Source: an uncultured Anaerolineales bacterium (GTDB taxonomy: Bacteria; Chloroflexota; Anaerolineae; B4-G1; SLSP01). From it: a stretch of DNA of 64,000 nt. Made by a program: the position numbers and the translations under genes. Positions 1 through 64,000 of the stretch are shown here, one piece after another. The notes under the pieces are model-generated. The model made no database searches and was not told where the DNA came from. It worked only from the letters and a program-made list of their open reading frames with translations. The stretch lies in the NCBI GenBank assembly GCA_964437445.1, contig CAYTGR010000019.1, forward strand, positions 5,502 through 69,501. The letters are read 5' to 3'. Within the stretch, counting starts at the first letter, position 1. Each line of letters starts with the position of its first letter.

Positions 1-1624
1 ATACCGTGCCCGGTAACGGCCCGTCAGTGTCGTGCAGGCCGGCGAACTCGTGCCCGGCGGCATCTTCGCGGTAGTGCGTCCCCCGTGACTGGCGATTGTG
101 CCAGGCCGCGCGGGTGACGATCCAGGCCGTCTGGGCCATGTTGCGCAGGCCGATCAGCGCGTCGTTGAGGCGGGTGGAGCGGTAGAACTCGTCAATGACC
201 GCCCACAGGTGGTCCAGGTCTTTGAGCGCGCGCGCCAGCCGGTGGGTATTGCGGGCCAGCCCGACGTAAAGCCACATGATGTCCTGGATCGCGCGGGTGT
301 CATTGTAGAGCAACACCGGGTCGGCTGCCGCTCCCTCACTCACATCCTGCCACGGTGGGATGGTCTCGGCGCTGATCTGCGCCAGCTCGTGGCGGGCGGC
401 GATGTCACGCGCGGCCCGGTCCCCCCAGACCAATCCTTCCAGGAGCGAAGTGCTCGCCAGGCGGTTAGCGCCGTGCAGGCCGGTACAGCTGACCTCACCC
501 ACGCTATACAGCCCTTGAATGGTCGAGCGGCCCCACCTGTCCACGTGGACGCCGCCGCAGAAGTAATGGGCCGCCGGCACCACCGGAATCGGCTCCGCCG
601 TGATGTCAATTCCTGCCTTCAGGCAGGTTTCGTAGATGGTGGGGAAACGCGCCGGGATGCGTGTGGCTTCCATGGCGCTGGCCAGGTCCAGCAGCACGTG
701 GGGATAGCCATGCGTTAGCATCTCCTGGTGGATGGCGCGCGAAACGACGTCACGGGGGGCCAGATCGCCCCACTTGGGGGCATAATCGTCCATGAAATGG
801 CGCCCATCGGGGGTGTAAAGCCGGGCTCCCTCGCCGCGCACGGCCTCCGAGATGAGGAAGTTGTCGGCCCCGGGGACGGCCAGGGTCGTGGGGTGAAACT
901 GGATGTATTCGGCGTTGATGACGCGCGCGCCGGCCCGGTAGGCCATCGCCAGCCCGTCGCCGCGTGCCCCTTCGGGGTTGGTGGTGTGGCGGTAGATGCG
1001 CCCCACGCCGCCGGTGGCCAGGATGGTGGCCGGCGCTAACACGCGGTGGATGGTGTTCTGAGCCCGATCCAGCACGTAAGCGCCGTGGCAGGTGATCGGA
1101 CGGTAGGTGGCTAAGGGGTCGTGGCTGTGATGCGACGAGGTGATGAGGTCCACGGCGGTGTGCCCTGGCAGCAGCGTGACGTTGGGCAGCTCCTTGAGCC
1201 GTCGGATCAGCGCGGTCTCAATCGCGCGCCCGGTGGCGTCGCCGACGTGGAGGACGCGCGAGACGGAATGGCCGCCCTCGCGCGTGTAGGAGAGCTCGCC
1301 GCCGTGGGTGTCAAAGGGGACGGCCAGGGCCTCCACCAGGAGGCGATAGACCAGGGTAGGACCTTCTTCTGCCAGCAGCTGCACGGCCTCCGGCAAACTC
1401 AGCCCGGCGCCGGCGCGGAGAATATCCTCCGCCAGCAACGCGGGTGAATCTTCGTGGCCCCGGGCGATGATGCCGCCCTGGGCATAGCGCGTGTTGGACT
1501 CTTCGGGGTCGTAGTTGCGAGTGACCAGCGTCACCTGGCGCTGGCTATCCTGGGCCAGCCGGAGGGCGGCTGTCGCTCCGGCGATGCCACAGCCAATGAT
1601 GAGGGCGTCGGTTTCAATGGGCAT
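1..1624 (-). CDS. nadB: L-aspartate oxidase NadB, C-terminus truncated by the window edge
   Basis: Minus-frame ORF is open from ATG at 1624 to position 2, so it is absent from the ORF track as an incomplete ORF. Manual translation of the N-terminus gives MPIETDALIIGCGIAGATAALRLAQ...YAQGGIIA (FAD dinucleotide-binding fold and NadB-like motif). It sits directly downstream of nadC-nadA. Confidence 0.8.
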   Translation of the reverse strand, partial: MPIETDALIIGCGIAGATAALRLAQDSQRQVTLVTRNYDPEESNTRYAQGGIIARGHEDSPALLAEDILRAGAGLSLPEAVQLLAEEGPTLVYRLLVEALAVPFDTHGGELSYTREGGHSVSRVLHVGDATGRAIETALIRRLKELPNVTLLPGHTAVDLITSSHHSHDPLATYRPITCHGAYVLDRAQNTIHRVLAPATILATGGVGRIYRHTTNPEGARGDGLAMAYRAGARVINAEYIQFHPTTLAVPGADNFLISEAVRGEGARLYTPDGRHFMDDYAPKWGDLAPRDVVSRAIHQEMLTHGYPHVLLDLASAMEATRIPARFPTIYETCLKAGIDITAEPIPVVPAAHYFCGGVHVDRWGRSTIQGLYSVGEVSCTGLHGANRLASTSLLEGLVWGDRAARDIAARHELAQISAETIPPWQDVSEGAAADPVLLYNDTRAIQDIMWLYVGLARNTHRLARALKDLDHLWAVIDEFYRSTRLNDALIGLRNMAQTAWIVTRAAWHNRQSRGTHYREDAAGHEFAGLHDTDGPLPGTV

Positions 1625-1666
1625 AGTTACCTCTTGGTGAAAAATTAAACGCCGGCCAGGGGCGTT

Positions 1667-3577
1667 TTACAGAGCCAACATGCGTTCCAGGGCGACCTTC
1701 GCCCAGCGCGCGATTTCCGGGTCCACGGTGACCTCATGGGCGAAATCACCCCGCAGCAGCTCTTCCAGCGTCGCGGCGAGCCGGGAGGGCGTGATCAGGC
1801 CCATTGTCGGGCAGTAGGGCGGGCGCTCCGAGAGCAGTACAATGGTTTGCTCGGGATGTTCCTGTTGCAGCCGCCGCACTAAGCGCGTTTCGGTGCCGAT
1901 GGCCCATACCGTTCCCGGCGGGGCGGCCTGCACTTGCTTGATGATGTAAGCGGTGGAACCGGCATCGTCGGACAGGGCGACCACGGATTGGTCGCACTCC
2001 GGGTGGACGATGACGCGGACGCCGGGATAGCGCGCCCGGACGGCCTGGATGTCGGCCGGGTGAAAGCGCTGGTGGACGTTGCACGCTCCCGGCCACAGCA
2101 CGACTTGCGCCGCGCGAAGTGCCGCGGCGTCCGGCGGATAGTGCGGGTCCCACAACAAAATCCGTTCCGCCGGTATACCCAGGCGGAGCGCGGTATTGCG
2201 CCCTAAGTGCTGGTCGGGGAAGAAGAAGACGCGGGACCGCTGCGCGAACGCCCACCGCAGCATCTTTTCGGCGTTGCCGGAGGTGCAGACTGTGCCACCA
2301 TGCTGTCCGCAGAAGGCTTTGAGCGCGGCATCGGAGTTGACATAGGTGATGGGGGTGATCTCCTTGTCTGCGGCGCCTGCCAGGGCCGCCTCTAACGCGG
2401 CCCACGCGGCCTCCACGTCACGGCGGGCGGCAGTCTCGGCCAGGTAGCAGCCGGCGTTGGGGTCGGGGATGAAGACGTGCTGGCCGGGTTGGGCCAGGAT
2501 CGCGGCGACCTCGGCCATGAAGTGGACGCCACAGAAGACAATGAACCGGGCCGGGGTGCGGGCGGCCTGGCGCGATAGTTCCAGCGAATCGCCACGGTAA
2601 TCGGCAAAGGCGATCACCTCATCGCGCTGGTAGTGGTGGCCCAGGATGACCAGCTGGTCGCCCAAGGCCGCTTTGGCCTGCCGGATCCGGTCGGCCGGGG
2701 TGGGAGACGTAATCTGGACCGGCGCGACGATTTTCAGGCTGAGATCCAGAGCCGGGGCGGAATGGGTAAGCGCACCGACCGAGATGAAGTCCACGCCGGT
2801 GGCGGCGATTTCGGCGATCGTGGCTAACGTCACGCCGCCGGAGGCCTCCAGCGGGACGCGCCCGGCGGTGAGCAGCACGGCCTGGCGCAGGGTCGCTACG
2901 TCCATGTTGTCCAGCAGGATCCGCTCCGGCGGCGGCTCCAGGGCCAGCGCTTGCCGGAGCTCATCCAGTGTGCGCACTTCCACTTCCAGCGGGAGGGTAG
3001 GGTGGGCGGCCCGCGCCCGCTGGACGGCCAGCGCAATACCGCCCGCGCCGTCCACATGGTTGTCTTTGACCATCAGCATGTCAAACAGGGAAAAGCGATG
3101 GTTGGTCCCGCCCCCCATCCGCACGGCGTATTTATCCAGCACGCGATAGCCGGGCAGTGTTTTGCGCGTATCTAAGATCTGGGCGCGGGTAGTGGCAACG
3201 GCGTCCACGTAGGAGCGCGTCAGCGTGGCGATGCCCGACAGTCGCTGGAGGAAATTGAGCACCGTCCGTTCGGCCGCCAGCAGGGAGGGCCCCGGCCCGC
3301 TGACCTCGGCGATGAGCTCGCCTGGCGTAACTTCCTGCCCGTCGCTCACGTGGGCGGTGAAGGTGATGGCCGGGTCCACCCGGCGGAAGACGGCCGCCGC
3401 CACCGGTAGCCCGGCGATGACGCCCGGCTCCTTGGCGATGATCCGTCCCTGTAGCCGGCGGGTGGGCTCCAGCGTGGCCTGGCTGGTGGCGTCGCCCGGC
3501 CCGATGTCTTCGGCCAGCGCCAGTTCAATCAGCGGCGCGGCCGCGGCCAGCAGTGCCTCAAGCGTATGTGGTTCCAT
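1667..3577 (-). CDS. nadC-nadA: Fusion protein: nicotinate-nucleotide (quinolinate) pyrophosphorylase NadC (N-terminal ~290 aa) fused to quinolinate synthase NadA (C-terminal ~340 aa)
   Basis: 636-aa ORF. N-terminal half carries NadC-type motifs (LDNMDVATLRQAV, GGVTLATIAEIAATGVDFISVGALTHSAPALDLSLKI). C-terminal half is NadA-like (LVILGHHYQRDEV, FCGVHFMAEVAAIL, ACNVHQRF). A GGAAGGAG motif lies upstream of the ATG. Confidence 0.85.
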   Translation of the reverse strand: MEPHTLEALLAAAAPLIELALAEDIGPGDATSQATLEPTRRLQGRIIAKEPGVIAGLPVAAAVFRRVDPAITFTAHVSDGQEVTPGELIAEVSGPGPSLLAAERTVLNFLQRLSGIATLTRSYVDAVATTRAQILDTRKTLPGYRVLDKYAVRMGGGTNHRFSLFDMLMVKDNHVDGAGGIALAVQRARAAHPTLPLEVEVRTLDELRQALALEPPPERILLDNMDVATLRQAVLLTAGRVPLEASGGVTLATIAEIAATGVDFISVGALTHSAPALDLSLKIVAPVQITSPTPADRIRQAKAALGDQLVILGHHYQRDEVIAFADYRGDSLELSRQAARTPARFIVFCGVHFMAEVAAILAQPGQHVFIPDPNAGCYLAETAARRDVEAAWAALEAALAGAADKEITPITYVNSDAALKAFCGQHGGTVCTSGNAEKMLRWAFAQRSRVFFFPDQHLGRNTALRLGIPAERILLWDPHYPPDAAALRAAQVVLWPGACNVHQRFHPADIQAVRARYPGVRVIVHPECDQSVVALSDDAGSTAYIIKQVQAAPPGTVWAIGTETRLVRRLQQEHPEQTIVLLSERPPYCPTMGLITPSRLAATLEELLRGDFAHEVTVDPEIARWAKVALERMLAL

Positions 3578-3954
3578 AAATCGTCGTGACTCCTTCCCAC
3601 TCGTCTATGGTGTCTTCTCAATCTTATTGGGGGGCAGGTTGTCATGAGGCGCTTTAGCGCCGTTTTCAGCGCGCTCAAGTGCGCTACGACAAACCCTTGC
3701 CCCGCTTTTTGAGCAGATGCTCTCTATGTGAGCTACGACTGGCCAGTGCCGGTCAAGTACTTCATGCGATTGGCCCTTCGTCGTTCGCCTCAATCTTACC
3801 ACAACTCTGCCGGTTCGTGGTAGTGACTTTGGTCGCCCTGGCTTATGGTTGCTCTTCTGTCAGAATGTGCTAATCTACGCCCAATGGCTGGCTACTGGCG
3901 CGCCCCCTCGGCGGGCGACAGGCATAAAATCCGGGGAGCACAGGTTGATGCTTT

Positions 3955-6900
3955 ATGGAAGATGCACGGCAGGTCAAACTCCAAGTCCTGGTTGTGGAAG
4001 ATTCTGAGGATGATGCCTGGTTGCTGATCCACGAGCTGCGGCGCGGCGGTTACCAGGTCACGTATGAGCGTGTGGAGACGGCCGCGGCGATGGTCGCCGC
4101 ACTGGACCGGCAACCGTGGGACCTCATCGTCTCGGATTATTACATGCCGCACTTCAGCGGGATGGCGGCGTTGCAGATCTATCAGGAACATGGTCTGGAT
4201 ATCCCATTTATTATCGTTTCGGGCGCGATTGGTGAGGATATTGCTGTAGCGATGATGAAGGCCGGCGCCAGCGACTATCTTCTGAAAGGCAACCTGGCGC
4301 GGTTGGTGCCGGCTGTGGAACGCGAGTTACGGGAGACCGAGGTGCGGCGCCAGCGCCAGCGGGTGCAGGCGGCTTTGCAGGAGAGTGAGGCCCGGTACCG
4401 GCGCACGATTGATTCCCTGGGCGATGCACTCCACGTGGTAGATCGGGATCTGCGCATTGTGCTGTGCAATGAGACCTTCCGCCGCCTGTTGGTGCAATCC
4501 GGCATTGCCACTGATCCGCTGGGGAAAAACTTGCTGGAGTTGCTTCCTTCCCTTCCGCCTCAAGCGCAGGAGGAATACCAGCAGGTGTTGGAGAGTGGGG
4601 ATGTATTGTTGACCGAGGAGGTCATAACCATTGATGGGCAGCCGCTTTGGGCCGAGACACGCAGAATCCCCATTTTGGATGAGCGGGGGCGAGTTTATCA
4701 AATTGTCACGGTGGTGCGCGATATCACCGAGCGCAAGCGGATTGAGGAATCGCTCCGGCGGCACACGGCGCAATTGGAGGCGTTGCGGCAGGTAAGCCTG
4801 GAACTCACCGCTCAGACCGAGCTGGAAACGCTGTTACGCTCTATTGTGACGCAGGCGGTAGGGTTGTTGGCCGGTACTTCGGGGGCGCTGTTTCTCCACC
4901 GCCCGCCGGAGAATTGCCTGGAGTGCGTGGTTGCCATTGGCCTGGGGGTGAATTTTGTCGGGCTATGCCTGGCCCGGGGGGAGGGCGCTTCGGGTCGGGT
5001 GCTGGAAAGTGGTCAACCCCTGGTGATCAGCGATTACCGTACCTGGACAGGGCGTTCTGCCCAGATCCGGGGTGAAGACATTGTTTCCCTTTTAAGTGTG
5101 CCGATTTGCTGGGGAACGGAATTCCTGGGGGTGCTGGATGTTTTCAGCACTGAGCCGGATGTTTTCACCACCGACGATGCTGAATTGTTGATGCTTTTCA
5201 CTGCCCAGGCCGCCATTGCTTTGCGCAACGCTCAGACCCTGGCGGCGGAGGAGCAACAGCGGCTCCGCGCCGAGGCGTTGGTGCAGGCGACGGCTGCGCT
5301 GACCACGACGCTGGAACTGGAAGCGCTGTTGGAAAATTTGCTGAAGGCTGCGATGCAGGTGATTCCGGCGGCCGAGAAAGGCAGTGTGCTCTTGCCAATC
5401 GAGACGACCGGCGAGCTCTGCGTCCACGCTGCGGTGGGCTACCACGATCCCCGGGTCCACGGCTTCTGCCTGCCGCCTGGGGTGGGTTATGCCGGCCTGG
5501 CGTTTAGGGAGCAGCGTCCCTTGTTGGTGCCGGACGCGAGCGTTTTCCTGGAGCGTTATGACCCCGGGGTGGACGAGGTGGAGGCCATCCAAGCGGCGAT
5601 TGCGACCCCGCTCTCTTACCACGACCGGGTGATTGGGGTGATCTCGCTGGATAATGCCAGCCGCCGGGCGGCGTTCACGGAGGAAGATCTGGCGTTGTTG
5701 ATGGCTTTTGCCGATCAGGCCGCCGTGGCGGTGGAAAATGCGCGCTTATTTGAACAGGCCCGCGCCGAGCGTGACCGCCTCGCCAGCCTCTATGAGGCCA
5801 GCCGTTGGTTGGCCGGCGCTTACACGCTGGAGGGGGTCACCCAACAGCTGCCAAAGATCATCCCGTTAGTGAGGGCTGAATATTGTGACCTGATCCTTTT
5901 CCGGACCCATGAGCCGCCTTTTCTCTACTCCAGTACGCCGGAGCGTTCGTGCCTGGACCCGGAGCAAGTCGTTGCTTATGTGCGGCAGGTGACCACCGAA
6001 GGGCTACAATCGTGGGTTCTGGCCCAGCGGCGCTCGGCGCTGGTAGTGGATACCCGGGGCGATCCGCGCTGGGTGACTTTGCCCGGCCATGAGCAAGAAG
6101 ACCCGGTGCGTTCGGTCGTCTGTATCCCCCTCTTTGACCGGCCGGGTAATATTATGGGGACCTTGAGCTATGAGCATTCGCGCCCTGACGTCTTTAGTCC
6201 GGCTGATCTGCGGTTGGCTGAAGAGATCGGGGTGCGGGTCGCTGTAGCGTTAGAGAACGCCCGGCTGTTTGATGAGACACGCCGCCGGCTGGCCCGCGAG
6301 CAGCAGCTGAACGAACTGGCTCACGCGGTGGGCGGGGAAATGGAGCTGGCGCCCCTGTTGCGCCGGTTCCTCCCGGCGGCGGCTCGGTTGGCCGGGGCAG
6401 ATGCGGCTGCCGTCAATATCTTGCAGCCGGATGGGGAAACGTTGGTGGGCTTGTATAACTACGGGTTACCGGAGCATCTGTTAGGAGAACGCATGTCTAT
6501 CCACGAAGGGATTGCCGGGCTGACCTGCCAACAGCGGGGGCCAGTCTTGGTGCCTGACTACCGGGAATATGCGGAGGCCATTGACGACTGGGTGCAAGCC
6601 GGGTTGCGCTCGGTGCTCTCGGTGCCCTTGCTGGCCGGCGATGAAGTGCTCGGTGCTTTGGGGCTGTTTAGTTTAGGCGTGGTCCGTTCCTTTAGTGCGG
6701 AGGCCGTGGTGGCGGCCCAGGCCGCCGCTCGCCTGGCGGCTGTGGCTCTGCAACGGGCCCGCCTGTTTGAAGAAGAACGCCAGGAGCGCCAGCTCTCTGA
6801 GGCGCTGGCTGAGGCGGCCGCCGTCATCAGCCGCTCGTTGGACCCGGATCAAATCCTGGATCATATTTTGGAACAAGTGGCGCGCGTGGTCCCTGGCGAT

Positions 6901-8433
6901 GCTTTTAACATCATGTTGATGACTTCCGATACGGTGGCCCAGGTGGTGCGCTGGCGCGGCTATGAGCAGCTGGGCGATGTTGAGCGGGTGTCCCAGCTGA
7001 AAATGTCGGTGAACCGCTACCCGAATTTCCAGAAGATGATCCAGACCGGTAAGCCGTTGCTGGTCCCCAACACTGAGACGGATTTGCTCTGGGTGCCTAC
7101 AGGGACCCGGCACTGGCAACGTTCTTACGTCGGGGCGCCGATTCAAGTCCGGGGCATCGTCGTCGGCTTTTTGAACGTGAGCGGTACCCGGCCAGGACAG
7201 TTCACGCCCTCTGATGCACAACGCCTGGAGGCCTTTGCCAGCCAGGTCTCCACGGCGCTGGCGAACGCCAATCTCTTTAGCCAGCTGGATCAGGCGCACC
7301 AGCGCTTGCAGCAGCTCTACCAGGAGCTCCAGGACCATGCCGGCCGGCTGGACGAAGAGGTGCGGGAACGGACCGCGCAGATCCGGGCCCAAATGGCGCA
7401 GCTGGAAGCGATTCTGAACAGTACCTCCGACGGCATTTTGGTGACCGATGCTGAGGGACAAATTGTTTTCCCGCCCAACCCGGTGGCGCAGCAGTGGTTG
7501 ACGCAGCTGCCCCCGGCCGACGGGGAGCAGCTGCGGGCCCTGGTGGGCGATCTGGCCCGCCGGGCGGCTGAACACCCCAAGGCGGTGTTGGAGCTCCAGG
7601 GATTGGACCTGCAGCTCAGTGCCGCGCCTATCGCGGTCTCCGGCGACGAACGGGCCACGGTGGTAGTGGTGGCCCACGACATCAGCCAGCTGAAGGCGTT
7701 AGACCGGATGAAGTCGCAGTTTGTCTCTAACGTCTCCCATGAATTGCGGACGCCCATCACCACGATCAAGCTCTACGCTTACATGATGCGCCGGGGGCGG
7801 CCCGAAAAGCGGGAGGAGTACATGGCGGCGCTGGAAAAGGAGGCCGACCGCCAGGCGCAGCTGGTAGGAGATGTTTTGCAGATTTCGCAGATAGACGCCG
7901 GCAAGCTGGTTATTACGCCGCGTCCAACGTCGATGGATGACCTGGGCCGGGCGCTGGTCGCCAGCCACGAAGCGCTGGCGCACTCCTCTGAATTAACCCT
8001 GGAATATCGCCCGGTTGTGCCTGGCCTCTGGGTTTTTGTGGACCCCGACAAAATCAGATTGGTCTTGAACAACCTGGTGGAAAACGCGCTCCGCTATACC
8101 GGGGCCGGCGGCCAGGTCGTGGTCCTGACCGAGATGCAAACGGCGCACGGGCGCTCCTGGGTGACGGTGACGGTCAGCGATACGGGGATGGGCATCCCTG
8201 AAGAGGAGCTGCCGATGATTTTTGAACGATTCTACCGGGGGGAGCAGCCCCGCCAGTTGCAACTGCCGGGGACCGGCCTGGGTCTGGCTATCGTCAAGGA
8301 GGTCACTGAGTTGCACGGTGGTTGGGTGACCGTGGAGAGCCAGGTCGGGGTGGGGAGCAAATTTACCGTCTGGTTGCCCTGGGTAGAAGCTCCCACCGAG
8401 AATGCTCAGACACAGGAGGCGGAATCAAAATGA
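3955..8433 (+). CDS. Hybrid sensor histidine kinase: N-terminal receiver domain, PAS domain, multiple GAF domains, HisKA and HATPase_c
   Basis: 1492 aa. REC motifs (LVVEDSEDD...DLIVSDYYMP...KAGASDYLLK), PAS (RDITERKRIE) and repeated GAF-like blocks are present. H-box SHELRTPIT; G-box GTGLGLAIVKEVTELHGGWV. Confidence 0.85.
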   Translation: MEDARQVKLQVLVVEDSEDDAWLLIHELRRGGYQVTYERVETAAAMVAALDRQPWDLIVSDYYMPHFSGMAALQIYQEHGLDIPFIIVSGAIGEDIAVAMMKAGASDYLLKGNLARLVPAVERELRETEVRRQRQRVQAALQESEARYRRTIDSLGDALHVVDRDLRIVLCNETFRRLLVQSGIATDPLGKNLLELLPSLPPQAQEEYQQVLESGDVLLTEEVITIDGQPLWAETRRIPILDERGRVYQIVTVVRDITERKRIEESLRRHTAQLEALRQVSLELTAQTELETLLRSIVTQAVGLLAGTSGALFLHRPPENCLECVVAIGLGVNFVGLCLARGEGASGRVLESGQPLVISDYRTWTGRSAQIRGEDIVSLLSVPICWGTEFLGVLDVFSTEPDVFTTDDAELLMLFTAQAAIALRNAQTLAAEEQQRLRAEALVQATAALTTTLELEALLENLLKAAMQVIPAAEKGSVLLPIETTGELCVHAAVGYHDPRVHGFCLPPGVGYAGLAFREQRPLLVPDASVFLERYDPGVDEVEAIQAAIATPLSYHDRVIGVISLDNASRRAAFTEEDLALLMAFADQAAVAVENARLFEQARAERDRLASLYEASRWLAGAYTLEGVTQQLPKIIPLVRAEYCDLILFRTHEPPFLYSSTPERSCLDPEQVVAYVRQVTTEGLQSWVLAQRRSALVVDTRGDPRWVTLPGHEQEDPVRSVVCIPLFDRPGNIMGTLSYEHSRPDVFSPADLRLAEEIGVRVAVALENARLFDETRRRLAREQQLNELAHAVGGEMELAPLLRRFLPAAARLAGADAAAVNILQPDGETLVGLYNYGLPEHLLGERMSIHEGIAGLTCQQRGPVLVPDYREYAEAIDDWVQAGLRSVLSVPLLAGDEVLGALGLFSLGVVRSFSAEAVVAAQAAARLAAVALQRARLFEEERQERQLSEALAEAAAVISRSLDPDQILDHILEQVARVVPGDAFNIMLMTSDTVAQVVRWRGYEQLGDVERVSQLKMSVNRYPNFQKMIQTGKPLLVPNTETDLLWVPTGTRHWQRSYVGAPIQVRGIVVGFLNVSGTRPGQFTPSDAQRLEAFASQVSTALANANLFSQLDQAHQRLQQLYQELQDHAGRLDEEVRERTAQIRAQMAQLEAILNSTSDGILVTDAEGQIVFPPNPVAQQWLTQLPPADGEQLRALVGDLARRAAEHPKAVLELQGLDLQLSAAPIAVSGDERATVVVVAHDISQLKALDRMKSQFVSNVSHELRTPITTIKLYAYMMRRGRPEKREEYMAALEKEADRQAQLVGDVLQISQIDAGKLVITPRPTSMDDLGRALVASHEALAHSSELTLEYRPVVPGLWVFVDPDKIRLVLNNLVENALRYTGAGGQVVVLTEMQTAHGRSWVTVTVSDTGMGIPEEELPMIFERFYRGEQPRQLQLPGTGLGLAIVKEVTELHGGWVTVESQVGVGSKFTVWLPWVEAPTENAQTQEAESK

Positions 8434-9344
8434 ACAAGCTCGAGCGCGTGCGCGCGGCCCTCCGTGGCGAGCCGGTGGACCGGGTACCGGCCAGCTTTTG
8501 GTTGCACTTCCCGCCAGCCCAGGCGCGTGGAGAGCCGATGGTGCAGGCCCACCTGGCTTATTACCGTGAAGCGGGGATTGATTTCCTCAAAGTAATGAAC
8601 GAGCACCCTTACGAGGCCAATGTCCCCCTCACTGCGCCGGCTGATTGGCGGCAAGTGCGACCGGCACCGCTCAGGGCCCCCTTCTACCAGGCCCAGCTGG
8701 AAGAGCTCCAGCGGATCGTGGAGGCTCTGCGGGGCGAATGCCTGGTCATCACCACTATTTTCAATCCGTATGCTTCAGGCAACCACGCCGGCAACCGGTG
8801 TGTGACCGAACATCTGAAGGCCGACCCGGTGGCCGTTGGGCAGGGGTTAGCGGCGATTGCCGAGAGCCTGGCCGAGTTTGCGGTGGCCTGTGTGCGGGCC
8901 GGCGCGGCCGGCATTTATTTTGCTGCTCAGGGCGGCGAGGCCCACCGCTTTACCGAGGAAGAATTTTTACGCTACATCAAGCCGGCTGACCTGACCGTTC
9001 TCAACGCAGTGCAGGGCTATGGTGAATTTCACCTGCTGCATATCTGCCGGGATCACGTCCGGTTGCCGCTCTACGTGGATTACCCTGGCCACGCGGTTAA
9101 CTGGGCGGTCACGAAACAGAACCTCAGCCTGAAGGCGGGAGCGGCGCTCTTCCAGCGCACTGTGGTCGGTGGCCTGGACGACCGCGGCGTGATCGTAGAC
9201 GGAGCGCCGGAGCAAATTCGCGCCGCGGTGCGGGCGGTGATTGACGATTTCGGCCCCCGGGGATTGATGGTGGGGGCCGATTGCACCTTGCCGACCGACA
9301 TTGACATCGCCCATATCCGCGCGGCCGTAGAGGCCACGGCTTGA
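8430..9344 (+). CDS. Uroporphyrinogen decarboxylase (URO-D) family protein, MtaA/CmuA-like methyltransferase fold
   Basis: Internal start MNKLERVRAALRGEPVDRVP has a GGAGG 10 nt upstream and overlaps the kinase stop in an ATGA arrangement. URO-D-family N-terminus and overall length (~305 aa). Confidence 0.7.
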   Translation: MNKLERVRAALRGEPVDRVPASFWLHFPPAQARGEPMVQAHLAYYREAGIDFLKVMNEHPYEANVPLTAPADWRQVRPAPLRAPFYQAQLEELQRIVEALRGECLVITTIFNPYASGNHAGNRCVTEHLKADPVAVGQGLAAIAESLAEFAVACVRAGAAGIYFAAQGGEAHRFTEEEFLRYIKPADLTVLNAVQGYGEFHLLHICRDHVRLPLYVDYPGHAVNWAVTKQNLSLKAGAALFQRTVVGGLDDRGVIVDGAPEQIRAAVRAVIDDFGPRGLMVGADCTLPTDIDIAHIRAAVEATA

Positions 9345-9423
9345 CTTTTGACCACAGACCGCGATTTTCCCTTGTTAACCGCCAGTGGTCTGTGGCTCCC
9401 GGCTGTGCCGGTGGCAACTTGAG

Positions 9424-9987
9424 TCAGGTAATGGCTCCGCGCTCGCCGGCCGCGCGCCAGACGCCTATGATGGCCGCTACGAGCAGGAACAGCACGGTCA
9501 ATGTCGGCGCGTTGAAGGTCAGATGGGAAATATCCACCGGGCCATAGGGCTGATACCGGCCACCTGTCGTGGCCCAGGCGATGGCCCACGTCGCGCCGGC
9601 GCTGAGCGCTGCCATCCCCAGACCGGCCCCCAGTCCGTAACCGCAGCTCACCAGCACGATCGGCACAAAGTAGGCCGCGGCCGCAGGGGAGCCCAGCCCG
9701 TAGGCGGCGACATCGGCCGTGATGATCAGGTATAGCAACCCGGTCAGCAGTCCCATGGCGATCCCCACCCGTCCCCGGTGCGCCAGCGCTATGAGTCCTG
9801 CCAGCAACAGGGCCAGCACGGTGCCGGCCACCACGGTTTCCCCCTGCAAGTCGCCGCTGATCAGCCAGGTCAGAATCAAGGCCAGCGCGGCACTCACCAG
9901 CCCCAAACAGGTGAAGATGACCAACCGGGCCCGCCCGCGCGTCAAGGGGTCGCCGGGTGGAAACCAGAGCCAGTGCCAGAATTTCAT
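9424..9987 (-). CDS. Hypothetical polytopic membrane protein (about 5 TM helices)
   Basis: 187-aa ORF with strongly hydrophobic Gly/Ala/Leu-rich segments. The overlapping 326-aa ORF 9080..10060 has a Pro/Arg/Gly bias typical of off-frame translation of high-GC DNA and is rejected. Confidence 0.4.
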   Translation of the reverse strand: MKFWHWLWFPPGDPLTRGRARLVIFTCLGLVSAALALILTWLISGDLQGETVVAGTVLALLLAGLIALAHRGRVGIAMGLLTGLLYLIITADVAAYGLGSPAAAAYFVPIVLVSCGYGLGAGLGMAALSAGATWAIAWATTGGRYQPYGPVDISHLTFNAPTLTVLFLLVAAIIGVWRAAGERGAIT

Positions 9988-10092
9988 GGGTCGCTTCCTC
10001 CTTGTGAAAATAACGCGCTGAGTTTTGAGTTTGTAGTAAGGCGCTTGAGCGCCGGCTCACGTGCTGAAGCGCGTCACTACGAGCCAGAAGAC

Positions 10093-11541
10093 TTAGCCTC
10101 CGTGGCGTTCTCGGCGGTGAAAAAGGCCCCAGCCCAGCAACAGCAATCCACCTATAACGAACAGTGCTATCCAGGGACGCCCGGTCGGGGCGGCGGCCGG
10201 GGCCGGCGTGCGGGAGGGGATCGGCGTCGTTGTGGGCGCCGGGGAGCCGCCGGGCAGCGCGGTGGGTGTGGCGGGGGGCAGCTCCGGCGTGGGGGTGGAA
10301 CGCAGTTGCGCTGGCGGGAGCTGCTCCAGCACCAGGCTCCCAGCCTCAAACGGCGGCTGCCAGAGTGGATAGACTTCGGCGCTGGGCTGGAATGTCAGCT
10401 GGGCGAAATCGGTCGGATTGTGCAGGGCGACCGAATAGAGGTCGGCCTCGCCGTCGCGGTTGGATTGGAAGAGCACCCGGCTGCCGTCACAGTTCCAGGT
10501 CGGCGCTTCGTCGGCGGCCGGATTGGTGGTCAGGCGCAGTAGCGTGTTGGAGATGACATCGTAGGCGTAGAGCTCCCAGTTTCCATCGCGGTTGGATTGA
10601 AAGGCCAGCCAGCGGCCGTCCGGCGACCAGGCGGGCAGCAGATCGTCACCGGTCCCGGTGGTCAACGGGCGCTCCCGGCCACTGTTCAGGTCCAGCAGAT
10701 AGAGGTCGTGGTCGCCGTTGCGGTTGGAGAGATAGGCGAGGGCGTTGCCGCGCGGGGACCAGGCAGGATCGGTCTCGTCGGCGGGGCTGTGGGTGCGCTG
10801 CTGCTCATCGCTCCCCTCTGGGCGGATGGTGAAAATGTCCCAATTGCCGGCCCGATCCGATTGGAAGGCCAGCAGCGATCCATCTGGGGCCCAGGCGGGG
10901 TCGGTATTGTTGCCGGCGGCGGTCGTGACCGGCCGCGGAGTGGCCGCCGGGTCCAGGGTGAGCAGAAAGAGGTCCGCCTTGCCGTGGCGGTCCGATTGGA
11001 AGACCAGGGTTCCGGTGAGTGGAACGGTGTCGGTCAGACAGGCCGGTTGCCAGAGGGGCTGGGTATCGCGGGCCGGATCGTTGGTCAGACGCCTCCGGGC
11101 GCGGCTGTCCAGGTCAAGGGTATAAAGCTCCCAATTGCCGTCCTCATTGGCCTGGAAGGCCAGCCAGCGGCCATTGGGAGCATAAGCCGGAGCTAAGGCG
11201 CGGCCAATCCCGGCTGTGAGGGAGAGGGGTTCCGTTCCCTCCTCCGGCTGGGGCAGGCGGGCCAGCGTCCACTCACCGGTCGCGTTGGTGTGGAAAACAG
11301 GGACGGGGGGACAGCGCAGGCAGGCGAGGGCCGGCTGCGGCACCCAGAGCGGCGTCGGCGTAGGCCACGGCGGGCGCGTGGGAGAAAGGGCCGGAGTCCC
11401 CGGCGTGCCGATCTGAGCATTGAACGCGGCCAGCGTCGGGGTGGGGGCCGGCGTCGCCGTCAGTCCTCTCGGCGCGCCAACCAAAGCCGCGCCGATCAAA
11501 AACAGGGTGCACAGTCCAATGAGCCATTTGGGGCTGGACAT
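10093..11541 (-). CDS. TolB-like WD40/PD40 beta-propeller repeat protein with N-terminal signal peptide, Pro-rich linker and C-terminal TM anchor
   Basis: Repeated PD40 motifs (PAWSPDGRWLAFQSNRDGNWELY, PAWAPDGSLLAFQSDRAGNWDIF, PTWNCDGSRVLFQSNRDGEADLY). Start taken at MSSPKWLIGLCTLFLIGAAL; a GTG at 11583 is an alternative. C-terminus is PWIALFVIGGLLLLGWGLFHRRERHGG. Confidence 0.7.
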   Translation of the reverse strand: MSSPKWLIGLCTLFLIGAALVGAPRGLTATPAPTPTLAAFNAQIGTPGTPALSPTRPPWPTPTPLWVPQPALACLRCPPVPVFHTNATGEWTLARLPQPEEGTEPLSLTAGIGRALAPAYAPNGRWLAFQANEDGNWELYTLDLDSRARRRLTNDPARDTQPLWQPACLTDTVPLTGTLVFQSDRHGKADLFLLTLDPAATPRPVTTAAGNNTDPAWAPDGSLLAFQSDRAGNWDIFTIRPEGSDEQQRTHSPADETDPAWSPRGNALAYLSNRNGDHDLYLLDLNSGRERPLTTGTGDDLLPAWSPDGRWLAFQSNRDGNWELYAYDVISNTLLRLTTNPAADEAPTWNCDGSRVLFQSNRDGEADLYSVALHNPTDFAQLTFQPSAEVYPLWQPPFEAGSLVLEQLPPAQLRSTPTPELPPATPTALPGGSPAPTTTPIPSRTPAPAAAPTGRPWIALFVIGGLLLLGWGLFHRRERHGG

Positions 11542-11808
11542 AGATCTCTCTGGGTATGTGTGTCTGCTGGGCCGGGTTGACACTACGTTCTGGTATCTGC
11601 TCCCAGATTATTGGGAAGATACACATTCTATGGAATATTGTAGCACGGTTCAGGGGCGCTTACAAGCGCGGTTGTGGGGGGAGGGTGGTACGGATAACAG
11701 TCTCCGGTAGCCATAAGCACTTTTTCCCTTTTTGCCCGATTGGTGTTAAACTCTCACTATATCGCAATCTTGGCTCTTGATTCTGGATTCTGGCGGCCGG
11801 AGGGACCG

Positions 11809-12888
11809 ATGAAGATTCTGGTTTATGGGGCAGGGGTGTTGGGAAGCCTGTACGCCGCCCGGCTACAGGATGCCGGCCACGAGGTCTCTATCCTGGCGCG
11901 GGGACAGCGGCTGGCCGACTTACGCGAGCACGGCATCGTCCTGGAGGATGCGCGCACGGGCGAGCGCACGACCACCTGGATCAACGTGGTGGAGGCGCTC
12001 ACGCCCGAGGAAGCCTATGATCTGGTGATCGTCCTGTTGCGTAAGAACCAGGTGAGCGCAATCCTGCCGGCGCTGGCAGCCAACCGGCGCACGCCAAACA
12101 TCCTGTTCATGGTCAATAACGCGGCCGGCCCGGAGGAGTATGTGCAAGTCCTGGACCGCGAGCGGGTTGTGCTCGGCTTCCCAGGCGCGGGCGGGGCGCG
12201 GGAGGGGCCCGTCGTCCGGTACGTGCTGGCCGGTGCCCGGGCCCAGCCGACCACGGTGGGTGAACTGAACGGCTGGGTCACGCCCCGGCTGCAGGTGATT
12301 GTGGATGTGCTGGAATCCGCCGGATTCCCGGTGGCGACCTGCGCTAACATGGATGCCTGGCTCAAAACGCACGTGGCGCTCGTCAGCCCGATGGCCAACG
12401 CGCTTTACCTGGCCGGCGGCGATAACTACCGGCTGGCGAAGACGCGCGATGGCGTGGTGTTGCTGGTGCGCGGCGTCCGTGAAGGATTGCGGGTGCTGCG
12501 CGCGCTGGAGATCCCCATCACGCCGCGCAAGTATCAGGTGTTGCAATGGTTGCCGGAGCCTCTGTTGGTCGCCTGGTTACAACGGGGCCTGGCGACCGAG
12601 CGGGCCGCATTGGGGCTGGCGCGCCATGCCAACGCGGCCCGCGACGAGATGCAAAAGTTGGCCGAAGAATTCAGGGAACTGGCGCGCCGCAGTGGTGTGC
12701 CGACGCCGGCGCTGGATCAGCTCTACACCTACTTGAATCCGGTGCAGGCCCCGCTGTCGGAGGGCAGCGCTCAGTTACGGCTGGACTGGCGGGCCATCTG
12801 GGCGGGAGTGGGGGCATTGACCGGGCTGTTGTTGCTCGGCGGGTGGCTGGTGGGGCGGCGTGGCGGCCGCTCCCGGCGCAGGAACTGA
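11809..12888 (+). CDS. panE: 2-dehydropantoate 2-reductase (ketopantoate reductase, ApbA/PanE family) with C-terminal hydrophobic tail
   Basis: MKILVYGAGVLGSLYAARLQDAGHEVSILARG is a Rossmann N-terminus typical of ApbA. GGAGGGA lies upstream of the ATG at 11809. The ORF track starts earlier, at 11740. Confidence 0.7.
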   Translation: MKILVYGAGVLGSLYAARLQDAGHEVSILARGQRLADLREHGIVLEDARTGERTTTWINVVEALTPEEAYDLVIVLLRKNQVSAILPALAANRRTPNILFMVNNAAGPEEYVQVLDRERVVLGFPGAGGAREGPVVRYVLAGARAQPTTVGELNGWVTPRLQVIVDVLESAGFPVATCANMDAWLKTHVALVSPMANALYLAGGDNYRLAKTRDGVVLLVRGVREGLRVLRALEIPITPRKYQVLQWLPEPLLVAWLQRGLATERAALGLARHANAARDEMQKLAEEFRELARRSGVPTPALDQLYTYLNPVQAPLSEGSAQLRLDWRAIWAGVGALTGLLLLGGWLVGRRGGRSRRRN

Positions 12889-13520
12889 TGATAACCAGCG
12901 TGTTGCTTATAACATTTTACTTCGCTGCCTGGGCGGCGGTGCACAGCTGGCTGGCGAGCCTGGCCGTCAAAGATAGGGCGCGGCGGGCGTTTGGCCCCGG
13001 CGTGGCGCGCTGGTATCGCCTGGCTTACGTCGGCCTGGCGGTGCTGACGCTCGCGCCGTTGCCGGTGCTGCTAATGCTCTTGCCCGATCGGACGCTTTAC
13101 GTTGTGCCGACGCCCTGGCGCTGGCTGCTGGTGGCCGGGCAGGTGGGCGGCGCCATCGGCGCCGCGGTAGCCATCTGGCAGACCGGCCTTTTTGAGTTTG
13201 TGGGACTGGCGCCGCTCTTTGGCGGTGCACGGACGGCGGGCGGTGCGCTGCAGGTGCGTGGCCTGTACTGTTATGTTCGCCATCCCAGTTATCTGTTCAG
13301 CATGATCCTGCTCTGGTTGACGCCGGTCATGACGGTAAATCTGCTTGTCACTTACTTGCTTTTCATGCTTTACTTTTATGTCGGTTCGCTGCACGAAGAG
13401 CAGCGGTTGGTGGCCGAGTTTGGCGAAGTCTACCGTCGCTATCAACGCCGCGTCCCGCGTTTCATTCCGCGCCGCGCGCGCTGCCGGCTGGTGGCCTCGG
13501 ATGACTCGCTGAGCCGCTGA
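12888..13520 (+). CDS. Isoprenylcysteine carboxyl methyltransferase / PEMT-family membrane methyltransferase
   Basis: Start ATG overlaps the panE stop (TGATG). Motifs VRHPSYLFSMILLW and EEQRLVAEFGEVYRRYQRRVPRFIP match the ICMT/PEMT C-terminal signature; several TM helices. Confidence 0.7.
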   Translation: MITSVLLITFYFAAWAAVHSWLASLAVKDRARRAFGPGVARWYRLAYVGLAVLTLAPLPVLLMLLPDRTLYVVPTPWRWLLVAGQVGGAIGAAVAIWQTGLFEFVGLAPLFGGARTAGGALQVRGLYCYVRHPSYLFSMILLWLTPVMTVNLLVTYLLFMLYFYVGSLHEEQRLVAEFGEVYRRYQRRVPRFIPRRARCRLVASDDSLSR

Positions 13521-13559
13521 ACCGCTGCTGCGTTGCTTTGCTGATTTGCTGAAGGAGTT

Positions 13560-15314
13560 GTGCCTGTGCCGGTTTTGAAACGTCTTGTCTCGTACCTGGG
13601 CCCTTACTGGAAATCGCTGATCGTGACCAGCGTGCTCATCTTGATTCACACCGGGTTGAGCCTGCTCCCCCCGCTTTTCCAGCGGCAGATCATTGACGGG
13701 GTGATCGGCAGCCGAGACCTGGCGCGACTGGGCTGGCTGGTGGCCGGCTTAGTGGGCGTCTATGCACTCTCCGAACTGACCGATTTCGGCGACCAATACA
13801 TCCGCCACACCCTGGGTGAGCGCTTTATCTTTGACCTGCGGGTGCGGCTCTATGACCACCTGCAGCGGCTCTCGCTGGCTTTCTTTGAGAAGACCTCCAC
13901 CGGCGAGCTGATGTCGCGCGTCAGCAATGACGTCAATGCAATGGAGCAATTTGTCACTCATGGTGTCATCCTTACCGCCGTAGACCTGTTGCGGTTGCTC
14001 GGCGCGACGATCGTCCTGCTGGTGCTGGATTGGCGGCTGGCGCTGGTCGTGTTGGTGACGGTGCCGATCATGGCCGTGGGGCTGCGGCGTTTCAACCGGA
14101 TTGCCCGGCCGATCTACCGCCGCACGCGCGACCGGTTGGGCGACATTAACGCGCGGCTCCAGGATAACCTGGCCGGCATTCGCGTCGTCCAGGCCTTCGG
14201 GCAGGAGGACGCCGAACTGGAGCGCTTTCGCAGCGTCAGCGAGGGCTACTACCTGGAGCGCGTCCGGGCAATTCGCAGCTGGTCTACCTTTTTCCCGGCG
14301 CTCTACTTTGTGACGGCGCTGGGCGGGGTGGGGGTGCTGGGCTATGGGGCCTGGCTGGTCGTCCGCGGGCAGATGACGTTAGGGACGCTCGTGGCCTTTC
14401 TCTCATACATTACGTCGTTCTATGATCCCATCCGGCGCTTGACGGAGGTGGATAATACCTTCCAGCAGGCCATCGCTGCCGGCGAGCGCATTTTTGAGCT
14501 GCTGGACGAGCGGTCGGACATTCAGAGCGCCCCGGAGGCTATGGCCCTGGCTGCCGTGCGCGGTGAGGTCGTGTTTGAGGATGTGCATTTCCGTTACGGG
14601 CCGGAAAACGACGAGGTGCTGCACGATATTGATTTCCACATGGCCCCCGGTGAGGTGGTCGCGCTGGTGGGACCCAGCGGGGCAGGCAAGACCAGTATTG
14701 CCAACCTCCTCTGTCGCTTCTACGACCCGATCCACGGGCGGGTTTTGTTGGACGGCCACGATTTGCGCCAGGTGGACCTCCGGACCTTACGGCGCAACGT
14801 GGCAGTGGTTCTGCAAGACACCTTCCTGTTCAACGCGACCGTGCGCGAGAACCTGCGCTACGCCCGGCCGGAGGCCACTGAGGATGATTTGATCGCGGCG
14901 GCGCGGGCAGCCTACGCCCACGATTTCATCCTGGAATTGCCACAGGGCTACGAGACTGAGCTCGGCGAGCGCGGCGTCAAGCTGAGCGGCGGTCAGCGGC
15001 AGCGGTTGGCCCTGGCGCGGGCGCTCCTGGCCGATCCGCGCATTCTGATCCTGGATGAAGCGACCTCGTCAGTGGATGCGGAGGCCGAGTACCTGATCCA
15101 GCAGGCGCTCCAGGCGGTGCTCAAGGGCCGCACGGCGCTGGTCATCGCCCACCGGCTGAGCACCATCCGCAACGCCGACAAAATCATCGCGCTGGAAGGG
15201 GGCCGCATCCGCGAGGTGGGCAATCACCAGGAATTGCTGGCGCGCGGCGGCCTCTATAGCCAGCTCTACCAGCGGCAACTGGAACTGGCGGTCTCCGGCG
15301 CGGACGTGGCTTGA
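13560..15314 (+). CDS. ABC transporter permease/ATP-binding protein (type I exporter, MsbA/MdlB-like)
   Basis: GTG start preceded by GAAGGAG. Six N-terminal TM helices. NBD carries Walker A GPSGAGKTS, signature LSGGQRQRLALARAL, Walker B ILILDEATS and an H-loop. Confidence 0.85.
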   Translation: MPVPVLKRLVSYLGPYWKSLIVTSVLILIHTGLSLLPPLFQRQIIDGVIGSRDLARLGWLVAGLVGVYALSELTDFGDQYIRHTLGERFIFDLRVRLYDHLQRLSLAFFEKTSTGELMSRVSNDVNAMEQFVTHGVILTAVDLLRLLGATIVLLVLDWRLALVVLVTVPIMAVGLRRFNRIARPIYRRTRDRLGDINARLQDNLAGIRVVQAFGQEDAELERFRSVSEGYYLERVRAIRSWSTFFPALYFVTALGGVGVLGYGAWLVVRGQMTLGTLVAFLSYITSFYDPIRRLTEVDNTFQQAIAAGERIFELLDERSDIQSAPEAMALAAVRGEVVFEDVHFRYGPENDEVLHDIDFHMAPGEVVALVGPSGAGKTSIANLLCRFYDPIHGRVLLDGHDLRQVDLRTLRRNVAVVLQDTFLFNATVRENLRYARPEATEDDLIAAARAAYAHDFILELPQGYETELGERGVKLSGGQRQRLALARALLADPRILILDEATSSVDAEAEYLIQQALQAVLKGRTALVIAHRLSTIRNADKIIALEGGRIREVGNHQELLARGGLYSQLYQRQLELAVSGADVA

Positions 15315-15396
15315 TCGGCTGGGGAGTAAGAAAAACGCTGCTATCTGATGGGATAAAATCTGGTTGTTCAGGCCAACATTGCGTTGAGGGGGCGGT

Positions 15397-18288
15397 GTGG
15401 CGACAAAACCTGAAAACAATCCGGCGTTAAAAATCCCGTTGCGCCTGATCCTCATCGTGCCGTTTGCCGTACAGATTGCGTTGGCGACGGCCCTGATAGG
15501 ATACCTTTCGTTTCTCAACGGCCGGCGGGCGGTGAACGATGTGGCGCACCAACTGCGCAACGAAATCACGGCCCGGATTGAGGAGCACCTGCTCAATTTT
15601 TTGGCCGTTCCGCATCGTATCAACCGGCTCAACGCCAATGCCCTGCGCCAGGGGGCGTTAGATGCCAACGATCCCGCCGCTTGGGAGCGCTATTTGTGGG
15701 AGCAAATTCAGGTTTTTGATTCGGTGACGAGCATCTATTTTGGGAACACGGCCGGCGGGTTGGTGGATGCCGGGCGGGAGGGTGCCGCTGGATCTTTGTA
15801 CGTCATCGTCACGGATGCGTTTACCCAGGGCACCTTTAGGAAATATGCGACGGATGCTCAGGGACAGCCCACCGAGCTCTTGGCCACCGTCCCCAATTTT
15901 GACGCTCGCACCCGGCCCTGGTATACAGGCGCAGTGGCCAAAGGGGACAGCACCTGGAACGATATTTACATCCTGTTCACAGGGCAGGATATGGCGATTG
16001 CAGCCAGCCGTCCCGTGTACGATGAGCAGCAGAATTTATTGGGCGTGGTTTCTACCGACATTTTCCTTTCACACCTGAGCAACTTTTTGCAGAGCCTCAA
16101 AATGGGTGAGACGGGCCAAAGCTTCATCATGGAACGGTCGGGGTTGCTGGTGGCAACTTCAACTGGGGAGCAGCCCTTCGTTATAGTTGAGGGGTCCGCT
16201 CCGCGGCGACTGAATGCCCGCGAAAGCGCCACGCCCCTGGTCCGCAGTGCGGCTGAGTTTTTGAGCGCGCACTTTGGCGATTATCACAACATCACTACCG
16301 TGCAGCAGTTAGAATTTGAAATGGCCGGGCAACGTCAATTTCTGCAAGTCGCGCCGGTACAAGACCCTTACGGGCTGGAGTGGCTGGTCGTGGTGGTGAT
16401 TCCCGAATCCGATTTTATGGCGCAAATCAACGCCAACAACCGCGTCACAGCGGGACTCATTTTGGCGATTATTTTGTTGGTGGTGGTCACAGCTGGCTTT
16501 GTGATCACCCGGTGGGTGCTCCGGCCCATTTTACGCCTCAAGACCGCGGCTCAAGCACTGGCGGCCGGAGAATGGCAGCCGGTGTCGGCGGGCGGTTGGG
16601 TGGATGAAGTGGATGCCTTGACGCACTCATTCAACGACATGGCCGCCCAGTTGAAGCAAACGTTAGGGAGCCTGACGGCTGAAATTGCTGAGCGCAAGCG
16701 GGTGGAGCTGATCTTGCAGGAAAGTGAAGAGCGCCAGCGCCGTGTGGTTCAAAGTATGCCTGTGCTGCTGGATGCTTTTGATGCCGCCGGCACGCTGATT
16801 GCCTGGAATCAGGAATGTGAGCGGGTGACCGGCTACCGGGCCGAGGAGGTTGTGGGAAATCCGCAAAGCATGAGTCGGTTGTATCCTGATGAAACTTATC
16901 TCCAGCAAGTGATGGCAACGTGGCGGGAGACCGGCAACAACTTCCGCAATTGGGAGCTCACTCTGACCTGTAAGAATGGTGAGACGCGCGTGGTTTCCTG
17001 GTCTAATATCTCGCAGCAGTTCCCGGTACCGGGGTGGGATTCGTGGGCCGTGGGGGTGGATGTGACCGAGCGGGTGCGGGCCGAGGCGGCCTTGCGCGAG
17101 AGCAACCGCCGCCTGGAAAGGGCGCTGGCAGAATTGCAAGCGATGCAGGAGCGGATGATGCAGCAGGAACGTCTGGCCGCCGTGGGCCAGCTGGCCGCCG
17201 GCATTGCGCACGATTTCAACAACATCCTGGCGACCATCACGTTGTATACCCAACTGGCGTTGCGGGTGAACGCGCTCACGCCGGAGCTCCGCAAGCGTCT
17301 GGAGACGGTTGCCCAACAGGCTCAACACGGCGCCGACCTGGTACAGCAGATCCTGGACTTTGGGCGGCAGGCTGTAATGAAGCGTCAGCCCCTTGCCATG
17401 GACTTGTTTTTGCAGGGCGTGGTTCAAATGTTGGAACGCACGTTACCGGAGAGCATCCAACTCAGGTTGGTTTTTGAGCCGAATGAGTATGGGGTCAATG
17501 CCGACCCGGCGCGCCTGCAACAGGCGATAGTGAACCTGGCGCTCAATGCACGGGATGCAATGCCGAAGGGCGGCACTCTCACCTTCACCCTGGCCAGAGT
17601 AGAGGGCCAGGAAATTGATTGTGTGGCCTGTGGGCGTGTGGCCGGCGGCGCTTGGGTTCAGGTGCGGATCACAGACAGCGGGATGGGGATTCCACCGGAA
17701 GTGTTGCCCCATATTTTTGAGCCGTTTTTTACTACCAGGGCGCCCCTGGGGCATGGGTTGGGGTTGGCGCAGGTATACGGCATCGTGAAGCAGCACGAGG
17801 GACATCTGGCGGTGGAAACCGGGGACGGGCGTGGCACCACTTTCGTGCTCTATTTACCGGCGCTGCCGGTCCGTGCGCCGGTAGCTGACACACCGGCACC
17901 CAGCGTTGCCGTGACTTCTGGTCAGGGGCAAACCATTTTGGTGGTGGAGGATGACGCGGCTGTTCGCACTGCATTGGTGGAAGTGCTGGAGCTCCTGGGG
18001 TATCAGACGTTGGCCGCGGCAGAGGGACAGGCCGCGCTGGAGCTCTGTGTGCGCCGACCGGAGATCGCTCTGGTGTTATGCGATTGGGTGATGCCCGCTA
18101 TGGGAGGGCTGGACTTTGTGCAGGCGTTACGAGAGCGCCAGCTGGCGGTCAAAGTTTTGGTGCTGACCGGGCATCCTTTAGAGGAAGCAGTAACTCAAAG
18201 TGCGACCTCCATGGGGATCGTGGGCTGGATCCTCAAGCCGGCGAGCCTGGAGCAGTTGGCCGAGACGATTGCGCAAGCCTTAGAATGA
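15397..18288 (+). CDS. Hybrid sensor histidine kinase with periplasmic dCache-type sensor, HAMP, PAS, HisKA, HATPase_c and C-terminal receiver domain
   Basis: 963 aa with a GTG start. Two TM helices flank a ~300-aa extracytoplasmic domain. H-box AHDFNNILATI; G-box GHGLGLAQVYGIVKQHEGHL. Receiver at the C-terminus (ILVVEDDAAV...LCDWVMP...KVLVLTGH). Confidence 0.8.
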   Translation: MATKPENNPALKIPLRLILIVPFAVQIALATALIGYLSFLNGRRAVNDVAHQLRNEITARIEEHLLNFLAVPHRINRLNANALRQGALDANDPAAWERYLWEQIQVFDSVTSIYFGNTAGGLVDAGREGAAGSLYVIVTDAFTQGTFRKYATDAQGQPTELLATVPNFDARTRPWYTGAVAKGDSTWNDIYILFTGQDMAIAASRPVYDEQQNLLGVVSTDIFLSHLSNFLQSLKMGETGQSFIMERSGLLVATSTGEQPFVIVEGSAPRRLNARESATPLVRSAAEFLSAHFGDYHNITTVQQLEFEMAGQRQFLQVAPVQDPYGLEWLVVVVIPESDFMAQINANNRVTAGLILAIILLVVVTAGFVITRWVLRPILRLKTAAQALAAGEWQPVSAGGWVDEVDALTHSFNDMAAQLKQTLGSLTAEIAERKRVELILQESEERQRRVVQSMPVLLDAFDAAGTLIAWNQECERVTGYRAEEVVGNPQSMSRLYPDETYLQQVMATWRETGNNFRNWELTLTCKNGETRVVSWSNISQQFPVPGWDSWAVGVDVTERVRAEAALRESNRRLERALAELQAMQERMMQQERLAAVGQLAAGIAHDFNNILATITLYTQLALRVNALTPELRKRLETVAQQAQHGADLVQQILDFGRQAVMKRQPLAMDLFLQGVVQMLERTLPESIQLRLVFEPNEYGVNADPARLQQAIVNLALNARDAMPKGGTLTFTLARVEGQEIDCVACGRVAGGAWVQVRITDSGMGIPPEVLPHIFEPFFTTRAPLGHGLGLAQVYGIVKQHEGHLAVETGDGRGTTFVLYLPALPVRAPVADTPAPSVAVTSGQGQTILVVEDDAAVRTALVEVLELLGYQTLAAAEGQAALELCVRRPEIALVLCDWVMPAMGGLDFVQALRERQLAVKVLVLTGHPLEEAVTQSATSMGIVGWILKPASLEQLAETIAQALE

Positions 18289-18456
18289 ATCAGGACCTGC
18301 ACAGAATAGGCTTTGTGATGGCGGTTTCAACTGTTTTTAGCGTGACAAGCGTGCCGGCAGGCGTCATTACAGTTCTAATTTAAGATTAGACAATGATTTT
18401 CCGGGTGTCCTGGTGTGCTGGCGTTAAGATTCTTGGGAGGTTTTCAGGGAGGGACA

Positions 18457-19497
18457 ATGAACAGACCCATCACTCGCCGTGAACTGTTGCGTTACCTGGC
18501 CGCCGGTTTGGGGGCGGGGGTCGGCGGCTGGTTTTTGAGCGCCTGTGGGCAGCGGACCACCCCGTTGCCGCCTTCACCGACGACCCCGGCGGCGCTGGCG
18601 ACCTCTGCACCACCGGCTAACACCACCGTCGCGCCGTCCGCCGTGGCTGCTACGGCTACTCCGGCCCCGACGACCACCTCGGCTGGCGGCAAGCCTGACC
18701 TGGTCGTCGCCCGTGGTGGTGACCCGGAGCAGCTGGTCATCCGGGCCCTGGCCGCTTGGGGCGGGATGGAGCGCTTCGTCCCCCCCGGTGCTAACGTGAT
18801 CATCAAGCCGAATATCTGCGTGGCCTATCATACCTACGAGTATGCCGCCACGACCAATCCGTGGGTGGTGGGGGCGCTCGTCAAGCTCTGCCTGGCGGCG
18901 GGGGCCCGGCGTGTCCGCGTCATGGATTTCCCCTTTGGCGGCGGGGCTGAAGAAGCTTACGTTCGCAGCGGCATCCAGGAACAGGTGGCGGCGGCCGGCG
19001 GCGAAATGGAGCTCATGTCCGATTTCAAATTCGTCAACACACAGATCCCCCAGGGACTGGCGTTGCACAAGACCGCCATCTACGACGAGATTCTCAACGC
19101 GGATGTGCTTATCAATGTGCCGATTGCCAAAGACCACGGTTCAACGCGGTTGACGCTGGGCATGAAGAACCTGATGGGGGTGGTGCGCGACCGCCAGGCG
19201 ATGCATCGCAGCTTGGGCCAGCAGATCGCCGATTTGAACACCCGGGTGCGCCCGACCCTCACCGTTGTGGATGCCATCCGCATCCTCATGGCCAACGGCC
19301 CGACCGGCGGCGATTTGAACGATGTGCGGCAGATGGATACCGTGATCGTCAGCCCCGACATCGTCGCGGCCGACAGCTATGCTGCGACGCTCTTTGATTT
19401 GCAGCCCAGGGAAGTTCCTTACATAGATGCCGCGGCGGAGATGGGATTGGGTATCTACGATCTAGAGCAATTGAAGATTGAAGAATTGTCCCTATGA
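18457..19497 (+). CDS. DUF362-domain protein with Tat signal peptide and lipobox (secreted lipoprotein)
   Basis: MNRPITRRELLRYLAAGLGAGVGGWFLSAC carries a twin-arginine motif and a Cys lipobox, then a Pro/Thr/Ala-rich linker, then a DUF362-like body (IKPNICVAYH...VPIAKDHGSTRLTLGMKNLMG). Confidence 0.6.
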   Translation: MNRPITRRELLRYLAAGLGAGVGGWFLSACGQRTTPLPPSPTTPAALATSAPPANTTVAPSAVAATATPAPTTTSAGGKPDLVVARGGDPEQLVIRALAAWGGMERFVPPGANVIIKPNICVAYHTYEYAATTNPWVVGALVKLCLAAGARRVRVMDFPFGGGAEEAYVRSGIQEQVAAAGGEMELMSDFKFVNTQIPQGLALHKTAIYDEILNADVLINVPIAKDHGSTRLTLGMKNLMGVVRDRQAMHRSLGQQIADLNTRVRPTLTVVDAIRILMANGPTGGDLNDVRQMDTVIVSPDIVAADSYAATLFDLQPREVPYIDAAAEMGLGIYDLEQLKIEELSL

Positions 19498-19895
19498 TAG
19501 CCGGGGAAGAGGCAACGCGCCTGTGGACTGATCCCAGCGCTTTTGAGCAGCTGGTCGCCGAGGCTCTGGATAGCCTGCCGGCAACATTCCTGGAGCGGCT
19601 GGAAAACGTGGAGGTGGTCGTGGAGGAGTGGCCCGATGCGGAGACGTTGGGTCTGGCCGCTGTCGCCCGGCGCACGGATCTGTTGGGCTTTTATCACGGC
19701 GTGCCGTTGACCAGCCGGACTCACTCTTACGGGCTGGTGCTCCCGGACAAGATCAGTCTTTACCGCCAGCCGATTTTGCTCCGCTGTCGCACGTGGGAGG
19801 AGGCGCGGGGGCTGGTGCGCCGGGTGGTGCGCCATGAAATTGCACACTATTTCGGCATTAGCGACGAGCGGCTGGAGGAATTGGGCGCCTATTGA
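19494..19895 (+). CDS. Putative zinc metallopeptidase (zincin-like, DUF1025-type, HExxH)
   Basis: 133 aa with HEIAHYFG near the C-terminus. Its ATG overlaps the preceding stop (ATGA). Confidence 0.55.
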   Translation: MIAGEEATRLWTDPSAFEQLVAEALDSLPATFLERLENVEVVVEEWPDAETLGLAAVARRTDLLGFYHGVPLTSRTHSYGLVLPDKISLYRQPILLRCRTWEEARGLVRRVVRHEIAHYFGISDERLEELGAY

Positions 19896-20482
19896 ATGAA
19901 AGTTTTCGTGTAGCCAAAATGGCAGCTCTCTTAGTCATCGTCACCGGCGCACCTGGGACAGGCAAGACTACGCTGGCCCGGCAAATTGCCGTTGATTTCC
20001 GGCTCCCGCTCATCACCAAGGACGGCATTAAGGAATGTTTGTTTGACCGGCTGGGTTGGAGCGACCGGGAATGGTCGCGGCGGTTAGGTTGGGCCACCCG
20101 GGACCTGATAGACTACTTTGTGGGCGTCCAGCTGGCGGCGGGACGTTCCCTGGTGGTAGAGAGCAACTTCCATTCTCAGAGTGATACCCCCAAGTTTCTG
20201 GCCCTGCGGCAACAATACGACTTTCGCATCTTTCAGATCTGGCTGACGGCCAATCCGATGGTGCTGTTGGAGCGTTTTATCCTGCGTTGGGCCACGGGAG
20301 ACCGCCATCCCGGGCATGTGGATCATCTCGGCCTGGAGGAACTGCAAGCCAGCATCGTCAGTGGTGATTACAGCGTGTTGGACATCGGCGGGGAAGTCTA
20401 TCCGCTGGATATGACCGATTTTACGAAAGTGGACCTGGCTCCCCTCTGGCAGGCTCTGCGCACAGCCCTGCAAGACGAGTAG
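19892..20482 (+). CDS. P-loop NTPase / predicted kinase (AAA_33-like)
   Basis: Walker A VTGAPGTGKTTLARQIA. TTG start overlaps the upstream stop; an alternative ATG at 19919 (MAALLVIV). Confidence 0.55.
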   Translation: MNESFRVAKMAALLVIVTGAPGTGKTTLARQIAVDFRLPLITKDGIKECLFDRLGWSDREWSRRLGWATRDLIDYFVGVQLAAGRSLVVESNFHSQSDTPKFLALRQQYDFRIFQIWLTANPMVLLERFILRWATGDRHPGHVDHLGLEELQASIVSGDYSVLDIGGEVYPLDMTDFTKVDLAPLWQALRTALQDE

Positions 20483-20506
20483 CGTCCGGCTGTCGTGACG
20501 TCTTAA

Positions 20507-20555
20507 GGGGGGATTTTTCGTGGGCGGGTTTGGTTCAGCCACGAAAAATCCCCCT
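20507..20555. terminator. Bidirectional hairpin between convergent genes (16-bp stem GGGGGATTTTTCGTGG / CCACGAAAAATCCCCC, 15-nt loop)
   Basis: Perfect inverted repeat read directly from the sequence. It lies between the end of the plus-strand kinase-like gene (20482) and the end of minus-strand glgP (20615). Confidence 0.6.
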
Positions 20556-20614
20556 CAACAATTTCCGAACGGCCTTCAGGCCGCCAAATGATTGTACCAG
20601 CTGCCGGGCTTACA

Positions 20615-22780
20615 TTACCGGCGTTTCTCCAGCGTGAGTGTGTCGCGCAGGGCCGGCAGATAATATTGCTCGGTGTATTCCTTGACCATGCGCCGTGTGG
20701 AGAACCGGGGGCCTACCGTGCGGATGGATTCTTTCATCATAGCCACCCAACTGCGCGGGATGTCGTCCCGGTCGCGCTGATAGTAGAGCGGCGCTACCTC
20801 TTCCTCCAGTACGCGATAGAGTGCGTTGGCGTCGGCGTTATCCTGCTGCTCCGGATCGTCATATTCCTGGCCGTTTTCTATGGCCCAACCGTTACGGCCA
20901 TTGTAGGCTTCCGCCCACCAACCATCCAGAATGCTCAAGTTGATGCCCCCGTTGATGGCGACTTTCATGCCGCTGGTGCCGCTGGCCTCTTGGGGGCGGC
21001 GGGGCGTGTTCATCCAGATGTCTACCCCCTGGACCAGATAGCGGGCCACGTGCATGTCGTAATCTTCCACAAAGGCGATGCGCCCGCCCATCTCCGGACT
21101 GCGCGCCCAGTTGTAGACTTCCTGGAGCAGCCGCTTGCCCGGTTCATCGGCCGGGTGGGCCTTGCCGGCAAAAATGAACTGCACCGGCCGGTAGCGGTTG
21201 TGGACGAGGGCCCGCAGCCGGTCAATGTCCCGGAAAAGCAAGTAGGCCCGTTTGTAAGTGGCGAAGCGGCGGGCAAAGCCGATCACCAGCGCGTCCGGAT
21301 CCAGGAAAATGCCGGAGGCCAGCAGCTGCTCCGGTGACACTGCCCCGCTGACGCGCGCCAGGCGGGCCCGTTCGCGGATCACTGAGAACATCTTGCGCTT
21401 GAGCGAAACGTGGGCGTCCCACAGCCGCTCGTCCGGCACATCGTCCATCCGCTCCCAGAGTGTCGGATCGTCTTGCCGTTCGATCCAATCGGGCCCCAAA
21501 TAGAGCCGGTAAATCCGGTGCATGGCCTCACCGACCCAGGAGGAAAGGTGAATGCCGTTGGTGACCTGGCCGATGGGAACTTGCGCGACGGGCCGGTCGG
21601 GCCAGATGCTCTGCCACATCCGGCGGGAGACCTCGCCGTGCAGCTGGCTGACGCCGTTGGCGCGACCGGAGAGCTGGAGTGCCAGCGCAGTCATGTTGAA
21701 AGCCGGCCCATAGCTGCCCTCGTGGTTGCCCAGGGCCATGAATTCATCCCGGCTGAGGTTCAGCTGGGGCCAGAAACGGTGGAAGTATTTCTCCATCAGG
21801 CCAAAGGAGAAAGCATCGTGGCCGGCCGGGACAGGCGTGTGGGTCGTGAAAATGGTGCCGGCCCGGACCCGTTCCATGGCTGCCGGGAACGAGAGCCCTT
21901 GGGCAACGTATTCCCGCAACCGTTCCAGCACCATGAACGCGGCGTGCCCTTCGTTGATATGCCAGACGCGGGGCTCCAGCTCCAGCGCGCGCAGCACGCG
22001 GACCCCCCCAATGCCCAGGATGATCTCCTGCTGGATGCGCATCTCCTGGTCGCCCCCGTAGAGCCGGGCGGTCAGTTCCCGGTCCCAGGGGGCGTTCTGC
22101 TCGGTGTCGGAGTCCATCAAGTAAAGCCGCACCCGGCCCACCTGCACCTGCCAGATTTGCAACTGGATGGTGCGATCACCAACTTCCACGGGAACCAGCC
22201 GGCAGCTGTTGTCTGCACACAAGCTGGGACGGAGCGCGACCTCACCCGGGTTCAAGGGATTGTAGATGGCCTCCTGCCAACCGCTATGATCCAGCCGTTG
22301 GTGGAAATATCCTTGCTCGTAGAGGAAGCCCACGGCCACAAACGGCAGTCCCAGATCGCTGGCTTCCTTAGCGTGATCGCCGGAAAGAATGCCCAGGCCG
22401 CCGGAATAAATGGGCAGCGAAATGTGCAGGCCGAATTCAGCCGAAAAATAGGCAATCGTGTAATCTAACAGATCATGGTGGGTGCGCGAAAACCAGAGGT
22501 GCCCATTTTTCAAGTCGCGGTCCATTTCCATCATCACTGCATCGTAAGCGCGCAGGAAGGCCGGGTCTTTGGCCAGTGCCTGCAGCTGCTCAGGCGCCAC
22601 TTCTAAGAGAATGCGAACCGGGTTGTGGCGGGTGGTGCTCCAGAGCGTGCGGTCCACCATCCTGAACAGATCGCGTGCGGAGCGGTGCCAGGACCAGCTC
22701 AGGTTATAAGCCAGTTCTTCCAGGCGGGCGATCCGGAGCGGGAGCTTGTCCCGGATGGTGTTTTGAAGTTCTACATGCAT
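20615..22780 (-). CDS. glgP: Alpha-glucan (glycogen/maltodextrin) phosphorylase, GT35 GlgP family
   Basis: MHVELQNTIRDKLP...LAYNLSWSWH... is the characteristic GlgP-family N-terminus; ~720 aa. GGGAGG lies 5 nt upstream of the ATG at 22780; the ORF track extends to 22819. Confidence 0.85.
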   Translation of the reverse strand: MHVELQNTIRDKLPLRIARLEELAYNLSWSWHRSARDLFRMVDRTLWSTTRHNPVRILLEVAPEQLQALAKDPAFLRAYDAVMMEMDRDLKNGHLWFSRTHHDLLDYTIAYFSAEFGLHISLPIYSGGLGILSGDHAKEASDLGLPFVAVGFLYEQGYFHQRLDHSGWQEAIYNPLNPGEVALRPSLCADNSCRLVPVEVGDRTIQLQIWQVQVGRVRLYLMDSDTEQNAPWDRELTARLYGGDQEMRIQQEIILGIGGVRVLRALELEPRVWHINEGHAAFMVLERLREYVAQGLSFPAAMERVRAGTIFTTHTPVPAGHDAFSFGLMEKYFHRFWPQLNLSRDEFMALGNHEGSYGPAFNMTALALQLSGRANGVSQLHGEVSRRMWQSIWPDRPVAQVPIGQVTNGIHLSSWVGEAMHRIYRLYLGPDWIERQDDPTLWERMDDVPDERLWDAHVSLKRKMFSVIRERARLARVSGAVSPEQLLASGIFLDPDALVIGFARRFATYKRAYLLFRDIDRLRALVHNRYRPVQFIFAGKAHPADEPGKRLLQEVYNWARSPEMGGRIAFVEDYDMHVARYLVQGVDIWMNTPRRPQEASGTSGMKVAINGGINLSILDGWWAEAYNGRNGWAIENGQEYDDPEQQDNADANALYRVLEEEVAPLYYQRDRDDIPRSWVAMMKESIRTVGPRFSTRRMVKEYTEQYYLPALRDTLTLEKRR

Positions 22781-22856
22781 GGTAACCTCCCGATCAATAA
22801 GGGCGGATAAAAAAGACAAATGACCAACTCCCTGGTCATTTGTCTTGCATAACGTT

Positions 22857-23693
22857 TTAGGGTCTGACCCACAGGATGAAAATGAAGATCAACAGGGCCA
22901 GGACGATAAATTCTAACAAAACTCTACGGTCCAGCTTGTTGAGGAGATATTGATAAATGAGGCCGACCTGTAGATATAATCCGATGGTGAGCAAGGTGGC
23001 GGTGGACCAGGCTGAGAGCGGCCAGTAGCTCAGCACCCAGGTAGCTTCCGCTTCCAGAATCCCAATCACGCCGCCAAAGAGCAGCACGGAGCTAGCGGTC
23101 GCACTGCTGGCGCTGAGCAGATCCATGGCCAGTAGCCCGCTCAGCACCAGGACGGCCGGCCCCATAATCAACGCCCGGCCGCCGCTGCCTAAGAGCAAGG
23201 TGAACAGGGCAAACCCCAGCAGATAATCGGTGATGTTGAGCAGGGTGCGGGCCTGGGCGTACCCCGGGTTCTTGGGGGAAAAAGCGCGGTAGGTGAAGTG
23301 GACCAGCCCGCCGATGATCAGCCCGCTCAGGATCAGGGCCCCCAACCAGAGCGGCCACGAGGTCGCCCGGATCAGCAAAAGCGAGGCTAAAAGCGCGCCC
23401 AGCGTGGGAGCGATGAGGGAAAAGCCTAACCGCCGTTCGCGCTGTCCCTGAACCGGCGAGGCCCGCAGCAGCGCAAAGGTGCCGGTGGCTACCAGGCCCA
23501 TCATCAGCGCGGCCAATAACCAGTCACCGCCGATAGAGAAGCCCAGCGCCGAGCCAAAAATCCGCCGGGCGCTCCAATTGACTGTGGGCAGTTCCACAAA
23601 GCGCAGCAGGGTGGCGCTGCTGAGGGTCACGGCCAGCAAGATGCTGAGCCGGTCCCGCTCCAGCGGTTGGGTCTCCTGGGGTTCGGTGATCAT
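22857..23693 (-). CDS. Hypothetical polytopic membrane protein
   Basis: Eight or more hydrophobic helices. Start chosen at MITEPQETQPLERDRLS (ATG at 23693); the track ORF begins at 23789. Confidence 0.4.
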   Translation of the reverse strand: MITEPQETQPLERDRLSILLAVTLSSATLLRFVELPTVNWSARRIFGSALGFSIGGDWLLAALMMGLVATGTFALLRASPVQGQRERRLGFSLIAPTLGALLASLLLIRATSWPLWLGALILSGLIIGGLVHFTYRAFSPKNPGYAQARTLLNITDYLLGFALFTLLLGSGGRALIMGPAVLVLSGLLAMDLLSASSATASSVLLFGGVIGILEAEATWVLSYWPLSAWSTATLLTIGLYLQVGLIYQYLLNKLDRRVLLEFIVLALLIFIFILWVRP

Positions 23694-23870
23694 CAATGGG
23701 CAAGCTCCAACACAAGGGGGTATTGTAACGCGGTGATGGGATTTGTCAATGCCGGTTTGACTGGGCGGCCCGCAGGCGGCTTGAGGCAAAACGAGAGGGG
23801 GCGCTGATGAGAAACCGGACGGTTTCTCCAGCGCCCCCTGAGCTGGTCAGTTAGAGCGGGTTGGGTAGAG

Positions 23871-24053
23871 CTACTTGTGCGGAATGACGAGCCACAAGAT
23901 GAAGTAGGGCAGCAGGCCGGGCAACCCGCCGGGGATCAGCAGAATCAAGAACAACAGCCGGAACCAGAAGACGTTGATCCCGAAAAATTCCGCTAACCCA
24001 CCACACACACCCGCCACCATGCCGTTTTGTCGCCTGAGTGGATGTCCTGCCAT
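23871..24053 (-). CDS. PspC-domain (phage shock protein C-like) small membrane protein
   Basis: MAGHPLRRQNGMVAGVCGGLAEFFGINVFWFRLLFLILLIPGGLPGLLPYFILWLVIP matches the PspC domain consensus (GVCGGLAEYFG...R..F). Confidence 0.6.
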   Translation of the reverse strand: MAGHPLRRQNGMVAGVCGGLAEFFGINVFWFRLLFLILLIPGGLPGLLPYFILWLVIPHK

Positions 24054-24149
24054 TTTATTCACCATCCTTTCTGAAAGCCTGTGTTGTGTGGCTTTCACCA
24101 TGATATTACGCAGGCTTAGAGTGGAAAGTTGCATGGCGGCGGCAGGCTT

Positions 24150-25145
24150 TTAGTAGCGTAACGGATTCCCTAACGTGCGGGCAGAACGGCCCCGTCCGGC
24201 CCAGGGATCTTCGGTGGTGGTGCTGCGCTTGATGGCGCGCACCCGCCCCCAACGGTCGGCATCCACCAGCCAGATGGTCTCTTCCGGTACCACTTCGCAG
24301 GGAGCCGTTTCTTCGGTCGGAGTGGGCTTACGCGGTTTGAGCCAGATCCGGATACCACCGTCGGCGGGGTTGCGGACGACCTGCAGCACGTCAAAGCGCT
24401 CCAGGCTGCCCGGCCGGGACGGCTCAATGGCCTGGCTCTCGCCATCTTTGATGCTTTTGCCGGCGGTGCGCAAAACTACCTCCAGCAGGCGGTCAGTGTG
24501 GACGAAGAGGGGTTGCGGCACCCGTTCATCCAGCGCGTCCAGGTAGTTTTGGATGGCAAACATGGTTAGACCGATGGTCAGACCGATGAACCCCAGGACA
24601 TAGGGCAGGGTCAGGGCTAGCTTTTCCAGCATGGTGTGCGGGTCTTTCAAGATCTCGGCGTAGAGGACGAGCCAAAGCACCAGCAGAATGATCCCTGCAA
24701 AGAGGGAAGCCAGGATGATCACTAACATGGGCGGGTTATTCTCGCGGTAGATCTGGGCGGCCCAGAAGCGCTCGCGCCAGAAGAGCCGCTTGATGTACAG
24801 GACGCGGAACAGGATGAGCGAGGCGGCGACCCCCATCCCTGTGCTGAGCAAGTTGAACAGGTGGTAACCCCGCCAGGCAATCACCCATAACCAGGTGCCG
24901 AGCATCAGCAGCGGGGGCAACAGGCCGAAAAATCCGCCCCGCAGGATGAATTGCAGCATCGTCAACTGCTCTTTTTCCCAGGCGCTCACATCGCTGTAAC
25001 AGCGGGGGCAGAGCCGCTGGCCGCTGGTTTCCGCGCCGCAATGGTGACAGAGGTTGAGGCTCCGCCCCCCCAGCGGGTTATGGCAGGCCGGGCACAACGT
25101 CTCCGACGGATTGTATTCTCCCCGACAGGTCCGGCAGATAGGCAT
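24150..25145 (-). CDS. Membrane protein with N-terminal double zinc ribbon, four TM helices and a C-terminal soluble domain
   Basis: CRTC...CPAC...CHHC...CPRC gives four CxxC pairs in the first 50 aa, followed by hydrophobic helices. Confidence 0.5.
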   Translation of the reverse strand: MPICRTCRGEYNPSETLCPACHNPLGGRSLNLCHHCGAETSGQRLCPRCYSDVSAWEKEQLTMLQFILRGGFFGLLPPLLMLGTWLWVIAWRGYHLFNLLSTGMGVAASLILFRVLYIKRLFWRERFWAAQIYRENNPPMLVIILASLFAGIILLVLWLVLYAEILKDPHTMLEKLALTLPYVLGFIGLTIGLTMFAIQNYLDALDERVPQPLFVHTDRLLEVVLRTAGKSIKDGESQAIEPSRPGSLERFDVLQVVRNPADGGIRIWLKPRKPTPTEETAPCEVVPEETIWLVDADRWGRVRAIKRSTTTEDPWAGRGRSARTLGNPLRY

Positions 25146-25163
25146 AGATCTCCTAACGGGTCA

Positions 25164-27080
25164 TTACAAGGCTTTGAGCCGGGTCTCCACCTCGCGCTGG
25201 AGCTGCTCGTTCTCGGCCTTGAGCGCGATTTCCCGGGCCGCCAACGCTTTGAGCTGCTCCTCGGTGGCCTCCAACTGCTCCACATAGCGCACCCGCATCG
25301 CGCCTTCCTTGCCGGTCTGGCCGAGCGCGCCCATGTTTCCCTGGATTTGCTGTTGGGCTTTGTAGATTTTTTCCCGTTCTTGATCCAGCCCGGCCAGCGT
25401 GCGCTCGTTCTCGGCGATTTTCTCCCAGAGCTTCAAAATGGCCGTCACCTGATCGTAGACGGTTTGATTCAGCAGCCCCTGGTTTAAGTACTGCATCAGG
25501 TTGGTATAAGATTGGCGCTGCAGCTGGTCTCGGCGGGTGACCAGCCGCCGTTCCTGGACCCGCAAAGTGGTCTCACCGCGTGCCGGCACCGCAACCTCAA
25601 AGCGCAGGTGTTCGTCGGTGCGCTCGGCCGGCGCTGGCGTCTCAAAGAGATCGTAGTTCGCCTGGCGTGGATGCTCAATCAGTACCTTGACCACTTCGCC
25701 GGTGCGGTTGGTCAGCCGGTACTCCCGCCAGCGCATGTCCCATTCCTCAAAGTGCAGGTAAGCGCCTTTGAACTGCAGCCGCCGGATCTCGCGGCTGCTG
25801 CCGCTTTCTTCGCTGACTTTCAGCCCCAATTCCACGGCATAGGGCACCACAATCTCGCCACCGATGACGGTGAAGGGCAGGATCGCCTCGCCCACGTACT
25901 CCCCGCCGTCCAGGACGGTGACGGGGCCTCGCTCTAAGGTCAGGCCCGTTTCGTTTTTCAGGCGCAGCGTCGCCACGGGGTGGGCAGCCAGCTTGCTGCC
26001 GTTGTAGAGCAGATCCTTGCGGTATTTCAGCCCGGCGGAGACGATGGGCACCATTGCCGACTGGCCGCGTCCTACCGTCACCGGTGTGCCGATGACATAC
26101 TGAAACAGTTCACCCAGCGCTTCCCCTTTGGCTGTGACTTGCGTGGCCTCGGCCATCTCTTCCAGGTAGAAGTCCGCCTCAGGGGGCGCTGCCATGCTGC
26201 GCATTGTATCCATCATGTCCATCGTCGGGGCCGACAGATACTGAGGCATAACTTCCGCAAATTCTACCGGGCCAGCGGCGACCCGCTGTTCCTCTTTCAC
26301 CTCGGGTCGCTTTGGCGTGAACGGTGTGTAGAGGTCGTAGATGAACGAGATCGGCATCCCGGCCACCAGGGAGAGCGCGATGCCCTGGAGGTCCTCCTCT
26401 AAGCGATTGTCAAAGATGCCCCAGCCCAGGAGCAGGGCGCGAGGCCCGCCTTGGGCCTGGGCGTCCAGGACCAGGCGATAGCTGACCCGCCAGGTTGGGG
26501 CGGGAGCGATGTAGCTCACCAGCAGGTCGTGCTCGCCGGGCGTCAGCCGGATCGTGACCTGGCGATAGGTCTCCTGGCCGAGCGCCGTCTCCAGGAAAAA
26601 GCGGAGGTCGGCAGCCCCTTGCTCATCCAGAATCTCCACGCCCAACACCCGGCCCAGCGGGACCGCCTGGACGTGGGCGGTTTTGTCCAACAGGAGCGAG
26701 ACCAGCGCGGTGGCGAGGGGTTGCCGGTCGGGCAATTCGTCCAGGCCCAACAGCTGCCCGGTGGCCTGCTCTTCCTGATCCAGGTGCAGCGTAACCCGCC
26801 GGCCGCGCAGGTTGGCCAGCAGATCGCGCCAGCTGCGGGTGTCGTCCAACCGGATGGTGCAGCCCGCCAGCCGTTCCTCCCGGCTTTGCGGCGTGGCGTA
26901 GTCAATGCCCAACACCTGCCCGCCGCCCAGATCCAGCGCGGTCAGGCTTTTAAGGATATCGTTCATTTCTTCCACCCGGAAGGCCAGCTGGACTTCTTCG
27001 CCACTCAACCGGGTCCGGCGCTCAAAAAAGCCGACGCCATGTTTGTACAACGTCATGTGAGTAATCGGTAGGATGGTCAC
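25164..27080 (-). CDS. DUF4139/DUF4140-like protein (mucoidy-inhibitor MuiA-like family) with C-terminal coiled coil
   Basis: GTG start at 27080 preceded by AAAGGAG at 6-nt spacing. An N-terminal beta-rich region is followed by a long coiled coil (EQLKALAAREIALKAENEQLQREVETRLKAL). Family call is from memory of DUF4139 architecture. Confidence 0.5.
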   Translation of the reverse strand: MTILPITHMTLYKHGVGFFERRTRLSGEEVQLAFRVEEMNDILKSLTALDLGGGQVLGIDYATPQSREERLAGCTIRLDDTRSWRDLLANLRGRRVTLHLDQEEQATGQLLGLDELPDRQPLATALVSLLLDKTAHVQAVPLGRVLGVEILDEQGAADLRFFLETALGQETYRQVTIRLTPGEHDLLVSYIAPAPTWRVSYRLVLDAQAQGGPRALLLGWGIFDNRLEEDLQGIALSLVAGMPISFIYDLYTPFTPKRPEVKEEQRVAAGPVEFAEVMPQYLSAPTMDMMDTMRSMAAPPEADFYLEEMAEATQVTAKGEALGELFQYVIGTPVTVGRGQSAMVPIVSAGLKYRKDLLYNGSKLAAHPVATLRLKNETGLTLERGPVTVLDGGEYVGEAILPFTVIGGEIVVPYAVELGLKVSEESGSSREIRRLQFKGAYLHFEEWDMRWREYRLTNRTGEVVKVLIEHPRQANYDLFETPAPAERTDEHLRFEVAVPARGETTLRVQERRLVTRRDQLQRQSYTNLMQYLNQGLLNQTVYDQVTAILKLWEKIAENERTLAGLDQEREKIYKAQQQIQGNMGALGQTGKEGAMRVRYVEQLEATEEQLKALAAREIALKAENEQLQREVETRLKAL

Positions 27081-27180
27081 TGGTGCTCCTTTCAAGTTAA
27101 AGTAGGGCGGTTTTTTCTGCCAGGTTCACTTTGTTCCGGTTCGGAGGTTACAATTTCAGTATAGGTAAATTGAGGGAGAA

Positions 27181-27194
27181 GTCAACCGGTTGAC
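27181..27194. promoter_or_regulatory. Perfect 14-bp palindrome GTCAACCGGTTGAC in the divergent intergenic region between the DUF4139 gene and fumC
   Basis: Read directly from the sequence. A related half-palindrome TTAACCGGTTGAA occurs at 29616..29628 upstream of the DUF427 gene. Confidence 0.35.
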
Positions 27195-27444
27195 AGCTTC
27201 CTTGACTGTGCCACAATGGGGCAAAGAGTTAGGAGTAAAGAGTAGGAATAATGAAGGGTGTGGCATGTCAAAATCTTGGCCGGTCGTTGATGCGTTGATT
27301 ATTGTTGGGGGAATCCAACATGAACCGGCATCCATCAGCGGTGGGATGAAAACAGGCTTGTAGTCAAGCGCTTCAGCGCGGCTCAGACGGCGCTAAAGCG
27401 CCTCACTACAAACTCAGCGCGTTATTTTCGGAGGAGGATCAGGT

Positions 27445-28845
27445 ATGCGGGTAGAGCGTGATTCCATGGGTGAGGTCAGCCTTCCCGACGAGGCGCTATG
27501 GGGGGCGCAGACCCAGCGGGCGCTGGAGAATTTCCAGCTTTCCGGCTGGCGGTTTGGGCGGCGGTTCATCGCCGCGTTGGGGCAGGTGAAGCGGGCCGCG
27601 GCGCTGGCCAACGGCGAATTGGGGTTGCTGGAGCCAGACGTGAGAGACGTGATCGTCGCCGCCTGTGATGAGGTGATCGCCGGCACGTGGGACGCGCAGT
27701 TCCCGTTAGATGTCTTTCAGACCGGTTCCGGCACCTCCACCAACATGAACGCCAACGAGGTCATTGCCAATCGTGCTATTCAACGGTTGGGCGGGACGGT
27801 CGGCAGCAAGCAGGTCCACCCCAACGACCATGTCAACCTCAGCCAGTCCAGCAACGACGTCATTCCTACCGCGATGCACATCGCGGTGACGCTGGCGTTG
27901 CGCGACGCGCTGATCCCGGCTCTGGTCGCGTTGCAGGCTGCGCTGTTGGAGAAGGCGCAGGCCTGGGACCGGATCATCAAGACCGGGCGGACGCATTTGC
28001 AGGACGCCACCCCGATCCGGCTGGGCCAGGAATTCGGCGGCTACGCCGCGCAAGTGCAGCACGCCATTGAACGGGCGCTGGTGGCGACCGGAGCACTTTG
28101 CGAGCTGCCGTTAGGTGGGACGGCCGTTGGTACCGGCCTCAACTGTCCGGTGGGGTTCCCGGCGCGGGCGCTGGCCCACCTGAACGCGGCCCTTGGCACC
28201 GAGTTTTTGGAGGCGACCGATCACATAGAGGCCAACGCTACCTGTGATGCCCTGGTAGAGGCTGCGGGCGAGCTCAAGACGATCGCCGTCAGCCTCACCA
28301 AGATCGCTAACGACATTCGCTGGCTCGGTTCCGGTCCACGCAACGGATTGGGGGAGCTGCGCCTGCCGGCCGTGCAACCGGGATCGTCCATCATGCCGGG
28401 CAAAGTCAACCCCGTGATGGCCGAGGCGTTGATCATGGCCGCTGCACAGGTGATTGCCAACGAGCTGGCGATCACGTTAGGCGGGCTGGGGAGCATTTTA
28501 GAGCTCAATGTGATGATGCCGCTTATCGCTCACAATCTGCTGACCGGCATTGAGCTGCTGGCAAATGCTGTGCGGGCTTTCACTGAACGGTGTGTGAGGG
28601 GGCTGGAGGCCGATGAGCGTCGCTGCCGGGAGACAGTGGAACGCAACCTGGCGCTGGCGACCGCGCTCGTGCCGGCCATTGGTTACGACCGGGCCGCCGC
28701 GCTCAGCCAGGAGGCCTATCGCAGCGGGCGCACCGTCCGCGAGGTGGCCTTAGCGTGGCAGGTGCTCCCGCCCGAGGAACTGGAGGCGCTGCTGGACCCC
28801 TGGCGGATGACGGAACCGGGGGGGAGTGGCGGTGCCGGCGGGTGA
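27445..28845 (+). CDS. fumC: Fumarate hydratase class II
   Basis: MRVERDSMGEV...LWGAQTQRALENF, QTGSGTSTNMNANEVIANRA, HPNDHVNLSQSSNDVIPTAMH and the GSSIMPGKVNP signature. GGAGGAGG RBS. Confidence 0.9.
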   Translation: MRVERDSMGEVSLPDEALWGAQTQRALENFQLSGWRFGRRFIAALGQVKRAAALANGELGLLEPDVRDVIVAACDEVIAGTWDAQFPLDVFQTGSGTSTNMNANEVIANRAIQRLGGTVGSKQVHPNDHVNLSQSSNDVIPTAMHIAVTLALRDALIPALVALQAALLEKAQAWDRIIKTGRTHLQDATPIRLGQEFGGYAAQVQHAIERALVATGALCELPLGGTAVGTGLNCPVGFPARALAHLNAALGTEFLEATDHIEANATCDALVEAAGELKTIAVSLTKIANDIRWLGSGPRNGLGELRLPAVQPGSSIMPGKVNPVMAEALIMAAAQVIANELAITLGGLGSILELNVMMPLIAHNLLTGIELLANAVRAFTERCVRGLEADERRCRETVERNLALATALVPAIGYDRAAALSQEAYRSGRTVREVALAWQVLPPEELEALLDPWRMTEPGGSGGAGG

Positions 28846-28903
28846 GACGGCGCAGGTGGTATGGTCCCATGATGCTAATGCATAGACACGAGCGGCAAAT
28901 AGC

Positions 28904-29569
28904 GTGAATCCCATGACCGACTTCAAAGGTAATCTGTTGGTAGTTGACGATAAACCGGCGAACCTGCGCTTGCTGAGCCGGATCCTGGCCGGGGAGGGGT
29001 ATAAGGTGCAGCCGGCGTTGAACGGTCAGCAGGCATTGAGTACAGCGTATACGGAGCCACCTGATCTGATTCTGTTGGACTTGATGATGCCTGAGATGGA
29101 TGGGTATACGGTGGCAGCGCAACTCAAGGCCGACCCCCGCACTCAAGAAATCCCCATCATTTTTATCAGTGCTTTAGATGCAGTAGATAGTATCGTCCAG
29201 GCTTTTGCGGCCGGCGGGGTAGATTATATCCTCAAGCCGTTTCGGCCGGCGGAAGTGCTGGCGCGGGTCCAAACACACCTGGCCTTGCGGGCGTTGCAGC
29301 GTGAATTACAGCAGATCAATCTGGAACTGGCACATCGTAACGCCGAACTGGAAATCCGCAACGCTGAGCTGCAAGAAGCCTTGACGGCCATCAAGACGTT
29401 GAGCGGCATCATCCCTATCTGTGCCTGGTGCGGCCGCAAAATCCAGAATGAACAGGGGCAATGGGTGCCGGTTGAAACCTACCTTGAAGGTCACACCCAG
29501 GTGGCTTTTACCCATGGCATTTGCCCGGAGTGCAGCCAGAGATTCCTTTTGGGCCGTACTCCCCGGTGA
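28904..29569 (+). CDS. Response regulator: receiver domain, coiled-coil linker, C-terminal Cys/His-rich putative zinc-binding domain
   Basis: LLVVDDKPANL...LILLDLMMPEMDG...KPF receiver. C-terminus is IPICAWCGRKIQNEQGQWVPVETYLEGHTQVAFTHGICPECSQRF. Confidence 0.7.
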   Translation: MNPMTDFKGNLLVVDDKPANLRLLSRILAGEGYKVQPALNGQQALSTAYTEPPDLILLDLMMPEMDGYTVAAQLKADPRTQEIPIIFISALDAVDSIVQAFAAGGVDYILKPFRPAEVLARVQTHLALRALQRELQQINLELAHRNAELEIRNAELQEALTAIKTLSGIIPICAWCGRKIQNEQGQWVPVETYLEGHTQVAFTHGICPECSQRFLLGRTPR

Positions 29570-29640
29570 TTGGGGGTTTACAAAACCATAATTATCATAT
29601 AAAATTATACTAAATTAACCGGTTGAAAGGAGTATGAGCC

Positions 29641-29922
29641 ATGAAAGCGATCTGGAACGGCGTGGTGATCGCCGAGAGTAACCAACCTATCATTGTGGAG
29701 GGAAATTACTATTTCCCGCCCGATTCCGTCCGGCGCGAATATCTGCGCGACAGCGCCACGCATACGACCTGCGTTTGGAAAGGGGTGGCCAGCTACTACG
29801 ACGTTGTCGTCGGAGACCAGGTCAACAAAGACGCGGCCTGGTATTACCCGGCCCCCAAAGAGGCCGCCAGGCATATCACCAACTACGTAGCCTTCTGGAA
29901 GGGGGTAAAGGTGGTAGAATAG
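29641..29922 (+). CDS. DUF427-domain protein
   Basis: 93 aa with the WKGVASYYDVVVGDQVNKDAAWYYPAPKEAARHI pattern typical of DUF427. AAAGGAG RBS. Confidence 0.55.
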   Translation: MKAIWNGVVIAESNQPIIVEGNYYFPPDSVRREYLRDSATHTTCVWKGVASYYDVVVGDQVNKDAAWYYPAPKEAARHITNYVAFWKGVKVVE

Positions 29923-30111
29923 AACGGCCTGCATCGGCGTTGGAGGCACGCGAACGACCTGAGCGGCGAATCTCAAGCGGGGCGGTGAGAATGATACCTT
30001 ACCGTCCCGCTCTATATGTGCAAAGGGCGGGGCTCTGCCGCAAGTCCTGGGTGAAATGGCGGTTCCCTGGTCCCCGCTTTCTAACCCCTATTTTCAAAGA
30101 GGAGGATTCAG

Positions 30112-31707
30112 ATGACACCTGAAGACAAGGTGCTGGTGCTGCGCCACGCCCGGATTTATACCGGTGTGGATGCGCAGCCCTGGACCACGGCGCTGGCCGT
30201 GGTCAACGGCCGGATTACGGCGACCGGCGAGGCGGCGCTGGCCTGGGCCGCTCTCCCAGGCGCAACCGTGGAGGAGCTGGCGGGCGCTTTGGTGGTGCCC
30301 GGTTTCACCGACGCACATATGCACTTTGCCTGGTATGCCCAGGCGCTGCAGGAACTGGACCTGCGGGACTTGAGCCGGGCCGACTTCTTGCGGTGCGTGG
30401 CGGAGCGCGCGGCAGTGACCCCGCCGGGCAAGTGGCTCCTCGGGCGCGGCTGGGATCAAAATCTGTGGGCCGATGATCGTTTCCCCACTGCCGCAGAACT
30501 GGATGCGGTCGCGCCCCTGCATCCGGTCGCGCTGGTCGCCAAGAGCGCGCACGCGCTGGTCGCCAACAGCGCCGCGCTCCGGGCAGCCGGTATCACCGCG
30601 GCGACCGCTGATCCGCCCCACGGCCGGCTGGGGCGGACGCCTGACGGTGCGCCCGACGGCATGGCCTTTGAGGCGGCCATGGAGCTGGTCCAGGCCGCGA
30701 TCCCTGCCCCGTCTCTCCCGCAGCTGGTGGCGGCCATGGAGTCCGCCCAACCACGTTTGCTGGCGGCGGGTATCACCGGCATCCACGACATGGATGCCGA
30801 ACCGGCCCTGGCAGCGTTCCAGACGTTACGGGCAGAGCAACGGTTGCAGGTGCGGGTGGTCAAGTACATCCCGGTGGCCCGGTTAGATGAGGCTTTAGCG
30901 CTGGGGCTGCGCTCCGGGTTAGGCGACGCCTGGCTCCGTTTGGGCGGGCTCAAATTGTTCACCGATGGCGGGCTGGGTACGCGCACCGGGGCCATGCTCG
31001 CGCCTTACGAGGAGGAGCTGGAGAATTACGGCCTCCTGGCTCTGGAGCCGGAGGCGTTGCAGGCCGTTGTGCGCCGGGCCACTGCCGGGGGACTGGCCCT
31101 GGCGATCCATGCCATCGGTGACCGGGCCAACCGGCTGGCGTTGGACGCTCTGGAGACTGCTCAGCGCGCCCTGGGCGGAATGCCGTTACGCCATCGGATT
31201 GAGCACGTGCAAACGCTCCACCCTGACGATTTCCCGCGCTTAGCCCAGTTGGGTGTCATCGCTTCCATGCAGCCGATTCACGCAACGCACGATTGGCGGA
31301 TGGCGGAGCGGTACCTGGGCCGGCGCACTGCTTATTCCTACGCCTGGCGCTCACTGCTGACCGCCGGCACGGTGCTGGCTTTCGGCTCCGATGCGCCGGT
31401 GGAACCCTTCAGCCCGTTGTTGGGGCTGTATGCTGCGGTGACCCGGCGCCACGAAGACGGCTCGCCGGGATCGGAGGGCTGGTATCCCGAACAGTGTTTG
31501 ACGCTGCCGGAGGCGCTGCGCGCTTACACCTGGGGACCGGCTTACGTCGCCGGGTTGGAGCAAGAGCTGGGACAGCTGGCGCCCGGCTACTGGGCCGACC
31601 TGGTAGTGCTGGATCGTGACCTTTTCGCTGTGTCGCCGGAGGCCTGGTTGGAAGGCCGTGTGTTGCGCACTATGGTCGGCGGGGTCTGGCGTTATCCAGA
31701 ACTGTAG
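30112..31707 (+). CDS. Amidohydrolase family (Amidohydro_3) metal-dependent hydrolase
   Basis: FTDAHMHF metal-binding HxH motif near the N-terminus; C-terminal FGSDAPVEP; 531 aa. GAGGAGGA RBS. Confidence 0.75.
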   Translation: MTPEDKVLVLRHARIYTGVDAQPWTTALAVVNGRITATGEAALAWAALPGATVEELAGALVVPGFTDAHMHFAWYAQALQELDLRDLSRADFLRCVAERAAVTPPGKWLLGRGWDQNLWADDRFPTAAELDAVAPLHPVALVAKSAHALVANSAALRAAGITAATADPPHGRLGRTPDGAPDGMAFEAAMELVQAAIPAPSLPQLVAAMESAQPRLLAAGITGIHDMDAEPALAAFQTLRAEQRLQVRVVKYIPVARLDEALALGLRSGLGDAWLRLGGLKLFTDGGLGTRTGAMLAPYEEELENYGLLALEPEALQAVVRRATAGGLALAIHAIGDRANRLALDALETAQRALGGMPLRHRIEHVQTLHPDDFPRLAQLGVIASMQPIHATHDWRMAERYLGRRTAYSYAWRSLLTAGTVLAFGSDAPVEPFSPLLGLYAAVTRRHEDGSPGSEGWYPEQCLTLPEALRAYTWGPAYVAGLEQELGQLAPGYWADLVVLDRDLFAVSPEAWLEGRVLRTMVGGVWRYPEL

Positions 31708-33728
31708 GCTTTTTTCAGTGCGGCCCGCAGCCAGAGGGCGCTGAGCAACAAACCGGTTACCAGCGTGCCGCCAAAAATGAGGATAAACCGCCGCGCCTGG
31801 GCAGGAGGCAAGCCCACCATCAGGACATAGCTAGGCCACCAATCGCCCAGGCGCGGTGTGGCGGCGTCCAGAAACCACATCAAGGCGGCCTGACTCCAGG
31901 GGTAACGCCAGGTCAGGGGCAAGGGACGAATCGTGCGCCGCGGCACCGGCACGCCGTCGCTCAAAATCTCCAGCCGGCTGATGAAAACGCTCAGCGCCCG
32001 TGGATCACCCTGTTCCAGCGGCTGCCAGGTTGGAGCTGACCATTGCAAGAAGCCAGGGAAAGAAAGCGCTGTGGCCGACAGGCTTACCGTTTCCACCCAT
32101 TGCGTCTCGCGGTCATCGGCTACCAGCAGGTGACGGTCGGCGGTCAGGGGCTGCCCATTATAGACCCAGGTCAGGCCCGTCCAGGGGGTGAGGGCATCGG
32201 CCGGTCGCGGCCGCGAATAGGTCAGGTGCACGGTGACCTCCTGCCGGGGCCTGGCGTAGAGCCACACCTGCCCCTCGGCGGACATCCAGCGGCCCCACGG
32301 CGCCAGGGCGGGCACTTCCGGTTCATAGAACCCCCCCTCCACCCAATAAAACGCTGGTGAGCGGTGCGCAGCATCCTGCCAATACGCTCGCCAGGTCTGA
32401 GTCGCAGCGGGCCAGAGTCGCCATTGTCCCAACAGCACCGAGTCATGAGGACGGTAGAGCTGGTTTTCCAACGGGGTTGGTCCCAGCACAAAGGTGTAAT
32501 AGTTAACCAGCAGCGAGGAAAGCTGAACCCAAAAGCCTATCACGAAGAGGCTGCCAACGACGAGCGATCGCCAGCGCCGGGGCAGGTCCTGTCGCTCCAG
32601 AAAAGCACCCACCGGCAGGAGCAAGAACGGCGTCACGCAGACCAGATAGCGCGGTCCCCAGGCGATCCCCCCCACCCAGACCGGCAAAGCTTCGTTGGGA
32701 TTGGTGATCACACCGTAAAAGAGCGGATAGAGGACCACCAGCGTTAGACTCAGCAACGTCGCCAGCCGTTGCCGCCGCCACCAGGCTCCCCATCCCCACC
32801 AGCTCAACCAGGTCAACGGGGAGAAGAAGAAGAAGCCCTTGCCAGAGCTAAGGAAGAAGCCATATAGACTTTCCACCAGACTGGGGGCGCCCCACCATTC
32901 GTTGACTGAGCCGCGCATCTCAGGCGCAGTATAGCCGGTCTCCAGCCAATCATGAAACCGGAAGTAGTTGAACCCGGCGAGCGCCAGGCCGATGAGCAGC
33001 AAAGGGAGTCCGCCGGCCCAGACGGTGCGCCCCAACCAGCGCCCCGGCGTCGGTTGCCGGCGCCAGAGCAGCAGCAAGTAGAGCGCGAGGGCCGGCGCTG
33101 CCATCACCATCACATACTTGGTCGCGATTCCCAGGCCCAAAGAGGCGGCGCTCACAGCCATCCAGCCGGGCCGGCCGGTTTGCCCATAGCGATAGGCACT
33201 CCAGGCCATCAGCACCAGCCAGAAAGTATGCGCCATTTCGGTGAAGAAAAAGCGGGCATAGGGCGAGATCAGCGTGGTGAGAGCCAGTGCCACCGTTAAA
33301 AAGAGCGCCGTGCGCCGCCGGTAACCCAAATCCAGACTGAAGAGGTAGAACAGGGCCACCGTGGCCGCCCCCAGCAAGCTATTGAGCAGCGTGACAAAAA
33401 AGCGGGTGAAATAAGGTTTAAAGAGAACGGGGAAACCGTGCGCTACCCATGTTCCCAGGGAGTACAGCGGCACGGCCAGCAGGGAATGGAGCGGCGCCGT
33501 AATCGCGTAGAGCCGACCATCATAACCGGAGGTTACCGAGCGGTGAATATCGCCGGCCAGTTCTGGCCCCAACTGGGCAAAGGTTCCCCGCTCCACCAGC
33601 GCTTCGGTGACATGATAGACCGTCTCCCCATCCAGGCTGTCAATGTAACCGTTGCCGGTGAAAGCGTACCAGCAAGCGAACAGGCAGAAAAGCGCTAAAG
33701 CGACTGGTAAATCCCTGCGTGATAACAT
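31692..33728 (-). CDS. GT-C glycosyltransferase, ArnT / PMT_2 (GT39/GT83-like) family
   Basis: Polytopic N-terminal region with DSLDGETVYHVTEALVERGTF (the DE..Y motif of PMT_2/ArnT), followed by a ~300-aa C-terminal extracytoplasmic domain. Confidence 0.65.
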   Translation of the reverse strand: MLSRRDLPVALALFCLFACWYAFTGNGYIDSLDGETVYHVTEALVERGTFAQLGPELAGDIHRSVTSGYDGRLYAITAPLHSLLAVPLYSLGTWVAHGFPVLFKPYFTRFFVTLLNSLLGAATVALFYLFSLDLGYRRRTALFLTVALALTTLISPYARFFFTEMAHTFWLVLMAWSAYRYGQTGRPGWMAVSAASLGLGIATKYVMVMAAPALALYLLLLWRRQPTPGRWLGRTVWAGGLPLLLIGLALAGFNYFRFHDWLETGYTAPEMRGSVNEWWGAPSLVESLYGFFLSSGKGFFFFSPLTWLSWWGWGAWWRRQRLATLLSLTLVVLYPLFYGVITNPNEALPVWVGGIAWGPRYLVCVTPFLLLPVGAFLERQDLPRRWRSLVVGSLFVIGFWVQLSSLLVNYYTFVLGPTPLENQLYRPHDSVLLGQWRLWPAATQTWRAYWQDAAHRSPAFYWVEGGFYEPEVPALAPWGRWMSAEGQVWLYARPRQEVTVHLTYSRPRPADALTPWTGLTWVYNGQPLTADRHLLVADDRETQWVETVSLSATALSFPGFLQWSAPTWQPLEQGDPRALSVFISRLEILSDGVPVPRRTIRPLPLTWRYPWSQAALMWFLDAATPRLGDWWPSYVLMVGLPPAQARRFILIFGGTLVTGLLLSALWLRAALKKAYSSG

Positions 33729-33747
33729 TGCCAGGTCAACGTTTCAT

Positions 33748-34794
33748 TCAACGTTTGGTGGAAGCCGTCATGGCGCGCATTCCATCACGGGTATATTCTG
33801 TGTCTAACCATAGTGCGAACAACAATAATTGCATACCTGACAGAAATAACAACGCAGCCAGCAAGGCACTGGTGGCGGAAGCCGTCCCCACCAGCAGCCG
33901 GTAGACCACCAGGTAGAGGCCCAATGGCAATCCTATGGCGCACAGACTCAAGCCGACCATGTAAAACAGGAGCAGGGGGTGGAAGTCGCGGATCATATAT
34001 TTTTCCCGCAGTCGCCATAAAAACCCCTTCAACAGATACCAGCTCATGGAGGGGATCACCTGCCAGAGCCGGATGCCGGATTTCTCGCCAATGCCATAAA
34101 CCGGGCTGACCGGCACATTGACGACGGGCAGGTTGAAGACATTAAGATGGATCAGCATGGAGTTTTCAAATTCGTAGCCCCGGCTGATCTTATCCAGCGG
34201 CAGCATTTTGAGTGCCCGCAGTGAAACGGCTGTATATCCACCCTGGGCGTCGGCGATATGCCAGTAGCCAGAAGCGATTTTGGTCCAAAGCGAAAGGATG
34301 TTGTTCCCAAAGTAGCGATAACGGGGCATTTTTTCCCAGGCTTCGCCGGTGAAGAGGCGATTGCCTTTAACGTAATCGGCTTCGCCTCTAATCACCGGCT
34401 CAATGACCGAAGCCAGTTCGGCCGGTGCCATTTGGGCATCGCCCGCCATGACCGCCATGACATCCAGCCCCAGGGCTATGGCGCGGCGATAGCCCGAAAT
34501 CACGGCCCCGCCGACTCCTTGATTGACCGGATGGCGGATGAGCTCCAGTTCGGCGTGTATCCGACCGCGATAGCTTTCCACTATTTCAGCGGTGTGATCT
34601 TGACTGGCATCATCTACGACCACAATGTAGTCCACAAAGGGAGGCATGGTTTCCAGGACCCGGCCGATCAATTTTTCTTCATTGTGGGCGGGTACCACCA
34701 CTCCTACATGGGCACCTTCATACATGTTAAATAACAGTTCCTTGTTTTTTTGATTTTGACGGCAATAACTTGCTCCCAGGGCACCGGAGCTCAT
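33748..34794 (-). CDS. GT2 polyprenyl-phosphate glycosyltransferase (GtrB/CsbB/DPM-like) with two C-terminal TM helices
   Basis: VGVVVPAHNEE...VVDDASQDHT...NQGVGGA...ADAQGGY are GT-A motifs, with a hydrophobic C-terminal tail. Start is uncertain: ATG at 34794, 34842 or 34725. Confidence 0.7.
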   Translation of the reverse strand: MSSGALGASYCRQNQKNKELLFNMYEGAHVGVVVPAHNEEKLIGRVLETMPPFVDYIVVVDDASQDHTAEIVESYRGRIHAELELIRHPVNQGVGGAVISGYRRAIALGLDVMAVMAGDAQMAPAELASVIEPVIRGEADYVKGNRLFTGEAWEKMPRYRYFGNNILSLWTKIASGYWHIADAQGGYTAVSLRALKMLPLDKISRGYEFENSMLIHLNVFNLPVVNVPVSPVYGIGEKSGIRLWQVIPSMSWYLLKGFLWRLREKYMIRDFHPLLLFYMVGLSLCAIGLPLGLYLVVYRLLVGTASATSALLAALLFLSGMQLLLFALWLDTEYTRDGMRAMTASTKR

Positions 34795-34810
34795 CTGTTT
34801 GGCGAATCCC

Positions 34811-36022
34811 TTACAGTAATTCCTTGTGCTTCTCTTCCGCAAACCGCCGTAGCCCCTTGATGTGCTGCTCCGGGGTTTCGGTGTTGGCCTGGAAGGCCTC
34901 TTGCACGGCTTTCTCCCACCGGGCTAAGGCATTGCGCAGCTCTTCCCAGAGGGCCGCCAGTTCGGAGTAGTAGAACGCCACCTGTTCATCCAGACTGGCC
35001 ATATGCTCGGCGACCTTTTGCCCGGTCAGGTCTTGGCGGCGCCAGCGATCTTCTTCGGTCACCAGCCGCTTCTGCCAGTCGCGTGCAAAGGCGGCCTGCC
35101 ATTCCTCCCATTGTCGTTTCAGCCGCTCTTCGGCCAGCCGCTGCATTTCGGTGCTCTCGCTTTGGCGCTTGTCTAACCGCGCCTGGAACGCTTCTAACGC
35201 CTCCAACGCCTGTTTGTTTTGATTGTAGAGCAGCGCGTATTTCTGAGTTTGTTCTACCAACCGGGCCAGCTCGGCGTTGACCCGCTCCGCCTGGTCAAAG
35301 TATTGTTTGATCCGTTGTTCACGCTGGAAATCGGAGACGCGCAGTTCTTCAATCTTGGGGTCGTAAGATTTGGCGATTTGGATGGCCTCTTCTACCCGGC
35401 CCGGCAACTTGCGGATGGCATCCTCCAGGCGCACCAGCTTGACGTTCAACTCGTCCACCGTCTTGCGCAGGGGCGGGAGTTCGCCCTCCAGGGCGGCAAG
35501 CCGGCGCGCATCGGCCCGGCGCTGTTCGTCCAGGTAGACAATCAGCTGCAGCCGGTCTTCGGTGCGTTTGGTGAGATCGGTCAACGCTCCTGAGAGCTGC
35601 TGAATCTGTGTCTGCAACCGCTGTTCACCGGCCTCGCGGGCTTTCAGCTGTTCCTCATACCGGAAGAAGGGGCGGATTTTCTTGTCCAGCTCCGCAACCT
35701 GGCTGCTTATGGCTTCCTGTTCCATACGCCGCAGCCGGTCGGATTCCGCTCGCTCGCGCCGGACCTGCTCGCGCAATTCTTCTACCATCCCGGTCAGGTC
35801 GCGGTGACTCTTTTCCACCATGCCCGGGTACTCATCGGTACGGCGGACGTCGGTCCGCAGCACGACGATCTCCTGGCGCAGCGTTTCCAGCTCCTTGGCC
35901 TGTGCCTCAATGACCAGATTTTGCTGCTCAAGGCGCTCCTGTAGCGCCAGAACGAGCGTTTTGTCTTTCTTGCGTTCTTCGTCTAACCAGCGGACTAATT
36001 GTTCCAGTTGCGTGATTTCCAT
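34811..36022 (-). CDS. Hypothetical long coiled-coil protein
   Basis: About 400 aa of heptad-rich Glu/Arg/Leu/Gln sequence. AAGGAG lies 7 nt upstream of the ATG at 36022. Confidence 0.5.
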   Translation of the reverse strand: MEITQLEQLVRWLDEERKKDKTLVLALQERLEQQNLVIEAQAKELETLRQEIVVLRTDVRRTDEYPGMVEKSHRDLTGMVEELREQVRRERAESDRLRRMEQEAISSQVAELDKKIRPFFRYEEQLKAREAGEQRLQTQIQQLSGALTDLTKRTEDRLQLIVYLDEQRRADARRLAALEGELPPLRKTVDELNVKLVRLEDAIRKLPGRVEEAIQIAKSYDPKIEELRVSDFQREQRIKQYFDQAERVNAELARLVEQTQKYALLYNQNKQALEALEAFQARLDKRQSESTEMQRLAEERLKRQWEEWQAAFARDWQKRLVTEEDRWRRQDLTGQKVAEHMASLDEQVAFYYSELAALWEELRNALARWEKAVQEAFQANTETPEQHIKGLRRFAEEKHKELL

Positions 36023-36135
36023 CGTTTCAACTCCTTCATCGTTACGGGTGAACAGTGGGTAGGGAATAGTCAACAGGTGCCGTCAGTCCACTGCCCTGTT
36101 CACTACTCACTGCTCACTGCCCACTGAAAACTAAA

Positions 36136-39100
36136 TCACCGTTTAAGCACCGGCCTGAGTTGAGCGTACTCCTCCGGCGTCAACAGCCGGATGCGCCAGG
36201 CGACCAATCCGTAGATTGCCAGCCCGCCCGCCAGGGCTACCAGGCGGCCCACCGGCAGTAAGGCGAGCGCCGCTGCCCCCATGGCCAGCCCCGCCAGGGC
36301 CGGTCGTGCCACGATGCGCTTCCAGCCGACCGCCCCGACCTGTCGCTGCAGGCCGATGGCGAAGGGTATCAGCAGCGCGAGCTCCGAGAGAATGGTGATC
36401 ACGGCCGAGGCCGGGTAGCCAAAGCGGGGGATGAACAGGAGGTTGGCGAGCACATTGAAGGCCAGGCCGATCACGAAGGCGCGCGTCAGGTAGCGCTGTT
36501 GGCCCAACGCGATGAGCACGTAGTTGGTCAGGCTGTTGATCCAGCCGATGGGAATGGACCAGATCATCAGTTGCAGCGCGATCATGGAGTGGGGGAGATA
36601 GGCCACGTCGCCTAAGATCAGGACCAGTTCTCGCGCCAGCAGCGTGCCGATGAGCGCGGCCGGCAGGGCCAGCGTCACCAGCAGCTTGACGCCGAGCCGG
36701 TAGGAGAAGAGCAGGGCGTTCTGATCCTCGCGGGCCTGCCGTGAGAGGACCGGAAAGACCGCCATCGTGAACATGGCCGGGATGATGTTGAGGGCGTCCA
36801 GAAATTTGTAGGCGGTGCTGTACCAGCCGACCACGGCGCTGCCCTGAATGGCTTCCAGGAGCACAACGTCCACTTTGAAGAAGAGCGTCGCCAGCAGATG
36901 GTTGAGCATCAGCGGCCAGGATTCGGCCATCATGGAACGGCGCAGTGCGCCGTCTGGCTCCCAGTGGGGCTTAAAGAAGAACTTCAGCGCGGCGCCGCCC
37001 AAAATGCCCATGGCCACCAGGTTGATGACGATGGAGGTGCCGGCCAGGCCGACCACTCCCCAGCCTAACAGGAGGACGGCGGCCCCCAACGCGGCCTTGA
37101 GCAGCGCGGAGACTGTGGAGATGGCGGCCGGGTATTCGGCCTTCTCGTAAGCGTAGAAGAGCGAGGTCAGCCCTTTGGCCAGCGAGCCCGGCACCAACCC
37201 GACGTAGAGCAGGGCGATGGCCGTGAGGGTCTGCGCGTTGAGCGCCGGCGCAATCAGCGTCTGGCGCAGCGCGAGGAGCCCCACCAGCAGCGGAATTCCC
37301 CCGATGCTGAGCGCCAACCGCACGGCCGTGGTGTTGAACAGGTAGCGGTTGCTCTGTTCCCGGTTGCAGGCCACCTCGCGGGTCAGATAGGCATCCAGCC
37401 CGAAGTTGGTGAGGATCTCAAACCAGCCGAAGATGACGATGGCGTAGTAGTAATCGCCGGCGTTGGCCGGACCCAGGATACGCAACATCAACGCGGCCAG
37501 GGCAAAGTCAAGCGCCCGGTTGAACAGGTTAAGGACAATCGGCGCGATGCTGTTTTTGGCGACCCGCTGAACGGTTTCGGTGCCGGCGGGTTCGCGGTAA
37601 CCGCGCCGCCAGCCCCACAGAAGTACCAGGAAGAGCCAGACCATCCCGGCCAGGAAGCTGGTGAAGGCACCAACTTTGACGCTGTCGGGGCTATAACGGA
37701 AGCGTACCGTCCAGGCTCCCGGCTCTAATGATACGCCGCGGAAGTTGCCGGCCACCCGTACGATCGGCACTTCCGTCTCCTGGGTCTCGTCGGTCCCGGC
37801 CGGCCGCACGAAGGCTTTCCAGCCGGGGGCGTAGGCGTCCAAGAGGACCAGCCAGGCGGGAAGGTCGGTCTGGGCCTCCACCACCACCTGGTTGATCTCG
37901 TAGGCCACGACGGACTGCGGCTGCGGCTCACCGCGCACCGGCGTGGCCGCCGACCCGCTGCCCGCGTTTCCCTCCACCATCACATAGAAACGCGGATCGT
38001 AGGTCTGGATAAGGGTTTGGATCGCCTCCACGTTGGGCACCACCAGCGTCGCCGATTGCGGCAGCGTGTAAGCGCGGGGCATCACTGCCAGGTTCTCGTA
38101 GACCCTTAGCTCGCCTTGCCGATAGACTTCTTTATACTTGGGCAGCGGGATTTCAATCTCACTGAGGATATACTTCACGTTAAGCAGGTCGGTCAGCGGG
38201 CTATCCAGGCTGTCAAAGCGGGTGAAGGGCGCGATGCGGTTGTATGGCAGCTCGCCCTGCGGCTCAATCCAGCCCATGTAGCGGGCATATTGCGCTGAGA
38301 AGAGGCTGTCATAGCCGCGCACGTCCTGAAAGCCAAAGAGCATCCCCGTGTTGGCGTTGAACGTCTTCGCGCCGAAGGGATCAAACGTGGAGAAGCGCCA
38401 GAGGCCCTGATCCTGCCGCAAAAATTCCACTACCGGTGGCGTCACGGTGAGCAGCGCGGGATCGGTAGCCGGATTGAAGCCGGCGCCGAAGGTCATTTTG
38501 TCCACTACCAGCACCACCACCGCCAGCAGTTCCCAGATCGGGCGGCCGCCCAAGCGCCGGGGCAGATAAATGGGACAGCGTGAGACGCGCAACACAATGC
38601 CGACGGTCAGCAGCATAAAGCCGGCCAACTGGATCCACGGGAAGAGGTACGAATAAAAGGCGCGGTGGTCGGGGAAAGCGTCGGATGCCAGCGCCAGCGC
38701 CCCAAAAGCACGTTCTATCCACGGTTCCACCTGCGCAAAGGCCCAGCGCGAGGCCCACAGCCCGGCCAGCAGCAAGATCCCGCTCCAGAAGGTCAGTGCG
38801 CCCAATGTGCTTACCCAGTTGGGAGTGGCATCTAACCATAAGATCCTTAATGCGGGCTGCGTAGTCCGTTGATTCGTTGGCTCGTTGGTTCGTTGGCTTG
38901 CTGATTCGCTGACCCGTTGCGCCCCGATCCCCGCGAGTGCCGCCATCGCCACCGTGAAGGGGAAGACCCAGCGGAAGGGCGAGTGGGACTGGTTCAGGAA
39001 GGGCAGGGCATAGACCAGCGCGTAAAGCGGCGTCCCAAACATACAGCCCAGCGAAAAAAGCGTCAACAACGTGAAAAACGGCACGTAGGGCTGTTTTAAC

Positions 39101-40305
39101 CAGTTGACCAGGCGGACCCTGATGCGTTGACTCGTTGATTCGCCGCTTTGCTGACTCGCCGGCTCGCCTTTGACCACGGCCAGCAGCGCCAGCAGGAGCG
39201 GCAGCACCCCCAGGTAGACGCCGCCCTCCACATAGTTCTTGATCCCCCAGAAGAATGAGTCAATCGGCTGGCCCTGGGCGTTGACCGTCGCCGGCACCAC
39301 AGCGCCGGTGAAGAGGTCCCGCAGGGTATGGTGGGCGGGGTTGCCGTAGAAGTTGGGGATCAGAAAGGTGATGAGGTGGCGCAGGGGGTAGGCCCAACTG
39401 CGCACCTGGCTCAACGTCACTGCGCCCTGGCGGAAACTGCCGCGTACCGTCTCGTAGAGCGGAATCAGCTGCACCGCGCCGAACCCCAGCCCTAACAATC
39501 CCAGCAGCGCCAGCATCATCAGGGGGGAACCGACCGCCGTCAGCCATTGGGTGCGCGGCGTCGTCGCGGCGGTGTAGACCAGCCGCCAGAGCGCAAACGC
39601 CCCCATCACCAACAGGACGAAATAGGTGATCTCGGCATGGCCGGCCAGTAATTGCAGCCCCAGGGCGGCTGCACCGAGCAACGCCCAGGGCAACGTTGCC
39701 GGTCCGCGGCCGCCGAAGGGAGCCCGCCGCACCGTCAGCTCTATCAGCGCCAGCAGCAGCGGCAGCCAGGAGGCGGCCGCCAGGATCATCGGATGGACGA
39801 CTGAGACGAGCAGGAAGCCGCTGAGCTCAAAGGTAATCCCGGCCAGCAGGGCCCCCAGCCGTCCCGTGCGCAACACCCGGACCAGCACGTACATCCAGAT
39901 GCCGGCCAGCCCTAATTGCACCACCGTAAAAATGCCGTAGGCGCGCGGTAAGGGGAAAAGATAATAGAGGATACTCAGCGGGTAAAGGCCCGAATGTTGC
40001 CCGTTGGCCAGAAACGGATGGCCGGTGAAAAGGTGGGGATCCCAGAGCGGCAGCTGGCCCTGCCGCAGCGCCTGGACGATAAATTGCTTCCAGAGATAAT
40101 TTTCCAGCACGAGATCGGCCAGCAGCCCATTTTGGGGGGCCGTGATTTCTGCCGCCGGGGTCGCCGAACGAAAGGGCTCAAAGCCGTAGTAAATATCACC
40201 GGGCAGGAGCGTTTTACTCCCCAGGGTGACCGGGGCAAACAACAGGAGGGGTAACAGCAGGAGCAGGACGAGACACGCCAGGTCAAGCCAGCGTTGTCGC
40301 GTCAT
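36136..40305 (-). CDS. Fusion membrane protein: YfhO-like GT-C glycosyltransferase (N-terminal ~890 aa) fused to a Wzx/PST-family (MOP superfamily) flippase domain (C-terminal ~480 aa)
   Basis: N-terminus has the YfhO-like pattern (GDIYYGFEPF...QLPLWDPHLFTGHPFLANGQHSGLYPLSILYYLFP). C-terminal 12-14 TM region resembles polysaccharide-biosynthesis flippases (ILGPANAGDYYYAIVIFGWFE...). ATG at 40305 overlaps the stop of the upstream GT2 gene (ATGA). Confidence 0.65.
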   Translation of the reverse strand: MTRQRWLDLACLVLLLLLPLLLFAPVTLGSKTLLPGDIYYGFEPFRSATPAAEITAPQNGLLADLVLENYLWKQFIVQALRQGQLPLWDPHLFTGHPFLANGQHSGLYPLSILYYLFPLPRAYGIFTVVQLGLAGIWMYVLVRVLRTGRLGALLAGITFELSGFLLVSVVHPMILAAASWLPLLLALIELTVRRAPFGGRGPATLPWALLGAAALGLQLLAGHAEITYFVLLVMGAFALWRLVYTAATTPRTQWLTAVGSPLMMLALLGLLGLGFGAVQLIPLYETVRGSFRQGAVTLSQVRSWAYPLRHLITFLIPNFYGNPAHHTLRDLFTGAVVPATVNAQGQPIDSFFWGIKNYVEGGVYLGVLPLLLALLAVVKGEPASQQSGESTSQRIRVRLVNWLKQPYVPFFTLLTLFSLGCMFGTPLYALVYALPFLNQSHSPFRWVFPFTVAMAALAGIGAQRVSESASQRTNEPTNQRTTQPALRILWLDATPNWVSTLGALTFWSGILLLAGLWASRWAFAQVEPWIERAFGALALASDAFPDHRAFYSYLFPWIQLAGFMLLTVGIVLRVSRCPIYLPRRLGGRPIWELLAVVVLVVDKMTFGAGFNPATDPALLTVTPPVVEFLRQDQGLWRFSTFDPFGAKTFNANTGMLFGFQDVRGYDSLFSAQYARYMGWIEPQGELPYNRIAPFTRFDSLDSPLTDLLNVKYILSEIEIPLPKYKEVYRQGELRVYENLAVMPRAYTLPQSATLVVPNVEAIQTLIQTYDPRFYVMVEGNAGSGSAATPVRGEPQPQSVVAYEINQVVVEAQTDLPAWLVLLDAYAPGWKAFVRPAGTDETQETEVPIVRVAGNFRGVSLEPGAWTVRFRYSPDSVKVGAFTSFLAGMVWLFLVLLWGWRRGYREPAGTETVQRVAKNSIAPIVLNLFNRALDFALAALMLRILGPANAGDYYYAIVIFGWFEILTNFGLDAYLTREVACNREQSNRYLFNTTAVRLALSIGGIPLLVGLLALRQTLIAPALNAQTLTAIALLYVGLVPGSLAKGLTSLFYAYEKAEYPAAISTVSALLKAALGAAVLLLGWGVVGLAGTSIVINLVAMGILGGAALKFFFKPHWEPDGALRRSMMAESWPLMLNHLLATLFFKVDVVLLEAIQGSAVVGWYSTAYKFLDALNIIPAMFTMAVFPVLSRQAREDQNALLFSYRLGVKLLVTLALPAALIGTLLARELVLILGDVAYLPHSMIALQLMIWSIPIGWINSLTNYVLIALGQQRYLTRAFVIGLAFNVLANLLFIPRFGYPASAVITILSELALLIPFAIGLQRQVGAVGWKRIVARPALAGLAMGAAALALLPVGRLVALAGGLAIYGLVAWRIRLLTPEEYAQLRPVLKR

Positions 40306-41045
40306 GCCGCCCACCGATCTGCGGGCGTTAGCTGGCGGTAGCGCCAACGCACCTGCCAGACTCGCAGCGCAGCTTCTAATTGCACCCGCAGACTCATCTT
40401 GGATTCCCCGCGCTGCCGGTCTGGAAAGAAGATGGGCACTTCTATGACGTGATACCCCAACCGCCAGGCGACGTAGAGCGTCTCCACTTGAAAGATATAA
40501 CCGTGGGAGACCACGCGCCCCACGCCGACGCCGCGCAAGGCTTCTGCCCGGTAGGCCCGGAAGCCACCGGTTGTGTCGTGCACCGGTACCCCCAAAAGCG
40601 TGCGGGTGTAAAAATTGGCCCAGGCCGAAAGCGCCTTACGCGCCCATCCCCAGCTGGCATCCGTGCCCCCGCCCTGAATATAGCGCGAGCCGATCACAAT
40701 ATCCGCCGCGGCCAACCCCGCCAGCAAGCGCGGCACATCCGTCGGCTGATGTGAGAAATCGCAATCCATCTGGACGATGGCGGTAGCGCCATGCTCCAAG
40801 GCATAGCGGAAACCGTCCACATAGGCCAGCCCCAGTCCGCGTGGCCCGGTGCGATGCAACACGTGAAGCTGGCCGATCCAGCGCTCCGCCAGCCGGTCGG
40901 CCACCTCACCGGTTCCATCCGGCGAAGCGTCGTCTACATAGAGCAGATGCAGGTTGGGTACCGGCAGCGCCAGCAACGCCTCGGCCATCGGTTCAACGTT
41001 GTCTGCTTCGTTATAGGTTGGGATGACCACCCACGGACCGTTCAA
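40302..41045 (-). CDS. Polyprenol-monophosphomannose / dolichol-phosphate mannose synthase-like GT2 (Ppm1/DPM1-like, soluble)
   Basis: VVIPTYNEADN...YVDDASPDGT...DCDFSHQP...TGGFRAYR are classic DPM1/Ppm1 GT-A motifs; 247 aa. Confidence 0.8.
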   Translation of the reverse strand: MNGPWVVIPTYNEADNVEPMAEALLALPVPNLHLLYVDDASPDGTGEVADRLAERWIGQLHVLHRTGPRGLGLAYVDGFRYALEHGATAIVQMDCDFSHQPTDVPRLLAGLAAADIVIGSRYIQGGGTDASWGWARKALSAWANFYTRTLLGVPVHDTTGGFRAYRAEALRGVGVGRVVSHGYIFQVETLYVAWRLGYHVIEVPIFFPDRQRGESKMSLRVQLEAALRVWQVRWRYRQLTPADRWAA

Positions 41046-41145
41046 ATTTCAGGCCTCCACTCTTGATAAACATGCCGACCCATACAAGCAAACAGGGCCT
41101 GGAAGGGGGTGTGACCTTCCCGGCCCTGTGAGCGATCATCCGGGG

Positions 41146-42039
41146 TCAGGCCTGGGGATGATTGCTGAACAGCACCTGTCGTAATTGCGTTAATCCTCCC
41201 TCGCGCGGGATCTGGACCGACGAAAGGAGCTGAATGTCAAAAGTGATGCGGGGTAGGGGCGTGCCGTCGCTTTGTTTGCCGCTTTCCCAATCCCGGTAAG
41301 GGTAGAAGAAAGAGATCGCTTCGTTGAGGCGTTGGTGGAGCCGCCCCATAACAATATAGCCTTGAGCAGCCGGGACGACGATTAAAAACTGGTAAATATC
41401 CAGCTGGCCTACAAAAGGATCCGTCGTGATCACTTCGGCCGCCGTATTTTGCAGAATCAATGCCACCGCCCGGAGGACATCGTCGTGAGTCACGAAGCCG
41501 TAGGCATCGCTGAAGGCCTCCATCCCCTGGAGCCGCAGTCCGATGAAGGATAAATGCGCGTCGGCGGCCACCCGTTCCATTTGCTCTTCCAGCAGCACCG
41601 AAATGGGCAATCCGGTCACAGGGTGGAGCAAGGTGTCCAGGTTACTGCGGCGCAGGATGTTGCGTACCCGATACCGCAGTTCCTGCACATCAAAGGGCTT
41701 AGTGATGTAATCTACCCCGCCCAGTTCCAGGCCCATCAGACGGTCAATCCGGTCGCGGCGTTCCGTCAGGAAAATGATGGGGATGTGCTCGGTGCGCCGC
41801 TGAGAGCGTAACCGCCGGCAGACCTCGTAGCCATCAATATCCGGCAGGTGGATGTCTAACACTACCAGGTCAGGCGGTCGCTCGGTGGCCATGGTCAGCG
41901 CATCCTGACCCCAGGCGACATGGGAGACTTTGTAGCCTAACGAGGCAAAGTAAGCCGACAGCATATCCGCTGTATTGGGATCGTCTTCCACGATGAGGAT
42001 ATGGCGGGGAACGTTTTCTTCACCCACTGTCGCGCCCAT
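41146..42039 (-). CDS. Response regulator: receiver domain plus degenerate GGDEF-like domain (GG(D/E)EF motif absent)
   Basis: ILIVEDDPNTADML...LVVLDIHLPDIDG...KPF receiver, then DTLLHPVTGLP and RLQGMEAFSDAYGFVTHDDVLRAV, which resemble a GGDEF N-terminal half without the catalytic motif. Confidence 0.6.
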   Translation of the reverse strand: MGATVGEENVPRHILIVEDDPNTADMLSAYFASLGYKVSHVAWGQDALTMATERPPDLVVLDIHLPDIDGYEVCRRLRSQRRTEHIPIIFLTERRDRIDRLMGLELGGVDYITKPFDVQELRYRVRNILRRSNLDTLLHPVTGLPISVLLEEQMERVAADAHLSFIGLRLQGMEAFSDAYGFVTHDDVLRAVALILQNTAAEVITTDPFVGQLDIYQFLIVVPAAQGYIVMGRLHQRLNEAISFFYPYRDWESGKQSDGTPLPRITFDIQLLSSVQIPREGGLTQLRQVLFSNHPQA

Positions 42040-42058
42040 AATTGTTTGCTGTGCCTTT

Positions 42059-42697
42059 TTAACCGATAGGTTCTTTGTAGACGTGGAACAGACAAACGTC
42101 GTGCTTCATGCCCATGCACTTGACCTGATCCACTCGGAAGGTGCGGCCGCCACTGACCCAACGCATGGCCTCTTCCAGGATGCCGACGGCGATATAACCA
42201 CCGGGACGGTCGACCTCGCGGCCCCAGCACATTGAACAGCGGTCAATGTAGTACTCAAAATACTCACCACCGGGGTCTTTCACGTAGGATTTTTGGTCGC
42301 TGAGTGAGTCAAAGACTTTGGCGACGGCCGGCAGCCCAAACTTGAGCTTGGCGGGCAGCGGCAGTACCCGGAAGGCCAGGTCGCTGGCGCCGACCAGGGC
42401 TCCAAAGTTGGATAGCCCTTGGGCGAAGAGCACGCGCCCGGAGCGCAGGGCCAACCCGCGGCCACCGCGTGGCCCATACATTTCCTCCAGCCCGCGGTTG
42501 AGGGCCGAAATGTAGGAAAAATCAAAACCCTTATCCATGTTGTCGGGCGGGGGGTTGTCAATGAACTGGGAGAGGCCGGAGATGTTAAGGACAGCGTTAA
42601 GCCCGTTGCGGCCCATGATTTCCTCCAGCGCATTGAGGAGAATCAGGGCGAAGCGGTTTGGGTAATAGAATCCACTGGGTTCAGGAGCATTTGTCAT
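42059..42697 (-). CDS. V4R-domain protein (4-vinyl reductase-like small-molecule-binding domain)
   Basis: 212 aa with the DRCSMCWG CxxC motif typical of V4R. Sits immediately downstream of a Roadblock/LC7 gene. Confidence 0.6.
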   Translation of the reverse strand: MTNAPEPSGFYYPNRFALILLNALEEIMGRNGLNAVLNISGLSQFIDNPPPDNMDKGFDFSYISALNRGLEEMYGPRGGRGLALRSGRVLFAQGLSNFGALVGASDLAFRVLPLPAKLKFGLPAVAKVFDSLSDQKSYVKDPGGEYFEYYIDRCSMCWGREVDRPGGYIAVGILEEAMRWVSGGRTFRVDQVKCMGMKHDVCLFHVYKEPIG

Positions 42698-42712
42698 GGC
42701 GGCCCTCCTTAT

Positions 42713-43090
42713 CTACCTGAGAATCGTGGCCAGCTCATCGGCAGCCCGGCGCATGTCAAGGAAGAGTAGGCCTAACTTGGCCTGTTGTCGCGCCAGCACG
42801 GTTAATACGGCCTCTTCCCCGACGGCCCGGAGAATCACGTAGCCCTTTTCCCCTTTGACATAAACCTCGTCCAACATGCCGCGTCCCAACTCACTGGCGA
42901 TGCGCTCGCCCAGCGAGAGCATAGCGGCGGACATGGCGGAAACCCGGTCTTCTTCTACTCCCTGGGGAAGAGATGAGGCTATGGTGAGACCATCTACACT
43001 GACAATCGCGGCGGCTTCAACATCGGGGCTGCTCACTTGCAAATCGCGCAACCGTTCCACCATTTGTTCGGTACGAGATCTATTCGCCAT
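42713..43090 (-). CDS. Roadblock/LC7 (MglB-like) domain protein
   Basis: 125 aa with AAIVSVDGLTIASS...GYVILRAVGEEAVLTVL, matching the Roadblock/LC7 fold signature. Confidence 0.7.
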   Translation of the reverse strand: MANRSRTEQMVERLRDLQVSSPDVEAAAIVSVDGLTIASSLPQGVEEDRVSAMSAAMLSLGERIASELGRGMLDEVYVKGEKGYVILRAVGEEAVLTVLARQQAKLGLLFLDMRRAADELATILR

Positions 43091-43417
43091 CCTTGTTTAC
43101 CTCCATGTGGAGATTGAGTTTCTCGGTCCGGGGGGCCCCGCAACCGGGAAGTTATAGGTTATGAAAAGGTTACCATAGAATGAGGTCATGTCAAGCTATA
43201 CTTGTCAAGATGTCCCAATTTTAGCATAAAATGACTACGTCTGCAACAGGGAACGGTTAAATCAAGTATACCACAAAAAATAGAAAGCGTGGCACAGGGG
43301 ACACAACCCGGTACTTTTCAAGGGGAAAATTTCGTGGGGGGGATTTCCTAACTTCCCCCGCTGGCGGTAAGGCAAGCTGGTAGACAAGTAACGAGAGGCT
43401 CAATATGGATAATGGGC
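43091..43417. promoter_or_regulatory. AT-rich intergenic promoter region upstream of the Roadblock-V4R-RR operon; contains a direct repeat TGTCAAG(N8)TGTCAAG
   Basis: GC content drops well below the window average. No ORFs. Repeated TGTCAAG half-sites read from the sequence. Confidence 0.35.
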
Positions 43418-44059
43418 CTATGGGCGAGGGGATTCTGGAGCCAGCAGCCCGTGAAAAATGATCTGCAACCCGGCGTCCAACCGGGCGTACCAGGAATGGG
43501 GTGACGGCGCTGCGGGCAGCAGACAGGTGTACACAACGAAGAGGCGAATAAAATAGGCGGCCAGCAGCTCGCCGGCGATGTCGGCATCCACGTCTGGGTT
43601 GAATTCGCCCTGCCGCTGTCCTTCACGGACCATCGCGGCCAGCACCTGTGCGGGAGTTGGCCCGGTGGGGAGCGGGTAGACCTGGGCGTGCATGAAGATC
43701 TGCTGCGCGACATCGCGGTAGGGGAAGAGCTCGTCGCCCATCGCCCGGAGCGTGCAGGTAATCCGCTCGGTAGCCGGTTGCCCTGGAGCCGGTGGCTCCG
43801 CCAAAAGTGATTGGACGCGGGCGAAAGTCAGCGTCACCAGCAACGTCTGTTTGCTCTCAAAATAGTTGAAGAAAGTGCCTTTGGCGATGTCGGCCGCCGC
43901 GGCAATTTCTTCCACAGTGGTGGCCTCAAACCCTTTGGCGTGAAACAATCGCTCCGCCGCCGTTAACAGGCGGCGGCGGGTTTCTTCTTTGCGGCGCTCC
44001 CGGCGGGAGCTGGCCTGGATGGGTGTCTCTGGTATCAATGCTATCATGACCCCGGTCAA
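43418..44059 (-). CDS. TetR/AcrR-family transcriptional regulator
   Basis: N-terminal HTH: RLLTAAERLFHAKGFEATTVEEIAAAADIAKGTFFNYFESKQTLL. Confidence 0.8.
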   Translation of the reverse strand: MTGVMIALIPETPIQASSRRERRKEETRRRLLTAAERLFHAKGFEATTVEEIAAAADIAKGTFFNYFESKQTLLVTLTFARVQSLLAEPPAPGQPATERITCTLRAMGDELFPYRDVAQQIFMHAQVYPLPTGPTPAQVLAAMVREGQRQGEFNPDVDADIAGELLAAYFIRLFVVYTCLLPAAPSPHSWYARLDAGLQIIFHGLLAPESPRP

Positions 44060-44182
44060 AATTGACTCTGGTCATTGTACCACAACGGGGTTAAAAATCA
44101 ACTTCCTCAGGCGAGGAACGGTGCTGACCAACGACTCGCGCTTCAGCCGCAGCACGGAGTCCTGTCGGCTGGAAACGCTGGC

Positions 44183-44292
44183 TGGACATTTTTCTGTACT
44201 CTTTTACCTTTCACGGCCTACTGCTCTCTGCTCACTCCCTTACTGGTTTCTGTTCAAGGTTGGACATTTTTCTATACTCTTTTACCTTTCAC
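44183..44292. repeat. Two 32-bp direct repeats (TGGACATTTTTCTGTACTCTTTTACCTTTCAC and TGGACATTTTTCTATACTCTTTTACCTTTCAC) separated by a 46-bp spacer
   Basis: Read directly: 44183..44214 and 44261..44292, one mismatch. AT-rich, non-palindromic, between the TetR start and the CPBP gene end. Confidence 0.6.
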
Positions 44293-45073
44293 AGGGCGCC
44301 CTGCGAGGTAACAGCCAGTACACCAAAACCAGAGTAACCAGCAAAACAACGCCATAAATTGGCTCTCCTCCACGATCCGGTACATTCAATAAACCTTTGT
44401 CTTGCAGGAGATTCCATGCATAATGAAAACCTATCACACAACCTAAATTGCCTCGTTTGATGACCATCCCGCCCAAAACTATGCTAATCAGAAACGCATA
44501 GACAAAAGCGAACCAATAGTAGTCGGGGTTAATCAGGTGTATGGCCGTAAAGAGACTTGCAGATATTATTAACCCTACCCCTATACTCACACGGTGTCTG
44601 AGCACAGAGAGTATGTAGCCGCGAAAGAGCCCCTCTTCCGCTATGGCGACTATCAACCAAAAGAACAACAGCGCCCCCACATCAACACTTGTAGTGGCGT
44701 GCCCTATTTGATCGAGACTCATTTCTTTTGTAATGAATACCATGCCCCCTGCTACCAAACCAATGGACAAACTCCCCCATACTATCCCCAGTAACAAATC
44801 CATCCAAAACCCTTTATCCGGCCAACAGACGCCGATAAAACTTAACGGTTTGCGTTCCAGCCATAACTCCAACAGAAGGCTGATTATTATCGCCAGATGA
44901 AAAGCGTATTCCCCTATTGCTTCAACCTTAAGCAATGAAGCGAGTAGAGCAAACACTATCATCAGAATTATCACAAACACAAATACCCGCAGGATTTTCC
45001 AACCGGGACGCAATTCTTTGTTGCTGGAATAGAACAAGCTCATGGGTCTTATTTCCTCCAATTTCATGTACAT
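44282..45073 (-). CDS. CPBP-family intramembrane metalloprotease (CAAX protease / Abi family)
   Basis: EEGLFRGYIL, FTAIHL and HYAWN motifs in a polytopic membrane protein. Gene is AT-rich relative to the rest of the window. Confidence 0.75.
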   Translation of the reverse strand: MYMKLEEIRPMSLFYSSNKELRPGWKILRVFVFVIILMIVFALLASLLKVEAIGEYAFHLAIIISLLLELWLERKPLSFIGVCWPDKGFWMDLLLGIVWGSLSIGLVAGGMVFITKEMSLDQIGHATTSVDVGALLFFWLIVAIAEEGLFRGYILSVLRHRVSIGVGLIISASLFTAIHLINPDYYWFAFVYAFLISIVLGGMVIKRGNLGCVIGFHYAWNLLQDKGLLNVPDRGGEPIYGVVLLVTLVLVYWLLPRRAPCER

Positions 45074-45081
45074 AGTATAGC

Positions 45082-45216
45082 GCCCAACTGCTGGCGCTTC
45101 AGCTGCACCGCGCAGCGCAGCGGAGCGGCGTCAGGTGGAACTCCCCCTGGCTGGCTGCACCAGCCTCCCCCGGATGAACGGGCCGTTGGCCCGTTCTTAG
45201 CAAATGCTTGTTAGCC
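45082..45216. repeat. Copy A of a ~135-bp repeated structured intergenic element (copy B at 49083..49219), immediately 5' of a minus-strand start codon
   Basis: The two copies align at roughly 80% identity with an identical 48-bp core (GCGCAGCGCAGCGGAGCGGCGTCAGGTGGAACTCCCCCTGGC). Hairpins are preserved by compensatory differences. Confidence 0.6.
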
Positions 45217-45945
45217 CGCCTTTTTCAGCCAAGGAACTTGAGTGTTTGCAGCAGTATTGAACCTTTCAATGCCCCGTCTGTGTTTAATCCGAGCATAAAT
45301 GCAGTGGACTTGAAAGGAAATAACAAACATAACTATACCACCGACGATAAGATTGCTGTGAGGAACAGTATCTTGGGACAAAAATTGTACCGTAATGATC
45401 ATAAGGCCAGTAAGAGCAAATCCGTTTACTATGCCGATAAATAGTTGGTGGGTTCCAAGGGGATATATCCACCATAACCTTTTGTTGATTTTTTCAACCA
45501 AGTTTATTTTTCGTGGTGAAATTGGACTGACTTCAGCAAAAGAGTTGTCAATATAAAAAATGTATGGTTTTTCGGTCTCTCTACCCTGAAACAGACGGTA
45601 TTTCAACAAATTTAATCCAAGGGCGAAGTTGGAGAGGTCAATGTTTCTGTTAACAATAGAATCTTGAATAACAATTCCAACTAATATGGCGAATACAAGC
45701 AAGCCCGCAACGCTTGGATACGATAGCAGCAAATTGCCACTGTTCACTTGGAAAAGCACGATGATGGCCCCTGTCACCGCAGACAGTAAAGTGAGATAGA
45801 AATTGAAAATCCCATTGATCGCGTTTTCCGTATGAATATATAAGTTTGATAGAGACGCATACTCTGCCTTTAAAATATCAATCGTTTCTTCCCTCTGTCC
45901 TGATTGACTAATTGGTGAGATATTGCTCTTGGGCTTCTTGTCCAT
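45211..45945 (-). CDS. Hypothetical membrane protein (AT-rich, likely horizontally acquired)
   Basis: 244-aa ORF with four or five hydrophobic helices. Asn/Ile/Lys-rich composition, unlike the surrounding high-GC genes. Confidence 0.4.
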   Translation of the reverse strand: MDKKPKSNISPISQSGQREETIDILKAEYASLSNLYIHTENAINGIFNFYLTLLSAVTGAIIVLFQVNSGNLLLSYPSVAGLLVFAILVGIVIQDSIVNRNIDLSNFALGLNLLKYRLFQGRETEKPYIFYIDNSFAEVSPISPRKINLVEKINKRLWWIYPLGTHQLFIGIVNGFALTGLMIITVQFLSQDTVPHSNLIVGGIVMFVISFQVHCIYARIKHRRGIERFNTAANTQVPWLKKAG

Positions 45946-46028
45946 AGGTTGAGATCCTCTAAGGCAATTTAGTAAGGTGGGCTAACGGCTGGCGTCGGCT
46001 CAAGCCGTAAGTTGGGCGGCTCTTTGAG

Positions 46029-49000
46029 CTACGGCTGCCAGTTCCTGAGCACGAGGGGTATGTAGACATACCAGCGTGGTTTTTCGGATACTTTGATCAC
46101 AAACTCCTGCTCAGCGAATGTCCCCGTCCTATCTGTAGCGCGCAGCGTAACCGTACAAGTACCCGTATTGGCCGGTGTGCCGGCCAGCGTCGCCGTGCCG
46201 TTGCCGTGATCGGTCAGCGTCAGCCAGGCTGGGAGCGTGGAGGCGGTGATGGTCAGCGCGTCGCCGTGGATGAGGTCGGGGTCACCGGCGACGACAGCAT
46301 AGGCGTAGGGCGTGCCTTGCGTGGCGGTGAGCACCGGCGTGCTGGCAAAGTACGGCGCGTCGTTGACGTTGGCGACGGTGATGGTGAACGCCTGCGTGTC
46401 GGTCAGCCCGCCGCTGTCGGCCACCCGTAGCACCACCGGATGCTGGCCCACGTTGGCGTTGGAGGGCGTGCCGGAGAGGGTTGCCGTTCCGCCGCCGTGA
46501 GCGGTGAACGTGAGCCAGGCGGGCAATGTCGGTGCTGTGATGGTCAGAATATCGCCATAGATCAAGTCGGAGTCGGTGATGATGGCGGTATAAGTGTAGA
46601 TCATACCCTGCGTCGCAGTTGTGACCGGTGGGCTGGTGAAGCCCGGCGCATGGTTGGGACCCTTCTCATACGCCCCCATATCCACTATGGCGCTCCCGTT
46701 GCCGTCGCCATCCACAATGCGGGGGTTGCCGTCCAGGTCCGTGGTGACAGATACCGGCACGGCGCTGTTGATTCCGGCGTCAATCGCCGGGGAGGTCAGT
46801 TGCAGGCGCAGGTTGCCGCCGGCCGGGTTCACAAAACGCGGGTCGGCGTCAATGTTGCCGCCGCCATTGGTGCCGCAGGCAGAGTTCCAACTGCCCGAGC
46901 CGCCGCAGCCCTGGATGTCGCTGTAGGAGATGACCGGGATCCAGGTGTCGTCGTCATTGTAGATTTCGGACCCGCTGGAGGCCGAGTTGCCCCACAGAAT
47001 AACGTTCCTCAACTGCGGGACGCTGTAAGTATAGTTGGCTATCCCCCCGCCATTGTAGGTGGCCGTGTTGTCATTGAAAGTGACGTTTGACAGCGTCGGT
47101 CTGCTATTCGCCGCATTGCACATCCCACCGGCGATCAGGCCGGCTGCATTGCCCCTGAATATGACGTTTGACAACGTTGGGTTGCTGTAGAAACGGGTGT
47201 ACATCCCGCCCCCGCTCTGATAGGCCGTGTTACTGTCAAAGATGACGTTCGTAAGCGTTGGGTTGCATTCAACATTGTTGTACATTCCCCCGCCGGATTC
47301 AGCCTCGTTGCCGCTAAAGATAACGTTCCTCAGCGTGGGGCTGCTGCCCGACTGACCGAACATCCCGCCGCCATCGTAGGTGGCCGTGTTGCCATTGAAG
47401 GTCACGTCCGTCAGCGTGGGGCTGCTCGACTCGTTTTCCATTCCGCCACCCTTTAAGCCCGCCGTGTTGCCATTGAACCTCACGTCTGATAGCGTCGGGC
47501 TACTCACGTTGTTGCACATTCCACCGCCATCATAGTCGGCTCTGTTTCCATCAAAGGTGACATCCGTCAGCGACGGGCTGCTGGAGTTGTTATTGTACAT
47601 CCCACCGCCAGAACCTGCGGAGTTCTCGTTGAAGGTGACGGCTGTCAGTGTCGGACTGCTGGCAGTGTTGTATATCCCACCGCCATAGCTGGAGGCTATG
47701 TTGCCCTCAAAGGTGACGTCCGTCAGCGTCGGATTACTGGAATCATTGCACACCCCGCCACCCCCCTTGTGAGAACCAGTCGCCGAGTTGCCAGAGAAGG
47801 TGACATGGATCAGCGTCGGGTTGCTCTCATAGTTGGACATTCCACCGCCGTTGCTGTAATTACCATCGCCGGTAGCCGAGTTGTCCGAGAAGGTGACGTT
47901 CGTTAGTGTCGGGTTGCTGGCATAGTTGAACATTCCGCCACCGTAGAATGCCGTGTTGTCACTGAAAGTGACCTCCGTCAGTGTTGAACTGCTGTCAAAC
48001 CCGTTGTACATCCCGCCGCCGGTGTTGCCTGCTGTATTGCCGCTGAAGGTGATATTCATCAGCGGTGAGGCACTATGGTAATTGTACAACCCCCCGCCAT
48101 CGTTGGCAACGATATTCCCGTCAAAAGTGATGTCCGTCAGCGAGGGGCTGCTCTCATAATTGTACATCCCGCCGCCATCGGCTGCCTGGTTATAGCTGAA
48201 GATGACACTCGTCAGTGTCGGGCCGCTGCTGTTGTTGAACGCCCCGCCGCCAGAATTGCTGGCAGAGTTCCCGCTAAAGGTGACGTTTGCCAGCATTGGG
48301 CTGCTCTCATAGTTGTATACCCCGCCGCCGCGGGTAAAGGCCACGTTGCCCTCGAAGGTGACATCCGTCAGCGTGGGGCTGCTCCACTGATTGAGCATCC
48401 CGCCGCCGTACGCAGCCGCGTTGCCACTGAAGATGAGCGCCGTCAGCGTCGGGCTGCTCTCGTCGTTGAACATCCCGCCGCCGAGGTAATGTGGCCAGTT
48501 CTCCTCGGCCTCGACAGCATCGGCCAGCCCGGCGGTGATGAAAAAGCCATCCAGCACGGCGGTCTCGGTTACACCGTTGCTCATGACAACATGGTAGGCG
48601 TTCGTGCCGGTGATGTTGGCTGTGGTGGTCACCACGCCATGGGGATCGGTAGAGTCATTGCCGTCAATGTCACCGCTGAGGACCGTGGGGTGGGCCCGCC
48701 AGTCCCGCTGGGTGCGCAATGTCTCGGTGGCGACAAAGCCGCCATAGATGGCGACGCCGTTCCTCAGCGTAAAGGTGGCCTCCCGGTCGTTCGGATCGGT
48801 GGTGGGTTTGTGTACTCCCGCCTGGACCCAAATCTCGTCGCCGCTTTGGGCATTGTGCAGCGCAGTTTGCAGCGTACATGCGGTAGACCAGGAATCCCCG
48901 CAGGGCCACGCTGTGCTGCCATTCGGCCTGGCGCGAATCACGCTGGAGGTGGCGCGAGCAATGTCAGGGCCTGTGAACGTTGTGACCAGTAATGATACCC

Positions 49001-49046
49001 CCAGCAGAAGGGCTACTACTGTAAAGAAATGCATTATCTTTGCCAT
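46029..49046 (-). CDS. Large secreted right-handed parallel beta-helix repeat protein with two C-terminal Ig/cadherin-like repeats
   Basis: Signal peptide MAKIMHFFTVVALLLGVSLLV with AAGGAGG 5 nt upstream of the ATG at 49046. More than 20 tandem ~23-aa repeats of the form SSPTLT(D/N)VTF.GN.A..GGGMYN. Two ~95-aa repeats follow (TITAPTLPAWLTFTAHGGGTATLSGTP / TITASTLPAWLTLTDHGNGTATLAGTP). Confidence 0.7.
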   Translation of the reverse strand: MAKIMHFFTVVALLLGVSLLVTTFTGPDIARATSSVIRARPNGSTAWPCGDSWSTACTLQTALHNAQSGDEIWVQAGVHKPTTDPNDREATFTLRNGVAIYGGFVATETLRTQRDWRAHPTVLSGDIDGNDSTDPHGVVTTTANITGTNAYHVVMSNGVTETAVLDGFFITAGLADAVEAEENWPHYLGGGMFNDESSPTLTALIFSGNAAAYGGGMLNQWSSPTLTDVTFEGNVAFTRGGGVYNYESSPMLANVTFSGNSASNSGGGAFNNSSGPTLTSVIFSYNQAADGGGMYNYESSPSLTDITFDGNIVANDGGGLYNYHSASPLMNITFSGNTAGNTGGGMYNGFDSSSTLTEVTFSDNTAFYGGGMFNYASNPTLTNVTFSDNSATGDGNYSNGGGMSNYESNPTLIHVTFSGNSATGSHKGGGGVCNDSSNPTLTDVTFEGNIASSYGGGIYNTASSPTLTAVTFNENSAGSGGGMYNNNSSSPSLTDVTFDGNRADYDGGGMCNNVSSPTLSDVRFNGNTAGLKGGGMENESSSPTLTDVTFNGNTATYDGGGMFGQSGSSPTLRNVIFSGNEAESGGGMYNNVECNPTLTNVIFDSNTAYQSGGGMYTRFYSNPTLSNVIFRGNAAGLIAGGMCNAANSRPTLSNVTFNDNTATYNGGGIANYTYSVPQLRNVILWGNSASSGSEIYNDDDTWIPVISYSDIQGCGGSGSWNSACGTNGGGNIDADPRFVNPAGGNLRLQLTSPAIDAGINSAVPVSVTTDLDGNPRIVDGDGNGSAIVDMGAYEKGPNHAPGFTSPPVTTATQGMIYTYTAIITDSDLIYGDILTITAPTLPAWLTFTAHGGGTATLSGTPSNANVGQHPVVLRVADSGGLTDTQAFTITVANVNDAPYFASTPVLTATQGTPYAYAVVAGDPDLIHGDALTITASTLPAWLTLTDHGNGTATLAGTPANTGTCTVTLRATDRTGTFAEQEFVIKVSEKPRWYVYIPLVLRNWQP

Positions 49047-49082
49047 TTTACCCTCCTTGTGGATAAGACGATAGAGCCAGCT

Positions 49083-49219
49083 GCCCAACGGCCTGTGCTT
49101 CACCTGCGCCGCGCAGCGCAGCGGAGCGGCGTCAGGTGGAACTCCCCCTGGCCGGCGAGGCCAGCCTTCCAACCGGAGGAACGTGCAGGGCTACGTTCTT
49201 AGCGAACGCTTGTTATCTG
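49083..49219. repeat. Copy B of the ~135-bp repeated structured element (see 45082..45216); overlaps the last 6 codons of the res-like gene and ends 33 bp upstream of the beta-helix gene start
   Basis: Direct alignment with copy A. Confidence 0.6.
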
Positions 49220-52200
49220 CCCGAACAGGATCCTCATGGAATCGTAATCCGCCCCACGTTCAAGGAAAAGAATGTGTTTTTCCGCAAACCTGACGCGATC
49301 CCACGTTCCATCATCATAGCGCTGATAGAGGTCATCATATGGTGTCGCGGAGATAATAAAGGCGTCCAGAAAAACATTGGTCCTTTCGCTTCGTTTTCCG
49401 ATTTCTCTTGCCAGTTCCGGTAGCCGCTCGTGCAGACGCGCTTTCTCATCATGGATGTAGGCTTTGGCGTGTATCATTCCATGGGGCTCAATGAACACAA
49501 TGCGCTGAGCGCCGCTATTCTGGTCAACGACCCATAGGATGAAGTCGGGATAGAAGCCGCGCTCCTCGAAGAAGCCTATTCCATAGCCGCGGCTTAAGTT
49601 ACGCAGCAGGAATACTTCCTTGCCCGCCAGCGACTTGTCTTTCTCGGCATTCCAATACTCGCGCAGGTCGCGCACGAAGCGCGCCTCGCTCTCCTTTAGC
49701 CCCGGCGGGACGATTTGCGCTTTTTCCGGCATGTCCACCAGGAGCGGCTGGTAGAGGTGGCGGTCGAAATGAATGCGCGGCAGACCGGCGTTCTCTTGTT
49801 CACAAAGGCGCTGTTGCTCCTTGAGCAAGGCTTGTACGGCCTCCACCAAATGCTCTTCTGAACGCGGGACTCGGACTACGTAGCCTGCTTTTTCTTCGCT
49901 CACCCCCTGCGGCCTGAAGTCCAGGTTGGGATCGCTGGCATCCAGCGGCCGATAGACCATGGTTTGCTCATCCCATTGTTCGCGGCGCGTCTGATAGAAG
50001 CGGTCCAGATACCGGCAAAGGAGTTGCGTCACCGCCTGCTGGAGCAGGACGCGGTCGGCAAAGGATTGCGGCGCGAACACACGCTCATCGGCGATCAGTG
50101 TGCAGAGGGGAATATCCCTGTCATTTTTCAGGCCGATGATCTGGCGCGGTGTTTCCGGTTGAATGACCAGGTTGGTCAGCCCTTTGTGCGTCTTATACGC
50201 CAGCAAGTCGAGATAGGCCTGCTGCCAATCCACCCAGGCCAGGCTTTCGGGGGGCAGAGGGCGCGCCCGGCCGCTGCGCACCTCGACGGCGTGCAGGCCC
50301 AGCCTGGTGCTTTCCATGGCCTGCACCCTGACCGAGAGATCCACCTGCACGGAGATGGAAGCGTCCGGTTCGAGGAGCAGGCTGGCCTCGCGGGCGAAAT
50401 CGCGGCCCTCCGGCGGGCGCGGCACGACCAGCCCGCGTTGGAGAAATTGCTCGTTGGCCCAGACGAACAGCGGCAGTTCGATGGCCGGTTCGACCTCCAC
50501 GCCTTCGCGTTCCAGGTAGTCGCGGAATTGCGCCATGTAGTTGGCGCGCACGGCGAAAATGTTGAGCGTCTCCAGCAGACGGATGTGTTTGGGATGCGTC
50601 CCATCCAGCGCCGCACTGCGTTTGAGGCTCATCCCCTTGCCCTTGAGGCGCACGCCGCGCCCGAGAAGTTGGATGATCTGCGAGCCTTCCTGCCGCCCGA
50701 TGTTCAAGAGGCCCATGCTGGCCACGCGCCAGGAGTTCCAGCCTTCCATGAATTTCTTGGCGCCGATGAGCACATGGATTCCGGAGTCGGGGCGGTTGAT
50801 GCGCTCGAAGAGCGAAGCGGCAATGGCGTCGTCCTCCAGGGTGATGCCGCCGGCATCCTCCTCCACCAGTTTCTTGAAGGCGGAGGTGTCGCCGATGAAA
50901 ATCAGGCCAAAATAGTCCTCGGCGCCCGCCGCCTTGAGGCCCAGTTCGCCGGGACTGCTCTTGATGTCGGCGAGATGCAGACCGCCGCCCGCCGGAGCGT
51001 GGAAGAGGCGCGCCAGGATGGCGGCATAGAGCTGCGCCGGAGTGAGATTCTCTTCTTTCAAGAAGGGGAAACGTCCGGCGAAAATATCCGCGCCGTCGGC
51101 GGAGACCAGCCCGGTTTTCCCGTCCAGGATGGCCTTGAGCGTTTTGACTGCCCAGGCGCGGTCGCTCAGCACGCGGTGCAGGAAGCGCGCCACGGTCAGC
51201 ACGTCGCTGCGCGGCTTTTTGTTCTCGGTGTAAACGGCATTGACCGTGCTGCCGACGAACACCCAGAGCGGCTTCTCCAGGTTGTAGGGACGCAGGGCGT
51301 CATCCTGTTCTTCATAGAGCCGGATTTGCTCGTAAAACGAAAGCAGGTTGCCCAGGAGCAGGGTCTCCCCCTCACCCCAGCCCTCTCCCCTCTGGGGAGA
51401 GGGGGGCGCGTCGCGCAGGTTCAGGATGCGGAAGTCCTTGCCGAAGCCGTCGCCGTAGAAGTAGCGGTAGGAATAGTCGAAGACGATGGCCTTGCCGTAT
51501 TCGGCTGTCAGCGGGTCGTTGCGCGCCGCCGAAAGCGCCTGCCCGAAGGTGGCGCTGTACTCGAAGGTGAAGCCGGTCGCGCCCAGGGCGTCGCGGTAGC
51601 CGCGCCAGGCCTCGCCGCCGGAGCCTTTGTGACCTTCGTCCACGAAGATGAGATTGCGCCCTTCGAAGGTATCCACCGGCACGCTCATGCCGCCGCCGCG
51701 CTTTTCTTCCACCAGTTTGGTGATTTCGATGACCTGCACGGCGTCCCGCCCGCCCGTCCACAGGCCGCTCGTGTTCAGGTCGAAGCGCCGCGCCGGAATG
51801 CCCGAGGCGGCGAGTTCCTCAAGGTGCTGCTCGCTCAGGCCCTCGTTGGGCGTGATGAGCAGGATGTTGTCCAGCGGGGGACGAGTCGCCGAATCGCCCG
51901 TACCGTAGTGCAGAAACTGGTAGTAGTTCAGGTGCAGGAGCAGGGTCTTGCCGCTGCCGGTGGCCATCCAGAAGGCCAGTTTGGTCAAATCGCCCTCGGT
52001 GAAGGGTTCGTCCTGCGGTTCGCCGGGCAGACGACGGGCGTTGCGCCCGGCGACAAAGGCATTCAGGTCGGCTAACAGTTGCGCTTTGGCGTTGAACAGG
52101 CAGTCGAGGACGATTTCGGTGTAGAGCGCCGCCAGGTACTGGAAGTAGCGCAGGGTGATTTTTTCCGTGCGCCCGCGGTTGATTTGCTCCAGGTGCCGGC

Positions 52201-52453
52201 GGATGTTCTGGTCGTAGCGTTCCAGGTCGGCGGCGGGAATCTTGACCTGACTGCCGCGGGCAATGAGATGGTGGTAGAGAAAACTATGCCCGTCCGCGCC
52301 AAAGCCTTCGGCCACGCTCTTGCAGTCTTCCAGGAGGGCGCGGTTGCTCGCATAGCCCAGGAGATGGTTGAGCCAGGCCAGCAGGACAAGGCGGTTTTCG
52401 AGTGTGACGTATTGCTGGAGGCCGTTCGGCATATCACGCCTCCACCCCGGCAA
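49199..52453 (-). CDS. Type III restriction enzyme Res-like subunit: SF2 helicase/ATPase plus C-terminal nuclease-like domain, with ~185-aa N-terminal extension
   Basis: Helicase motif I FWMATGSGKT, motif II FVDEGHKG, motif III SATFG, motif VI QLLGRGVRLKG. C-terminal region carries YPDFILWVVD...IVFIEPHGMIHAK (possible degenerate PD-(D/E)xK). Overlaps the mod stop by 20 bp. Confidence 0.7.
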   Translation of the reverse strand: MPGWRRDMPNGLQQYVTLENRLVLLAWLNHLLGYASNRALLEDCKSVAEGFGADGHSFLYHHLIARGSQVKIPAADLERYDQNIRRHLEQINRGRTEKITLRYFQYLAALYTEIVLDCLFNAKAQLLADLNAFVAGRNARRLPGEPQDEPFTEGDLTKLAFWMATGSGKTLLLHLNYYQFLHYGTGDSATRPPLDNILLITPNEGLSEQHLEELAASGIPARRFDLNTSGLWTGGRDAVQVIEITKLVEEKRGGGMSVPVDTFEGRNLIFVDEGHKGSGGEAWRGYRDALGATGFTFEYSATFGQALSAARNDPLTAEYGKAIVFDYSYRYFYGDGFGKDFRILNLRDAPPSPQRGEGWGEGETLLLGNLLSFYEQIRLYEEQDDALRPYNLEKPLWVFVGSTVNAVYTENKKPRSDVLTVARFLHRVLSDRAWAVKTLKAILDGKTGLVSADGADIFAGRFPFLKEENLTPAQLYAAILARLFHAPAGGGLHLADIKSSPGELGLKAAGAEDYFGLIFIGDTSAFKKLVEEDAGGITLEDDAIAASLFERINRPDSGIHVLIGAKKFMEGWNSWRVASMGLLNIGRQEGSQIIQLLGRGVRLKGKGMSLKRSAALDGTHPKHIRLLETLNIFAVRANYMAQFRDYLEREGVEVEPAIELPLFVWANEQFLQRGLVVPRPPEGRDFAREASLLLEPDASISVQVDLSVRVQAMESTRLGLHAVEVRSGRARPLPPESLAWVDWQQAYLDLLAYKTHKGLTNLVIQPETPRQIIGLKNDRDIPLCTLIADERVFAPQSFADRVLLQQAVTQLLCRYLDRFYQTRREQWDEQTMVYRPLDASDPNLDFRPQGVSEEKAGYVVRVPRSEEHLVEAVQALLKEQQRLCEQENAGLPRIHFDRHLYQPLLVDMPEKAQIVPPGLKESEARFVRDLREYWNAEKDKSLAGKEVFLLRNLSRGYGIGFFEERGFYPDFILWVVDQNSGAQRIVFIEPHGMIHAKAYIHDEKARLHERLPELAREIGKRSERTNVFLDAFIISATPYDDLYQRYDDGTWDRVRFAEKHILFLERGADYDSMRILFGQITSVR
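51366..51407. repeat. GC-rich palindromic ~39-bp element inserted in-frame within res (CCCTCTCCCC-TCT-GGGGAGAGGG core); encodes PSPQRGEGWGEGE
   Basis: Read directly. Related copies at 52669..52707 and 54707..54747 inside mod. Confidence 0.6.
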
Positions 52454-55400
52454 ACATGCGTTCCTTGAAAAGCGGATCCAGCGACTGCGCGCCGGGGATG
52501 AGCGAATCGCCGTTCACAAAGACCTCATCCGCGCCATCGGTCAGTTTCTGTTTGGCAACAAAGTCGCGGTCGCGCTCGTAGTCTTCTTTCGTCCAGCCCT
52601 GCGTCTCGCGCCAGATAACGGCCACGGCGCGCCCGTTTCGCAGAAGGCCGCGATAGACCAGGTAGCGGCCCTCACCCCCGGCCCCTCTCCCAGCGGGAGA
52701 GGGGAGGACGCGGCGCGTCTGCACGTCCAGCCCCAGCAGGTAGTTGAAGGTTTCGGGCAAATCCACCAGGCGCTCGCGGGTTTCGCCGTCGCGGTGGAAG
52801 CGCAGTTTGTAGGCGAAGGGCGTCTGGAGTTTCTCCACGTCCAGCAGGGTTGCGCTGTGGCGGGTCTCCCACTTGAGCATGTAGTGGAGCAGGTAGTCGT
52901 CTCGGAAGAGTTCCAGCACCTTCTGGCCGCCTGCGTCATCAAAGGTCAGGTTGTTGAGCGCGTCCTCGAAGGATTCCAGGCGGATGATTTTGACAATACG
53001 CGGGCTTCGTTCGGCTTCTTCGGCTGTCGCCATGCGCTTGGGCTTGCCGTCCTTCCACTCCGGCGTGAAGGTGACTTTTTTGATGCGCGGCAGGAGTACG
53101 GTGTCGAAGTAGTGCGCCATTTCAACAAGGATGAACTTGCGCCGCCCGCCATCTTCGCGGTTGAGGTTGATGACCGCGTGGCCGGTGGTGCCGGAGCCGG
53201 CGAAGAAGTCGAGAACTTGCTCTTCACTATTGAGATTGCACACCCGAAGACAGTCGTTGACTGTGTAAATTGATTTTGGAAAGGAGAACAAGGTTGTACT
53301 TCCTAAAATATGTCCAAGCAGGTTAGTACCATAATCGGTTGCTGAATACTTGCTGTCAAGCCAAAGTGTTGGCGGCAAGGTTCCATGTCGCATGCGAGAT
53401 TTCATGTAGACTCCCAGCCTGCCAGTTCTGTCTGGCTTTGCAACCAGCTCTGATAAATTTTTCATTGCTGTTTCATGTCCCCACTTCCATGTCTTCTCAT
53501 CTCCTTTTTCATCCACCGGCCAGACAACCGTTTCTTCTGCTGATGGCTCTTGAAGAATAGTCCAGCTACGTCTTGACTCATCCCATTCTATCTGTGGAAT
53601 ACGGAGGGAACCATCTGTGCGCGCATATATCGGATAGAAAAGCTTCGGTCGTGCGAATCTATTTGCGTTGAACCCCCCGTGTTTGCGAAAATTTACCCAT
53701 TCAAATCGTCCTTTTGCATCAGATTCGTTATATCTCGCGATTTGACGCTCGGTTTTCGCAAGTTCGCCAATTGTGACTTCCTTGGAATAACCGACAAAGA
53801 GTGCATAGTCGTGAGAGACTGAGAGCCCCGTTATGGCAGACCTGCCTGCAGGGTTACTGCGAACTACTACTGTACCCAGAATTGACTCGGTGCCAAAAAG
53901 TGTCTGTAGGGCCATGTGTAGCCGACTATACTCAGAATCGTCAATGGCAATGCACCATTGTCCGTAAGCTTCCAGAACAAATGTCGAGAGAAATATACGG
54001 TCTATAAGCAAGGTAAGCCAAGAAGAATGCTTGTAATCGTTTTTGTACAAGATTTCTGATGCAGCCGTGTTATACGGCGGGTCAATGTAAATGCACTTCA
54101 CCCGCTGGCGGTACTTTTCCTGCAACAGGTTGAGCGCCTGCCAGTTTTCGGAGTGCACCAAGAGACCGTCGGTGAGTTCGTCAAGATTGTCAAACGAAGC
54201 CAGCAGGCGGTCGGTGAAGTCTTGGGGGAAATGGCGCGTGTCGAGCGGCAGGGTGGGATGGGCCTGGAGAAAATCCACGCGCTGCTGCGCGCCTTTCGGC
54301 GACTCAACGGCCAGGAGCGCCCGCCACTCCTCCCACTGCGCCTCACAGGCGGCGATCTCCGGGTAGAACGCTTCGGGGATGTTGCCGACGGTGATGACGT
54401 AGAAGGTCTCGGTAACAAACTTCTTCTTCTCCCAGAGCATCTTCTGGAAGTCTTCGATTTGCGCCAGAAAGTCAATGATAACGCTGCCAATGCGCTTGAC
54501 CAGGCGCATGAGCTGGAACCAACCCTCGGCTAATTGCTCGCCGGCGGCTTCCATCTCTTCAAGGTTGAGCGCTTCGTTCTTCAGGTAAAAGTCGAGTTCG
54601 CGGGCAAGAAAGCCGCGCAGGTCCTTGTGGATGAAAAAGTCGCTGGTGTTGCGGCGGGTGTACTGGCGCAGGTGGTATTCCAGCAGGGAAACCGCCGCGC
54701 CATTTTCTTCCCCTCTCCCTTTGGGGGAGGGGGCAGGGGTGGGGGTGCGCCGTTCGGCGGTCAGCGCGGCTATGGCTTCGGGGGCTTTGATGCGCTTGGG
54801 AATGTCGGCGACAGCTTTGGCAAGGATGGCTTCCTGCTGGTTCTTTTGACCGTAGGCGATGGTCTCCTGCGCGGTCAGCGGGCGGAACTGGAAGGGGATG
54901 GTCAATGTGCGCGACGCTTCATCCCAGGCGAGGCCGTCCAGCACGGGCAGGAAGAAGCGCTTCTCGCCCTTGATATTGCCCTGCTCCACGTCGGCCTGCC
55001 GGAGTTCGAAGCGCACGGTCACGCCGTTGGGGGCTTTGTAGGTGTAGTCGGTGAAATACTCGCCGGTCTTGACGTAGTACTGGTCGTGGTTGGCCCAGTA
55101 GAGCGTCACCTCCTCGCCGTTGTAGGGGATGGCGTAGCGTTCCTTCTTCGAGTAGCGGCGCCTGGAGATAAAGTCGCCATCCTGCCAGTAGCGGGAGAAG
55201 AAGGCGTAGAGGTGGTTGTAGATGGCGGCTTCCAGGGTCTCAGTAGAACGAGCGCCCCGGGCTTTGGCCTGCGCTTCCAGGTATTCCTTTCCCGCTCTGG
55301 TAGCGCGGTAGGTTTCGGCCAGGTTGCCGTCGGCGTCTAAGGCGTCTTCGCCCAGCGCGTCCAACACCTTCTGGCGGGCGGCCTGCAGGGCTTCCTGCGC

Positions 55401-55595
55401 CTGTCCCTGCTCGGCCAGCGCGCCGCGCCGCAATTCCTCGGAGATGGCGCGGGGCAGGTCTTCGGTAATCCACTTCTCGATCGCCTGCCGCTTGTAATTC
55501 ATGATGCGGTAGATGCCGAAGTCCAGGTCGGCGCAATCAAATTGGAAAAGGTCGCGCAAGAGGGATTGGAATTGTTCAAGAGGTCTTGTCGTCAT
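52434..55595 (-). CDS. Type III-like DNA N6-adenine (or N4-cytosine) methyltransferase Mod, beta-class (motif IV before motif I), with ~500-aa N-terminal extension of unknown function
   Basis: Motif IV IYIDPPYNT at ~residue 520 and motif I DFFAGSGTTGHAV at ~residue 790, with an AT-rich TRD between them. N-terminal 1-500 has no recognised domain (starts MTTRPLEQFQSLLRDLFQFDCADLDFGIYRIMNYKRQ). 1053 aa. Confidence 0.8.
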   Translation of the reverse strand: MTTRPLEQFQSLLRDLFQFDCADLDFGIYRIMNYKRQAIEKWITEDLPRAISEELRRGALAEQGQAQEALQAARQKVLDALGEDALDADGNLAETYRATRAGKEYLEAQAKARGARSTETLEAAIYNHLYAFFSRYWQDGDFISRRRYSKKERYAIPYNGEEVTLYWANHDQYYVKTGEYFTDYTYKAPNGVTVRFELRQADVEQGNIKGEKRFFLPVLDGLAWDEASRTLTIPFQFRPLTAQETIAYGQKNQQEAILAKAVADIPKRIKAPEAIAALTAERRTPTPAPSPKGRGEENGAAVSLLEYHLRQYTRRNTSDFFIHKDLRGFLARELDFYLKNEALNLEEMEAAGEQLAEGWFQLMRLVKRIGSVIIDFLAQIEDFQKMLWEKKKFVTETFYVITVGNIPEAFYPEIAACEAQWEEWRALLAVESPKGAQQRVDFLQAHPTLPLDTRHFPQDFTDRLLASFDNLDELTDGLLVHSENWQALNLLQEKYRQRVKCIYIDPPYNTAASEILYKNDYKHSSWLTLLIDRIFLSTFVLEAYGQWCIAIDDSEYSRLHMALQTLFGTESILGTVVVRSNPAGRSAITGLSVSHDYALFVGYSKEVTIGELAKTERQIARYNESDAKGRFEWVNFRKHGGFNANRFARPKLFYPIYARTDGSLRIPQIEWDESRRSWTILQEPSAEETVVWPVDEKGDEKTWKWGHETAMKNLSELVAKPDRTGRLGVYMKSRMRHGTLPPTLWLDSKYSATDYGTNLLGHILGSTTLFSFPKSIYTVNDCLRVCNLNSEEQVLDFFAGSGTTGHAVINLNREDGGRRKFILVEMAHYFDTVLLPRIKKVTFTPEWKDGKPKRMATAEEAERSPRIVKIIRLESFEDALNNLTFDDAGGQKVLELFRDDYLLHYMLKWETRHSATLLDVEKLQTPFAYKLRFHRDGETRERLVDLPETFNYLLGLDVQTRRVLPSPAGRGAGGEGRYLVYRGLLRNGRAVAVIWRETQGWTKEDYERDRDFVAKQKLTDGADEVFVNGDSLIPGAQSLDPLFKERMFAGVEA
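52669..52707. repeat. GC-rich palindromic element copy 2 (CCCCTCTCCC-AGC-GGGAGAGGGG) in-frame within mod; encodes PSPAGRGAGGEGR
   Basis: Read directly; same orientation and flanks (CCCTCACCCC) as the copy in res. Confidence 0.6.
54707..54747. repeat. GC-rich palindromic element copy 3 (inverted orientation) in-frame within mod; encodes PSPKGRGEENG
   Basis: CCCCTCTCCC-TTTG-GGGGAGGGGGCAGGGGTGGGGG aligns with the reverse complement of copy 1. Confidence 0.55.
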
Positions 55596-55774
55596 CTATA
55601 TCCTCGTTGAAGAAGAACAAACGTCGGGTAATCATGCACCAGAATTCCCGGAATGGACAGACCTCCATCCCGGGTAAACACCAGTTCTTGCTGATAGGCA
55701 TAGAGCGGGTCAATCCCGATCACTTTTTCGGCCCTTCGGGGTAGAGCGTGTCCTGTGCCCGGTCCGTTCCACAT
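55592..55774 (-). CDS. Small hypothetical protein (~60 aa) translationally coupled to mod
   Basis: Its stop TGA overlaps the mod ATG (ATGA). Sequence MWNGPGTGHALPRRAEKVIGIDPLYAYQQELVFTRDGGLSIPGILVHDYPTFVLLQRGYR. No clear RBS, and the track ORF extends to 55909, overlapping the upstream gene. Confidence 0.3.
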   Translation of the reverse strand: MWNGPGTGHALPRRAEKVIGIDPLYAYQQELVFTRDGGLSIPGILVHDYPTFVLLQRGYR

Positions 55775-55799
55775 AGCATACTTGAAGAAACAACCGTTG

Positions 55800-56768
55800 T
55801 CAACCCAACGTCCTTCTGCGTGCCCCAGCCCTTCTGAACCATCCCCGTTTTTTCGATTTTGGCCCGCTCTGCAACAGTTCTGCCAGGGTGATTTCGCCCG
55901 TCCGGACACGGTGGATCTCCTGCAAGGTGTAGCCCTCCATCAGCAGCTCACGCACATCGTAACCGATCTCCGCGCTGACCGTACCGATGTTGCCGACCGC
56001 CTGGCCGCCCTGCGGCTCTGCGCGCCTGGATGGATCCTCCAGCACAGCCTCGGCGGGCGTCCCTGCAATGGCTTCGCGCAGAAGCGCCTGGAAGACCGGG
56101 AAATTGGCAATGCGGCTATGCATGACCAGTTTCCATGGCGTGCGCTGGCCTTTCTTGTGGATGAGCAGGTCGCCGGTCTGCGTGAAGCGCATCTTCTCCA
56201 CCTCCGCCCAGGTCAGCGTCTCGCCCGCAGAAACCAACCCGCTCCCGTTGACGCCAATCTGTTTTCCAAAGGGAACCGTCGCGCCCGACTTGAGCGCTGA
56301 TTGCGCCGCCGGGAGCAGTAAATTACCCGTTTCTTTCAGCACTACGTGTCCAAGGTTGAAAATCTTTTCATAAGCCATATTCAGTTTAATGCGCCGCCCA
56401 TCCCGGGTGTGGACGGTGTATACCCACTGGATGGGACGCCACCCCAGCCTGATCCGGCGCATATCGTAGCCAATAAACTCATACATTTCGGCCACTTCGT
56501 CCCAGCGGAAAGAGAACCGGCGTCCCAGCCAATCCATGCCGACCACTCCTTTATCGTAAACTTCCACCCTGGCGCGCATCTGGGCGCGGTAACCCCACAA
56601 CAATCCTGCGGCGATGAGCAGCATGGCGATGCCCCCGACCGGGATGGGGGCCATCAGAATCAGGCCAACAATGATGAAAACTGGCATTACATAGAGAATC
56701 ACCCGCGCGTTCGCCTTGTTTGGTCCGAAAGTGGCGCGTAAAGAACCTAACTCGATGTCTGGCAACAT
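55800..56768 (-). CDS. Membrane protein with two N-terminal TM helices and tandem bacterial PH (bPH_2/YdbT-like) domains
   Basis: VMPVFIIVGLILMAPIPVGGIAMLLIAAGLLWGY (2 TM), then two PH-like blocks (RFSFRWDEVAEMYEFIG... and GETLTWAEVEKMRFTQTGDLLIHKKG). Family assignment is from pattern memory. Confidence 0.45.
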   Translation of the reverse strand: MLPDIELGSLRATFGPNKANARVILYVMPVFIIVGLILMAPIPVGGIAMLLIAAGLLWGYRAQMRARVEVYDKGVVGMDWLGRRFSFRWDEVAEMYEFIGYDMRRIRLGWRPIQWVYTVHTRDGRRIKLNMAYEKIFNLGHVVLKETGNLLLPAAQSALKSGATVPFGKQIGVNGSGLVSAGETLTWAEVEKMRFTQTGDLLIHKKGQRTPWKLVMHSRIANFPVFQALLREAIAGTPAEAVLEDPSRRAEPQGGQAVGNIGTVSAEIGYDVRELLMEGYTLQEIHRVRTGEITLAELLQSGPKSKKRGWFRRAGARRRTLG

Positions 56769-56802
56769 AGGCCCTCCAATTTGCGAATTTTATGGCAGAT
56801 TA

Positions 56803-56832
56803 TCAGGCGTCCGCAGTCCCCTTGCAATGCAG
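56803..56832. other. Strong hairpin (GCAGTCCCCT / AGGGGACTGC 10-bp stem) between the zinc-ribbon gene and the bPH gene
   Basis: Perfect inverted repeat read directly; no clear U-tract on either strand. Confidence 0.4.
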
Positions 56833-56878
56833 GGGACTGCTTCACCAAAGGCTTCGCAGTGACAGATGAATATGTCGG

Positions 56879-57106
56879 TCAGGCTTTATCGTCGGGGAGA
56901 GTATCGTCTGAGTCTTGCGGGTGAGCGTCGGTAGCCTTATCCGGTGCGGAGCCTTGCTGGGCAGCCTGCTTTGCCGCTTCGACAAACGGATTGGGATGCT
57001 TGTTCTTATCTTCTACACGAAACCCACAAACGTTGCACCACATGGGGCCGAAAGGCATGCGGTATTGATTGATTTGCGTACTCCCACACTTGGGACACCT
57101 TAACAT
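56879..57106 (-). CDS. Small zinc-ribbon protein
   Basis: MLRCPKCGSTQINQYRMPFGPMWCNVCGFRVEDK has CxxC...CxxC. AAAGGAG lies 6 nt upstream of the ATG at 57106. Confidence 0.45.
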   Translation of the reverse strand: MLRCPKCGSTQINQYRMPFGPMWCNVCGFRVEDKNKHPNPFVEAAKQAAQQGSAPDKATDAHPQDSDDTLPDDKA

Positions 57107-57196
57107 GAGCACTCCTTTTGATAAGCGCCGCCCAACCATAACGCGGGCGGATTGTGAATGTACTTGAATTCATCAATTGCAATTCCAATCGTCATT

Positions 57197-59089
57197 TTAT
57201 TCTCCTTCGATGAAATTCCAAAGTGCCGGCTCTTCTTGACGAGAGTCTTGCGCGATGATCCAGATTTGTCCTGCGGAGTCCGCAGTTGCGGCCTCTATGT
57301 CCATATCCGTAACGGAAAGCAATTCGTTGCCTTCCAGACGGTAGACCGAACCGCTTTGGAAGAGCCACAGCCTGCCTGCGCCATCGAATACAAGGTTTGG
57401 AGAGGCGTCTGTAAACGCAAGCGTTTGTTCAGTGCCAAGAATTTCCTGCCAGGCGCCATCTTGCAAATGATAAAGGCCGCGCGCCGCGTCGCAACTGGCG
57501 CCGCCGCATAGGGCGGAAAGCGCCCACAGGTCTCCGTCAGGGCCGGGCAGCATAGCCAGCGGGTAACCCTGGCGATATTCTCCCGAATTGGGAATCACAA
57601 AATCGTTGAATTGCCGGGTTCCCTGGTCGAATTGCCGCACGAGGCCGTTCGCCATGCCGAGCCACACGTTCCCATTCTGGTCGGATGTAATTGCAGTGAC
57701 GCAGCCCGTGCTTGTCATCCCGCCGCGCCAGTGGCCCTGCCCGGCGGCAAAATCGGACGTATCCAGCCAACGCGCCCCGCCCCCGCCCATTGGCCCTTCC
57801 GCCCAGTCGCATTCGCCCACCCAGATTTGCTGGCGCTCTTCGACAAAATGAATGTGGAGTTCCATCAGCAAGTCGTTGGTCAAGGCAGGCGGCATGTCCA
57901 GGGTATCGCGCGTAAAAATCGTCCAGCGTCCATCGGCGTAGACGCGGATATCCTGCCCGGTAGCCAGCCACACCTGGCCGTGCGCCTCGCTGAGAACGCC
58001 GCGGCCTTCCAGCGAAGCCGGGTTGGAGGGCGGCAGCCAGCCTGCATCGGCATGAACAAAGGCAGAGCCGCCATAATCGGCCAGGGCGCTGTCCCAATAG
58101 AAAATTGTAGTGGGCACTTCTTCCGGGTAGAACCACGACCTGCCGGCATCGTCCACCCCGATGAAGCGTTGGGACGGCGCCAGAAAGTATGATTGCCAGG
58201 CGCCCTCCTGGAAGACGGCGTAGCCATTGGTGGTCATCAGGCGCAGGGCGCCATTCGGTAGCGCCTCCAGGTGGGTGATTTCACCGCTCAAATCTGCGGG
58301 CAATGCGGCAACTTTGTGAAAGGCAACCGCTGCTTCGCTGCCAGACGCCAGCGGATAGACCAGTGTCCATTTTTCATAGTCCAATGGATTGCCTGCTGTT
58401 TGCTCGCAATCCCGGTAACGCGCCTCATCCAGCACAAAGCGTTCGCCTGCGAGATGGTATTTGTAGAACACGCCGCAATCTTTGAGACCGCGATAGGCGT
58501 TCAGGTTGGTCAATGTTTGCGTCTCAGGATGGTAAACAGGGAAGGCGCCGGTGAGCGTATCCACTTCTTGCAGGCCACGCGCCGGGTCATCCTCCTGAAG
58601 CAGCACCGGCACGTAGATGGGACGTGCAGACGGCGGCGTAGCGCGATAGTCCAGCCAGTAGAGGCGCTCTTCCACCCAGTAGGGGCCGAGGTTGCAGGTC
58701 ACGAAGGCCAGGTACTGCCCGTCGGCGGCCGGATAAAGTTCAATGCCGCCCGCCTCCCCAGGGTCCCGCTTGAACCGCCCGAATCCTTCTTCGCAGTCCT
58801 CGGGCCAGCCCAAAAACGCTTGCCAGGCGGGGCGTTCATCGTAGCGGATGAATTGCGTTTGTGGGTCAAGGGTCGCTGTAGCCGTCGGCGCGGCAGGGCT
58901 ATGCCTTGCAATGGCCGGGGTGGCCGTCGGCGCGGCAGGGCTATGCTTTGCAATGGCCGGGGTAACCGTCGCAATCGCTGACGTCCCAGAGGGCAAAGGG
59001 GTCGCCTGCGAGTTTGTGCAGGCTGCCGTCAGCAAAATTGCCAACAGCAGAACAATCCCACCCACCCAATGATTATTCCACTTGCTCAT
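57197..59089 (-). CDS. Lipoprotein with two-component-regulator-propeller-like beta-propeller repeats; N-terminal 14-aa tandem duplication
   Basis: Signal peptide and lipobox (VLLLAILLTAAC) with AGGAGG 6 nt upstream of the ATG at 59089. Repeats such as NGNVWLGMANGLV and DGDLWALS. A 42-bp tandem repeat at 58882..58965 encodes PAIAKHSPAAPTAT twice. Confidence 0.55.
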   Translation of the reverse strand: MSKWNNHWVGGIVLLLAILLTAACTNSQATPLPSGTSAIATVTPAIAKHSPAAPTATPAIARHSPAAPTATATLDPQTQFIRYDERPAWQAFLGWPEDCEEGFGRFKRDPGEAGGIELYPAADGQYLAFVTCNLGPYWVEERLYWLDYRATPPSARPIYVPVLLQEDDPARGLQEVDTLTGAFPVYHPETQTLTNLNAYRGLKDCGVFYKYHLAGERFVLDEARYRDCEQTAGNPLDYEKWTLVYPLASGSEAAVAFHKVAALPADLSGEITHLEALPNGALRLMTTNGYAVFQEGAWQSYFLAPSQRFIGVDDAGRSWFYPEEVPTTIFYWDSALADYGGSAFVHADAGWLPPSNPASLEGRGVLSEAHGQVWLATGQDIRVYADGRWTIFTRDTLDMPPALTNDLLMELHIHFVEERQQIWVGECDWAEGPMGGGGARWLDTSDFAAGQGHWRGGMTSTGCVTAITSDQNGNVWLGMANGLVRQFDQGTRQFNDFVIPNSGEYRQGYPLAMLPGPDGDLWALSALCGGASCDAARGLYHLQDGAWQEILGTEQTLAFTDASPNLVFDGAGRLWLFQSGSVYRLEGNELLSVTDMDIEAATADSAGQIWIIAQDSRQEEPALWNFIEGE

Positions 59090-59122
59090 TGCGGCCTCCT
59101 GGTTGCGAACTGCCATTCCTGG

Positions 59123-59410
59123 CTATCCCAAGGAACGTTTTAGCCTGGTCATCAGAAACACGCTCGACACAATGCCCAGGACAATCAGCGTCAGGACGAC
59201 AACGCCCGTGTACCATTCCCAACGGTAGGAAACGCCCACCAGTCCCAGCCGCCAGGTCATTCCCACGAGCGATACGAACGTCAGTCTGTAGACTGGATGG
59301 GGAACGACAGGCGCTACGCGGATGGGGATGAGCGGCAAGCATCCAAGCCCAGCGCAGACAAAGAGCAGGGTCAGAAGATAGCGGAAAATAGTGCGCCAGT
59401 TGCTTTTCAT
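59123..59410 (-). CDS. Small hypothetical membrane protein (3 TM)
   Basis: 95-aa hydrophobic ORF. Its start overlaps the stop of the upstream small gene (ATGA). Confidence 0.3.
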   Translation of the reverse strand: MKSNWRTIFRYLLTLLFVCAGLGCLPLIPIRVAPVVPHPVYRLTFVSLVGMTWRLGLVGVSYRWEWYTGVVVLTLIVLGIVSSVFLMTRLKRSLG

Positions 59411-59721
59411 TCCTGGCGTTTCCTTTCCCCTGATAGTTTGGTCAGCGTATCCAGGCTTTGCTTTTGCTCTGCCATTCTGGAAATGGCCTCGAGGAGCCCG
59501 TTTTTGAATCCTTCATCCTGTATCCCTCTCTTTGTCAGTTGTTGCGACACATGTTCCTGGCGTGCCTCTTCGTTCAACTGCCAGAGTTCTTCCAGGCATT
59601 CGTCGCAGATTTGCTCCACGAAGAAAATGGCATCGGCCGTCAGGCGAGAGAAATGCCGTCCACAAAGGAGGCAGTCAAATTCCCTGTTTGCCATACAGAT
59701 GCCCAGGCTAAGACCGGTCAT
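59407..59721 (-). CDS. Small hypothetical protein with CxxC...CxxC zinc-ribbon-like motif
   Basis: FDCLLCGRHF...ICDECLEEL. Confidence 0.3.
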   Translation of the reverse strand: MTGLSLGICMANREFDCLLCGRHFSRLTADAIFFVEQICDECLEELWQLNEEARQEHVSQQLTKRGIQDEGFKNGLLEAISRMAEQKQSLDTLTKLSGERKRQE

Positions 59722-59863
59722 GACTCAACTCCTTTGAATGGAAATCCTGCAAGAAATCAAGGTTCGACATACTTTCCAACCAACTCGGTGAGATCGTGCA
59801 GCGTCAAAATGAACTTCTCGTAATCCGGGACGACTGTCACGCGCCGTCCTAACGATCTGCTGC

Positions 59864-60157
59864 TCAGCCGCAGCCGCGAAGCGGCTGTCGGCTGCAGCGG
59901 CGGGTTAGGCGCAGGTTTATCCCACCAGATACACCGCCTACCCTGGTCTGCACTGCGATGCGCTGGCCGTTCAAACTGTAGTACGTCCTGTTGACTTGCT
60001 GTGTGTCGGCGATGAAGGTATCCACCGCGCCGCCGTACACCGTCCTCCCGCCGCCGGGCAGGAGTTGCAGCACGCGGTCTCCGTCGCTGTCATACCAGAA
60101 CCGCGTTACTGCTCTGGTCACAGTATCCGTCACCACGGCTGGCGGTTTTTGGCGCAA
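59864..60157 (-). pseudogene. Rhs/YD-repeat fragment (orphan remnant)
   Basis: RFWYDSDGDRV and TYYSLNGQRIAV are YD-repeat-like motifs. No N-terminal region and no RHS core end. Confidence 0.45.
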
Positions 60158-60190
60158 TACACCCTTACGGAATGAACACGAAGGTCTATT

Positions 60191-60589
60191 TCAGTGCTTC
60201 AGTCTTGCCTCAAGGTCACGAATAACTCCGTACCATTCTGCCGCGTTTTCTGATTCATCCCAGAGTTCCTTGAGTTCTGAGGCGGTTTTGACTCGTTTGA
60301 CTGCTCTCGATGCCAGTCCAGACAGGCTCTGATCTCCAACCGGATGCCGGCTGATCCACTGCTTTACCTTGTCCGGCAAGTCGGGGCTACCAACACCGTT
60401 AAGCGCCGCAACGAGTTCCGCCGCTGCCAAAGCCCGACACGCCTCAGGGGCTTCCACATACTCATCCCTGCCCTCGGCAACAAACCTGAGTACCTCTTCA
60501 ATGACGGATGCATCTTCGGATTGCTCCAATTCCGCGACCCAATCCATAGCGTCATCATTTTCAAAGTTTCTTACACCCCATGTACCCAT
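60191..60589 (-). CDS. DUF4259-family protein, candidate immunity protein
   Basis: N-terminus MGTWGVRNFENDDAMDW matches the DUF4259 signature (MGTWG..FEND.A.D). Located inside the Rhs cassette array. Confidence 0.55.
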   Translation of the reverse strand: MGTWGVRNFENDDAMDWVAELEQSEDASVIEEVLRFVAEGRDEYVEAPEACRALAAAELVAALNGVGSPDLPDKVKQWISRHPVGDQSLSGLASRAVKRVKTASELKELWDESENAAEWYGVIRDLEARLKH

Positions 60590-60736
60590 TGTGTGTCTTC
60601 TCCTTCAACCTCGCCATACCCTGGCGGGTCGTGAATAGCACCTTCGTTCCGCAGAAACACCTGACCTATCTGGCACTTGGGCTAAGCCGGGCGAACGGCT
60701 ACATGTAGATGTAAGCGAGTGCTTGCTGCTAACAAG

Positions 60737-60937
60737 CTACCTCTCGCACAAGAGCTTGGTTAAGACAATTTCAACCGCTTCGTATCCATAGGTGCCATCA
60801 TCTGGAAGGTCCACAAGGTCCTCCGCGTTACAACGAGTCCGTTTAGGTAACTCCCATCCATTAGTATCTTGACGATACTCTACTAACCACCCCTTATTAG
60901 GGTTTAGTGGGTCTATATAAGTGTACTTCCATTTCAC
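60737..60937 (-). CDS. Small hypothetical protein in AT-rich segment
   Basis: 66-aa ORF only; no recognisable motif. Confidence 0.2.
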   Translation of the reverse strand: MKWKYTYIDPLNPNKGWLVEYRQDTNGWELPKRTRCNAEDLVDLPDDGTYGYEAVEIVLTKLLCER

Positions 60938-61000
60938 TCATAAATCAACTCTTTGCATTCACTTACTCTTTGGGAAATGCTACCCTGGTACCGGATAAGA

Positions 61001-61438
61001 TCATGGCTGCAGACAATCATAGTAATAAGGGGGAATGGAGTCGGTACATTGCCATTCTGTTGTGCTGCTGCTGTAACCGCACCACGTGTCATTGGATCCG
61101 GCTAGTCGAAAGTATAGAATATATCCTCCCCCCCCTGAACAAGCAGTATAGGTATATGGATACCTTCGCGCCGGCCGGGGTATCGCCTCCAAATACTCTG
61201 GCACAAGTTCCTCAACAGTGGATGGGAATCGATCGTTGTTGTGTTCGTAACGTTGTAAAGCCATCAGGAGTTCATAGGCACGCACTTGACCTTGTTCTAA
61301 CGAGGCTGCATCTACAGCGAAAATTGTAGCATACAAATAAATACTGCCTACACATCCTAGTAGGACAACTATCACCAACACCCCGAATACTGGTCGCCAG
61401 GTGAGGTTCAAAAACATATGGCTTTTCAAGTTACTCAT
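61001..61438 (-). CDS. Candidate immunity protein (N-terminal TM anchor) for the adjacent Rhs C-terminal toxin
   Basis: Immediately downstream of the Rhs-CT gene with a 3-bp gap. One TM helix, then a Cys/Tyr-rich soluble domain. AT-rich. Confidence 0.4.
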   Translation of the reverse strand: MSNLKSHMFLNLTWRPVFGVLVIVVLLGCVGSIYLYATIFAVDAASLEQGQVRAYELLMALQRYEHNNDRFPSTVEELVPEYLEAIPRPARRYPYTYTACSGGGGYILYFRLAGSNDTWCGYSSSTTEWQCTDSIPPYYYDCLQP

Positions 61439-61441
61439 AGG

Positions 61442-62698
61442 TCACCTCGCCCACGGTCTGGGATAATACCAGGGAACCCGCATCCCCGGCGTATCCAGCG
61501 CCCAGATTCCGGGCGTCGGATCAAGCGCGAAGCGCGCAACAGTTCCCACTTCGCTCATATTGACAATCGTGTCATGTAACATAGCGCCATGCTGAACCCC
61601 AATATAGCCTAGATTCAAATCAGGTACATTGCGATCACTCAAAGGGCCATCTCGCAGCCAATTGCCAGAACAACCCAGGTATGGGCCGTAAAAATACCCC
61701 AGGTAAAAAAGCCCAGCATAATGGTGGCTTGGGTTTTCATCGTCAACAAGAGCCGGATCCCAACCTGCCGTTCCCTCAAACAGAGGAGTATTTGCAGTCC
61801 ATGCGGTTCCAGGGTTGGTTGCCATCTGCCAAGTCGCCGGAATAGCATGACCTAATGGGACACCTCCCCAAATAAAGCCAATAGCTTGCGCGTAAAGATT
61901 CTCTTCCCCTGCTTGGTAATACGTGGCTAACCGTTCAAGGTGGGTGATAAAGCGATCTAGACCCGGTGCTGATGCATTGGGCCATTGGAAACCTGTACCA
62001 CTCCACAATTCTGCTCGATGTTGGTTGTAGAGAATCCAGTCACTATCTGTCCAGGCGCCATCTGGTCCACTGCCGGAATAAAGTATTGAGAAAAATCGAT
62101 CCCGTCGATCTTGATCTGTAGGCATACTCCCATGCGCCGCATAGAAAGCCTGCTCCCAGGCAGCATCAATGGGATCGTGTCCACTTGGATCCAGGTACTT
62201 GACAGGATTGTTATATCCGTATACGTATCCGTAGGCGTAGCGATTCAACGATTGGGGAGCAGCAGGATTGGGGACTAGGACATCCGCGCTGACAAACCGT
62301 CCTAACGACGGCGAATACATCCTCGCGCCATAGTCATACAGCCCCACGCCCTCCCACGGCTGGCCGGTGTAACGCCGATTGGTCGGCGTGCTGCCCCATT
62401 CGTAGCGCGTGACGCCATACGGGGTGTAGCGCAGTTCGCCCACCCGGTTACCGCTGGCGTCGGTCGCCACGGTCGCACTCCCCAGATGGTCGCCGTGCAG
62501 GAAGTACAGCGTGTTTCCTTGCCGCATTGCGATACGCTGCCCACCGGCGTAGTAGTATTTGGTCACCACCGCCCCTTGCTTCTCGTAGTAGTCGCCGATG
62601 TAAACCCGCACCCCGCTCCCATCCATCCGCAGGATACGGTTGCCGTCGCCGTCATACACGAAGCGCGTGACCTGCCCGGTGACCGTGTTCGTCACCAC
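61442..62698 (-). CDS. Orphan Rhs C-terminal module: a few YD repeats, RHS repeat-associated core end (DPxGL-type motif PVKYLDPSGHD), then ~240-aa variable C-terminal toxin domain
   Basis: YD repeats (RFVYDGDGNRIL, YYYAGGQRIAM), core terminus LYFLHGDHLGSATVATDASGNRVGELRYTPYGV...RYTGQPWEGVGLYDYGARMYSPSLGRFVSADVLVPNPAAPQSLNRYAYGYNNPVKYLDPSG. The C-terminal domain is unrelated to other proteins in the window. Confidence 0.8.
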   Translation of the reverse strand: MVTNTVTGQVTRFVYDGDGNRILRMDGSGVRVYIGDYYEKQGAVVTKYYYAGGQRIAMRQGNTLYFLHGDHLGSATVATDASGNRVGELRYTPYGVTRYEWGSTPTNRRYTGQPWEGVGLYDYGARMYSPSLGRFVSADVLVPNPAAPQSLNRYAYGYVYGYNNPVKYLDPSGHDPIDAAWEQAFYAAHGSMPTDQDRRDRFFSILYSGSGPDGAWTDSDWILYNQHRAELWSGTGFQWPNASAPGLDRFITHLERLATYYQAGEENLYAQAIGFIWGGVPLGHAIPATWQMATNPGTAWTANTPLFEGTAGWDPALVDDENPSHHYAGLFYLGYFYGPYLGCSGNWLRDGPLSDRNVPDLNLGYIGVQHGAMLHDTIVNMSEVGTVARFALDPTPGIWALDTPGMRVPWYYPRPWAR

Positions 62699-62910
62699 GC
62701 TAAGCCGATTTTCGGCGTTTTGTATTCTCGCGTGTAGGTGATGCGCTGCGTGCCCGAAATCTCCACCCGCAGGACCATATTCCCGTTGGCGTCATACGCC
62801 GCGCGGAAGCCCGCCGTGGTGCTCACGACGGCAAACGGCGACACGCACGCCGCCAGCGGCGGGCTCTCCGGCCCGTACCCCTTCATCACCAGCGGAAAGC
62901 CATAGCACAA
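62692..62910 (-). pseudogene. Rhs YD-repeat fragment in a different frame, contiguous with the downstream Rhs-CT module (frameshift or recombination scar)
   Basis: AAYDANGNMVLRVEISGTQRITYTREY is YD-repeat sequence. It ends 6 bp inside the next ORF in another frame. Confidence 0.45.
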
Positions 62911-62928
62911 GCGGAGTTAGTTCCCCAG

Positions 62929-63276
62929 TTACTTCAACCCCCGCCGCCGCTTCGCTTCCTCCAGCAACGCATTCGCATCCCGAACCCACTTCCTGGCATC
63001 CTCTGCCTGATCCGTCACTCCAAGACTCTCTGGCTCAGATTGAAAGGTTAGATCCAGCATTACCTCTTCCCGACTGGTCTCCTCATCGTGCACCAAACGG
63101 AATTGCAACATTTGCTCTGGCTCTATCCCAAAGTGAATCCCCGGAGGGACCATAAAAATCTTGGCACCTCCATCCTCGTGTGAGATCACAAAGGCGTATA
63201 ACGTTGTTTCCCTATCTATCCACATATAGCGCTTATGCCAGCCGAAACGGGTAATGCGCGGTTTTGTGCGTTTCAT
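62929..63276 (-). CDS. Candidate immunity protein for the upstream toxin domain
   Basis: 115-aa ORF (MKRTKPRITRFGWHKRYMWIDRETTLYAFVISHEDGGAKIF...) starting 5 bp after the stop of the toxin-CT ORF. The longer track ORF starts at 63420. Confidence 0.4.
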   Translation of the reverse strand: MKRTKPRITRFGWHKRYMWIDRETTLYAFVISHEDGGAKIFMVPPGIHFGIEPEQMLQFRLVHDEETSREEVMLDLTFQSEPESLGVTDQAEDARKWVRDANALLEEAKRRRGLK

Positions 63277-63281
63277 AGCCC

Positions 63282-63977
63282 TTACTCCGGTATTCTGCCT
63301 ACCACCCGCCAGGGCGGCGGTAACTGCAACAGCGCAGGTACGGCCAGTTTGATCCGTCCCTGCCGTACCACCGGCAACGGCGAAAACGGCACGACCTGAT
63401 TCACCATCGTGCAGGCCCACGTCACACAGTTGTACGCGTCTACAAAGTTATCTGGGTTAAACGAGTACCGGTATGGCCTCGGCCCCGGCTCACCCAACGT
63501 CGCCCGCAACCGCCGGGTCGTCTCCATCGGCACATCCCGCGAAACCTGCACCACTCCAGGCATCCCCACTTGGCCCAGCATTTCAAGATCGTCTCTCACC
63601 GTACCAGGAACCGCATTCTCAAATAAATTGACCGGGTAAAACTCTCTCTGCGGATAAAACCCTCTGACCTGGACATCATCGCCGATTCTGGTGTAGACCG
63701 CCATATGGCCGAAATCCTCAGTCCCCAGTGTTCCCCTCAAACGGGCAATGACGCCGATCTCCGCCACTTTCTCCACATCTACCACCGTATCCGCCACGTT
63801 GGCAACATCGTGGGCGGTATCTACCGCATTGATCGCCTTGCTCGCCCACTTGGCAGCTCGGATGGCATGGCTGGCCCCCGCCGGCACCACCGGCAATACT
63901 ATTGAAGCCACATCGGTTGCCAACGACACCGTGTTCCAGAAAGTGAACCCCTCGTTCCGAATGTCGTTGAGTGTCAT
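63282..63977 (-). CDS. C-terminal toxin-like domain of a larger (likely Rhs/polymorphic toxin) protein continuing beyond the window edge
   Basis: The ORF runs to the window edge. It is followed by a small immunity-like gene and then a further orphan Rhs-CT cassette. Domain identity is unknown. Confidence 0.4.
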   Translation of the reverse strand: MTLNDIRNEGFTFWNTVSLATDVASIVLPVVPAGASHAIRAAKWASKAINAVDTAHDVANVADTVVDVEKVAEIGVIARLRGTLGTEDFGHMAVYTRIGDDVQVRGFYPQREFYPVNLFENAVPGTVRDDLEMLGQVGMPGVVQVSRDVPMETTRRLRATLGEPGPRPYRYSFNPDNFVDAYNCVTWACTMVNQVVPFSPLPVVRQGRIKLAVPALLQLPPPWRVVGRIPE

Positions 63978-64000
63978 CCCCAGCGAAATGATGTCGAAGG

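Follow-up and report, generated by a model that had tools for sequence, protein, structure and literature searches.

In-frame BoxC/TM repeats in the type III restriction-modification genes of an uncultured Anaerolineales bacterium and the association of the repeat family with a candidate DUF559 nuclease cassette

Introduction

Taken together, bacterial genomes contain thousands of BoxC, PIT and triplex-motif (TM) repeats. To our knowledge, their origin and spread have gone unexplained since the 1990s, and we know of no function or mobilising activity assigned to them. The published pattern of the family (TM_ECO, intrastrand triplex motif) is CCCTCNCCC N3-6 GGGNGAGGG N3 GGGNGAGGG, with one mismatched triplet allowed (Holder et al. 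2015, NAR, PMC4666352). According to the same study, which cites earlier BoxC/PIT work by the Bergler and Maher groups, all 23 TM copies of E. coli MG1655 are intergenic, no mobile element or protein is associated with the motif in E. coli K-12, inverted TM pairs without a gene between them occur, and TMs are tied to local genomic instability in this species (PMC4666352). Another group of small palindromic repeats, the Rickettsia palindromic elements (RPEs), is found in-frame in unrelated genes; in the summary given in PMC10969869, these elements (Ogata et al. 2000) measure about 150 bp and are confined to Rickettsia.

Here we describe three repeats located within the res and mod genes of an uncultured Anaerolineales bacterium (Chloroflexota). 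They lie in a window of 64 kb, the whole stretch of DNA that was analysed, with a G+C content of ~60%.

Results

Three elements in the genes of a type III system

The window encodes a Mod protein with an N6/N4 methyltransferase domain, followed by a helicase-nuclease Res, both fitting type III models. Res matches Pfam ResIII (PF04851) and PADLOC REase_III (2e-160), and Mod matches Pfam N6_N4_Mtase (PF01555) and PADLOC MTase_III (2e-173), so that the res and mod labels given in an earlier note on this DNA hold; an NCBIfam search of the host genes gave no match. Identical proteins are present in databases (P0001 for Res and P0121 for Mod), and the Res gene call is also found in locus L205. The mechanical ORF of Res runs on to 52453. 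The host genes and the elements are located as follows.

49199..52432, minus strand: Res, type III restriction subunit, 1077 aa from ATG, host of copy 1
52434..55595, minus strand: Mod, type III modification methyltransferase, 1053 aa, host of copies 2 and 3
51369..51403, minus strand: TM/BoxC copy 1, in Res, residues about 349-363
52669..52703, minus strand: TM/BoxC copy 2, in Mod near the C-terminus, residues 964-976
54711..54745, plus strand: TM/BoxC copy 3, in Mod, opposite orientation, residues 284-300

The earlier note had reported three palindromic copies, the third inverted, that code for Pro/Gly-rich peptides and leave the host ORFs open. We found all three at these places, with the tighter coordinates listed here; copy 3 is indeed inverted relative to copies 1 and 2, and every copy lies within an open minus-strand ORF. 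The copies have in common a C-arm CCCTCTCCC, a loop, a G-arm GGGAGAGGG and a third block GGGGTGAGGG (CCCTCACCCC on the other strand). On the sense strand of the gene, copy 1 reads CCCTCTCCC-CAGAG-GGGAGAGGG-CTG-GGGTGAGGG; its coding product in Res is APPSPQRGEGWGEGE, and the peptide at residues about 349-363 is PSPQRGEGWGEG. Copy 2 reads CCCTCTCCC-GCT-GGGAGAGGGG-CCG-GGGGTGAGGG, in a 10-nt arm register, and specifies the peptide LPSPAGRGAGGEG. The Mod sense strand of copy 3 begins with the C-tail and gives the peptide TPTPAPSPKGRGEE; this copy is degenerate, with an A>G change in both G blocks. Five of the six frames of the element are stop-free and code for Pro/Gly-rich peptides.

The exact hairpin pattern matches the window twice, against 0.00 matches expected from dinucleotide-preserving shuffles, and with up to three mismatches all three copies are recovered, against 0.05 expected. 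A three-block search with one mismatch allowed per block returned exactly these three copies, with none in 100 shuffles; it detected no further element in the 64-kb window, as had been claimed. An isolated CCCTCACCCC at position 32185 is not an element. A separate GTAG-bearing repeat is present elsewhere in the window.

Assignment to the BoxC/PIT/TM family

By their sequence, the three elements are members of the published BoxC/PIT/TM_ECO family. Copy 1 is a strict match to the published TM pattern, copy 2 fits it with 10-nt arms in a shifted register, and copy 3 fits it with one mismatch per G block. A wider search for the core palindrome, proposed earlier as a check, was carried out on one genome per species and yielded at least 120 stretches with the exact three-block motif and unrelated flanks; the phyla among the matches listed include Chloroflexota, Proteobacteria, Cyanobacteria, Acidobacteriota, Planctomycetota and others. 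In an alignment of 144 element copies, the arms are conserved, the loops and the spacer are variable, and the flanks are unrelated. The repeat is not a private family but belongs to a published and extremely widespread one.

The likeness to the E. coli repeats extends to the three-block sequence, the conserved arms, the variable loops and spacer, the dispersed copies and the inverted pairs. In contrast to the E. coli K-12 copies, which are always intergenic, all three window copies are located inside ORFs, in-frame, and are presumably translated; intergenic location is a description of the E. coli copies and not a property of their sequence. The present elements also differ in occurring in Chloroflexota and many non-proteobacterial phyla, and in having relatives that bracket a DUF559 gene. 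As with RPEs, they are small palindromic repeats that stand in-frame, presumably translated, in unrelated ORFs without disrupting them, at positions that the protein fold tolerates. However, TMs are about 35 nt long, whereas about 100-150 bp characterises the RPE family; they are GC-rich, replace few target codons and occur in many phyla, and the source of the window is not Rickettsia. A further likeness concerns the K. pneumoniae sequences KP-PGQ-3 and KP-PGQ-5, for which GGGAGAGGGCCGGGGTGAGGG and the like correspond to the G-arm and G-tail of a TM element. According to PMC11170735, which lists them as putative G-quadruplex sequences, they were examined as isolated G4-forming oligonucleotides, not as a repeat of three blocks or an insertion in coding DNA.

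Insertion events and their target sites

The earlier note had also proposed aligning the Mod and Res homologues. The peptides are missing from about 113 of 120 Res homologues and from most Mod homologues; the uninserted forms are RDETDAEKTDVLLL in Res and ERRKTEKGESVS and VYDDGGRRYLVY in Mod. DNA alignment with uninserted homologues showed that each insertion has taken the place of 5-8 target codons, and revealed no target-site duplication or clean insertion boundary at any of the three sites. Because most homologues of both proteins are without the peptides, the alignments indicate that these are lineage-specific, in-frame insertions accompanied by small target deletions. The net length change relative to the uninserted homologue is +21, +21 and +33 nt, in each case a multiple of 3. 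The claim that each copy is itself a multiple of 3 thus stands for the net change and fails for the third interval (54707-54747), which spans 41 nt. The proposal of a MITE-like in-frame insertion is likewise right as regards a lineage-specific, in-frame miniature repeat, but the replaced codons, the lack of target-site duplication and the unclean insertion set the elements apart from a classical MITE.

These data also bear on whether the peptides could be ancestral conserved segments, or the matches ordinary GC-rich low-complexity sequence. The window does have ~60% G+C and Pro/Gly-rich linkers are common. Nevertheless, no matches are expected in dinucleotide-preserving shuffles, the segments are absent from most homologues, and the DNA motif is common to unrelated loci across phyla; we regard this explanation as refuted, with a negligible chance of being correct.

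In locus L001, the TM found in the Mod loop at about residue 965 differs in frame and form; further peptides of repeat origin, at least three of them, occupy this loop in other homologues. Carriers are scattered on neighbour-joining trees, where a crude Fitch analysis counts 7 changes for 7 carriers, 3 for 3, and 24 for 41. This distribution indicates that the same few loops are hit repeatedly, by independent TM insertions and by other repeat families; the patchiness of the carriers could partly stem from recombination between R-M alleles instead of independent insertion. In the AlphaFold2 model of Mod, which is of moderate quality (mean pLDDT 73, pTM 0.40) and places both peptides at low confidence, the two insertions are predicted in loops between beta-strands: copy 2 between strands 957-965 and 977-984, and copy 3 between strands 281-283 and 301-303, with pLDDT <50 at 286-298.

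Restriction-modification genes as hosts

The concentration of the repeats in R-M genes, pointed out earlier, is real within the window, where 3/3 copies fall in 10% of the sequence. R-M genes are nevertheless no special target, because TMs also stand in-frame in unrelated housekeeping genes; in-frame copies were found in aconitase, MnmE, HypF, Lhr and LysC-LysA. By an ORF-spanning proxy that takes in spurious ORFs of GC-rich DNA, 29 of 107 copies are intragenic.

We consider it improbable that the elements serve the R-M system as pause sites (hairpin or triplex), mRNA stability elements, hotspots of phase variation or domain shuffling, or Pro/Gly linkers. Such roles would accord with the genomic instability tied to TMs in E. 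coli, with the TMs that flank an inserted DUF559 domain in Mod homologues, and with the copy density: 6.4 kb here contain 3 copies and 7.5 kb of L001 contain 7, with none in the flanking genes. However, most homologues do without the elements, copy 3, mismatched in each of its G blocks, is in decay, the same element occurs in unrelated housekeeping genes, and the variable target-recognition region of Mod is not bordered by TMs. The hairpin part of the family's purine-motif triplex, predicted as a 10-bp stem with a 3-nt loop, is only modestly more stable than shuffled controls (z -0.4 to -2.3). Promoter or terminator activity was absent in earlier tests of these elements, as quoted in PMC4666352, and we found nothing here in support of the regulatory hairpins or pausing suggested previously.

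Very probably, the BoxC/TM copies located in-frame in tolerant loops of Mod and Res are scars of selfish DNA, comparable to Rickettsia palindromic elements, that serve no function in the R-M system. The elements, in which a C-arm of 9-10 nt and a G-arm enclose a loop of 3-5 nt and a spacer of 3 nt separates the G-arm from a second G block, would have entered the coding sequence of surface beta-hairpin loops in both proteins, each with the loss of a few target codons. Judging from the intact reading frames, they would be transcribed and translated within the host protein, each insertion bringing a gain of 7-11 residues in a Pro/Ser/Gly/Arg/Glu-rich loop. The elements probably persist because 5/6 frames are stop-free and give flexible hydrophilic peptides, and because selection would spare only those that land in a tolerant loop of a gene that is non-essential and horizontally mobile.

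A TM-DUF559-TM cassette in homologous genes

The Mod protein of the closest relative carries an in-frame TM-DUF559-TM cassette, at a site that is empty in the window.

54282..54296, minus strand: empty inter-domain Mod site, codons K434-Q438 'KGAQQ', cassette site in close homologues

The site is also empty in L002, and it is filled in L001 (P0163) and in P0137. In close homologues, the stretch is replaced either by the in-frame TM-DUF559-TM cassette or by a RayT-like domain, which has another repeat at its flanks. The cassette was found in-frame in Mod at least five times (P0163, P0137, L125-L127), at one MetRS linker in three loci (L006, L168 and L188), and in LeuRS, ThiC and HsdS. No DUF559 gene is present in the 64-kb window. 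In E. coli, Holder's TM no. 9 and the DUF559 gene ycjD lie about 170 nt apart, and ycjD ends in CCCTCTCCC.

We analysed 80 metagenomic DUF559 loci. A TM hairpin lies within 200 nt of DUF559 in 62 of them and on both sides in 35, with a TM density of 3.9 per kb near the gene vs 0.25 per kb further off; the loci are the closest relatives of DUF559 domains themselves found beside TMs, and the association therefore holds for one subfamily only. Upstream TMs have their G-tail toward the DUF559 gene in 29/35 cases and downstream TMs their C-tail in 43/44, the downstream TM being located roughly 1 nt from the end of the DUF559 domain.

The DUF559 profile matches PDB 3HRL (3e-40) and, distantly, the Vsr-like (EDxHD) homing endonuclease I-Bth0305I (3R3P, 9e-4). 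As expected of a homing-type gene, the nuclease occupies one position of a conserved gene in different taxa (MetRS three times, Mod at least five times), with empty alleles present. In contrast to such endonucleases, the cassette is read through as extra protein, with TM-coded Pro/Gly stretches on either side. Neither an intron nor an intein was found around the cassette nuclease, Pfam showing host domains and DUF559/MTES_1575 only. The arrangement also resembles the REP/REPIN-RAYT system, in which a short structured repeat has many solitary or paired copies and a single-gene 'master' lies between inverted copies; at the Mod site of other homologues, a RayT-like domain even stands with its own repeats. 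However, TMs lack the GTAG/CTAC head of REPs, and their associated gene codes for a Vsr-like nuclease of the PD-(D/E)xK type (PF04480) where REPs have an HUH Y1 transposase (PF01797).

Discussion

The chances appear about even that the copies owe their spread to a mobile cassette consisting of a DUF559 nuclease gene between two inverted TMs, either through its action or as its decayed ends. We put at equal odds the broader proposal that an in-frame DUF559 (Vsr-like PD-(D/E)xK) endonuclease cassette has BoxC/PIT/TM repeats as its terminal inverted repeats and leaves them behind as solitary or paired remnants. Without an intron or an intein, such a cassette would enter loops or linkers of conserved proteins (type III Mod, HsdS, MetRS, LeuRS, ThiC), and its TM ends, which are free of stops and code for Pro/Gly, would serve as built-in linkers so that the host protein still works. 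YcjD would represent a resident copy in E. coli, and in the window, earlier activity of this kind in the R-M operon would have left the three copies as solo ends.

Alternatively, TMs could be pre-existing targets into which, or between pairs of which, DUF559 and other mobile genes home, as IS elements target REPs; TMs would then have spread by template switching, non-B DNA slippage or an unidentified transposase. The TM-DUF559 association in itself gives no direction, and its F-spacer-R layout is that of the gene-less inverted TM pairs of E. coli. The RayT-like gene at the same Mod site has a different flanking repeat family, and most TMs are solitary, DUF559 being present in 6/120 TM loci among the matches listed. 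We nevertheless find this order of events rather unlikely. Empty alleles of Mod, MetRS and other genes carry no TM at the cassette site, which argues that the cassette and its TMs arrived together, and the strict orientation and the roughly 1-nt downstream spacing fit a single unit.

BoxC/TM repeats are thus not confined to intergenic DNA: they enter coding sequences in-frame, in loops that tolerate them, in many phyla. In annotation, PSPxGRGxGGEG-like peptides, as well as DUF559 'fusions' in methylases or aminoacyl-tRNA synthetases, should be taken for inserted repeats or cassettes and not for native domains. The tight, oriented association with DUF559 provides a concrete and testable candidate enzyme for the repeat family, and offers a possible role for the very common DUF559 proteins, E. 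coli YcjD included. If the cassette proposal is true, it would describe a nuclease gene that lives inside essential genes without splicing.

Three triplex-motif elements in the res and mod genes

The three palindromic elements described in the earlier note lie within two long minus-strand ORFs, which remain open as had been claimed. Their labels as res and mod were upheld by PADLOC (type III restriction subunit, 2e-160; type III methyltransferase, 2e-173) and by Pfam, whereas NCBIfam gave no match for Res or Mod.

Restriction-modification genes and their elements (TM, triplex motif)
49199-52432, minus strand: Res
51369-51403: copy 1, in Res
52434-55595, minus strand: Mod
52669-52703: copy 2, in Mod
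54711-54745: copy 3, in Mod

On inspection, each copy consists of a C-rich arm of 9-10 nt (CCCTCTCCC), a loop of 3-5 nt and a complementary G-rich arm (GGGAGAGGG), with a third block, GGGGTGAGGG or its complement CCCTCACCCC, at a distance of 2-3 nt. From dinucleotide-preserving shuffles, 0.00 exact matches to the hairpin pattern are expected, and the window has two; allowing up to three mismatches recovers all three copies (0.05 expected from such shuffles). The three-block pattern with one mismatch per block is found at these three sites only, and in none of 100 shuffles. These searches bear out the three reported intervals, the opposite orientation of copy 3 relative to the other two, and the statement that no further copy exists in the 64 kb; CCCTCACCCC at position 32185 was rejected as a further element, being an isolated decamer. 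Folding of the hairpins contributes little: the stems are real, but the strong C/G skew of the sequence keeps z-scores against shuffles modest (-0.4 to -2.3). For 49000-56000, Rfam (E up to 10) yielded three chance-level matches, none of them at the TMs, and it contains no model matching the element.

A full-text literature search with the arm sequences led to TM_ECO, a G/C-rich "triplex motif" of pattern 5'-CCCTCNCCC N3-6 GGGNGAGGG N3 GGGNGAGGG-3', previously named BoxC or PIT (potential intrastrand triplex) elements (Holder et al., NAR 2015; PMC4666352). Its census counts 3610 copies in 262 proteobacterial genomes, and 23 in E. coli MG1655, which are "always located intergenically"; arms are conserved, loops are variable, some copies form inverted pairs, and local sequence instability is associated with them (PMC4666352). 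Salmonella is reported to have no TM_ECO. A triplex of the single strand was observed in vitro but not in vivo, and earlier tests for promoter or terminator activity were negative (PMC4666352). The G-arm and G-tail have also been studied in Klebsiella as a putative G-quadruplex (PMC11170735). Copy 1 matches the TM_ECO pattern exactly, copy 2 fits it in the 10-nt-arm register, and copy 3 differs by a single A>G change per G block. Scanning one genome per species with the 10-nt-arm version gave at least 120 stretches with flanks unrelated to one another, the matches listed coming from Chloroflexota, Alpha-, Beta- and Gammaproteobacteria, Cyanobacteria, Acidobacteriota, Planctomycetota, Gemmatimonadota, Verrucomicrobiota and candidate phyla. 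The pattern match, together with these matches in many phyla, identifies the window element, as judged from its sequence, as a member of the known and very widespread BoxC/PIT/TM family.

The elements replace codons at sites that are uninserted in most homologues

Res and Mod were each aligned with their 120 best homologues, the check proposed in the earlier note. Uninserted forms exist at all three sites.

TM-type peptides in the Res and Mod alignments
Res, about residue 351: uninserted form ...NLRD-ET(D/R)A(E/D)(K/Q)T-(D/E)xLLLGN...; peptide in 7 sequences (window and 6 homologues)
Mod, about residue 285: uninserted form ERR-KTEKGE-SVS; peptide in 3 sequences including the window
Mod, about residue 965: uninserted form VY-DDGGR-RYLVY; peptide in 29 sequences including the window

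Twelve further sequences at Mod 965 were scored as "other" by loop length; most carry peptides of other repeat families, and at least one (homologue P0199, LPSPLTPTLSPEGRG) looks TM-derived. This beta-hairpin loop (window 52669-52703) holds, in different organisms, peptides of at least four unrelated repeat families: TM, GNAGVSPA-type, MMNDESHHSSFITHHS (Roseiflexus castenholzii) and GGTPAIPGE-type.

The in-frame insertions proposed earlier are absent from most homologues, but they are not clean: DNA alignment with the uninserted homologue shows that 5-8 target codons were replaced per site, with flanks not intact and no target duplication at the three sites. Each copy had been described as a multiple of 3, which is wrong for the third interval (41 nt as given); it is the net length change relative to the uninserted homologue that is a multiple of three (+21, +21 and +33 nt). 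Of the six frames of the consensus TM, one contains a stop codon and five encode Pro/Ser/Gly/Arg/Glu-rich peptides. In the homologue locus L002, each of the three uninserted sites has the pentamer ACCGA with C or A as the next base; it could be a target preference or a coincidence, and is left unexplained because the observation is post hoc and comes from a single homologue.

The same loops have been used repeatedly

In the closest TM-bearing relative (locus L001, GCA_018606645.1), the TM at Mod 965 has another form and another frame, VY[PSPLPSPPWGEGEGEG]RYL as compared with V[LPSPAGRGAGGEG]RYL in the window, and thus represents an independent event in the same loop. Carriers are scattered in neighbour-joining trees, with 7 carriers and 7 changes for Res, 3 and 3 for Mod 285, and 41 and 24 for Mod 965, although these counts are crude and recombination between alleles could contribute. 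TM positions are restricted to four or five across the Mod family (about 226, 285, 431 and 965) and to one across the Res family. In an AlphaFold2 model of Mod (mean pLDDT 73, pTM 0.40), both window peptides form loops of low local confidence, residues 284-300 connecting strands 281-283 and 301-303, and residues 964-976 connecting strands 957-965 and 977-984. The window elements are BoxC/TM copies inserted in loop-coding DNA of res and mod, the same loops having been hit repeatedly. They keep the frame open at positions where the protein should tolerate extra residues.

Restriction-modification genes are not a specific target

All three TMs fall within 10% of the window (p ~0.001 under uniform placement, by rough arithmetic), and all seven TM hairpins of L001 lie in its 7.5-kb mod-res region, the remaining 15.7 kb having none. 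The concentration reported earlier is therefore real in the window and recurs in L001, but TMs are not specific to restriction-modification genes. A specific targeting of these genes was rejected on the basis of in-frame TMs in other hosts, all confirmed by Pfam.

In-frame TM hosts
Aconitase, L115:3763-6759 (Anaerolineales MAG): five tandem in-frame TMs near the N-terminus, PSPAGRGEGVRGS five times
MnmE
HypF
Lhr helicase, isolate Metapseudomonas resinovorans MO-1
LysC-LysA fusion, Dokdonella ginsengisoli

Among the scan matches listed, 29 of 107 evaluable TMs lie in an ORF that extends 80 codons or more to either side, versus 371 of 585 random positions; TMs are therefore depleted in, not excluded from, coding sequence. 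A function of the hairpins in restriction-modification expression or domain shuffling is not supported. The idea that TMs mark the edges of the variable target-recognition domain in Mod was also rejected: in L001 they are positioned ~50 residues beyond the MTase motifs, on either side of a DUF559 insert.

A second, intergenic repeat family is present in the window as imperfect palindromes of ~60-70 nt with GTAG/CTAC heads (for example TTTGTAGTAAGGCGCTTGAGCGCC...GCGCGTCACTACGA), which look REP/REPIN-like.

GTAG/CTAC-headed repeats
3636-3695
10006-10075
27355-27429

This repeat seems to be the resident one of the host; the window TMs, in contrast, are confined to the restriction-modification genes. 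Because the intergenic regions of the window carry it instead, our data suggest that the past of this operon, whether horizontal transfer or local activity, brought in the TMs, and not current genome-wide activity.

Another repetitive gene is located at 46029-49172 (minus strand). It encodes a 1047-aa surface-type protein with Chlam_PMP repeats, He_PIG and Big_9, and contains ~19 tandem coding repeats of 75-93 nt. Its 5' 88 nt (49083-49170) recur 4 kb away at 45082-45169 with 86% identity, a similarity that suggests a paralogue with the same leader.

TMs flank an in-frame DUF559 cassette

Some Mod homologues exceed the window Mod by 150-250 residues. In P0163 and P0137 the extra segment is a DUF559 domain (PF04480, Vsr-like nuclease), in-frame in the linker ahead of the methyltransferase domain with a TM on either side. 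P0163 is the Mod of L001 and shares ~80% identity with the window Mod over the aligned part. The empty site reads ...ESP-KGAQQ-RVDFL... in the window Mod and in L002, and these few linker codons are again replaced in the filled allele. No DUF559 ORF was found in the window.

At the same site (window residues ~430-440), the Mod homologues P0127, P0155, P0176 and P0225 contain an in-frame RayT-like Y1 domain (PF01797) bordered by repeats of another family, with the peptides GNAGVSPA and GRDVRDP; judging from these sequences, a REP-RAYT unit would be read through as part of the methyltransferase. In L001 a nucleotidyltransferase/HepT-like toxin-antitoxin pair (9359-10001) separates mod and res, unlike in the window, where res starts one base past the mod stop codon.

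A DUF559 ORF is present in six of the 120 TM loci listed, with a TM within ~60 nt of DUF559 in all six; leucyl-tRNA synthetase and methionyl-tRNA synthetase are the in-frame hosts in two of them. In a reverse test, metagenomes were searched with a DUF559 alignment, without reference to TMs, and the best 80 loci, the closest relatives of DUF559 domains themselves found beside TMs, were analysed. A TM-type hairpin lies within 200 nt of the domain in 62 of these 80, and on both sides in 35. TM density in the same loci is 3.9/kb near DUF559 versus 0.25/kb farther off. Orientation is consistent: the G-tail of the upstream TM points towards the DUF559 gene in 29/35 cases and the C-tail of the downstream TM in 43/44, the latter TM starting a median of 1 nt past the domain. 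An open frame of more than 150 codons adjoins the domain on at least one side in 14 of the best 80 loci.

In-frame hosts of DUF559 (L006 and L093 from the TM loci, the others from the best 80)
Mod, same site: L125-L127, DUF559 in-frame
MetRS, same linker in three loci: L006:1777-4515, L168 and L188, TM-DUF559-TM read through in-frame
LeuRS: L093:576-3689 (Panacagrimonas MAG), TM-DUF559-TM read through in-frame
ThiC (L152:1-1917) and type I HsdS (L196:844-2271): TM-DUF559-TM read through in-frame
Another methyltransferase

Pfam detected no intein or intron domains at the LeuRS, MetRS, ThiC and HsdS cassettes. Searched with the DUF559 profile, PDB gives 3HRL (3e-40) and a weak match to the homing endonuclease I-Bth0305I (3R3P, 9e-4). 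The one annotated DUF559 gene that we checked, E. coli K-12 ycjD (L124, NC_000913.3 1351204-1351760), ends in CCCTCTCCC, adjoined by a decayed complementary arm that overlaps the stop codon, and has Holder's TM no. 9, a full BoxC/TM copy, ~170 nt away. Literature linking DUF559 or YcjD with BoxC was not found in a search that most subscription journals lay outside.

Origin of the elements

There is perhaps an even chance that a DUF559 nuclease cassette has TMs as its inverted ends and leaves them behind as solo or paired remnants. Such a cassette may have spread by a homing-like, break-and-repair route, which would explain the small target deletions, the lack of target duplications and the local clustering. 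The chief alternative for the mobilisation step is that the cassette targets existing TMs; against this, a TM is missing from the cassette site in the empty alleles.

The TM element itself is already known, as are in-frame palindromic repeats as a phenomenon. Relative to the searchable literature, the presence of this family in coding sequence, its occurrence there across many phyla, and its fixed-orientation association with DUF559, in-frame cassettes without intron or intein in essential genes included, appear to be new. The window TMs are probably best read as scars of selfish DNA, kept by selection for tolerated positions, in parallel with the Rickettsia palindromic elements.

Follow-up and report, generated by a model that had tools for sequence, protein, structure and literature searches.

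How the short toxin-like fragments at the end of an rhs locus came to lie there, and whether they still serve a purpose, is the question raised by the minus-strand genes at one edge of the 64-kb stretch of DNA analysed here (the window). A first-pass annotation had read them as displaced toxin tips kept with their immunity genes. Two questions follow: (i) whether the fragments derive from an rhs gene by exchange of its C-terminal part; and (ii) on what the toxins would act. On the first, we consider it very probable (about 0.85) that the region is the far end of an rhs (YD-repeat) locus for polymorphic toxins, assembled through repeated C-terminal displacements and later worn down by deletions. 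This layout is already textbook knowledge; what is new is the toxin family to which the orphan tip, CT2, belongs.

The order is rhs main gene, CT1, Imm1, orphan core with CT2, a membrane-anchored protein, an Imm26 stub, a DUF4259 gene and a YD stub (Table 1), all on the minus strand and at or near the positions first assigned to them. Composition alternates, as had been noted, between GC-rich rhs-core pieces (G+C 0.61-0.65) and more AT-rich tips and small ORFs (0.43-0.52).

Table 1. Elements of the rhs locus, listed from the window edge towards the distal end of the array
Element	Position in window	Strand	Assignment or evidence
Main rhs gene, hydrophobic linker module after the core end	63789..64000	-	Identity to contig L001; linker common to P0124-P0133
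CT1, toxin domain at the tip of the main rhs gene (168 aa + stop)	63282..63788	-	Putative permuted NlpC/P60-like His-Cys hydrolase
Imm1, 115-aa candidate cognate immunity protein for CT1	62929..63276	-	Position and co-occurrence with CT1 homologues
Orphan fragment of rhs core, collinear with the main gene's 3' core, ending PVKYLDPSGH	62192..62898	-	DNA alignment; TIGR03696
CT2, orphan toxin tip, ~245 aa (249 aa including DPSGH, + stop)	61442..62191	-	Conserved all-alpha domain family
Imm2c, 145 aa, N-terminal TM anchor and Cys-rich ectodomain	61001..61438	-	Immunity candidate for CT2 by position
3' remnant of an Imm26-family immunity gene	60737..60928 (66-aa ORF 60737..60937)	-	DNA ~96% identical to the Imm26 gene at its 3' end
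DUF4259 gene, intact, 132 aa, probable orphan immunity gene	60191..60589	-	PF14078, E 2.8e-34
Terminal YD-repeat remnant, ~70 aa	59925..60157 (ORF 59864..60157)	-	Homologous to main-gene VVTNTVTGQVTRFVYDGDGNR...QRIA
64-nt imperfect hairpin (GCCTAAC...GTTAGGA), distal end of the array	59847..59910	-	rhs homology stops here

The main gene runs past the upstream edge of the window, with its DPSGHW core end just outside. The first-pass annotation had placed this gene beyond the window and called for an extension of the contig, and a JGI contig (L001) that matches the window at 100% over 12,559 bp supplies it: the frame runs on to a length of 880 aa or more, and a Pfam search places RHS repeats in L001:1-2643 (PF05593, E 1.2e-44, six stretches). 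Both contigs available here break off within the gene. The tip of the gene, however, lies inside the window. The partial toxin-like domain recognized at the edge (63282..64000, frame still open) is present as described, but at least in the JGI assembly it is the main gene's own tip and not, as supposed, an orphan cassette. Between core end and tip lies a linker of ~75 aa that also precedes unrelated toxin domains in other proteins (P0124-P0133).

Downstream of Imm1 is a second, incomplete copy of the core. In each copy the core closes with the Rhs pattern PxxxxDPxG(L/H), which reads PVRYRDPSGHW in the main gene and PVKYLDPSGHD in the orphan; a variable C-terminal domain comes next, and the two tails are unrelated. 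The orphan core is 85% identical to the main gene over 722 nt (DNA alignment A1), with a longest identical run of 239 nt (62310-62548), and this ~700 nt of homology to the main 3' core, identical run included, is the signature of C-terminal displacement. It bears out the proposal of displaced tips, as does the presence of the main gene upstream. The canonical core end reported for the 418-aa ORF (61442..62698) is likewise confirmed (TIGR03696 Rhs_assc_core, E 4.7e-17, aa 91-174), and its ~245-aa tail is unmatched. The YD fragment described in another frame exists (62692..62910) but is not a separate element; it forms one collinear copy with the 418-aa ORF, split by a 2-nt AA insertion at 62720-62721. 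Correcting this frameshift lengthens the orphan frame by just ~70 codons, to a stop close after Imm1, and yields no full-length rhs gene. The fragment is without the N-terminal 400+ residues and an in-frame start, has a stop codon upstream, and carries a tip different from that of the main gene. Matching layouts, in which a main rhs gene and its tip/immunity pair are followed by orphan fragments with CT2-family tips, occur in five other loci (L003, L004, L006, L008 and L009), and three more (L024-L026) have a corresponding layout with CT1-family tips.

By analogy with established Rhs behaviour, only the main gene would yield a deliverable toxin: the Rhs shell would enclose the tip, and autoproteolysis after the DPxGH motif would free it. 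The orphan CT2 would be silent until homologous recombination through the common core grafted it onto the main gene, for which the 239-nt identical stretch would be a substrate, and the retained immunity genes would guard against neighbours bearing the corresponding tips. Orphan rhs-CT/rhsI modules with some rhs coding sequence still in front of them have been described at rhsC of Dickeya dadantii and in Yersinia pseudotuberculosis and Salmonella Typhimurium (Poole et al. 2011, PMC3150448). The present locus resembles these enterobacterial loci in having a full-length rhs gene whose tip, beyond DPxGL/H, varies and whose immunity gene lies directly downstream, displaced tip/immunity pairs with residual rhs coding sequence interrupted by stops or frameshifts, and a common core sequence that permits recombination (PMC3150448). 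It differs from them in that its host is probably a member of the Chloroflexota, that vgrG, PAAR and T6SS genes are missing from the 64 kb, and that both tips fall in sequence families outside Pfam and NCBIfam.

The lack of PAAR, VgrG and T6SS genes emerged from a family search of the window ORFs, a check proposed at the outset; together with the Chloroflexota origin of the best-named homologues of the locus, it makes delivery probably independent of a T6SS. The Rhs/YD toxin WapA of Bacillus subtilis is delivered without a T6SS. T6SS-free delivery is also reported for a T7SSb-associated Rhs toxin of Listeria (PMC10327511), and with both systems our locus shares a YD-repeat shell, a polymorphic C-terminal toxin, an adjacent immunity gene and the absence of a T6SS. 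Two related main genes (in L003 and L006) depart from WapA in carrying faint SpvB-type N-terminal matches, which suggests a BC-toxin-like rather than a WapA-like architecture. Our reading implies that rhs tips are displaced and stored as orphans in genomes of the Chloroflexota type that have no T6SS.

CT1, the tip of the main gene, falls in a sequence family of its own, for which a set of 1.84 billion proteins yielded 59 representatives. A domain search had been recommended for 63282..63977; CT1 and 39 relatives gave no Pfam or NCBIfam match at E values up to 0.05, but the fold is putatively that of a permuted NlpC/P60 Cys-His hydrolase. As in permuted papain-like cores, the catalytic His precedes the catalytic Cys, and the Cys stands at the N-terminus of a helix. 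The same order, with the His on an early strand, is found in TseH, a T6SS effector of Vibrio cholerae (PDB 6v98), and in Tox-Act1 of Salmonella, which are deployed as antibacterial toxins with an adjacent immunity gene (PMC12994826), the role predicted for CT1. Lipid-targeting activity has been published for permuted NlpC/P60 toxins including TseH (PMC12994826), and by analogy with TseH and Tox-Act1 CT1 would most likely attack membrane lipids as a phospholipase or acyltransferase. CT1 is set apart from these two proteins by an identity of only 9%, the lack of Pfam matches to the YiiX, LRAT and DUF4105 models, its place at the tip of an Rhs protein, preceded by a hydrophobic linker, rather than in free T6SS cargo, and an immunity candidate without an export signal. 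It would add an Rhs-delivered branch to a group of toxins only recently shown to target lipids.

The small immunity-like ORF seen 5 bp after this toxin is the Imm1 gene, whose ATG at 63276 lies 5 nt past the CT1 stop and whose own stop is at 62929. In six other loci (L024-L029), Imm1 homologues (37-67% identity) directly follow CT1-family toxins (53-78% identity), and Imm1 thus appears to be the downstream immunity gene that co-varies with the tip. Imm1 is soluble, with neither a TM helix nor a signal peptide (maximum KD19 0.77), and would neutralise CT1. Its lack of an export signal fits a cytoplasmic site of action for CT1, whereas Tox-Act1 was assayed in the periplasm (PMC12994826), which counts against our reading of CT1.

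The orphan tip CT2 was noted from the start as resembling nothing recognized (61442..62160), and so it proved: the C-terminal 240 aa of the 418-aa protein, for which a Pfam check had been advised, match nothing in Pfam or NCBIfam, and CT2 has no match in the PDB. The structural model is all-helical with a pLDDT of 90, and conserved residues include E96, H156, H157 and D191. We infer a soluble, acidic, all-helical enzyme with a new fold. Imm2c begins 3 nt past the CT2 stop and has a single N-terminal TM helix (KD19 2.7), in agreement with the TM-anchored immunity candidate initially proposed, but it stands outside the family that usually accompanies CT2. In seven divergent loci, CT2 homologues are directly followed by a conserved lipobox lipoprotein, which is unrelated to Imm2c and whose family is absent from the window. 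The Imm2c family is small (11 representatives), and Imm2c adjoins CT2 in sibling strains (L011-L013), a linkage seen only in near-identical strains. Both the TM anchor of Imm2c and the lipoprotein found elsewhere point to an extracytoplasmic target. In every case the partner gene encodes a protein anchored on the external side of the membrane, so CT2 most likely acts, as far as the sequences indicate, beyond the cytoplasmic membrane, on the cell envelope. A conserved toxin domain whose structure is predicted with confidence, which lacks relatives in sequence or structure and which is accompanied by two unrelated families of extracytoplasmic partners, is a tractable candidate for a new antibacterial envelope activity.

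The distal elements record further losses. What had been listed as a tiny ORF is present but is a gene remnant: it corresponds to the C-terminal ~66 residues of a 165-aa Imm26 protein encoded in ten sibling contigs (L014-L023; PF15428, E 5e-23, residues 14-113) and has no Pfam match of its own, Imm26 (PF15428) included, so we regard it as a remnant rather than as a member of the family. Its truncation point (60920-60928) is a microhomology junction and falls at the border of an IS110-family element in the sibling contig L011. The next gene was correctly assigned to DUF4259 (119.2 bits against a PF14078 gathering cut-off of 22.8). The immunity role first given to it rests on position: it follows Imm26 in the toxin/immunity arrays of the same ten sibling contigs, which come from many samples, and on that basis it is probably an orphan immunity gene; we found no published evidence of DUF4259 as an immunity protein. 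The final YD-repeat remnant, also anticipated, is 77% identical in DNA to 62629-62717, is conserved in L014-L023, and has neither a core end nor a toxin tip. Orphan immunity arrays left by sequential effector displacement are known from T6SS auxiliary clusters of Vibrio cholerae (PMC5361080). As there, immunity genes (DUF4259 and the Imm26 stub) outlast their toxins, but the present array is rhs-based, and one of its immunity genes is truncated where the sibling IS110-family element abuts.

A somewhat unlikely alternative is that everything downstream of Imm1 is decaying, pseudogenised debris, with no present benefit as a toxin reservoir or as immunity. The frameshifted orphan core, the truncated Imm26, the stub of a YD piece at the end, the missing cognate lipoprotein family of CT2 and the IS110-family element at the L011 junction would all fit this account, as would the G8 tract (61128-61135) within the Imm2c gene, which is often shortened to 111 aa in sibling strains. 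Yet the CT2 frame is uninterrupted over 249 codons, with ~94% DNA identity to sibling strains and all family-invariant residues kept, and DUF4259 is intact and recurs in many samples at 90% or more protein identity. The 239-nt identical run moreover points to a recent exchange between the main and orphan copies, by gene conversion or recombination.

It is distinctly improbable that the 418-aa ORF is expressed on its own from an internal GTG (62698) and forms, with the downstream gene, an intracellular toxin-antitoxin-like module. An orphan rhs of this kind is reported for Salmonella (PMC7043789), the ORF is intact with its GTG start, and gene callers place starts at the equivalent position in two homologues (P0018 and P0019). 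A promoter scan, however, stayed at chance level, with no promoter or Shine-Dalgarno signal standing out, and extracytoplasmic partners would be poorly suited to neutralising a toxin made in the cytoplasm.

The order from the main gene through CT1, Imm1 and the orphan to CT2 could also be partly mis-joined, since the repeated rhs core introduces a loop into the assembly graph. Another assembly of this organism gives some reason for concern: the protein P0018, from a 75-kb NCBI contig, is a chimera of an orphan-type 5' segment with the main-type core end and CT1, so that the sequence directly upstream of CT1 differs from that in L001; the switch lies inside the 239-nt identical run, which exceeds typical k-mers. 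We nevertheless consider an artefact very unlikely. The independently catalogued JGI contig agrees with the window at every position across 12.5 kb, a stretch that takes in the junction of Imm1 and the orphan; sibling contigs independently span CT2-Imm2c (L011-L013) and Imm26-DUF4259-remnant (L014-L023); the gene order recurs in unrelated loci; and a genuine unequal crossover would equally produce a chimera of the P0018 type. With displacement followed by erosion as the preferred reading, the comparison of sibling strains documents both erosion and rebuilding of the array, through the IS110-family element at the microhomology junction, the 239-nt conversion tract and a possible recombinant. 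At somewhat short of even odds, we suggest in addition that CT2 founds a new enzymatic toxin fold (all-alpha; conserved residues including E96, H156, H157, D191) that hits an extracytoplasmic envelope target in Chloroflexota, with immunity conferred by membrane-tethered proteins from two or more unrelated families, and that the difference between L001 and P0018 may reflect recombination under way in a natural population, in which main and orphan copies exchange tips.

Movement of the cassettes by an integron-like system, with the terminal hairpin as an attC site, is hardly credible: the palindrome does have RYYYAAC and GTTRRR boxes, bulged bases and a variable centre within a structure conserved in sibling strains, but the box matches alone are within chance by our own estimate, the site is the single one in the 64 kb and in all related loci, with none between cassettes, integrase families are absent among the large window ORFs scanned, and rhs-core homology and the microhomology/IS junction already explain the cassette boundaries. 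An 87-nt version of the hairpin occupies the equivalent place in four sibling contigs (L015-L017 and L021), and the sequences diverge ~10 nt beyond it.

Our analysis supports the reading of this region as the end of a classical rhs locus, in which a displaced toxin tip sits behind a core copy of an upstream main rhs gene and immunity genes have been retained. All of the elements listed in the first-pass annotation, which proposed displaced tips kept with their immunities, are found in the interval 64000-59847 of the minus strand (see table). The alternating composition it described also holds, with a G+C content of 0.61-0.65 in the rhs-core pieces versus 0.43-0.52 in the tips and small genes. 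When all nine ORFs of the region were compared with Pfam and NCBIfam, the only matches were to Rhs_assc_core and DUF4259, i.e., the 418-aa ORF to the Rhs-associated core domain (TIGR03696, E 4.7e-17; core end PVKYLDPSGHD) and the 132-aa ORF to DUF4259 (E 2.8e-34). An Rfam scan of 58800-64000 gave a single chance-level match, and promoter and terminator scans were likewise at chance level.

Features of the array in the window and of related elements in other loci
Feature	Location	Strand	Remark
Open reading frame entering from window edge	stop at 63282	minus	ORF inspection
115-aa ORF (Imm1)	ATG 63276, 5 nt past preceding stop	minus	ORF inspection
YD-like fragment	62692..62910	minus	different frame from 418-aa ORF
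418-aa ORF	61442..62698	minus	TIGR03696 match
145-aa ORF	61001..61438, 3 nt past 418-aa ORF	minus	
66-aa ORF	60737..60937	minus	
132-aa ORF	60191..60589	minus	DUF4259 match
Last YD-like stretch	59864..60157	minus	
87-nt sibling hairpins	L015:2209-2295, L016:2183-2269, L017:1967-2053, L021:1247-1333		
Lipoprotein family members	L002:8325-8618, L003:8013-8426, L004:8485-9300, L006:6382-6777, L007:6254-6709, L008:4186-4593, L009:6062-6460		

The core copy that carries the displaced tip is collinear, from 62898 to 62192, with the final ~700 nt of the main gene core, with an overall DNA identity of 85%. Identity is ~93% at the 5′ end, where it is followed by a divergent patch and then by a 239-nt identical run at 62310-62548, and divergence returns just before DPSGH. 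Two additional A's relative to the main gene, at 62720-62721, account for the different frames of the YD fragment and the 418-aa ORF. Upstream of 62898 there are just ~30 non-coding nt before the stop of Imm1, the candidate immunity gene of the main gene's tip. Because a stop codon closes the orphan frame upstream, correction of the frameshift gains ~70 codons and produces no full-length gene. The orphan thus agrees with published orphan rhs-CT/rhsI modules, which keep interrupted upstream rhs sequence (PMC3150448).

The main gene was initially placed outside the window. An upstream rhs gene is indeed present there, on a 17-kb JGI metagenome contig (L001); the domain at the window edge is, however, that gene's own tip (CT1) rather than an orphan. 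L001 encodes a 418-aa product identical to that of the window, with which it shares 12,559 bp without a mismatch, and runs 1,924 bp beyond the window end. On this contig the frame entering the window is open for 880 codons, as far as the contig start, and has RHS repeats (PF05593, E 1.2e-44, six stretches; L001:1-2643). Its core ends in PVRYRDPSGHW, and the window-edge domain comes directly after. A long rhs gene thus ends in the window-edge domain, which is its tip.

What lies upstream of CT1 differs between two assemblies of a single organism, one having the in-frame long rhs (L001:1-2643) and the other an orphan-type 5′ segment. The latter is found in P0018, a 412-aa protein of an NCBI assembly. 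Its 75-kb contig also encodes a DUF4259 protein identical to the window's, as well as a protein from the 90% cluster of the 418-aa product. P0018 consists of the orphan-type segment (…RMDGSGVRVYIGDYYEKQGAVVTKYYY…) joined to a main-type core end and CT1, with the switch point within the 239-nt run that the two copies share. It may be a real product of unequal crossover between main gene and orphan, or it may reflect an assembler cycling round the repeat.

Such rhs loci are little described in this lineage; the real novelty, in our view, is CT2, the tip of the orphan, a conserved toxin domain for which no relatives can be recognised and whose partner proteins are extracytoplasmic. CT2 (~245 residues past DPSGH; 61445-62176) is conserved in dozens of proteins at 70% to ~25% identity, always fused to a preceding Rhs core; those with a named source come from Caldilinea, Anaerolineae and Thermoflexus, together with one fragment of an Alphaproteobacteria MAG. 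D28, R32, D51, Y92, E96, H156, H157 and D191 are among the positions that are invariant or nearly so. The AlphaFold model is confident (pLDDT 89.8, pTM 0.89), consists of eleven helices and has no structural relatives in Foldseek (best E 0.45, TM 0.22). CT2, which is the C-terminal domain that went unrecognised at first (61442..62160), is also without a Pfam or NCBIfam relative: none of 29 CT2-family members has a Pfam match outside the Rhs part, and a profile of the 29 sequences matched PDB sequences in its Rhs-core columns only. Motif-based assignments of CT2 to lysozymes or transglycosylases, to PAP2 (through a PSGH-like 'PSHH' motif), to Tox-SHH/HNH or to HEPN are all unsupported, the model being all-helical and lacking a structural match. 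With an acidic pI of 4.7 and no hydrophobic character, CT2 looks like a soluble enzyme rather than a pore-former.

The partners of CT2 are of two kinds. Across seven divergent loci, CT2 homologues lie behind rhs genes or further rhs-CT fragments (in L007, at least a run of small ORFs comes after), and in all seven the gene that follows the homologue belongs to one conserved lipoprotein family. Its members carry a lipobox-containing signal peptide (in L004, a TM anchor), then a WELPGI…YAWSE.DQEF…GWI domain that has a sub-threshold resemblance to SH3_3 and is duplicated in L004. No Pfam model is dedicated to this family, and a tblastn search of the whole window did not find it there. In the window, CT2 is followed by the 145-aa protein, a positional immunity candidate, which has one TM helix, as the first-pass annotation proposed, and a Cys-rich ectodomain. 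This protein family is small (11 representatives) and adjoins CT2 in near-identical strains only (L011-L013); a 62%-identical homologue lies at the end of a contig, in housekeeping surroundings. Since each kind of partner is tethered to the outside of the membrane, we infer that CT2 functions on the envelope side.

The 145-aa gene contains a G8 homopolymer (61128-61135), around which the protein is often shortened in sibling strains; the versions in P0203, P0205 and L011-L013 end there at 111 aa. The short forms may be due to slippage, phase variation or sequencing error.

Two parts make up the main gene's tip. It opens with a hydrophobic linker of ~75 residues (WVETAFDIISLGMTLNDIRNEGFTFWNTVSLATDVASIVLPVVPAG…), a module (WVETAFDIISLGMTLNDIRNEGFTFWNTVSL...VPAG) located immediately after DPSGH (window 63789-64000 plus L001:1900-1924). 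It matches no Pfam model, is common to proteins with unrelated toxin domains, including P0130 (PT-HINT and AHH), and may be a translocation or pre-toxin module. The second part, CT1 (63285-63788), is likened to PPPDE, the MARTX RID domain and PLAAT4, and its group is permuted NlpC/P60, with His before Cys. No Pfam model matches CT1, which makes it a new sequence family inside a known superfamily. According to a 2026 study, the permuted NlpC/P60 group, TseH and Tox-Act1 included, acts on lipids (PMC12994826), and a similar activity would be predicted for CT1. The pairing of CT1 with Imm1 (115 aa, with neither a TM segment nor a signal peptide) is well supported: in six metagenome loci, found with a narrow CT1 alignment, Imm1 homologues (37-67% identity) come directly after CT1-family toxins (53-78% identity). 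Several of these loci are again trailed by orphan rhs fragments.

Ten contigs from other samples encode a DUF4259 protein that shares at least 90% identity with that of the window. The longest, L014, has the order rhs-CT, multi-TM 154-aa gene, rhs-CT with a weak GIY-YIG start, Imm26 (165 aa; PF15428, E 5e-23), DUF4259 and YD remnant. Its identity to the DUF4259-bearing contigs makes the window 96% alike between 60928 and 59872, while the CT2-bearing sibling contigs match it at 94% between 62221 and 60920; the two blocks share 9 nt at 60920-60928 (…AAGTACAC…). It follows that the "tiny ORF" of the first-pass annotation, although present, is the last third of an Imm26 gene, the 5′ part of which was lost when the CT2 cassette was joined. 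In L011 an IS110-family element starts exactly at the CT2/Imm26 junction (L011:1089 onward; transposase gene L011:1324-2538), and an IS-associated rearrangement is therefore the likely cause. The DUF4259 gene is intact and always within such arrays. Because a literature search turned up no work on DUF4259 in an immunity role, the term orphan immunity gene is applied to it from context.

In sibling strains, two other orphan tips replace CT2 (L014:1867-2661 and L014:1381-1845), which shows rapid cassette turnover within one lineage; one is followed by the 154-aa multi-TM protein, and in the other, which precedes Imm26, the GIY-YIG start is weak and apparently truncated. An IS110-family transposase gene also lies after the CT2 cassette of L006.

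At the distal end, the last YD piece aligns to about 70 aa of the main gene (VVTNTVTGQV…QRIA), and its 5′ limit corresponds to position 62717 of the orphan, beside the AA insertion. Its rhs homology ends exactly at a 64-nt imperfect hairpin (59847-59910, minus strand) with attC-like boxes (GCCTAAC ... GTTAGGA). The sibling hairpins are 87 nt, with a 23-nt central insertion and a pairing-improving change, and when the window and all loci were scanned crudely for attC sites, just the one orthologous hairpin was found. Window and sibling sequences part ~10 nt beyond it. Just past the hairpin (59123-59721, minus strand) are overlapping small genes for a 104-aa protein (CxxC...CxxC) and a basic 95-aa protein with two hydrophobic segments, neither with a family match; given the divergence of sibling strains here, both may belong to another variable insertion.

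PAAR, VgrG, Hcp and other T6SS families, some of which the first-pass annotation suggested looking for nearby, were not found in the window's large ORFs; related main genes in two other loci (L003 and L006) have faint SpvB-type matches. The remaining large ORFs are housekeeping and regulatory genes, together with a Chlamydia-PMP/Ig-repeat protein, a DUF1176 protein and a DUF6585 protein. Two overlapping genes a few kb away from the array (49199-55595, minus strand; about 1,050-1,080 aa each), one with an N6_N4 DNA methylase domain and the other with a ResIII helicase domain, look like a restriction or defence module.
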